Below are positions 1 to 32,136 of a DNA stretch of 32,136 nucleotides, piece by piece. Within the stretch, counting starts at the first letter, position 1; each line of letters begins with the position of its first letter. The notes beneath the pieces are model-generated. The model was not told the origin of the DNA. It saw only the letters and a program-made list of their open reading frames with translations, and made no database searches. A program made the position numbers and the translations under genes. Origin of the DNA: an uncultured Synergistales bacterium. GTDB lineage: Bacteria; Synergistota; Synergistia; Synergistales; Aminobacteriaceae. Where the stretch lies: assembly GCA_937897575.1 (NCBI GenBank), contig CALCQG010000005.1:80526-112661 (forward strand), read 5' to 3'.

Positions 1-471
1 CCCACGGAGATGATCCGGCGGACCCAGCCCATGGGCGACCGGGTCGTGTGGGTCCCCATCAACGGCATGGGGCGGAACGCCCTGGACTTCCACATCGCCT
101 ACTATCTGGCGATGTACAACGACGACCCGACCATCAGCCACTACATCGTCTCCATGGACGCCGGGTACGACCCCCTCATCCGCCACGCCGCCCAGTTCGG
201 CCAGAAGGTGAAGCGCATCATTACCTTCGAGGAGGTCCGGGAGAAGCCGACGCTCAACAGGGACATGCAGCAGAAGTACGCCAAAGTGCTGGAGATCCTG
301 AAGAAACAGAACAAGATGAGGCGCCCGAAGTCCCGCAAGACCCTCGCGTCGAGCATCGACACCCTCTTCCAGGGGCAGATCCCCGTCGAGGAGATCGAAC
401 TCCTCGTGGAGCAGCTCTTCAGGGAGCGCTTCATCGAAGAGAAGAACAAGCGGATCGCCTACCTGGACTAG
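1..471 (+). CDS. PIN-like domain protein, 5'-truncated by the window
   Basis: Frame open from base 1 to TAG 469-471; motifs GRNALDFHIAYYL and IVSMDAGYDPLI match the G(K/R)NALDF...S.D.G(F/Y)DPL pattern of PIN7/NYN-like proteins; C-terminal RPKSRKTL helical domain. Confidence 0.75.
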   Translation, partial: PTEMIRRTQPMGDRVVWVPINGMGRNALDFHIAYYLAMYNDDPTISHYIVSMDAGYDPLIRHAAQFGQKVKRIITFEEVREKPTLNRDMQQKYAKVLEILKKQNKMRRPKSRKTLASSIDTLFQGQIPVEEIELLVEQLFRERFIEEKNKRIAYLD

Positions 472-520
472 GGGTGCAGGCGCGCCCTTTTCACCGGGCA
501 TCCCGAGGGGCTTGCACCAT

Positions 521-550
521 AAAACAGAGGGCGGGGAAGCCCCCGCCCTC
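521..550 (-). terminator. Intrinsic terminator for the minus-strand small-protein pair
   Basis: GAGGGCGGGG-aagc-CCCCGCCCTC perfect 10-bp stem (527-550); AAAA at 521-524 gives the U-tract on the minus strand. Confidence 0.7.
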
Positions 551-585
551 ACCGTTCCGTTCTCGACAGGACGATGTCCTGTCCG

Positions 586-732
586 TCAGATGCCTCTCCC
601 CTGAATGAGCCGCAGCAGCACCATGACGATGGCGATGACCAGCAGGACGTGAATGAACCCGCCCATGGTGTGCGCGGAGACGATCCCCAGAAGCCAGAGC
701 ACCAGCATGACGATGGCAATCGTGTACAGCAT
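586..732 (-). CDS. lmo0937/DUF5670-family small membrane protein (48 aa), not in ORF track
   Basis: Manual translation MLYTIAIVMLVLWLLGIVSAHTMGGFIHVLLVIAIVMVLLRLIQGRGI; AAAGGAG RBS 8 nt upstream; LWLLG...GGFIH.LL signature. Confidence 0.88.
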   Translation of the reverse strand: MLYTIAIVMLVLWLLGIVSAHTMGGFIHVLLVIAIVMVLLRLIQGRGI

Positions 733-765
733 TCTCGACACTCCTTTCGATTCTTCGAACCTCTG

Positions 766-1056
766 TCACCTGAACCGCGAGATCATGGACCGGACGCTCC
801 GTCCGAGGGTGTCCCATACCTCCTCGGCTCCGTCCTTCATGTCCTCCCAGGCGTCTCCGCCCGATCGCCGCAGCTCGTCCAACTTTTCGTCCGCCGCCGC
901 CCATTTCCGCCGCAGTTCGGCGACCTCTTCGCGGTACTTCTCCCCGAGGTCGGCCTTCACCTCGTCCGCCTTTGCGGAGAGGGCGTCGATCTCTCTGTTC
1001 CACTCATCCAGCTTCGTCTTCAGCGCCTCCACATACTGGTCTCTCTTCTCGGACAA
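766..1056 (-). CDS. Small coiled-coil stress-type protein (sll1863-like), 96 aa
   Basis: TTG start at 1056 after GAGGAGGTG RBS; MSEKRDQYVEALKTKLDEWNREIDAL...GGDAWEDMKDGAEEVW pattern. Confidence 0.8.
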   Translation of the reverse strand: MSEKRDQYVEALKTKLDEWNREIDALSAKADEVKADLGEKYREEVAELRRKWAAADEKLDELRRSGGDAWEDMKDGAEEVWDTLGRSVRSMISRFR

Positions 1057-1215
1057 ATCCGACCACCTCCTCGCGAACAGTTCGACGAACGCCGCCCCTC
1101 CATGGGACCGGAGGGCTGAACGATGTCGTGTTTTCAGTATATGGCCCCTGGGAATCGTCGTCAAGGGCGCCTGTCCTGTATAATGGAGCGACGGAAGACA
1201 AGGAGGGATGCACCC

Positions 1216-1584
1216 ATGAAGAAGGTCATTCGCACGGACAAGGCGCCCGATCCCATCGGACCGTACTCCCAGGGGCTCGTCTGCGGCAAGAGGATCTATG
1301 TGTCGGGACAGGGGCCGAGGAAAAAGGGCGGGACGATGCCCGAGGGGATCACGGAGCAGACCCGGCAGACGCTGGAGAACGTCAAGGCGATCCTTGAGGC
1401 CGGCGGGGCCACCATGGACCACGTCGTGAAGTCCACGGTCCACCTGGCCAATCTGGACGACTTCGCCGCCTTCAACGAGGTGTACAAGCAGTATTTCAGG
1501 GAGCCCTTCCCGGTGCGGACCACCGTGGGCAGCAAGCTCCTCGGAATCCTCGTCGAGGTGGACGTCATCGCCGAGCTGGACTAG
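1216..1584 (+). CDS. ridA: RidA/YjgF/UK114 family enamine-imine deaminase
   Basis: AGGAGG RBS; APDPIGPYSQG, YVSGQ, FAAFNEVY..YF..PFPVRT, LVEVDVIA motifs; TATAAT at 1179-1184. Confidence 0.92.
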   Translation: MKKVIRTDKAPDPIGPYSQGLVCGKRIYVSGQGPRKKGGTMPEGITEQTRQTLENVKAILEAGGATMDHVVKSTVHLANLDDFAAFNEVYKQYFREPFPVRTTVGSKLLGILVEVDVIAELD

Positions 1585-1685
1585 AGGGCGGAGCGGCCCG
1601 GCGGGCTCGTCACCCCGCTCCGTCGTCTTATTGCCGTCCCCGTTCGCCGGGGCGAGAGAAGAACGAGAAGAGGAGGTGGCTTCGT

Positions 1686-2162
1686 ATGAGAGACGCAGTG
1701 CAGGCCCTCGCGGGGTCTTTCAAGCGGGGGTCGACGTTGTTGTTCCAGCTTCTCGAGGACTGCCCCGATGAACTCTGGGGAGAGCAGGGCAAGGGGTTCC
1801 CCTACTGGCAGCACCTCTACCACACCTTTCACGCGATGGACTTCTTCGTGCTGCCGAAGGACGCCGATTTCGGGCCTCGCCCCTGCACCGCCGACGAGGC
1901 CATGTTCCGGTCGACGCCGGCCAAACCCCTGAGCAAGGGCGAGCTGCGATCCTTCGGCCAGCGGATGAAAGCCGATGCCGACCGCTGGATCCAATCCGTC
2001 AGCGACGCGGACCTCGCCAAGAAGCACGAGGGGTGCTCGTCGCGTATGGGGTCGGACATGACCAACGCCACAGTCCTGGCCCTGCTCGTAGGGCACAACA
2101 TGTACCACATCGGCTGTGCGGACACCCTCCGCCGGGAGGCGGGCCTCAAGGGCGTGATGTAG
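1686..2162 (+). CDS. DinB/YfiT-like putative metalloprotein
   Basis: GAGGAGGTG RBS; WQHLYH near N-terminus and HNMYHIG near C-terminus give the DinB-type His triad. Confidence 0.75.
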   Translation: MRDAVQALAGSFKRGSTLLFQLLEDCPDELWGEQGKGFPYWQHLYHTFHAMDFFVLPKDADFGPRPCTADEAMFRSTPAKPLSKGELRSFGQRMKADADRWIQSVSDADLAKKHEGCSSRMGSDMTNATVLALLVGHNMYHIGCADTLRREAGLKGVM

Positions 2163-2173
2163 CGAATACGACG

Positions 2174-2199
2174 AACCCGCCCGCGAGGCGGGTTTTTTT
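2174..2199 (+). terminator. Rho-independent terminator
   Basis: AACCCGCC-cgcga-GGCGGGTT followed by a T-run, directly after the DinB stop. Confidence 0.9.
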
Positions 2200-2383
2200 G
2201 TAGCCGGGGAGGGCGCACGTCGTATTTCATTGCCCGACCAGTATGCTTGCAGACCCGGACGGTACTCCGCCGTCACCCCGAGGAGGTCCTGTGCCGAGGG
2301 AGCGTTTTTACTGCACCATCCAGCCTGGGTCCCTCGTTTCGTTCGGGGCGGCGGAACGACGCCGAAGGACGTGAAACGGGATT

Positions 2384-2445
2384 ACTGACCATTATTGACA
2401 AACGTAGAAAGTCGTATATAATGGGCATAGTCAAAATTAGTCAGT
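2384..2445 (+). promoter_or_regulatory. Sigma70/SigA promoter of dnaK with two CtsR-type heptad-repeat boxes
   Basis: TTGACA 2395-2400, 16 nt, TATAAT 2417-2422; AGTCAAA-ATT-AGTCAGT at 2429-2445 (+) and TGTCAAT-AAT-GGTCAGT at 2384-2400 (-) versus CtsR consensus RGTCAAA-NAN-RGTCAAA. Confidence 0.75.
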
Positions 2446-2467
2446 TCATCCTTGGGAGGGATTGCAT

Positions 2468-4369
<1,902 letters not shown>

Positions 4370-4487
4370 GGGCGGTAATGCCGTCCGTGGACGGCCAGCC
4401 TCGCCTGTGCAATTCGAAGCCCTGCGGATGTTTTTCCGCAGGGCTTTCTACGGTATACTGTCCGTGACGACCTGTGGAGGTGACGGG

Positions 4488-5372
4488 ATGACGCTCGACT
4501 TTTCCCCGCTGGCCATCGAACAGCGGGATGACTATACAGCTCTGTACGAGAGGTGCTCCGACAAGACGTCGGACTATACCTTCGTGAACATCTGGGCCTG
4601 GTCCGACGAACGGCAGTACGAGACGGCCTCCGCCCACGGCCTGGTGTGGCCGAGGGTCACGAACCCCGCCCCCGCCCTCTGGGCTCCGGTGGGGGACTGG
4701 CAGGCCGCCGACTGGGAGGCCGTGCTGACGGACCTCTTCCCCGGGGGCGCCGCCTTCGAACGGGTCCCCGAGGGGCTGGCGAACATCTGGTCCGATCGGT
4801 TCGGCGACCGGATGGTCCTTGAGGACGCGCGCTCCGAGTGGGAGTATATCTACTCCGTGGAGGAGCTCGTGACGCTCCGCGGCAACCGGTTCCACAAAAA
4901 GAAGAACCTCTGGTCCCAGTTCCGCAGGTCCTACGACTGGACCTACCGCAATCTGGGGCGCGACGACGTGGACGATATCCTCGAGATGCAGCAGCTCTGG
5001 TGCGAGTGGAAGAACTGCGACGACATCCCCGGCCTCCGGGCCGAGAACCACGCCATCGCCCGGGTGCTGAAGAACTGGGATCACCTGCCGGGGCTGATCT
5101 GCGGCGCCCTGTACGTGAAGGACTACATGGTGGCCTACGCCGTGGGCGAGCCCATGACGGAGGACATGGTGGTGGTCCATTTCGAGAAGGGGCTCGCCGA
5201 ATACAAGGGTGTCTACCAGGCCATCAACCAGGCCTTCCTGGAGAACTCCTGTCCGAACTTCGTCTACGCCAACAGGGAGCAGGACATGGGGCAGGAGGGC
5301 GTCCGCCAGGCCAAGGAGTCCTACAACCCCGTCTCGTTTCTGAAGAAGTACCGGGCCGTCTGGAAGGGCTAG
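4488..5372 (+). CDS. DUF2156 / phosphatidylglycerol-lysyltransferase-like GNAT-fold protein
   Basis: GGAGGTG RBS; SDYTF.N...W, EYIY...L..L.G..FHKKKN, VHFEKG, YQAIN, NREQDMG..G.RQAK.SY.P motifs. Confidence 0.88.
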   Translation: MTLDFSPLAIEQRDDYTALYERCSDKTSDYTFVNIWAWSDERQYETASAHGLVWPRVTNPAPALWAPVGDWQAADWEAVLTDLFPGGAAFERVPEGLANIWSDRFGDRMVLEDARSEWEYIYSVEELVTLRGNRFHKKKNLWSQFRRSYDWTYRNLGRDDVDDILEMQQLWCEWKNCDDIPGLRAENHAIARVLKNWDHLPGLICGALYVKDYMVAYAVGEPMTEDMVVVHFEKGLAEYKGVYQAINQAFLENSCPNFVYANREQDMGQEGVRQAKESYNPVSFLKKYRAVWKG

Positions 5373-5378
5373 TCACCC

Positions 5379-6638
5379 ATGCGATTCTGGGACCGATATC
5401 CGCTCTTCAGCGCCTTCCGGCACCGGAACTTCCGGTTGTTCTACTCGGGGCAGGTCGTCTCGCTGTCGGGCCTGTGGATGCAGCGGGTGGCCATGAACTG
5501 GCTCGTGTACCGCATAACGGGCTCGCCCTTCCTCCTCGGGACCGTGGACTTCGTGACCCAGTTCCCCACGCTCCTCTTCGGCTCCTTCACGGGGGCCTTC
5601 CTGGAGGGGCGAAACCTACGCAAGGTCATCATGATCTGCCAGACCATCAGCATGCTCCACGCCCTGACCCTGGCCACCCTGACCCTCACGGGCACGGTGC
5701 AGTACTGGCATGTCCTCGTCCTGGCGGCCATCATCGGCACGTCGGACTCCTTCGAGGTCCCCGCCCGGCAGGGCTTCACCATCCGCCTCGTGGAGGACGA
5801 GCGGGACCTGAGCAACGGCATCGCCCTCACGTCCACCCTCTTCAACGTCACCCGGCTCATCGGGCCCTCGGTGGCGGGTATGGTCATCGCCGTCGTGGGG
5901 GAGGGGCTCTGCTTCCTCATGAACGGCTTCGCCTACTCGGCCACCCTCACGGCCCTGGCTCTCATGCGCTTCAAAAAGCCGCTGACCACCCAGGGGACAA
6001 AGAAGAACGTGCTCGAGAGCATGAAGGAGGGCGTCTTGTACGCCGCGTCCTTCATCCCCCTGCGGAACTACCTGCTCGCCATGGCCTTCGTGAGCTTCTT
6101 CGCCTTCCCCTATATGGTTCTGCTGCCCGTCTTCGCCAGGGAGGTGCTGGCCGGCGGTCCCCAGACCCTGGGCTTCCTCATGGGGGCCTCGGGCGTCGGC
6201 GCCCTCGCCGGGTCCGTCCGCCTGGCCATGAGACGCTCCCCCGTGGGGCTCGGCAAGGTCATGGCCTCCTCCTGCGCGCTGCTCGGCGTCTCCATGGCGG
6301 CCTTCTCCCTCTCCCGCTCCTTCGCCCTGTCCCTGGTCCTCATCGCCCTGCTCGGCTTCTTCATGATCTGCACCCTCGTGTCAAGCAACACCCTCGTCCA
6401 GACCCTCGTGGACGACGACAAGCGCAACCGGGTCATGAGCCTCTTCATCGTCTCGGCGTCGGGCCTCACGCCCATCGGCAGCCTGACGGCCGGGTGGCTC
6501 GCCACTGTGATCGGCGCTCCCGCCACGCTCTTCGGCGCCGGGACCATCAGCCTGATCATCGGCCTCCTGCTGCTCCGGGCCTGGCCGTCCATGTGGGCCA
6601 TGTCCGAACCCGTCTACCGCCGGAAGAATCTTATCTGA
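5379..6638 (+). CDS. MFS transporter (DUF894/transmembrane secretion effector type)
   Basis: FSAFRHRNFRLF..GQ.VS..G.WMQ N-terminus; about 12 hydrophobic segments; starts 6 nt after the DUF2156 stop. Confidence 0.92.
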   Translation: MRFWDRYPLFSAFRHRNFRLFYSGQVVSLSGLWMQRVAMNWLVYRITGSPFLLGTVDFVTQFPTLLFGSFTGAFLEGRNLRKVIMICQTISMLHALTLATLTLTGTVQYWHVLVLAAIIGTSDSFEVPARQGFTIRLVEDERDLSNGIALTSTLFNVTRLIGPSVAGMVIAVVGEGLCFLMNGFAYSATLTALALMRFKKPLTTQGTKKNVLESMKEGVLYAASFIPLRNYLLAMAFVSFFAFPYMVLLPVFAREVLAGGPQTLGFLMGASGVGALAGSVRLAMRRSPVGLGKVMASSCALLGVSMAAFSLSRSFALSLVLIALLGFFMICTLVSSNTLVQTLVDDDKRNRVMSLFIVSASGLTPIGSLTAGWLATVIGAPATLFGAGTISLIIGLLLLRAWPSMWAMSEPVYRRKNLI

Positions 6639-6715
6639 ACCCTCGATCCTCCTCCTGTGTATAATGAGAGTGCCGGTGCATGCTCCCGGACTAGCACTCT
6701 CTGGAGGTGATCCAT

Positions 6716-8077
6716 ATGGCACAGGAACGGTTCGTGATCGTCGGCGGCGACGCCGCCGGCATGTCCGCCGCGGGGCAGACACGCAATCTGCAGCCCGACG
6801 CGGAGATCGTCGTCTATGAAAAGAGCGGCTACTCCTCTTATTCCGCCTGTGGCATCCCCTACTACGTGGCCGGCATGGTGGACTCGTCGTCCCGTCTTGT
6901 GGTGCGCTCCCCCGAGGAGTTCAAGAAGCGGCAGAACATCGACGTCCGGATTCGCCACGAAGTCCTCTCCATCGACCCCGGGGCGGGCAAGGTCCTCGTG
7001 CGGGATCTCGAGTCGGACAGGGAGTTCTTCGACTTCTTCGGGAAGCTCCTGCTGGCCACGGGGGCGAGCCCCTTCATCCCGCCCATCGAAGGCGCCGATG
7101 CAAAGGGCATCTTCAGCCTCGGGCCCCTCGAGTCGGGCATCGCCGCCCGGGCCTACGTGGACGAATATCATCCAAAGCACGCCGTGGTCATCGGCGGTGG
7201 GTACATCGGCCTCGAGATGGCCGAGGCCTTCGGCTGCGTCCGCGATCTCAAGGTCACCCTCGTGGACCGCTCGCCCCAGATCATGACCACCTTCGACCCC
7301 GACATGGCCGAGCACATCGCCGAGGCCATCCGGGGCATCGGGACGGAGATCCGGCTCGGCGAGGAGCTTCGCGGGTTCGAGAGCAAAAACGGCCGCGTCT
7401 CCGCCGTGATCACCGACAAGGGCACCATCCCGGCGGATGTTGTGGTGATGGGGCTTGGCGTCCGGCCCAACTCGAAGCTGGCCGAGGAGGCCGGCATCGC
7501 CCTGTCCGTGCGGAACGCCGTTGCCGTCGATAAAACAATGCGGACATCCCACCCGGCCGTCTGGGCCGCGGGGGACTGCGCCGCCACCGTGCACCTTATG
7601 ACGGGTCAGCCCTTCTGGGTTGCCCTCGGCACCGTGGCCAACAAGATGGGGCGGGTGGCGGGCATCGTCATGGGGGGAGGAGAGGCATCCTTCCCCGGCG
7701 TCGTGGGGACGGCCATGAGCAAGCACTGCGGCTCCGAGGTGGCCCGGACGGGGTTCTCGGAGAAGGAGGCCAAGGACCTGGGCCTCGCCTACCGGACGGC
7801 GTCGGTGAAGAGCATCACCCGGGCGGGGTACTATCCCGGCGTTGAGCCCATGCACGTGAAGCTCCTGGGCGAGGAGGGGTCCGGCCGCCTCCTCGGCGGG
7901 CAGATCGTCGGCGGGCAGGGCGCCGCCAAGCGGGTGGACATCCTGGCGACGGCCATCCAGGGCAAGATGACCGTGCAGAACCTCGTGGACCTGGACCTCG
8001 GGTACGCCCCGCCCTTCTCCATGGCCTGGGATCCGGTGCAGGTCGCTGGTCGGGAGCTGCTGAAAAAGATCCGTTAA
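6716..8077 (+). CDS. CoA-disulfide reductase / NADH oxidase family flavoprotein
   Basis: GGDAAGMSAA FAD motif, SYSACGIPY redox Cys, GGGYIGLE NAD(P)H motif, LDLGYAPPFS; GGAGGTG RBS; TATAAT 6660-6665. Confidence 0.92.
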   Translation: MAQERFVIVGGDAAGMSAAGQTRNLQPDAEIVVYEKSGYSSYSACGIPYYVAGMVDSSSRLVVRSPEEFKKRQNIDVRIRHEVLSIDPGAGKVLVRDLESDREFFDFFGKLLLATGASPFIPPIEGADAKGIFSLGPLESGIAARAYVDEYHPKHAVVIGGGYIGLEMAEAFGCVRDLKVTLVDRSPQIMTTFDPDMAEHIAEAIRGIGTEIRLGEELRGFESKNGRVSAVITDKGTIPADVVVMGLGVRPNSKLAEEAGIALSVRNAVAVDKTMRTSHPAVWAAGDCAATVHLMTGQPFWVALGTVANKMGRVAGIVMGGGEASFPGVVGTAMSKHCGSEVARTGFSEKEAKDLGLAYRTASVKSITRAGYYPGVEPMHVKLLGEEGSGRLLGGQIVGGQGAAKRVDILATAIQGKMTVQNLVDLDLGYAPPFSMAWDPVQVAGRELLKKIR

Positions 8078-8099
8078 GGATAGGAAAGGAGCGTTGTGC

Positions 8100-9491
8100 A
8101 TGCTTGAGGACAGACTGAATGCCATGAAGGGCGACCTCGTCGAGGCCATCCGGGCGGTCGTCCGGATCCCCAGCGTGGGCGGGGCTGAGGAGGAGGGCGC
8201 GCCCTTCGGCCGGGGGCCGAGGGAGGCCCTGGACTGGACCCTGGAGCACGCGAAAAAGATGGGCTTCCGCACGAAGAACGTGGGGAACGTGGCGGGGTGG
8301 GCCGAACTCGGCTCGGGAGACGAGATGGTGGCCGTACTCGGGCACCTCGACGTGGTCCCCGAGGGCGACGGATGGTCCGCCGGGCCCTGGAGCGGAGAGC
8401 TGAAGGACGGCATGATCTGGGGCCGGGGCGTGTTGGACAACAAAGGCCCCGTCATGGTCGCCCTTTACGCCGCCAAGGCCCTCTTCGACGAGGGGATCGC
8501 GCTCAGGCGCCGGATCCGGGTCATCTTCGGCACCAACGAAGAGCGGGGAAGCAAGTGCATGAAGCACTACGTGGAGTCCGGGGAGGAGCTCCCCTCAGCC
8601 GGGTTCACCCCTGATGCCGACTATCCCATCATCTACGCCGAAAAGGGTATCCTCTCCTATACCCTCTCCCTGCCCTTCGCCTCCAGCGGCAAGATGGCCG
8701 TGACGTCCCTCTCGGGAGGTGTGGCGGCCAACGTGGTCATGGGCGAGGTTCGGGCGGAGATCTCGGACCCGAGGGAGCACTGCCGGAAGAAGATCCTCGG
8801 CCTGGCGGCCAAGTGGAAGGGCCCCGAGGGCTCTGCCCTCTCGGCTGAAGAGGACGGGGAGAAGGTCCGCCTCGTCATGAAGGGGCACCCAGCCCACGGC
8901 AGCAGGCCCGAGGAGGGGCTCAACGCCCTCGCCTGCCTCGCGGACTTCATGGGTGGCCTGAAGCTCAAGGGCGATCAGGGGGACTTCTTCAGGACGTTCT
9001 CGGAACTGGTCGGCTACGAGACGAACGGACAGGCCCTCGGCGTCGCGGTACAGGATGACGTCTCAGGGCCCCTCACTCTCTGCGTCGGCACCGTGACCGC
9101 GAAAAAGGACCGCGTCGCCTTCACGGTGAACATCCGCCACCCCGTCACCATGAACGCCGATCAGCTCGATGAACCTCTCCGCGCCGCCCTGGACAAAAAG
9201 GGCGTGACGGTGGACAGCTTCTCGGCGACGGCTCCTCTCTACATGCCGCCCGAGACGCGACTCATTCAGGTCCTCCAGAAGGTCTACGAGGAGGAGACGG
9301 GGCAGAAGGCCGAGCTGCTCGCCATCGGCGGGGGCACCTACGCCAAGACCATGCCCAACGTCGTGGCCTTCGGCCCTGTGTTTCCAGGCCAGACCTACAA
9401 GATCCACGAAGAGGACGAACGATGGGCCGTGGAGGACATCATGAAAAACCTGTCCATCATGGCCAAGGTGCTGCTGGAGCTTAGTAGATGA
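8100..9491 (+). CDS. pepV: M20 family dipeptidase, PepV/Sapep type
   Basis: GHLDVVP, GRGVLDNKGP, GTNEE, FTPDA.YP...EKG, AHGS.PE.G.NA, GGGTYA, H..DE motifs; AAGGAG RBS. Confidence 0.92.
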   Translation: MLEDRLNAMKGDLVEAIRAVVRIPSVGGAEEEGAPFGRGPREALDWTLEHAKKMGFRTKNVGNVAGWAELGSGDEMVAVLGHLDVVPEGDGWSAGPWSGELKDGMIWGRGVLDNKGPVMVALYAAKALFDEGIALRRRIRVIFGTNEERGSKCMKHYVESGEELPSAGFTPDADYPIIYAEKGILSYTLSLPFASSGKMAVTSLSGGVAANVVMGEVRAEISDPREHCRKKILGLAAKWKGPEGSALSAEEDGEKVRLVMKGHPAHGSRPEEGLNALACLADFMGGLKLKGDQGDFFRTFSELVGYETNGQALGVAVQDDVSGPLTLCVGTVTAKKDRVAFTVNIRHPVTMNADQLDEPLRAALDKKGVTVDSFSATAPLYMPPETRLIQVLQKVYEEETGQKAELLAIGGGTYAKTMPNVVAFGPVFPGQTYKIHEEDERWAVEDIMKNLSIMAKVLLELSR

Positions 9492-9618
9492 CCGACGATT
9501 CCCCGTCAGGGGAGAGTCGTGTCAGCTACTATCCCGAGCGCAGCGAGGGGCAGTAGATGACCAGCCCGAAGGGCGCGCATGTTTCGTGTCAGCGACTCCC
9601 TCACTCTGTTCGGGATAG
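9483..9618 (+). repeat. Nested palindromic / direct-repeat element overlapping the pepV stop
   Basis: AGTAGATGACC at 9483 and 9552; TCGTGTCAGC(T/G)ACT closes both units; 9529-9549 pairs with 9598-9618; 9487-9515 matches 31529-31557 at 26/29. Confidence 0.8.
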
Positions 9619-9936
9619 CGATCGATACGAAACGATAATGCCGTTTCGGTCGCCTGTTAATCTCGAGTGGAACAAGCAGTATAAACGGTCAACGTAAACT
9701 TTCGCAGAAAGTCGAGTTATCTGCTTTACGGTGTTCCAGGAAAATCGATCAACGCACCACTTGTTCTTTGGCAAAGATAAGGCAGTGGTTGTCTGCTGTG
9801 TCAACTATTATTGTGGACATAACGAGAGGAGGAAAGGAACTCACGTGAGATGGTTCTATTTATAGAATGACAAAAAGGATTGTCGTTATATTTCATAGAC
9901 GATAAGGCAGAGATTTAGATTAAGAAGGTGTTTTTT

Positions 9937-11388
9937 TTGGAAAATCTAGGCATGTTAGTTCAAGAACTTTGTAAGTTACCCAATGAAACCTCTTGGGTAG
10001 AGTTTAAGCAGGACAACTGTGATCCTTATATGATTGGCAGGAGCATTAGTGCATTGGCAAACAGTGCGGCACTCTATGACAAGAGTTGCGCGTATATGTT
10101 GTGGGGAGTAGAAGATAGTGCTTCCCATACGATACGAGGTACAAATTGCAATCTGCAAACCCAGAAGAAAGGTAATCAAGAGTTAGAAAACTGGCTACGT
10201 TGTCTGCTATCAAGCAATGCAGAGTTTGATTTTCATATGGTTTTGATAGACGATAAGAGTGTGGGAGTGCTCGTCGTTTATAAAGCTGCAAATCAAACGG
10301 TTACTTTTGAAAAAACAGATTATATTAGAGTCGGGAGCTATACAAGGAAGCTAAAAGATTTCCCTTCGTTGCAAACTCAACTTTGGGATAAAATCCGGAG
10401 TTCCAGATTCGAAGAACGGTACGCTAAACAAGATTTGCCTTTGAACGACGCGCTTCAATTATTAGATTATGGTGTTTATTTCGATATCAATGGCATGCCA
10501 CAGCCAACAAATTTACAAGGTGTGGCACACTTTATGTTGGAAGAAGAAATTATCATAAAACAAGATAATGGGTTATTTGCCATTACCAATCTAGGTGCGA
10601 TCCTTTTCGCAAAGCAACTTATAAAATTCCCGAGACTTGCTAGGAAAGCAATACGAGTTGTTCAATTTCAAGGTAATAACCGCTTGAATATCTTGAAAGA
10701 AGATGTTGGTAGCAGGGGATATGTTGTTGGGTTTGAAGGACTTCTGAAGTATATAGAAGCATTAATTCCAACGCGGGAGTTGATCGTAGGAGGTTTACGT
10801 AAAAAAGAATCCTCCTACCCGCTTCTAGCGATAAGAGAAGTCGTTGCGAATGCGTTGGTTCATCAGGATTTTTCGATAACTGGCTCTGGTCCGATTATTG
10901 AGATATTCGAAAATCACCTTGAAATCACGAATTCAGGGACACCATTAGTTGACATAAAAAGAATCATCGATAATCCGCCGAGATCACGTAATGAAAAATT
11001 GGCTTCTCTTATGAGAAGACTTAGAATGTGTGAAGAACTTGGTTCTGGTTGGGATAAGATTGTTATTTCATGTGAATTCTCGCAGTTACCTGCACCTAGG
11101 ATTCATCTCTATGAAGAAAGTACACGAGTTACTTTGTTTTCGGAAGTTCCTTTTTCTAGTATTGTTGCTGAAGATAGATTATGGGCCACCTATTTACATG
11201 CTTGTATAAAACAGGTAGAGGGAGAGCAACTAACAAATAGTTCTTTACGACAACGTTTTGGACTGAAAGAAAGTGCTTCTGGAACCATCTCACGGTTGAT
11301 TCGAGATGCTGTGGAACGCAAGCTCATCAAACCCCTTGATCCGAACACGGCGCCAAGGCACATGAAATACGTGCCGATCTGGGCCTGA
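9937..11388 (+). CDS. Schlafen/AlbA_2-domain protein with RecG-C (HATPase_c_4) region and C-terminal wHTH
   Basis: ETSWVEFK, ISALAN, LWGVED (AlbA_2); AIREVVANALVHQDF, EITNSG, RSRNEKLA..MRR...CEE.GSG (HATPase_c_4); likely TTG start 9937 after AGAAGGTG (alternative GTG 9928); ~40% GC in a sampled line. Confidence 0.88.
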   Translation: MENLGMLVQELCKLPNETSWVEFKQDNCDPYMIGRSISALANSAALYDKSCAYMLWGVEDSASHTIRGTNCNLQTQKKGNQELENWLRCLLSSNAEFDFHMVLIDDKSVGVLVVYKAANQTVTFEKTDYIRVGSYTRKLKDFPSLQTQLWDKIRSSRFEERYAKQDLPLNDALQLLDYGVYFDINGMPQPTNLQGVAHFMLEEEIIIKQDNGLFAITNLGAILFAKQLIKFPRLARKAIRVVQFQGNNRLNILKEDVGSRGYVVGFEGLLKYIEALIPTRELIVGGLRKKESSYPLLAIREVVANALVHQDFSITGSGPIIEIFENHLEITNSGTPLVDIKRIIDNPPRSRNEKLASLMRRLRMCEELGSGWDKIVISCEFSQLPAPRIHLYEESTRVTLFSEVPFSSIVAEDRLWATYLHACIKQVEGEQLTNSSLRQRFGLKESASGTISRLIRDAVERKLIKPLDPNTAPRHMKYVPIWA

Positions 11389-11518
11389 TTTAACTTGCTG
11401 GTAACTTGCACGGATAGGTCGAAGGGGATGGCATCATTAAATAAAATACAGTCAATGAGATAGTCTATCAAGACATCGGACTCATGCACAACGTTTTTTT
11501 AACTTGCTGGTAACTTGC
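11389..11518. repeat. Perfect 21-bp direct repeat TTTAACTTGCTGGTAACTTGC, two copies
   Basis: Copies at 11389-11409 and 11498-11518; each contains TAACTTGC twice at 11-bp spacing. Confidence 0.95.
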
Positions 11519-11598
11519 CAAGAGAAAAGATGTAATGCTTCTTTTGGCGACGTGATGTATGGAGAAAGGTCTCGTTTAAAAGGTAGGAAGAACGTGTC

Positions 11599-11895
11599 GT
11601 GAGTTTTAGGCTAAAGGAAGATAGGGGGTGTGGCAGCGGTACCATGGTCGTTGCACTGTTGGTGTTGCCCCTCTTTGTCGGGGTAGCCTGGTTGATTGGC
11701 TTCGCCATCCTGCGCTGGCCGGCCGAGGCACTTCTTGGCTTCATCGGTGTGCCGCTCATTCTGGCACTGGTCGTTGCCTTCTTCAACATGATAATCGAGA
11801 TTGTCGTTGTGTTCATCAAAATCGTGGCCTGCGTCGTCCTCGCTGCCTGGAGCGCGGCAACGTTCCTTCTCCGCCCCTTCGCGAGAAGGGGGTAG
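11599..11895 (+). CDS. Hypothetical small membrane protein (98 aa, about 3 TM)
   Basis: GTG start after AAGGTAGGAAG; almost wholly hydrophobic with basic tail; followed by a strong hairpin. Confidence 0.5.
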   Translation: MSFRLKEDRGCGSGTMVVALLVLPLFVGVAWLIGFAILRWPAEALLGFIGVPLILALVVAFFNMIIEIVVVFIKIVACVVLAAWSAATFLLRPFARRG

Positions 11896-11947
11896 TGTAC
11901 GCTCCGTCCAGGAGCGCTCCACCTGCAAGAGGGCGATGAAGTGCATC

Positions 11948-11985
11948 AACGCCGGGCGCGGCTATTTAACCGCGCCCGGCGTTTT
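11948..11985. terminator. Strong hairpin between convergent genes, probable terminator
   Basis: AACGCCGGGCGCGG-ctatttaa-CCGCGCCCGGCGTT 14-bp perfect stem followed by TT. Confidence 0.75.
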
Positions 11986-12059
11986 GTCCGCTCCTGTCCC
12001 TTTGTCCGATGTCTTGCCCGGCGCGAGAAATCGGCTCAAAAGAGCCGGCTTTGCCGTAT

Positions 12060-13745
12060 CTACTTGATCTCGTACGGCCAGGCCGTGATGCCGCCCTCGA
12101 GGATGGCGGTGTCCTCAAACCCGGCGATCTTCAGCGCGGATATGGCATCCCAGGCTCTCCCCGAAGTTTTGCAGTACACCACGATCTCCTGCCCCTTGGG
12201 GAGTTCCCCCACCCGGGCGCGAAGAGTGCCCAGCGGGATGTTCACGGAGTCGTAGGGGAGCCTTCCCTGAAGGTCGAGCTCCTTCGGGGTCCGGACGTCC
12301 AGGATGAAGGGGGGCGTCCCGGTTGCCATCCGCTCCGCCATCTCCTCGGGCGAGTAGGTTCGCACCAGGCCGTCCATCTTGTTTCGCAGGACGTTGGCGG
12401 CGTGGGTGATGGGGTCGAGGGCCGTCGAGAAGGGCGGCGCGTAGGCGAAGTCCGTGTCGGCTAGGAGGTCGACGGTCAGCCTGCCCGTGATGGCGGCAAC
12501 AAGGGCGTCGAGGCGCTTGTCCACGGCGCCGTTGCCCATGAGCTGGGCTCCGAGGATCTGCCGGCTGTTCCGGTCCGCCACGAGGCGGATGGACATGGCG
12601 CCCATGCCGGGCATGAAGTGGGGCCTGTCGGGCTCATGAACGAGGACGGAGACAGGGTCGTACCCCGCCTCCCTGGCCTGGGCATCGTTCAGCCCCGTCC
12701 GGCCGATGGTGAGCTCGAAGAGCTTCAGGATGCCCGTGCCGATCACGCCGGCGAAGGTATCCCTCAGGCCGGCGATGGCGTCGGCGATGACCCGGCCCTG
12801 CCGGTTGGCCGTGGAGCCCATGGGCTGCCAGACCGGTTTGCCCGTGACGAGGTGCTTCGTCTGCACGCAGTCGCCTCCGGCGTAGATGTGGGGGTCGCTC
12901 GTCCGCATGCTGTCGTCCACGACGATGGTGCCGTTCTTCGCCAGTTCGAGCCCGGCCTCCTTCGCCATGGCCGTGTTCGGGCGGATGCCCACGGCCATGA
13001 GGACCATGTCCGCGTCGATGGTCCGCTTGTCCGTCCGGACGGCGGAGACCACGCCGCCGTCGCCCACGATCTCGACGACCTTCTCGCCGCCGTAGAAGTG
13101 CACGCCCTTGCCCTCGACGTATTTTTGAATCCTGAGCCCGAAGTCCTCCTCCACGAGGGCGGGGAGGGGAGTGGGCAGGAGGTCCACCACCGAGACGGAT
13201 ATCCCCCGGTTTGCAAGGGCCTCCACGACCTCCATGCCGATGAGTCCGCCGCCCACGATGACGGCGGATTTGACTCGGCCGGAGTCCACGGCGGACTTCA
13301 TGGCGAGGGCGTCGGGCATGGTCCAGAGCGTGAAGACGCTGTTCATGTCGCAGCCGGGGATGGGGGGACGTATGGCCGAGGCGCCGGTGGCGAGGACGAG
13401 GTCGTCGTAGGGGTAGATTTTTTCTTCGCCCGTCGAGATGTTTGTGGCCGTCACGGTTTTTGCCTCGCGGTCGATCTTCGTCGCGAGAGTCCTGGTGTGG
13501 ACGGTGATGTTCTTGACGTTCCGGAAGAAGGCAGCATCCCGGACGATGCCGAGGGGTGTGCAGACGAGGTCTTTGTACTCCTTCACCACGTCTCCGACGA
13601 AGTAGGGGAAGCCGCATCCGGCAAAGCTGATGTAGTCGCCCCGCTCCAGAATGGTGACGTCGCACTCCGGCGCGATTCTCGCGAGACGGGCGGCCGCCTT
13701 GGCGCCGCACGCGACGCCGCCTACGATGAGGACCTTTCTGCTCAT
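12060..13745 (-). CDS. CoA-disulfide reductase-rhodanese fusion (CoADR-RHD / CoA-persulfide reductase / Npsr-like)
   Basis: GGVACGAKAAAR, SFAGCGFPY, GGGLIGME, DFAYAPPFS; C-terminal rhodanese LDVRT...NIPLG.LR...YCKTSGRA...LEGG...W; AAGGAGG RBS. Confidence 0.93.
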   Translation of the reverse strand: MSRKVLIVGGVACGAKAAARLARIAPECDVTILERGDYISFAGCGFPYFVGDVVKEYKDLVCTPLGIVRDAAFFRNVKNITVHTRTLATKIDREAKTVTATNISTGEEKIYPYDDLVLATGASAIRPPIPGCDMNSVFTLWTMPDALAMKSAVDSGRVKSAVIVGGGLIGMEVVEALANRGISVSVVDLLPTPLPALVEEDFGLRIQKYVEGKGVHFYGGEKVVEIVGDGGVVSAVRTDKRTIDADMVLMAVGIRPNTAMAKEAGLELAKNGTIVVDDSMRTSDPHIYAGGDCVQTKHLVTGKPVWQPMGSTANRQGRVIADAIAGLRDTFAGVIGTGILKLFELTIGRTGLNDAQAREAGYDPVSVLVHEPDRPHFMPGMGAMSIRLVADRNSRQILGAQLMGNGAVDKRLDALVAAITGRLTVDLLADTDFAYAPPFSTALDPITHAANVLRNKMDGLVRTYSPEEMAERMATGTPPFILDVRTPKELDLQGRLPYDSVNIPLGTLRARVGELPKGQEIVVYCKTSGRAWDAISALKIAGFEDTAILEGGITAWPYEIK

Positions 13746-13778
13746 GTGCTCTGCTCCCTCCTTAGAGACGCATATAGG

Positions 13779-13816
13779 ATACCCACCATGGTATTTCTTC
13801 TTCGTTTTTCTGTCTA
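13779..13816 (-). promoter_or_regulatory. Promoter of CoADR-RHD with overlapping CsoR/CstR-type palindrome
   Basis: Minus strand TAGACA (13816-13811), 17 nt, TACCAT (13793-13788); palindrome ATACC-cacc at-GGTAT at 13779-13794 covers the -10 and predicted start. Confidence 0.65.
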
Positions 13817-14035
13817 CCCCTCAATGGTGTGAAACTCCGTTACGTCGATCCCCTTAACCGCGCAGAGGGCCCGGACGGCTTCGTCGCGCTCGCAGGGGAA
13901 CTCGCAGGCCAGCCCGCAGCTCGCGGAGAGGCTTCTCGGGACCGGGACGATCTTCGCGGCGATGCCCTCCTTGCGGCAGACCCGTTCGAACAGGACGGCC
14001 ATACTTGTGACGTCGAATGTGGCGAGACAGCGCAT
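13814..14035 (-). CDS. DUF3343 family protein (putative Se/S carrier-like)
   Basis: TF..TS.A..FE...K..GI...IVPVPR.LS.SCG signature; GGAGAGAAGAG upstream. Confidence 0.88.
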   Translation of the reverse strand: MRCLATFDVTSMAVLFERVCRKEGIAAKIVPVPRSLSASCGLACEFPCERDEAVRALCAVKGIDVTEFHTIEG

Positions 14036-14107
14036 GGACTCTTCTCTCCTTCCCTCGGGGCGGCGCGGCGGGTATAATCGAGGGGTCGCCCATGGAGGTG
14101 GTCACCT

Positions 14108-14272
14108 GTGAAAGTGCTCTTTCTTCTCTTCCTCTTCGCCCTCCCGTGCCTCCCGCTCCTTGCCGGACCCAAGAAGCTCCGATGGTGCAAGGGGTGCCAC
14201 GGCTGCGGCCGGTGTATGACGCGCGCAGGGGAAACCCGTCCCGTCGAAAAGGGCGGGGTGAACGGGTCGTGA
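14108..14272 (+). CDS. Unannotated 54-aa Cys-rich membrane-anchored or exported microprotein
   Basis: TATAAT 14073-14078, GGAGGTG 14094-14100, GTG 14108; MKVLFLLFLFALPCLPLLAGPKKLRWCKGCHGCGRCMTRAGETRPVEKGGVNGS; TGA overlaps capA GTG (GTGA 14269-14272). Confidence 0.7.
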   Translation: MKVLFLLFLFALPCLPLLAGPKKLRWCKGCHGCGRCMTRAGETRPVEKGGVNGS

Positions 14273-15483
14273 ATACTCTAGCACAAAGAGGGCCTGCCGT
14301 GCGGAGTGCGAACCCCGACGTTCGGGGTGCGGATCGCCGTGCTCCGGTGACGGGCGGCTTGCGGCTGCTGCTGGCCGCGGTGCTCATCATGTCGGTCCTC
14401 TTCGCGGACGGTGCCGCCGCCTCGGAGCGGGTCTCGCGGTTCTCCTTCGCGGCCGTGGGCGACGTGCTCATCCACGGTCGGCTCTACAAGGTCATGACGA
14501 AGAAGGGCGGCGGGTACGACTTCCACCCCGCCTTCCGGCTCGTTCGGGACCGCATCTCGTCCCACGATCTGGCCTTCTGCAACCAGGAGTCCATCCTCGG
14601 CGGGGCCGAGATCGGGCTGTCCACCTACCCTCGGTTCAACTCGCCCCAGGAGGTGGGCGACGCCGTGGTCCACGCCGGGTTCAACCTCGTCTCCCTGGCC
14701 AACAACCACACCCTCGACCGGGGGGAGAAGGCCATTCTCCGCTCTCTGAAGTACTGGTCCGCCCAAGAGGGTGTCTGGACGGCGGGCTCCTTTCTCACCG
14801 CCGAGGACCGGCAAAAGCCCGCTATCGTCGAGGTGAACGGCCTGACCTGCGCCTTTCTCGCCTACACCACCCTCACCAACGGCCTGAAGGCCCCCGAGGG
14901 GAAGGAGCACTACGTGAACATCTACCGGAGCGCCCAGGCGAAGGAGGACGTGCAGGCGGCCGCAGCCGGAGCCGACGTGGTGATCGTCTCCATGCACTGG
15001 GGCAGCGAGTACACCTTCACCCCGTCGTCCCAGCAGCGGACAATCGCCAAGGAGCTGGCCGCCTGGGGCGCCCACATCGTCGTGGGGCACCACCCCCACG
15101 TGGTACAGCCCGTGATGATGGAGGGGAACACCCTGGTGATCTACTCCCTGGGGAACTTCATCTCGGCCCAGAACGGCCTGGAGCGGAATATCGGCCTGCT
15201 GGTCTCCCTGGACGTGGTGCGGCGCGAGCGCGATGGGCGAAGCGCTCTCTCCTTCGAAAACGTCACGGGGACCCTGCTCTACAACCCCTCCCGGTCCAGA
15301 TTCGGCCGGTACGCGGTGATCCCCTTCGACCTCCTCACGGCGGACGTCCTCGCGAAGTTCCCCGAGGTCCACGCCCGATACGCCGCGCGGGTGAAGGTGG
15401 ACGGCACCATCGCCATGCGCGCCCCCGCAGGGGTGAAAAAGCCCGCCCCGAAGAACGGGGGCGGGCAGACGGTCCGGAAATAA
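14269..15483 (+). CDS. CapA/PgsA family metallophosphoesterase-like protein
   Basis: AVGDVLIH, NQES, YPRFNSP, SLANNHTLD, SMHWGSEY, GHHPHV, YSLGNF; N-terminal signal-like stretch; start inferred at GTG 14269 rather than ORF-track 14017. Confidence 0.88.
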   Translation: MNTLAQRGPAVRSANPDVRGADRRAPVTGGLRLLLAAVLIMSVLFADGAAASERVSRFSFAAVGDVLIHGRLYKVMTKKGGGYDFHPAFRLVRDRISSHDLAFCNQESILGGAEIGLSTYPRFNSPQEVGDAVVHAGFNLVSLANNHTLDRGEKAILRSLKYWSAQEGVWTAGSFLTAEDRQKPAIVEVNGLTCAFLAYTTLTNGLKAPEGKEHYVNIYRSAQAKEDVQAAAAGADVVIVSMHWGSEYTFTPSSQQRTIAKELAAWGAHIVVGHHPHVVQPVMMEGNTLVIYSLGNFISAQNGLERNIGLLVSLDVVRRERDGRSALSFENVTGTLLYNPSRSRFGRYAVIPFDLLTADVLAKFPEVHARYAARVKVDGTIAMRAPAGVKKPAPKNGGGQTVRK

Positions 15484-15599
15484 CACCACGAGGTGTCAAG
15501 GACAATTTCCCGTGTCATTGTGAGCCTTGAAGGGCCAAAACCCTGATTCTTAAGCCCCCGAAAACGGCCCGCGGCTCAGGTAGAACGCGGCGCGTCCCC

Positions 15600-16850
15600 T
15601 CAGCCCCCAAAGGAACGCAGGAGCGCCTCCCGCACTTCGGAGAGAGGGCGTCCCGTCTCCTCGGAGATCCGTCGCACGTCCTCGTACTCCGGGTTGACCC
15701 GAAGGAAATCCCCGCCGAGCCGGGCCGTCTTGAACCGGACGTCGCCCCACTCGGTGGGCCGCACCTCGATCTCATGTTTCGTCTTCATCCTGTCCACGGT
15801 GTACTTCCGAAGCCCCAGCGTGGTGGTCTCCCGAAGAAGAATCTCCGCGAGAGGCTCCTCCTTCTCGGGGGTGCACAGACAGCAGAGCATGGTGGCCGGG
15901 CGGCCCTTCTTCATGTGGATGGGCGTCAGCCAGACGTCAAGGGCCCCTGCAGCGAAGAGCCGCTCCATCACGGGCGGGTAGTACTGGGGGTTCATGTCGT
16001 CGATGTTGGTCTCCATCACCACGCCTCTGTCCCGCTGGAATGCGTCCTGTGTCGCCGGGTCCTCCGTCTCCATGAGGAACACCCGCAGAGCGTTGGGGAT
16101 GTCGCTGTCCCGGGTGCCGAAGCCCCTTCCCGAGGCGAGGATTTTTCCCGCCGGGAGGGTGCCGAACTCCGACGCGAGGCACCGGGCGATGAGGGCTCCC
16201 GTGGGAGTGGTGCGCTCCATGGGGCTCCCGAGGGAGTGGACGGGAAGGCCCATGAGCAACTCCGCCGTGGCGGGCGCCGGGACCGGAAGGAGGCCGTGGG
16301 CGCACTGAACGGTGCCCGAGCCCACGTTGACGGAAGAGCAGACCACCCGTCCGGCGCCGGACATTTCGGCGAGGACGAAGGCGCCGATCACGTCGGCGAT
16401 GGAGTCGATGGCCCCCACCTCGTGGAAGTGCACCTCCTCCGCCGCCACGCCGTGGACCTTCCCCTCGGCCTCGGCAAGAAGGCGGAAGGCGGCGGTGCTC
16501 CGCTCCTTCACCCAGGGGGAGAGGGGGCTTGCCTCGATGATGGCCGTCACGTCGGCCAACCCCCGATGGGGGTGCCCCTCAAGGGCTTCCACGTCCACCT
16601 TGGTCCCCGTCACGCCGTTCCTGGTCCAGGGCCGGATGGCGATGGAGAGCCGGTCGCTTCCGTGTTCGTGATCGTGATGATGGTGGTGATGGTCCTCGTC
16701 GTGGTGATGGCCGTGGTGCCCGTCGGGGAAGAGGACGATGCCCTCCATGGTCTTCAGGAAGGCCTCCCGGTCAAGGCCGAGGTCAAGCATGGCGCCGAGG
16801 AACATGTCCCCGGCGATGCCGGCGAAACAGTCGAGATAGAGCGTCTTCAT
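15600..16850 (-). CDS. larC: Nickel pincer cofactor biosynthesis protein LarC (nickel insertase)
   Basis: YLDCFAGIAGDMFLGA, His-rich linker, VHFHEVGAIDSI, AHG..PVPAPAT, TPTGA, ETNIDD, MKKGRP, ETTTLG, PEYED. Confidence 0.95.
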   Translation of the reverse strand: MKTLYLDCFAGIAGDMFLGAMLDLGLDREAFLKTMEGIVLFPDGHHGHHHDEDHHHHHHDHEHGSDRLSIAIRPWTRNGVTGTKVDVEALEGHPHRGLADVTAIIEASPLSPWVKERSTAAFRLLAEAEGKVHGVAAEEVHFHEVGAIDSIADVIGAFVLAEMSGAGRVVCSSVNVGSGTVQCAHGLLPVPAPATAELLMGLPVHSLGSPMERTTPTGALIARCLASEFGTLPAGKILASGRGFGTRDSDIPNALRVFLMETEDPATQDAFQRDRGVVMETNIDDMNPQYYPPVMERLFAAGALDVWLTPIHMKKGRPATMLCCLCTPEKEEPLAEILLRETTTLGLRKYTVDRMKTKHEIEVRPTEWGDVRFKTARLGGDFLRVNPEYEDVRRISEETGRPLSEVREALLRSFGG

Positions 16851-16892
16851 CTGTCCTCCTTCGAAAGGTCGGAGGACGGGGCCCCGCCGGTG

Positions 16893-17381
16893 CTACTTGA
16901 CCTGTATAGGCAGATCGAGGGAGGCCTTCCGTCCCGTGTTGTTGTCCGTCGCGACAAAGGTCAGGATATACCGTGCGGGGCGAAGAAGGGACGGGTCGAT
17001 CGTCACGGTGAAGTACATGCCCTTCATGGGATCCGTCACGATGTTCTTCGAGACGACGACGCCCTTCTGCTCCACGCCCACCTTTCCCGATTTGTCCTTC
17101 ACGAGGAGGTCCAGGACGAGGTCGAGCTGGTACATGTCCCCCTCCTTTTTGTTCTCGAAGCCGTTGACCTCGAGATAGGCGGTGATCTTCTCCTGCTGGC
17201 TGAACGCCGGCGAGGGGTGCTCCGTGTACTGGCCGTACCCCGTCACCTCCGTGACGAAGAGTCCCTTGACGAAATCAAACCCGGCGGCATGGCTTGCGGA
17301 GAGACAGAGACAGAAGACCGCGGCGAGGCTGGCGACGATACTGAACGCCCCTCTGCGAAGGGGGCGCGGTGACTGGTTCAT
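16893..17381 (-). CDS. Hypothetical exported beta-rich protein (162 aa)
   Basis: GGAGGTGG RBS; signal-peptide-like N-terminus ending SHA-A; host-like codon usage; 42 nt upstream of larC; minus-strand TATAAT at 17418-17423. Confidence 0.75.
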   Translation of the reverse strand: MNQSPRPLRRGAFSIVASLAAVFCLCLSASHAAGFDFVKGLFVTEVTGYGQYTEHPSPAFSQQEKITAYLEVNGFENKKEGDMYQLDLVLDLLVKDKSGKVGVEQKGVVVSKNIVTDPMKGMYFTVTIDPSLLRPARYILTFVATDNNTGRKASLDLPIQVK

Positions 17382-17489
17382 GGTTCCACCTCCCGGATAG
17401 GTCGCGGAAACAAATGTATTATACCCTATCCGAAAAACCGACTCCTTTGGTACAATCGTCGAGGAAATCATCGCAGGCGAGGTCTCCCC

Positions 17490-18170
17490 ATGACGAAAGA
17501 AACCGGGCACGGCCCGACGAACCACTGGATCGATCTCGAATCGGACTGGAAGGACGCTCTCGCCCCGTCGGGCGGCGAGCGGCTGACGGGCTGCTTCGAC
17601 GGCGCGTCCCGGGGCAACCCCGGGCCGGCCGGCGCCGGGGCGGCCCTCCTCGACGGCAGGGGCGAGATCCTCTGGCGCTGCGCCGAGCCCCTCGGCGAGC
17701 GGACGAACAACGAGGCCGAGTACCTGGCCCTCATCCTCCTGCTTGAGGAGGCGGATCGCCGGGGCGCCTCCGTGGACATCCGGGGGGACAGCCAGCTCGT
17801 GGTCAATCAGGTGACGGGCCGGTGGAAGATCAAGGAGCCCCGTCTCGCCCTCCTGGCCTCCGACGCCGTCGCCCTCCTCCGAAAGACGGGCAGCACGCTG
17901 ACCTGGGTGCCCAGGGACCGGAACGCGCTGGCCGACGACCTGTCGAACCGGGCCCTCGACGGCCCGGCGGAGAACAGGCAGGCCTTCGCACCCGCGGGCA
18001 GGACCTTCGACCCCGAACGGCTCGAAAAAATGACGGAGACGCTCTTCATCGCTCACGGGACGGAGGACTACGCTGTGGACCTGCTCCACGGCGCCTGCAC
18101 CTGCCCGGCCTTCCAGCGCTCCCGACGATGCAAGCACCTGGACGCCGCACAGAAGCACTTCGCGAAATAA
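17490..18170 (+). CDS. rnhA: Ribonuclease HI family protein with C-terminal SWIM-type zinc finger
   Basis: FDGASRGNPG, TNNEAEY, GDSQLV, VPRDRNALAD keep all four acidic residues; C-terminal CTCPAF...CKH; extended -10 TGGTACAAT 17448-17456. Confidence 0.88.
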   Translation: MTKETGHGPTNHWIDLESDWKDALAPSGGERLTGCFDGASRGNPGPAGAGAALLDGRGEILWRCAEPLGERTNNEAEYLALILLLEEADRRGASVDIRGDSQLVVNQVTGRWKIKEPRLALLASDAVALLRKTGSTLTWVPRDRNALADDLSNRALDGPAENRQAFAPAGRTFDPERLEKMTETLFIAHGTEDYAVDLLHGACTCPAFQRSRRCKHLDAAQKHFAK

Positions 18171-18252
18171 GCCCTTTTACCCATGAAGGGACCCGCCCTA
18201 TCTGATATCGTCGCTGGACGAAGTGCAGAGCGAATGGAGGGTACCGCCCGTC

Positions 18253-18705
18253 ATGAAAAAAAGAGGAACCGCCCTTGTTCTCCTGCTGCTCTCCGCCGTC
18301 CTGTCGGTTTCCTCTCCGGCCTTCGCCGTCGAGGGAACGGTCGTCCCCTTCAGGCAGCTTGCGGCGGGACGGTATGGAGGGGGGACGTACAAGCGGTGTC
18401 TCGTCGTAGAGGACCAGGAGCGATGGGGCAGCCTGTGGCAGGAGATCACGGGAAGCGCTGAACAGACGCCCGTCGTCGATTTCACCACCGACGCGGTGGT
18501 CGTCGTTTTCCAGGGAATGAAGACCAGCGGTGGGTATTCCATCGCCGTAGAGGCCGTCATCGAACGGCCTGAAGCCGTCGCCGTCATGATCCGCGAGCGC
18601 GAACCAGGCCCGAAGAGCCTGGTCACCACGGCCTTCTCCAGCCCTTGGGAGGCCGTGGCCATCAACCGCCCCACCAAGCCCGTCTGTTTCGAGATGACGC
18701 CCTGA
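18253..18705 (+). CDS. Exported PrcB C-terminal domain protein
   Basis: Signal peptide MKKRGTALVLLLL...AFA; P.VDF....VVVVF.G.K.SGGYSI.V and VT.AFS.PW motifs. Confidence 0.8.
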   Translation: MKKRGTALVLLLLSAVLSVSSPAFAVEGTVVPFRQLAAGRYGGGTYKRCLVVEDQERWGSLWQEITGSAEQTPVVDFTTDAVVVVFQGMKTSGGYSIAVEAVIERPEAVAVMIREREPGPKSLVTTAFSSPWEAVAINRPTKPVCFEMTP

Positions 18706-18780
18706 CGAAGGGGCAACGGGGCCCTTTCCGTGGGCATGGCCCGGGACCTTCACGCTGTCCCCGGTCGCAGGACAAAGAGA

Positions 18781-18822
18781 AAACGAGCGAAAGCCGGGAG
18801 CAATCCCGGTTTTCGCTCGTTT
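18781..18822. terminator. Bidirectional terminator between convergent genes
   Basis: AAACGAGCGAAAGCCGGGA-gcaa-TCCCGGTTTTCGCTCGTTT 19-bp stem. Confidence 0.85.
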
Positions 18823-18840
18823 GTTACCCTCTTGCCTCTC

Positions 18841-20019
18841 TTACGACTCCTGCTTGGCTTTTCTGTTGTTCAGCGCGGCCTCCATCCGGTCGAAGGCCTT
18901 CTTCAGCCCCTCCATGGAGAGCGTGCACGCCACGCGGATGTGGCCGGCGCCGCTCGTACCGAAGGCCGACCCCGGGATCACCGCCACTTTCGCCGTGTCG
19001 AGGAGCCACCAGGCCATCTCTTCGTCCGTCATGCCCGTCCCGGTGATGTCCGGGAAGAGGTAGAAGGCGCCCTGGGGCTCCGGACAGGTGATGCCCGGCA
19101 TGGCGTTCAGGCGCTTGGCACTGTACCCGACGCGCTGCTCGTAGTCCTTCGTCCGCTCCCGAACCTTCTCGTCCTGAGTGGCCAGGGCGTAGACCCCGCC
19201 CTTTTGCGCCGGGGCGTTCACGCCGAAGGTCTGCCCCGCCGAGAGGGTGATCATGACCTTGAGAAGTTCCGTGGGAGCGATGGCGTACCCCAGCCGCCAG
19301 CCCGTCATGCAGTGGCTCTTGGACAGGCCGCCGACGACGAGGGTACGCTCGGCCATCCCGGGGATGGAGCGCATGGGGACGTGCTTGCCCGAGTAGACGA
19401 AGGCCTCGTAGATCTCGTCGGAGATCACGATGAGGTCGTGCCTCTTCGCCACCTCGGCGATGCCCTCCGCCTGCTTTCTGGTCAGGACGCCGCCCGTCGG
19501 GTTGCAGGGGGAGTTGACGACGAGGATCTTTGTCCTCGGCGTCACGGCCGTCTCGTAGTCCTCGGCCGTGGGGAAGAAGCCGTTCTCCGCTCTCGACGGG
19601 ACGGACACCACCACGCCGCCGTTGTCTTTGATCTGCTGGTAGTAGGCCGTGAAGCTCGGGTCGGGCAGCAGGACCTCGTCGCTCGGGTCGAGCATGGCCT
19701 GGAAGCAGAGGTGGGGTCCCTGGATGGCCCCCGAGGTGATGAAGACCTCCTCGGGGAGGACGTCCAGGTCGTGGTGCCTCTTCCAGTAGGCGCAGACCTC
19801 TTTCCTGAAGTCCTCGAACCCCGGGAGGGGCGGGTAGTGGGTGAACCCCTTCCTGGCAGCGCCCGCCGCCGCGTCGACGATGTTGGGCTCCGTGTCGAAG
19901 TCGGGCTCTCCGATGCTGAGGTTGCTCAGGTCGCGCACGGCCGCCGCCGCCTCGAAGATCTTCACGATGCCCGAGGGCTGGATGTTCCGAAATCGCTTCG
20001 CTATCTTGATCGCAGACAT
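18841..20019 (-). CDS. PLP-dependent class I/II aminotransferase (AspC/aromatic type)
   Basis: LSIGEPDF, NSPCNPTG, SDEIY, GLSKSHCMTGWRLG, PGSAFG; GAGGAGG RBS; minus-strand TATAAT 20064-20069. Confidence 0.93.
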   Translation of the reverse strand: MSAIKIAKRFRNIQPSGIVKIFEAAAAVRDLSNLSIGEPDFDTEPNIVDAAAGAARKGFTHYPPLPGFEDFRKEVCAYWKRHHDLDVLPEEVFITSGAIQGPHLCFQAMLDPSDEVLLPDPSFTAYYQQIKDNGGVVVSVPSRAENGFFPTAEDYETAVTPRTKILVVNSPCNPTGGVLTRKQAEGIAEVAKRHDLIVISDEIYEAFVYSGKHVPMRSIPGMAERTLVVGGLSKSHCMTGWRLGYAIAPTELLKVMITLSAGQTFGVNAPAQKGGVYALATQDEKVRERTKDYEQRVGYSAKRLNAMPGITCPEPQGAFYLFPDITGTGMTDEEMAWWLLDTAKVAVIPGSAFGTSGAGHIRVACTLSMEGLKKAFDRMEAALNNRKAKQES

Positions 20020-20283
20020 GACTGTCCTCCTCGCTTGTCCTATGAGCTATCCTCCGGGTCATAATTATACAGGATGGGCGAGAGCGGATATGGGCGTCTT
20101 GTATACTGGGGCCCTGAGTCCGGAGACACCGGAGACCACGGGACGCCTTCAGGCACAACAGGAAGCTCTTCCCCGAGGGGAGGCGCTGTTGACGCGCGAT
20201 GGCCTTATACCCGAAACACGGGCGGACGAGCGCGTGTGTCAAAGGTCGTGAAGGGGTGTGCGTGAATCGAACGCCCTCTTCCC

Positions 20284-20312
20284 TTGACAAGACGGTCGAA
20301 GAGGTTTAGTAT
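20284..20312 (+). promoter_or_regulatory. Sigma70-type promoter for the leader-YkvI transcript
   Basis: TTGACA 20284-20289, 17 nt, TAGTAT 20307-20312. Confidence 0.75.
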
Positions 20313-20361
20313 GATCCGAAATTCGCCTCCGGGCGATATTCTGCGGAGAGGAGAGGGGCCC

Positions 20362-20454
20362 ATGATCCGGACAGCTGCAGTCGAGAAAAAGTATGGCTGG
20401 CGCGCGTATTTTGGCTTTACCGACGGGACCCCACCTCATTCCGGCGGCCGGTAG
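20362..20454 (+). CDS. Putative attenuator leader peptide (30 aa, aromatic control codons), not in ORF track
   Basis: GGAGAGGAGAGGGG RBS; MIRTAAVEKKYGWRAYFGFTDGTPPHSGGR; Y11 W13 Y16 F17 F19 encoded TAT TGG TAT TTT TTT. Confidence 0.75.
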   Translation: MIRTAAVEKKYGWRAYFGFTDGTPPHSGGR

Positions 20455-20483
20455 GCGCGTGGCAAGTCGTACCAAGGATGAGG

Positions 20484-20516
20484 AGGGTCCCCCCGTACAC
20501 GGAGGGGCCCTTTTTT
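20484..20516 (+). terminator. Attenuator terminator upstream of the YkvI gene
   Basis: AGGGTCCCCCCG-taca-CGGAGGGGCCCT followed by a T-run; its left arm can pair alternatively with 20425-20431. Confidence 0.85.
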
Positions 20517-20612
20517 GTATCGAGGGGGGTGGAGTGGAGAGCGGAGAGAAAGCGGCACGGCGCGGGAGAGGATGGTCGGTCCGAAAACGGAGACGAAAGG
20601 GAGGAGAGGGCA

Positions 20613-21761
20613 GTGGCTGAAAACGAGACAAAGCAAGAGGCGAAGAAGGGGAATTTCCTGACGTTCTTCATGGAGTACGACTGGTACAAGAAGTACCTGA
20701 TGCCCGGGTTCATCGCTCAGTCGGTGCTCATCGCCGGAGGGTACGGCACGGGCCGGGAGCTCGTGGAGTACTTCGTCCAGTACGGGCCGACGGGCGGGCT
20801 GATGGGCATGGGGCTCACCACCCTGCTGTGGGCGGTCTTCTTCGCCATCAGCTTCGAGTTCGCACGGGTCTTCAGGGCCTACGACTACAGGACCTACTTC
20901 GAGAAGCTCATCGGCAAGGGGTGGATCCTCTACGAGATCGCCTTCCTCGTGCTCCTCTCCCTCATCATGGGCGTGGTGGGCGCGGCGTCGGGGAGCATCC
21001 TGAAGGACACCTTCGGCATTCCGCCCCTCGTGGGCTCGGGGATCTTCCTGATCTTTGTGGCCTTCCTGACCTACAGCGGCAGCCGGGCCATCGAGGTGGC
21101 CCTCTCCTGGTGGTCCTATGTCCTGTACGCCGTCTACATCCTGTTCCTGTACTTCGGCTTGACTCAATTCGGCGACGCCATCTCGGCCAACTTCGCCGCC
21201 GGCGTGGTGAAACCCGGGTGGCAGATGGGCGGCTTCAAGTACGCCTTCTACAACATCGCCGTCGTCACGACGGTGCTCTTCTCGCTGCGGGAGATCAAGA
21301 CCAGGAAGGAGGCCATCCTGTCCGGCGTCATCGCCTCGCTGATCTGCATCATCCCGGCGGTTCTCTTCTATGTGACCATCATCGCCTTCTACCCCGACGT
21401 GGTCACCATGGAGCTTCCGGCGAACACCGTGATCGCGAAGATGGGCATGCCGATGCTCCTCGGAGCGTGGATCATCGTGCTCTTCGGCACCATGATCGAG
21501 ACGGGCGTGGGGTTCTTCCACAGCATCAACGAGCGGATCAACGCGACCCTCATCGCGAAGCGGGGCGTCGGGATGAGCAACACGGCACGAGGCCTCGTCG
21601 GCGTCGGCCTCGCCGTCATCGGCCTGGGGATATCGAACTTCGGCCTCATCGGCCTCATCGCCCAGGGGTACGGCACCATCAGCTGGGTGTTCTTCATCCT
21701 GCAGGGCGTCTGTCTCTTCACCATCGGCATCTACAAGATCTCCAAGGCGCCCAAGAACTAA
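20613..21761 (+). CDS. YkvI-family membrane protein, probable amino-acid transporter
   Basis: PGFIAQSVLIAGGYGTGRELVEYF signature, about 10 TM segments, LIGLIAQGYG; GTG start after GAGGAGAGG. Confidence 0.88.
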   Translation: MAENETKQEAKKGNFLTFFMEYDWYKKYLMPGFIAQSVLIAGGYGTGRELVEYFVQYGPTGGLMGMGLTTLLWAVFFAISFEFARVFRAYDYRTYFEKLIGKGWILYEIAFLVLLSLIMGVVGAASGSILKDTFGIPPLVGSGIFLIFVAFLTYSGSRAIEVALSWWSYVLYAVYILFLYFGLTQFGDAISANFAAGVVKPGWQMGGFKYAFYNIAVVTTVLFSLREIKTRKEAILSGVIASLICIIPAVLFYVTIIAFYPDVVTMELPANTVIAKMGMPMLLGAWIIVLFGTMIETGVGFFHSINERINATLIAKRGVGMSNTARGLVGVGLAVIGLGISNFGLIGLIAQGYGTISWVFFILQGVCLFTIGIYKISKAPKN

Positions 21762-21785
21762 ACGGCCGCCATACTCTTCGAGCGA

Positions 21786-21822
21786 CGAAGGCCCTTCGGA
21801 CGGGCTGTCCGAAGGGCCTTCG
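21786..21822. terminator. Hairpin between convergent genes, probable terminator
   Basis: CGAAGGCCCTTCGGAC-gggct-GTCCGAAGGGCCTTCG 16-bp perfect inverted repeat; no strong U-tract. Confidence 0.65.
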
Positions 21823-21843
21823 CATATTGTCGAGCGGCCGTCG

Positions 21844-22944
21844 TCAGGCCGTCACAAGCCTCTTTAAAAACTCCTCGAGGGCGACGGGCGCCGGGATTCG
21901 GAGGCGGATGGACCGGTCGTCGCAGCCGAAGAACCCCGCGCCGCCCTCGCAGGCTATCCCGCTGTCGGCGAGGCGCTGCACGAGGTTCCCCTCCCGCTGG
22001 GAGAGGAAGAGTATGGGGACCCGCACGTCCGTGTCCGCCACGGTCCAGCCGGGTTTCTTTCCGAGAGCCTCCATGGTCCGCTCCTTGGCCGTCCGGATGT
22101 AGGACCTGCTTCGCTCGAGGTACTCCCCGTCCTCCAGGATGGCCTCCGCCATGGCGGCCGAGGCGGAGTCCACGGTGAAGACGGGCTGGACCGTCCAGTA
22201 GAGGCGGACGAGTTCGGGGTCCCGCGCCACGGCGTACCCCACTCGGATGCCCGCCGCGCCCCACCCCTTGGAAAAGGACCGGCAGGTCACCACGTTGGGA
22301 AGGTTCAGGCAGGCGGCGGACTCGCTGTCGGGGATGAAGTCGCCGTAGGCCTCGTCGGAGAAGACCCACACCCCCTTGTCCATGGCGGCCCTGGCGATTC
22401 GCTCCAGGTCGGCGAGGGGCAGGACCTGCCCCGTGGGGTTGTTCGGCCGGTCGAGGTAGAGCACCGCCGGTTTCCTTTCCAGGCTCGCGAGGAGTTCGTC
22501 GGGGTATATGGCGAACCGGGGGGCCTTCAGCGTGACGGGGGCATACTCCGCTCCGTTGTAGAGCCCCTGAAGGACGGCGTCGGTGAACTGGGGGGAGATG
22601 CCGCAGAAACTCGTCCCCGGCCTCAGAAGGATCCGGCTCAGGGTGAGGAGCACGCCCATGGAGCCGAGGCCGGTGAGGAACTGGTCCTCGGAGACGCCCC
22701 ACTCCCGGTAGTGACGGGCGAGTTTTTTCCGCAGCGCGGCCTGTTCGTTGGGGGGGTAGGAGGAGAGCTCTACGCTCCTCGACCCGTCGAAGAACTCCAG
22801 CAGGGGCCTCGGCGCCCCCAGGGGGTTGGTGCCCAGGGCGCAGTCGATGACCGTCATGCCGTCGGGGTACCGCACCGGCGCCGCGTCGGCGTACCCCTTC
22901 TGTCCGATATCAAAAAGATGGCGGGGCAGGTTTCCGTTCCACAT
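21844..22944 (-). CDS. Histidinol-phosphate aminotransferase-like PLP enzyme (HisC/CobD family)
   Basis: GTNPLG, DRPNNPTG, DEAYGDF, RSFSKGWGAAGIRVGY; ATG 22944 with GGAG 8 nt upstream. Confidence 0.85.
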   Translation of the reverse strand: MWNGNLPRHLFDIGQKGYADAAPVRYPDGMTVIDCALGTNPLGAPRPLLEFFDGSRSVELSSYPPNEQAALRKKLARHYREWGVSEDQFLTGLGSMGVLLTLSRILLRPGTSFCGISPQFTDAVLQGLYNGAEYAPVTLKAPRFAIYPDELLASLERKPAVLYLDRPNNPTGQVLPLADLERIARAAMDKGVWVFSDEAYGDFIPDSESAACLNLPNVVTCRSFSKGWGAAGIRVGYAVARDPELVRLYWTVQPVFTVDSASAAMAEAILEDGEYLERSRSYIRTAKERTMEALGKKPGWTVADTDVRVPILFLSQREGNLVQRLADSGIACEGGAGFFGCDDRSIRLRIPAPVALEEFLKRLVTA

Positions 22945-23107
22945 GGCGCACACTCCAATCCGGTCAGGGTCGTTCCATTATAGAGCAAAGGGCGGTCCGG
23001 AAAACGACGAGGCACTCCTCTGTCCGCCGGGGGATGCTCTGGGTACAGGAGGGCGGCGGGCACGCTTTCGCGTCGGATCGCCCTCGGCATCCGCCTCCGT
23101 GGGCGGT

Positions 23108-24895
23108 TTACCGCCCGCCGTTGTCGTCAGCTCCAGCCCCCTGGGTCGACGAGAGACGGGCGAAGACGCCGCCCGCTGCGCGAAGCTCCGGGGCGCGCCC
23201 CTGTTCGGCAACGCGGCCGTCCTCCAGGACGTATATCCGGTCCGCGTCCTCCACGAGGGAGAGCCTGTGGGCGATGACGAGCACCGTCCTGTTGGGGAAC
23301 CGCTCCCGGACGGCCCGGGCGATGGCCCGCTCCGTGGGCCCGTCCACCTCGCTGGTGGCTTCGTCGAGCACGAGGATGTCGGCGTCGGTGAGGAACATCC
23401 GGGCGAGGGAGATCCTCTGGCGCTGGCCGCCCGAGAGACGGGTCCCCCGCTCGCCGAGGAGGGTGTCGTACCCCTTGGGCAGGGAGGCGATGAACTCGGA
23501 GGCGCCCGCCGCCTCCACGGCCCGGGCCAGCTCGTCGTCGGTGATGCCGGGGCGGACGAAGGTCAGGTTGTCCCGGACGGAGGCGTGGAAGATGTAGGAG
23601 TCCTGCCCGACCACGGCGATCTTTCGCCGCCATCTTCTGGGGTCCAGGGCCCGGAGGTCCGCGCCGTCGACCAGGATCGTCCCCGACGAGGGGTCGTCCA
23701 GTCGGGTCAGGAGGTGGATGACGGTGCTCTTCCCCGACCCCGACGGCCCCACGATGCCGATGGTCTCCCCCTTCGGGATGACGAGGGAGAGGTCCCGCAG
23801 GGCCGGATCTCCGCCGGCGGGGTAGGTGTAGGAGACGTTCCGGAACTCGATCGCCCCCTTCAGCGTCTCGAAGGGGACGCCTTGCCCCTCCGGCTCCCGG
23901 GGCGTGTCGTCCAGCGCCGAAAAAATGGCCTCCACCATGGGTTCCGCCACGGTGGCGCCGGCATGGATCTGCACGAGCTCCCCCAATGGCGCCACGAGCC
24001 GGAGGGCCACCACGACGAAGAGCAGCAGGGAGGAGAGCACGTCCTCCGATGTCCCGGAGAGAAGGCGGGAGCCGAAGAAGACGAGGATCCCCACGCCGAT
24101 GGCCGTGAAGAAGCCGAAGAGGGGCCGTCCGAGGGCGGAGAGGACCACGGAGGCGTACTGCTCCTTCCGGAAGGTCTTCAGCAGGTCCGAGAAGGCGTCG
24201 CTGGCCCAGTCCTCCCGGCTGAAGAGCCGCAGAGTCCGCACCGAGGCCAGGAACTCCTGGGCCATGCTCTGGGTCTCCCGCATCCGGCTCCACATCCGCC
24301 GCCCCCGGTTCCGGAGGCGGTTCGTCATGAAGGAGCGCACCGCCATGGCCGCCGGGAAGACCACGAAGATCATGAAGGCGCCGAGGCGGGGCGAGAGGGC
24401 GAAGGCGAAGGCTCCGTAGGCCGTGAGGACCAGCGTGGCCGACAGGACCCGGAAAAAGGACGAGGCCATGTCCGACGCCCTTCTGCTGAACTGGCCGACG
24501 AGCTCGAGGACCGCGCCGGCCCGCTCCTTCTGGAGGAACGTGAGGGGGGCGAAGATGAACCGCCGGAAGAGGGCGCTTCGGAGCTCCGTCTCCACCCGTC
24601 CGCGGAGGCCCTCGGAGAGCAGCGCGTGGCCGTACTGGAAGCCCCCCCGCAGCAGCGCCACGGCGGCAAGGCCCAGGGCGGCCAGGGTCACCCGGTTCGT
24701 CAGGGCCATGGCGCCCAGAGCCTCCTTCCAGGCCGGAGGAATCCACGACGGCCCCTCCCGCCCCAGAATGAGGAGCACCACGCCGAACCCCAGGGCCTCC
24801 ATGGCGAGAGAGCCGAGGGATGTGGCCACGATCAGGAGGGACAAACGTCTCTGGGGCGCCACATAGGTTCTGAAGAAGCGAAGCCAGAGGGTCAT
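23108..24895 (-). CDS. ABC exporter, fused permease/ATPase (MsbA/PglK-like)
   Basis: N-terminal TM domain; GPSGSGKST, LSGGQRQR, LVLDEATS, IAHRL. Confidence 0.92.
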   Translation of the reverse strand: MTLWLRFFRTYVAPQRRLSLLIVATSLGSLAMEALGFGVVLLILGREGPSWIPPAWKEALGAMALTNRVTLAALGLAAVALLRGGFQYGHALLSEGLRGRVETELRSALFRRFIFAPLTFLQKERAGAVLELVGQFSRRASDMASSFFRVLSATLVLTAYGAFAFALSPRLGAFMIFVVFPAAMAVRSFMTNRLRNRGRRMWSRMRETQSMAQEFLASVRTLRLFSREDWASDAFSDLLKTFRKEQYASVVLSALGRPLFGFFTAIGVGILVFFGSRLLSGTSEDVLSSLLLFVVVALRLVAPLGELVQIHAGATVAEPMVEAIFSALDDTPREPEGQGVPFETLKGAIEFRNVSYTYPAGGDPALRDLSLVIPKGETIGIVGPSGSGKSTVIHLLTRLDDPSSGTILVDGADLRALDPRRWRRKIAVVGQDSYIFHASVRDNLTFVRPGITDDELARAVEAAGASEFIASLPKGYDTLLGERGTRLSGGQRQRISLARMFLTDADILVLDEATSEVDGPTERAIARAVRERFPNRTVLVIAHRLSLVEDADRIYVLEDGRVAEQGRAPELRAAGGVFARLSSTQGAGADDNGGR

Positions 24896-25023
24896 GGCTG
24901 GACACCTGCCTTTGCGGTGGTCTGTACTTTCCCTGTCCCCTGCCTCTGGGCCCTCACAGGAGCCGGGGGCGGGAGGGGTTCATTCAAAAGGGCCTTGCAG
25001 CGGAGCGCAGTGTTGGCCGTCAT
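24892..25023 (-). CDS. Possible 43-aa bridging ORF with ATGA overlaps at both ends
   Basis: MTANTALRCKALLNEPLPPPAPVRAQRQGTGKVQTTAKAGVQP; start overlaps the upstream ATPase stop and stop overlaps the exporter start; no recognisable motif. Confidence 0.35.
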   Translation of the reverse strand: MTANTALRCKALLNEPLPPPAPVRAQRQGTGKVQTTAKAGVQP

Positions 25024-25805
25024 GCCCGTCCCAATCTCGGCAGGGCGGCCACGAGGGCCTTGGTGTAGGCGTCCTTCGGCGAGGCGAGCAGCTCCGCCGT
25101 GGCGCTCTCCTCCACGATGCGCCCCCGGTGGAGGACGATCCCCCGCGGGGCCGCCCGCCGGGCGAGGAAGAGGTCGTGGGTGACGAAGAGCATGGACATG
25201 CCCCGCCCCTGCCGCTTTTGCAGGATGCGGAGGATGTCCCCCCTGGTGGAGGCGTCCTGCATGCTCGTGGGCTCGTCGCAGAGCAGCAGCTCGGGTTCGA
25301 GGACGAGAGCACGGGCGATGGCCGCCCGCTGGCGCTGCCCCCCCGAGAGGGAGAAGCGGACCTTCGACCGCAGGAGGTCTCCGTCGGCCATCCCCAGCTC
25401 CGCGAGCAGGCCGAGGGCCCGCTCCTCCCCCTCGGCGCGCTCTTCCTCGCCGTGGACGAGGAGCCACGGCTCCATCACCGACTCGAGCACCGTGAGGGTG
25501 GGCGGCAGGGAGCCGTAGGGGTCCTGGGAGATCGCGGCGCACCGCCGGCGCAGCGCCGTGAGCTCGCCCTTCGATGCCGACGCCAGGTCCGCGCCGAAGA
25601 GGCGCACGGCGCCCCCCGTCGGGGGCACGTGGCCGAGGATGGACCGCAGGAGGGTGGTCTTGCCGCTCCCCGATTCGCCGATGACCGAGAGGCTCTCCCC
25701 CGCTTCGAGGGAGAGGGAGAGGCTTTGGAGGGCCGTCACGGGCGTACCGCCCCGCCGCCCCGGAAAGGTCACCGTGAGGTCCCGGACCTGCAGGATGGTC
25801 GTCAT
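25020..25805 (-). CDS. Peptide/nickel ABC transporter ATPase (OppF/DppF-like)
   Basis: GESGSGKTT, QDPYGSL, LSGGQRQR, CDEPTS, VTHDL; GGAGGAGG RBS. Confidence 0.92.
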   Translation of the reverse strand: MTTILQVRDLTVTFPGRRGGTPVTALQSLSLSLEAGESLSVIGESGSGKTTLLRSILGHVPPTGGAVRLFGADLASASKGELTALRRRCAAISQDPYGSLPPTLTVLESVMEPWLLVHGEEERAEGEERALGLLAELGMADGDLLRSKVRFSLSGGQRQRAAIARALVLEPELLLCDEPTSMQDASTRGDILRILQKRQGRGMSMLFVTHDLFLARRAAPRGIVLHRGRIVEESATAELLASPKDAYTKALVAALPRLGRA

Positions 25806-26581
25806 GGCGCCTCCTCCAGCTCCCGGAGCGCCCCGACGAGGGCCCTGGTGTGGGGGTTCCCCGGGTGGTCCACGACCGTCCTTGGCTCGCCCTCCTCCAC
25901 GAGGCGGCCGTCCTTCATGATGCAGAGACGGTCCGCCACCGAGGCCGCCAGGGGCAGGTCGTGGGAGACGAGGAGCATCCCCACCCCCTGTTCGTCCACG
26001 AGGCGCCGCAGCGTCACGACGATGTCCCGCTGGGTCACCACGTCCAGGGCGGTGGTGGGCTCGTCGCAGAGAAGGTACTCGGGGTTGCAGGCCAAGGCCA
26101 GGGCGATGGCCGAGCGCTGTTTCTGCCCTCCGGAGAGCTCGTGGGGGTACCGCGCCGCCAGTCCGCCGTCGAGCCCCGCCAGGGCGAAGAGGGCGGGAAT
26201 GCGCTCCCGAGCCTCCCGTTTCGACAGCCCGAGATGGACCTCCAGCACCTCCTCCACGTGGCGGCCAACGGTGAGCACCGGCGTGAAGGAGTTCATGGCC
26301 CCCTGGGGGACGAGGGCGATCCGGCGCCACCGGACGGCGTTCAGCTCCGCCTCTGAGCAGGTCAGGAGGTCCCGGCCGTCGAGGAGGATCTCCCCCGACG
26401 TCGCCGCCGTGGCGGGGAGCAACCCGGGGATGGCCATGAGCACCGTGCTCTTGCCGCTCCCCGACTCGCCGGCGAGGGCCACCATGCGCCCCCGCTCCAC
26501 TGCGAGGTCCACGCCCAGGACGGCCCTCTTCTCCCGCTCGCTGCTCCGGTAGGTCACCGAGAGGTTCCGCACGGCGATCAC
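25802..26581 (-). CDS. Peptide/nickel ABC transporter ATPase (OppD/DppD-like)
   Basis: GESGSGKST, QGAMNSFTP, YPHELSGGQKQR, CDEPTTALD; GTG start overlapping the permease stop. Confidence 0.92.
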   Translation of the reverse strand: MIAVRNLSVTYRSSEREKRAVLGVDLAVERGRMVALAGESGSGKSTVLMAIPGLLPATAATSGEILLDGRDLLTCSEAELNAVRWRRIALVPQGAMNSFTPVLTVGRHVEEVLEVHLGLSKREARERIPALFALAGLDGGLAARYPHELSGGQKQRSAIALALACNPEYLLCDEPTTALDVVTQRDIVVTLRRLVDEQGVGMLLVSHDLPLAASVADRLCIMKDGRLVEEGEPRTVVDHPGNPHTRALVGALRELEEAP

Positions 26582-27765
26582 GAGAGCGCCCCTCCCCTCA
26601 GCCGCGGGTCCGTCCGCTCCTCGAGGTACTTCCCCATGTCGAGGAAGGCGAGGCAGAGCACCGCGATCCCGAGCCCGGGAGGCAGCAGCATCCACCACGC
26701 CCCGGCGGTGAAGGTCCCGAAGGTCTGGGCCTCGTGGAGCATCCGCCCCCACGAGATGACCCTCGGGTCCGACAGCCCGAGGAAGGAGAGCCCCGCCTCG
26801 GAGAGGATGGCCCCCGGCACGCCCAGCGTCATGGTGGCCAGCAGCAGGGGCAGAGTCTCCGGAAGGAGGTGTCTGCGAAGGATGTAGGCCGTGGGGGCCC
26901 CGATGCCCCGAAGGTCCTCGATGTAGGCCGTGTCCCGGAGGGAGAGGGTCATGGCCCGGACGGTGCGGGCCGTCCCCATCCAGGAGAAGATGGAGAGGAT
27001 GAGGACGAGCTGCCAGAGCCCCTTGCCCCAGATGGCCGCCAGGGCCATGAGGATGGGCAGCATGGGGATGGAGAGGAGCAGGTCCACGAGGCGCATGGCC
27101 GCGCTGTCGAACCACCCGCCCAGATACCCCGCCGCGAGGCCCACGGTGGTCCCCAGAGCCGTGGCGATGAGGGTCGCCATGATGCCCACGAGGAGGGAGA
27201 CCCGGATGCCCGCCACGAAGAGGGCCGCGATGTCCCGCCCCCGCTGGTCCGTCCCGAAGAGCCCCCACCGCCCGCCGTCGAGCCGAAGGCGGACCGTGCC
27301 CTCCCACGGGCCTTGCCCGTCCACGGAGAGACGGTAGGTCCCCCGTTCGTCCAGCAGCGACGCCGCCCCGTCGGCGAAGGGAGGGAGCCCGAGGGCCCGC
27401 TTGAAGGCCATGTCTCGGCCGTCCCGCTCCACGCCCTTTTTCAGGGGGGCGATCTCCACGGTGCGGCCGCCGGGCTTCGTCCAGAGGATTGTGCGCCCGG
27501 GAGCGTCCGCCACCATGTCCGCCGCCACGAAGAACCGCGACGGAGCGCCCCAGGACCAGGGGATCTCCGCCGACGGCGCGTCGGGCGTCAGGTCCGCCGT
27601 GACCGTGGGGGGCAGGGACCGGTCGAGCCAGAAGGGCTTCGAGAAGGGAGCCGCCACCTCGGCGTCGGGCGGGGCGGAGAAGAGCCGCCCCCCGAAGAGG
27701 GCGAGGGCCGCGAGGAGGACGAGGCACCAGAAGCTCCACCGCCTCGTCAAAGTCCTCCGTCTCAT
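26578..27765 (-). CDS. Peptide/nickel ABC permease (OppC/DppC-like) with long soluble insertion
   Basis: FGTDQRGRD, RVSLLVG, RHLLP, EAGLSFLG, SWGRML, WW.LLPPG; ATG 27765 overlaps the OppB stop. Confidence 0.9.
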   Translation of the reverse strand: MRRRTLTRRWSFWCLVLLAALALFGGRLFSAPPDAEVAAPFSKPFWLDRSLPPTVTADLTPDAPSAEIPWSWGAPSRFFVAADMVADAPGRTILWTKPGGRTVEIAPLKKGVERDGRDMAFKRALGLPPFADGAASLLDERGTYRLSVDGQGPWEGTVRLRLDGGRWGLFGTDQRGRDIAALFVAGIRVSLLVGIMATLIATALGTTVGLAAGYLGGWFDSAAMRLVDLLLSIPMLPILMALAAIWGKGLWQLVLILSIFSWMGTARTVRAMTLSLRDTAYIEDLRGIGAPTAYILRRHLLPETLPLLLATMTLGVPGAILSEAGLSFLGLSDPRVISWGRMLHEAQTFGTFTAGAWWMLLPPGLGIAVLCLAFLDMGKYLEERTDPRLRGGALS

Positions 27766-28739
27766 CGTCCTCGCCCTCTCTCGAGGCGCACCCGCGGGTC
27801 CGTCACGCCGTAGAGCAGGTCCGACGCCAGGGTGCTCGCCACGGTGAGCAGGGCCAACAGGAAGAAGGACGCCCCGGCGGCGGGGTAGTCGTGCCCCGTC
27901 ACGGCCTCCATGAGGAACCGCCCCACCCCGTGGAGGGAGAAAACCGTCTCTGTGAGCACCGCCCCGCTCACCACCCCGGGCAGCGAGAGCAGGAGGATGG
28001 TCAGCAGGGGAGGCAGCAGCATCCGGAAGGCGTGCCCCCGGAGGACGCGCCGCTCGGGCAGCCCCCGTCCCCGGGCCATGAGGATGAAGTCCTCGCCGAG
28101 GATCTTCACCATGAGGTTCCGGACGTAGAGCGCCCACCCGCCGAAACCCAGCAGAACCTGGGAGAGGACGGGCAGGGCGAGGTGCCAGACGTAGTCGAGA
28201 AAGAGCGCCGCGCCCCCCAGGGGCGGCGGCACCGACAGGCTCCCCCGGAGGGGAAAGATGGGGATGGCTGCCGCGAAGACCATGAGGAGCATGAGCTGGA
28301 AGAAGAAGGAGGGGAAGGAGTAGGACAGGGCGCCCCCCCAGAGGACCAGCCGTTCGAGCGCCCCTCCCCGCTTTCGGGCGGCCTGGATTCCCAGCCACGT
28401 GCCGAGCAGGGCGGAGAGGAGCAGGCTCGACCCCAGCAGGGCCACGGTGTTCGGCACCCGGGACCGGAGCTCGTCGGCCACGGGGCGCCCGGTGAGGAAG
28501 GAGATGCCGAAGTCGAAGGAGAGGCTGGACTTCACGTAGAGGGCGAACTGGGTGAGCATCGGCTTGTCCAGGCCGTAGACCTCCATGAGGCGGGCCTTCG
28601 CTTCGGGGGAGAACTTCGGGTCCACGATGGAGGCCACCGGGTCGCCGGGCATCATGCGGAAGAGCACGAAGTTCAGGACCAGCACGAGGGCCAGGATCAG
28701 GACGGAGCTGCCGACCCGCCGCGCCCAGTAGCTTCTCAC
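27762..28739 (-). CDS. Peptide/nickel ABC permease (OppB/DppB-like)
   Basis: MPGDP, YGLDKP..QF, DFGISF, EDFILMARGRG, ETVFS..GVG, DPRVR. Confidence 0.92.
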   Translation of the reverse strand: MRSYWARRVGSSVLILALVLVLNFVLFRMMPGDPVASIVDPKFSPEAKARLMEVYGLDKPMLTQFALYVKSSLSFDFGISFLTGRPVADELRSRVPNTVALLGSSLLLSALLGTWLGIQAARKRGGALERLVLWGGALSYSFPSFFFQLMLLMVFAAAIPIFPLRGSLSVPPPLGGAALFLDYVWHLALPVLSQVLLGFGGWALYVRNLMVKILGEDFILMARGRGLPERRVLRGHAFRMLLPPLLTILLLSLPGVVSGAVLTETVFSLHGVGRFLMEAVTGHDYPAAGASFFLLALLTVASTLASDLLYGVTDPRVRLERGRGR

Positions 28740-28743
28740 CGAT

Positions 28744-30408
28744 TTATCTCCCCAAGCCCAGCCAGAACGTCTCGTTCGCCGTCATGCGGACGTACTCCCC
28801 GGGGCGGTACTCCCTGAAGACGAAGGGGCCCGTCCCGACGAGCCCGGTGAGCGTCTGGTCGTCGGGGCTCTTCTCCCCCGCCGGGAGCCAGGTCCTCCAC
28901 TCCTTCACCGTCTCCAGAACATGCTTCGGGAATATGGGTAGGCCGCCGATGCCGTGGAGGTGCCAGAAGCTCCTATTCTTCATGGTCACCTTCAGCGTGT
29001 GGTCGTCGGGCGTCTCGATCGCCTCCACGTGCATCACGCTGTCGTAGTATCGCGGCACCTCGTTCTTCCTGAGAAATTCGATGGTCGCGGCGGCGTCGGC
29101 GGACGTGAAGGGGCGTCCGTCCTGCCAGACCACGCCCTCGCGAAGCGTGAAGGCGAGGGCCGTGCGCATCCCCTCGGGCCCCTCCTCGTCGGAGACGGAC
29201 CAGGACGTGGCGAGCCACGGCATGTCCTCGAGGGTCTCAGGGTCGCTGGCCATGAGCCCGTCGTAGATCATGCCCAGGATCTGCCAGTCGTAGGCCGTGG
29301 TGGACGTAAAGGGGCTCAGGGCCCTCGGCTCGTCGGTCTGGGCCAGGTACAGCGGGCGCATGGGCCCCGACTCGGGCTCCATGGCCAGCAGAGTCCAGAG
29401 GTTGTCCGCCGTGGTCCGCTCCGACGTGAACACGTTCTTCCACCCCTTGCGGATCGCCGAGATGGAGTAGCGGCTGTAGAGCGGCACGGCGGGGACGAGG
29501 TCCGAGAGCATCTTCTGGGCCTCCGACGCCGCCGCGGCGGCCGCCGTCCCGTCGGGGGCGAACTTCAGCCTGTCCAGAACGTCGTCGAGGGCTGTGTCCT
29601 GGACGCCCGACAGATTGTACCCCCCCGGCACGTCCATCTTGGACGAATAGAAGGAGTAGAGGGAGTCGGGGTCCTTCCCCATGGACCAGGCCATGACGTA
29701 CATCCCGAAGTTCCGTTTGTCCAGCCGGGCCAGCATGGTGGAGAAGTCCATGGGCTCCGCCGTGGTTGGGATGCCGATGCTCGTCAGGGCCTCCGCCGCG
29801 CGCACGGCGATCTCCGTCGTCGTAGGGGCCACCGAGGCCGTGGGGGAGAGGATCTTCTGGGGAGGGACCGCACGGCCGTCGGGGGAGACGAGCACGCCGT
29901 CTCCTCCCTTCGTCCACCCCGCGTCCGCGAGGCGCTTCGCCGCCGCAGCAGGGTCGTAGGCGTAGGTGGTCACGCCGGGCTCGAAGTAGGGGGACACGGG
30001 CGGCAGGTAGGTGGCCAGAGGTTCGGCGTACCCCGAGAAGAGGTCGCGGACGATCCGCTCCCTGGGGATGGCCTGACAGGCCGCGCGGCGAAGCTCCGCC
30101 TCGCTCCAGGGGAAGGTCCGAGCGTTGAACCCCAGGAAGAAGGCATGGAACCCCGAGGCCAGGGACATGTCCACGGCGGGGTTCTTCGACAGGGCCGCGA
30201 TGTCCACCGGCCGGGCGAGGTCGCTCAGCATGTCGATCTTCCCCCCTTCGAGGGCGAGAAGCTGGGCGTCGGGGTCCCGGAGGATCACCAGATAGAGGTC
30301 CTTCACTTTGGGAACGCCGTAGGCTCCGGGATCGAACGCCGCCGACGCCGGGAGGGCGGCGAGGAGCGTCAGCAGAATCGAGGCGGACAGCAGTTTTTTC
30401 ACGGTCAT
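28744..30408 (-). CDS. Family-5 ABC solute-binding protein (OppA/DppA-like), circularly permuted
   Basis: Signal peptide ending ASA-A; IYDGL, PWLATSW, FTLREGV.WQDG.PFTSAD and GTGPF lie in the C-terminal third; extended -10 TGCTAGAAT at 30452-30444. Confidence 0.9.
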   Translation of the reverse strand: MTVKKLLSASILLTLLAALPASAAFDPGAYGVPKVKDLYLVILRDPDAQLLALEGGKIDMLSDLARPVDIAALSKNPAVDMSLASGFHAFFLGFNARTFPWSEAELRRAACQAIPRERIVRDLFSGYAEPLATYLPPVSPYFEPGVTTYAYDPAAAAKRLADAGWTKGGDGVLVSPDGRAVPPQKILSPTASVAPTTTEIAVRAAEALTSIGIPTTAEPMDFSTMLARLDKRNFGMYVMAWSMGKDPDSLYSFYSSKMDVPGGYNLSGVQDTALDDVLDRLKFAPDGTAAAAAASEAQKMLSDLVPAVPLYSRYSISAIRKGWKNVFTSERTTADNLWTLLAMEPESGPMRPLYLAQTDEPRALSPFTSTTAYDWQILGMIYDGLMASDPETLEDMPWLATSWSVSDEEGPEGMRTALAFTLREGVVWQDGRPFTSADAAATIEFLRKNEVPRYYDSVMHVEAIETPDDHTLKVTMKNRSFWHLHGIGGLPIFPKHVLETVKEWRTWLPAGEKSPDDQTLTGLVGTGPFVFREYRPGEYVRMTANETFWLGLGR

Positions 30409-30668
30409 GACGGTGGCTCCCTTTCTCTCGGGGATTTCAGATCATTCTAGCAGATGGGCACCGCGGGAGAGAGGATAAAACTACGGAAACAGAGGCGGCG
30501 AGGCAAACCTTCTTCAATGGCGCGGGAGAATATCTCCGCCGTTGCGGCGGGGTGACGGTCCGTTGAAAAAACGCCCAAGATGTGATTTCATGACCGCAAG
30601 GCGCCCCGCTTCGATGCGGGGAAGCGCTACACGGACTCCCGGCAGCGGGAAGGAGGGTGCGACGGCTC

Positions 30669-31448
30669 ATGAGACAGTATGTGGTGGACGCGTTCAGCGA
30701 AAAAATCTTCGGCGGGAACCCCGCGGCGATATGCGTCATGGACCGCTGGCTGACCGACGAACTGATGACCGACATCGCGATGGAGAATAACCTGTCCGAG
30801 ACGGCCTTCGCGGTGAGGGAGGGGGAGAAGTACCGCCTGCGCTGGTTCACCCTGGGCGGCGAGATCGACCTGTGCGGCCACGCCACCCTGGCGTGCGCCT
30901 ACGTCCTCATGAATCATGTGGCGAAGGATATGGATACCGTGGTGTTCGACACGCTGAGCGGCGATCTGACCGTGAAGCGGGACGGCGATCGCTACGAGAT
31001 GGACTTTCCCGCCTACGCCCTGCGGCCGGCCGGGGTGACGGAGGAGATGGCCGCGGCCATCGGCGCCATGCCGGCGGAGGCCTACATGGGGCGGGACCTG
31101 CTCTGCGTCGTCGACGACGAGGAGACCGTGCGGCGGCTTGCCCCTGATATGGACAGGGTCAAGGGCTTGGACGGTCTGCTGCTCCACGTCACCGCTCCGG
31201 GGCGCGATGTGGACTGCGTCTCCCGGAGCTTCGCCCCGAAGCTGAACGTCGCGGAGGACCCGGTGTGCGGTTCGGGGCACTGCCACATCGTCCCCTACTG
31301 GGTCGAACGGCTGAAAAAACGGTCCATCGTGGCCTATCAGGCATCCAGAAGAGGGGGGACGCTGTACTGCAGTATGGAGGGCGGCCGGGTGCAGCTCGGC
31401 GGCAAGGCGGCGCTGTACTCCCTGGCGGAGATTCACATCAGAGCGTGA
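30669..31448 (+). CDS. PhzF family isomerase/epimerase-like protein
   Basis: VDAFS...GGNPA, NLSETAF, LRWFT...EIDLCGHATLA, EDPVCGSGH, SRRGG; AGGAGG RBS. Confidence 0.93.
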   Translation: MRQYVVDAFSEKIFGGNPAAICVMDRWLTDELMTDIAMENNLSETAFAVREGEKYRLRWFTLGGEIDLCGHATLACAYVLMNHVAKDMDTVVFDTLSGDLTVKRDGDRYEMDFPAYALRPAGVTEEMAAAIGAMPAEAYMGRDLLCVVDDEETVRRLAPDMDRVKGLDGLLLHVTAPGRDVDCVSRSFAPKLNVAEDPVCGSGHCHIVPYWVERLKKRSIVAYQASRRGGTLYCSMEGGRVQLGGKAALYSLAEIHIRA

Positions 31449-31508
31449 GACGAAGTCGTCACCCAGCGAAAGGGTGGCAGACGATCGAGTGTCAATGGTT
31501 TCCTTCGC

Positions 31509-31679
31509 CTTGTCCCGAGGGTGGAGCGGATGACCACCGATTCCCAGTCAGGGGAGATTTGCGCAGATGCTCTGCCGAGTTTTATGAAGGAGCGGACAGC
31601 TTGTCCTGTGCCGAGGGGGTAGAAGATGCCCAACGATTCCCCATCAGGAGAGCCGTGCGTCCGATGCTCTGCCGAATTT
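31509..31679 (+). repeat. Degenerate tandem repeat (two units, ~91-97 bp period) related to the element after pepV
   Basis: Both units read CTTGTCC...CCGAGGG...GATG(A/C)CC..CGATTCCC..TCAGG..AGA...GATGCTCTGCCGA.TTT; 13-mer GATGCTCTGCCGA at 31566 and 31663. Confidence 0.8.
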
Positions 31680-31854
31680 CACGAGGCCACGAACAGCTCG
31701 CCTCCCTTGCACTCCTCACTCTGTGCGGGGTGGTGGCCGACACATTCGGTCATCTGCTCTTGATGGCTACCCGCGCATGCTATGTGCAACGAAGACAGAG
31801 TGATCGGTACAACAGATGCCCCTCACCAGAGGGGCACCTGTTGTGCTGCCTGCT

Positions 31855-31888
31855 AAAAACGGGGGGCCGTGGAAGCGGCGCCCCCGTT
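31855..31888 (-). terminator. Intrinsic terminator of the adhesin-like gene
   Basis: AACGGGGGGCCG...CGGCGCCCCCGTT stem with AAAAA on the left, giving a minus-strand U-tract; 16 nt past the stop. Confidence 0.8.
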
Positions 31889-31904
31889 CTATGGAGTTCC
31901 GTGT

Positions 31905-32136
31905 CTACTTCATGTTCAGCTTCTGCATGATGGCGGCAAGCTGAGCCTCCATGGTGGCGATCTTCTCGGCCTGGGCGGCGTTGGTCTCCTTCATCTCGGC
32001 GTTCTCGTGGTCGAGCTGCGCGATCCGCTGATCCTGTTCCTGGACTTTGCTCTGGAGCTGGATGTTCTCCTGCTGCATGACGTACACGCTGCTGATGGGC
32101 CCCTTCCGGTACCGCTCAGGAATCTCGTGCTCGTCC
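31905..32136 (-). CDS. C-terminal coiled-coil tail of a probable YadA-like trimeric autotransporter adhesin (partial)
   Basis: Frame open to the window end: DEHEIPERYRKGPISSVYVMQQEN...; the P(E/D)RY..GPISSVYVMQ motif followed by a coiled coil is one I recall from post-anchor tails of YadA-like proteins of diderm anaerobes. Confidence 0.65.
   Translation of the reverse strand, partial: DEHEIPERYRKGPISSVYVMQQENIQLQSKVQEQDQRIAQLDHENAEMKETNAAQAEKIATMEAQLAAIMQKLNMK

What the first reader, a model, noticed from the sequence alone, without database searches (positions are those of the whole stretch)
20284..20516. Leader-peptide attenuator sensing all three aromatic amino acids upstream of a YkvI transporter
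Seen: promoter, strong RBS, and a 30-codon ORF with Tyr-Gly-Trp-Arg-Ala-Tyr-Phe-Gly-Phe using TAT/TTT codons although neighbouring genes favour TAC/TTC. Three competing helices: protector (20391-20398 GTATGGCT with 20465-20472 AGTCGTAC, extended by 20400-20405 with 20455-20460); antiterminator (20425-20431 GGGACCC with 20485-20491 GGGTCCC, plus 20434-20442 CCTCATTCC with 20476-20483 GGATGAGG); terminator 20484-20516. The control codons lie on the protector's 5' arm. Known: this is the trp/phe/his attenuation logic. Inference: stalling on Tyr/Trp/Phe frees the antiterminator. A mixed-aromatic attenuator on a YkvI gene is not one I know, and it would assign aromatic amino acids as substrate of this poorly characterised family.
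Basis: partly seen in the sequence, partly recalled or inferred. Interest (0 to 1): 0.88.

Follow-up and report, generated by a model that had tools for sequence, protein, structure and literature searches.

The report
Aromatic-sensing attenuator before YkvI transporter
A tiny gene rich in tryptophan, tyrosine and phenylalanine codons most likely acts as a starvation switch for an uncharacterised transporter, and the same RNA switch is re-used by related bacteria with different sensor codons for different amino-acid genes, so the codons hint at what the transporter carries.

Summary
Confirmed. Promoter, ribosome site, 30-codon leader (20362-20454...YGWRAYFGF...), antiterminator and terminator are present. 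In the transporter's own clade, 8 of 15 rows carry the leader, and all 8 encode W, Y and F. The genome (96% complete) shows no aroC, trpA, PDT or PDH. The protein is YkvI-like with a LeuT/APC fold. The leader belongs to a Synergistota-wide RNA scaffold (89 of 141 genomes). Its control codons track the downstream gene in 72 of 73 classified cases: Leu/Ile/Val for ilvH, Met/Cys for metY/metQ, Phe/Tyr for phenylacetate-CoA ligase. This is very probably PBC-10 of Stav 2019, filed there as a protein-binding candidate; I could not compare sequences directly. Correction: the protector helix is strong here but not conserved. Phe/Tyr attenuators on transporters were already proposed (uORF-12). No expression data were found. 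Aromatic import is inferred; broader neutral or D-amino acid uptake is a rival (racemase neighbours). This scan reported the same family on other DNA (e1-7311919).

The parts
20284..20312 (+). sigma-70-type promoter (-35 TTGACA, 17 nt, -10 TAGTAT); start of transcription inferred near 20319
   Evidence: a TTGACA box stands at a like distance in orthologous leaders
20346..20358 (+). purine-rich ribosome-binding site of the leader ORF
   Evidence: duplex with anti-SD -8.0 kcal/mol
20362..20454 (+). 30-codon leader ORF
   Evidence: same frame and stop position as in the family
20392..20418 (+). control codons Tyr11, Trp13, Tyr16, Phe17, Phe19
   Evidence: W/Y/F in 8 of 8 leader-bearing rows of the clade; family control codons peak 9 to 3 codons before the core
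20391..20472 (+). member-specific protector helix (20391-98/20465-72, 20401-07/20455-61, 20411-16/20446-51)
   Evidence: probability 0.92-0.94 when not covered by a ribosome; no family-wide signal
20425..20491 (+). antiterminator: core 20425-31 with 20485-91, upper stem 20434-45 with 20466-83, small inner hairpin around the leader stop codon
   Evidence: own partner -29.7 kcal/mol, better than 98% of other members' partners
20484..20516 (+). intrinsic terminator with U6 tail
   Evidence: a terminator was found in 128 of 131 family hits
20613..21761 (+). YkvI-like membrane transporter, 382 aa, LeuT/APC fold
   Evidence: no Pfam or NCBIfam hit; Atlas YkvI clusters 0.97-0.98; model pLDDT 82; Foldseek AgcS, AdiC, MhsT
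21844..22953 (-). convergent HisC-like PLP aminotransferase, a conserved neighbour of the transporter

Best explanation
A ribosome-dependent transcription attenuator. RNA polymerase starts near 20319 and a ribosome loads on the leader ORF. If charged tRNA for Tyr, Trp or Phe is short, the ribosome stalls at codons 11-19. That covers the 5' arm of the local protector but leaves 20425-20445 free, so the antiterminator forms before the terminator's 3' arm emerges, and the transporter gene is transcribed. If all three are plentiful, the ribosome runs over the core to the stop codon, which lies inside the antiterminator loop. The terminator then forms and transcription ends near 20516. The transporter most likely imports aromatic amino acids for a host that appears unable to make them. 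The element is one member of a Synergistota-wide scaffold (probably PBC-10) whose control codons are swapped to suit the downstream gene. Shown here: anatomy, conservation, pairing specificity and the codon-gene match. Inferred: translation of the leader, stalling, termination in vivo, and the substrate. Confidence is about 0.9 for attenuation and about 0.6 for aromatic import as the main function.
For: Leader present in 9 of 14 orthologous loci from relatives and 7 of 80 metagenomic homologue loci, all 7 aromatic-rich. In the window's clade, 8 of 15 rows bear a leader and all 8 encode W, Y and F. Family geometry: 128 of 131 hits have a uORF and a terminator; the stop ends 27-33 nt after the core in 117 of 128. 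An ORF with a strong SD crosses the core in one frame in 106 of 124, against 4 and 9 in the other frames. Own antiterminator partner beats the median foreign partner in 95% of 124 (-28.5 vs -21.2 kcal/mol). The antiterminator is favoured in 93-98% of 115 members while the ribosome is 3 or more codons before the core, and control codons stop at exactly that border (0.79 at -3, 0.23 at -2). Codon class matches gene class in 72 of 73; shuffles average 35.7, maximum 49. No aroC, trpA, PDT or PDH in the own genome. LeuT/APC fold with amino-acid transporters on top.
Against: No experiment and no transcript data. 5 of 14 orthologous loci lack the leader, three of them at 75-77% identity. Two close members lack the stop codon, and the ORF runs through the terminator (L052, L215). 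At equilibrium the full-length terminator wins in 88-100% of members at every ribosome position, so read-through needs kinetic control that was not modelled; loss of the antiterminator once the core is masked is built into the simulation. Without any ribosome the window's full-length RNA favours the antiterminator (0.79), unlike a classic attenuator. Whether Phe19 (and Phe17) counts depends on the assumed footprint. The upper stem alone is only modestly partner-specific (80% better than median, 31% in the best tenth). Sister clades have mixed Ile/Tyr/Phe or His codons. One Met-rich leader precedes a PaaK-like ligase (L058). Genomes are kin, so the shuffle test overstates.
Confidence: 0.8

Rival explanations
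1. The attenuator is real, but the transporter is a broad importer of large neutral amino acids, possibly D-isomers or peptides. Aromatic starvation is only the signal chosen in this lineage.
For: Sister-clade genes (53-59% identical) are followed by a class III PLP enzyme whose best solved relative is broad-specificity amino-acid racemase (E 5.7e-170; such a neighbour at L009, L011, L012, L221, L222, L224, L225, L231). The same YkvI-racemase pair is described in Pyrococcus (PMC13628549, passages and introduction). Sister-clade leaders mix Ile with Tyr/Phe, and a distant paralogue clade carries Leu/Ile/Val leaders. The top fold matches include the broad transporter MhsT.
Against: The window's clade has nearly pure W/Y/F codons and no racemase beside it. 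The own genome's best matches to the racemase are 29% full length and 42% over 226 aa at a contig end.
Confidence: 0.3
2. A protein dimer binds the palindrome and prevents terminator formation (the published guess for PBC-10); the ORF is incidental.
For: Proposed in PMC6429828 (passage); the GGGNCCC element is conserved.
Against: It does not explain the single conserved frame with strong SD (106 of 124), the fixed stop position or control codons that track six pathways. The palindrome is what one arm needs to pair with both the core and the terminator's 3' arm, and the core varies together with that arm.
Confidence: 0.05
3. A metabolite- or tRNA-binding RNA (riboswitch or T-box) with an overlapping ORF by chance.
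For: A terminator/antiterminator platform upstream of amino-acid genes.
Against: No Rfam match; few invariant bases; specificity follows codon content rather than RNA sequence.
Confidence: 0.03
4. A constitutive, leaky terminator; the leader is a relic that no longer regulates in this genome.
For: Leader lost in one subclade and stop lost in some members; whole-leader fold not unusual.
Against: All parts are intact. The window's core differs from the family's commonest core, and its partner arm has changed with it. The host appears auxotrophic.
Confidence: 0.07

Closest known systems
PBC-10 motif (Stav et al. 2019, PMC6429828; I read passages of the main text, Table S1 rows, supplementary text parts 1-2 of 4 and the legend of Fig. 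S7, not the figure or alignment)
   Same: Synergistota; terminator plus alternative structure; palindrome; top genes ilvH and phenylacetate-CoA ligase; amino-acid transporters; several copies per genome.
   Different: The text I read mentions no ORF and guesses protein binding. Here a conserved leader ORF with swappable control codons explains it. No direct sequence comparison was possible.
uORF-12 and uORF-13 aromatic attenuator candidates of Firmicutes, and aroR of Corynebacterium (as described in the PMC6429828 supplement)
   Same: Phe/Tyr-rich leader peptide with terminator; uORF-12 lies mostly upstream of amino-acid transporters.
   Different: Other phyla; no Trp codons described; my model finds nothing under E 9e-4 in 101 genomes of the phylum of a Pelosinus record; those motifs serve one pathway.
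Enterobacterial trpL, pheL, hisL, ilvL, thrL attenuators (mechanism recalled; also outlined in PMC9413887 passages)
   Same: Stalling on control codons favours the antiterminator; read-through to the stop favours the terminator.
   Different: No conserved 1:2 protector here; the stop lies in the antiterminator loop; one homologous scaffold serves many amino acids; the target is a transporter.
YkvI-like PH0137 of Pyrococcus horikoshii (PMC13628549, passages and introduction)
   Same: YkvI family; proposed amino-acid importer next to a broad racemase, as in the sister clade here.
   Different: Controlled by a DNA-binding FFRP sensing Ile isomers; substrate untested; I did not align PH0137 itself.

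Membership tests
ribosome-dependent transcription attenuator | short leader ORF with ribosome-binding site | tested here: met
   106 of 124 in one frame
ribosome-dependent transcription attenuator | control codons for the amino acid served by the downstream gene | tested here: met
   72 of 73 classified members; for this transporter the substrate is unknown, so the match is inferred
ribosome-dependent transcription attenuator | mutually exclusive antiterminator and terminator, conserved | tested here: met
ribosome-dependent transcription attenuator | stall leaves the antiterminator free, read-through disrupts it | tested here: met
   equilibrium simulation only; control codons end 3 codons before the core
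ribosome-dependent transcription attenuator | conserved 1:2 protector hairpin (trp type) | tested here: not met
   strong in the window (-33.8 vs -19.7 kcal/mol) but own partner beats the median in only 56% of 115
ribosome-dependent transcription attenuator | translation- and amino-acid-dependent termination in vivo | not testable with these tools
   needs reporters or Term-seq
PBC-10 | Synergistota range, several copies per genome | tested here: met
PBC-10 | most common genes ilvH and phenylacetate-CoA ligase | tested here: met
   34 ilvH and 8 PaaK-like among 128; a named Thermovirga MAG has ilvH, two PaaK-like and one small-protein copy. metQ/N (10), POR gamma (9) and YkvI (17) are also frequent in my set
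PBC-10 | terminator, alternative structure, palindrome | tested here: met
PBC-10 | sequence match to the published alignment or to NC_016148.1/318758-319077 | not testable with these tools
   the figure is an image; the named record was not returned
T-box / riboswitch (Rfam 15) | match to a curated model | tested here: not met
YkvI-like / APC superfamily | sequence-feature and fold likeness | tested here: met
   Atlas 0.98; Foldseek TM 0.69 to AgcS and AdiC; no curated YkvI profile matched in Pfam or NCBIfam
YkvI-like / APC superfamily | transport of aromatic amino acids | not testable with these tools
   needs uptake assays

The most novel reading that the evidence does not exclude
A whole phylum uses one homologous attenuator scaffold, earlier filed as a protein-binding candidate, and retunes it by swapping control codons (Leu/Ile/Val, Ile only, Met/Cys, Met/Thr, Phe, Phe/Tyr, Trp/Tyr/Phe). 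The codons then act as a readable substrate label. Here they make this YkvI clade an importer of all three aromatic amino acids under OR-logic starvation control, and mark YkvI paralogues, SBP_bac_3 and SSF transporters and an unknown WRGPFEG small protein with their own amino acids.
Probability: 0.6. Interest if true: 0.8.

Novelty: new variant of a known kind. Interest (0 to 1): 0.66.

Why it matters
It gives a testable substrate for a YkvI clade; my searches found no tested substrate in print. It offers a mechanism for an RNA motif whose discoverers called its clues ambiguous. It extends leader-peptide attenuation to Synergistota, amino-acid fermenters of digesters, gut and mouth (ecology recalled). 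One scaffold with exchangeable codons is a natural experiment on how sensors are retargeted, a cheap way to annotate orphan transporters, and a possible modular biosensor. The mechanism itself is classical.

Tried and rejected
Rfam: nothing relevant. Pfam and NCBIfam: no hit for the transporter. A strict pattern scan of the own genome found only this copy plus one false hit; the model later found a second, Met-type copy. A loose pattern over 41 genomes matched no more often than its reversed control and served only to pick seed loci. Model R1 kept just 5 base pairs and its alignment misplaces the 3' half, so pair counts on columns were not made; partner-swap energies were used instead. Sequencing runs: no RNA holder listed. 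The named T. lienii record was not among the 33 loci returned. The careful tree did not finish; the quick tree is cited. Rejected: protector as a family feature; the long 427-aa start at 20478 for the transporter, since it begins inside the terminator region and orthologues start near 20613. Literature searches for a prior description turned up only Stav 2019 as relevant. PMC2965389, PMC8632094 and PMC9413887 (passages) do not describe it. Subscription journals are not covered, and eight of the eleven Stav supplement files were not read.

Full report
Observation. The window holds a sigma-70-type promoter at 20284-20312, a purine-rich ribosome site, and a 30-codon ORF at 20362-20454 with Tyr11, Trp13, Tyr16, Phe17 and Phe19. 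These use TAT and TTT, against 15 of 110 Tyr and 9 of 176 Phe codons in nine neighbouring genes. The leader as a whole folds no better than shuffles (z -0.75), and Rfam offers nothing, so the case had to come from comparison.

Orthologues. The downstream 382-aa protein has matches in 20 of 41 genomes. Of 14 orthologous loci (37-79% identity), 9 carry promoter, leader ORF, core and terminator and 5 do not; of 12 distant paralogues (about 25%), 5 carry the same scaffold with Leu/Ile/Val-rich codons. Among 80 metagenomic homologue loci, 7 have an upstream hit at E<0.001, all aromatic-rich. In a quick tree of 49 selected rows the window's clade has 15 rows (support 100). Eight bear a leader, all eight with W, Y and F (some rows are near-identical), and the seven leaderless rows form one subclade.

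The family. A model from 15 leaders (nearly sequence-only, and covering just three codons before the core) hit 89 of 141 genomes of the phylum at E<=0.05. Of 150 listed matches (81 more were not listed) I analysed 130, leaving out 7 seen earlier and the 13 weakest, plus a second copy in the own genome: 131 in all, 12 of them training sequences. Named records place the family in Synergistota: 10 of 13 Synergistota ilvH loci hit at E<0.001 and 3 weakly, while 0 of 20 other ilvH loci hit. In 101 genomes of the phylum of a Pelosinus record the best E was 9.7e-4 (12 genomes at E<=0.05, not inspected).

Geometry. 128 of 131 have a uORF and a terminator (dropped: one contig end, two without a detected hairpin). 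The stop ends 27-33 nt after the core in 117 of 128. Among 124 unique members an ORF with SD of -6 kcal/mol or better crosses the core in one frame in 106, against 4 and 9 in the other frames. A member's 5' strand pairs with its own 3' strand at a median of -28.5 kcal/mol against -21.2 for other genomes' strands; 95% beat the median and 65% are in the best tenth. For the upper stem alone the figures are 80% and 31%.

Codons follow genes. I sent 85 downstream proteins to Pfam and 15 to NCBIfam, and assigned the rest by likeness of their N-termini. Leu/Ile/Val leaders precede ilvH (34). Ile runs precede a 2-oxoacid oxidoreductase gamma subunit (9), Ser/Thr dehydratase (3) and AzlC (1). Met/Cys precede O-acetylhomoserine sulfhydrylase (5) and MetQ/MetN-like genes (10), Met/Thr precede aspartokinase or homoserine dehydrogenase (3), and Phe/Tyr precede phenylacetate-CoA ligase (7 of 8). 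The dominant codon class matched the gene class in 72 of 73; shuffles averaged 35.7 and peaked at 49 (kin are not independent). Left out of that count: 17 YkvI, 6 SBP_bac_3, 1 SSF and 31 unassigned. Control residues peak 9 to 3 codons before the core and vanish after it. This calibrates the codons as a label, which is the basis for the substrate inference.

Mechanism. In the transcript ending before the terminator's 3' arm, the antiterminator dominates in 93-98% of 115 members while a modelled ribosome is three or more codons before the core, and in none once it covers the core (the latter is built in). At full length the terminator wins at equilibrium in 88-100%, so the switch must be kinetic; this is inferred. 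In the window, the full-length ensemble shows the antiterminator only when the ribosome sits around codons 10-16, depending on footprint; earlier positions give protector plus terminator. The protector is exceptional here (-33.8 vs -19.7 kcal/mol) but shows no family-wide signal (56% of 115). Without any ribosome the window's RNA favours read-through (0.79), because bases just before the start codon can pair with the terminator's 3' arm.

Transporter. No Pfam or NCBIfam hit; Atlas clusters named YkvI score 0.97-0.98; the model (pLDDT 82) matches LeuT/APC-fold amino-acid transporters at TM up to 0.70. The own genome (96.3% complete) shows no chorismate synthase, TrpA, prephenate dehydratase or prephenate dehydrogenase. 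In the window's clade 5 of 6 leader-bearing genomes lack chorismate synthase, while 3 of 3 leaderless ones have it and TrpA; but one leader-bearing genome has both, and in the sister clades 4 of 8 leader-bearing genomes have both, so this is soft. A HisC-like aminotransferase is a conserved neighbour. Sister-clade genes precede a broad-specificity racemase homologue, as for PH0137 in Pyrococcus (PMC13628549, passages and introduction), which keeps broader or D-amino acid import open.

What is known. Stav et al. 2019 (PMC6429828; passages, Table S1 rows, supplementary text parts 1-2, legend of Fig. S7) describe PBC-10 in Synergistaceae: terminator, alternative structure, palindrome, ilvH and phenylacetate-CoA ligase as top genes, several copies per genome, protein binding cautiously guessed. 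A named Thermovirga MAG shows that pattern with my model: ilvH, two PaaK-like genes recognised from their translations, and one small-protein gene. Identity is very likely but untested by sequence. The same supplement proposes Phe/Tyr attenuators on transporters in Firmicutes (uORF-12), so a mixed aromatic attenuator on a transporter is not new in kind. My searches found no paper describing leader peptides in this family or a tested YkvI substrate; subscription journals are not covered. This scan's notes hold the same family from another genome (e1-7311919, seen after my own analysis) and a Phe/Tyr leader before a YkvI-like gene (e1-7542073); neither is used as support.

Verdict. A real, well-conserved attenuator of a known mechanism; a new variant by its phylum-wide, re-tunable scaffold, its triple aromatic signal and its reinterpretation of PBC-10. 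Interest 0.66.

Noticed in passing
L057, L064, L066, L067, L072-L075, L078, L087, L099, L100, L108, L114, L131, L134, L136, L139, L140, L155, L157, L161 (first ORF after the attenuator), L296: Leu/Ile/Val leaders control a stand-alone small protein of 37-75 aa ending in [WF]RGPFEG.R, some with the motif twice, one locus with two such genes (22 loci). No Pfam, NCBIfam or Atlas hit for those tested, no relevant paper, not found in the own genome. Possibly a branched-chain-starvation effector or an arrest peptide.
   Followed up: partly
L173 (G000:C19:14819-14918, +): Second family member in the own genome: leader with MMMCM before a MetN-like ABC ATPase.
   Followed up: yes
L058:504-601: Met/Cys-rich leader before a PaaK-like CoA ligase, the one mismatch; perhaps a ligase for a Met-derived acid.
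   Followed up: no
L052, L215, L111: Members whose leader ORF has no stop before the terminator and runs through it.
   Followed up: no
L083, L098, L110, L124, L126, L141; L130, L162; L153, L154; L133: Phe-only leaders before SBP_bac_3 proteins; Tyr/Phe/Trp leaders before an SSF symporter; Ile-rich leaders before an unclassified membrane protein; Cys/Met leader before cysE.
   Followed up: partly
L009, L011, L012, L221, L222, L224, L225, L231: YkvI gene followed by a homologue of broad-specificity amino-acid racemase, as in Pyrococcus.
   Followed up: partly
window 18841-20019 (-): Divergent class I aminotransferase sharing the intergenic region; not a conserved neighbour in the loci checked.
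   Followed up: partly
window 9928-11388 (+): AlbA_2 (Schlafen) plus HATPase_c_4 protein, possibly defence-related.
   Followed up: no
window 20351-20361: A copy of the palindromic element just before the leader start codon can pair with either terminator arm in untranslated RNA.
   Followed up: partly
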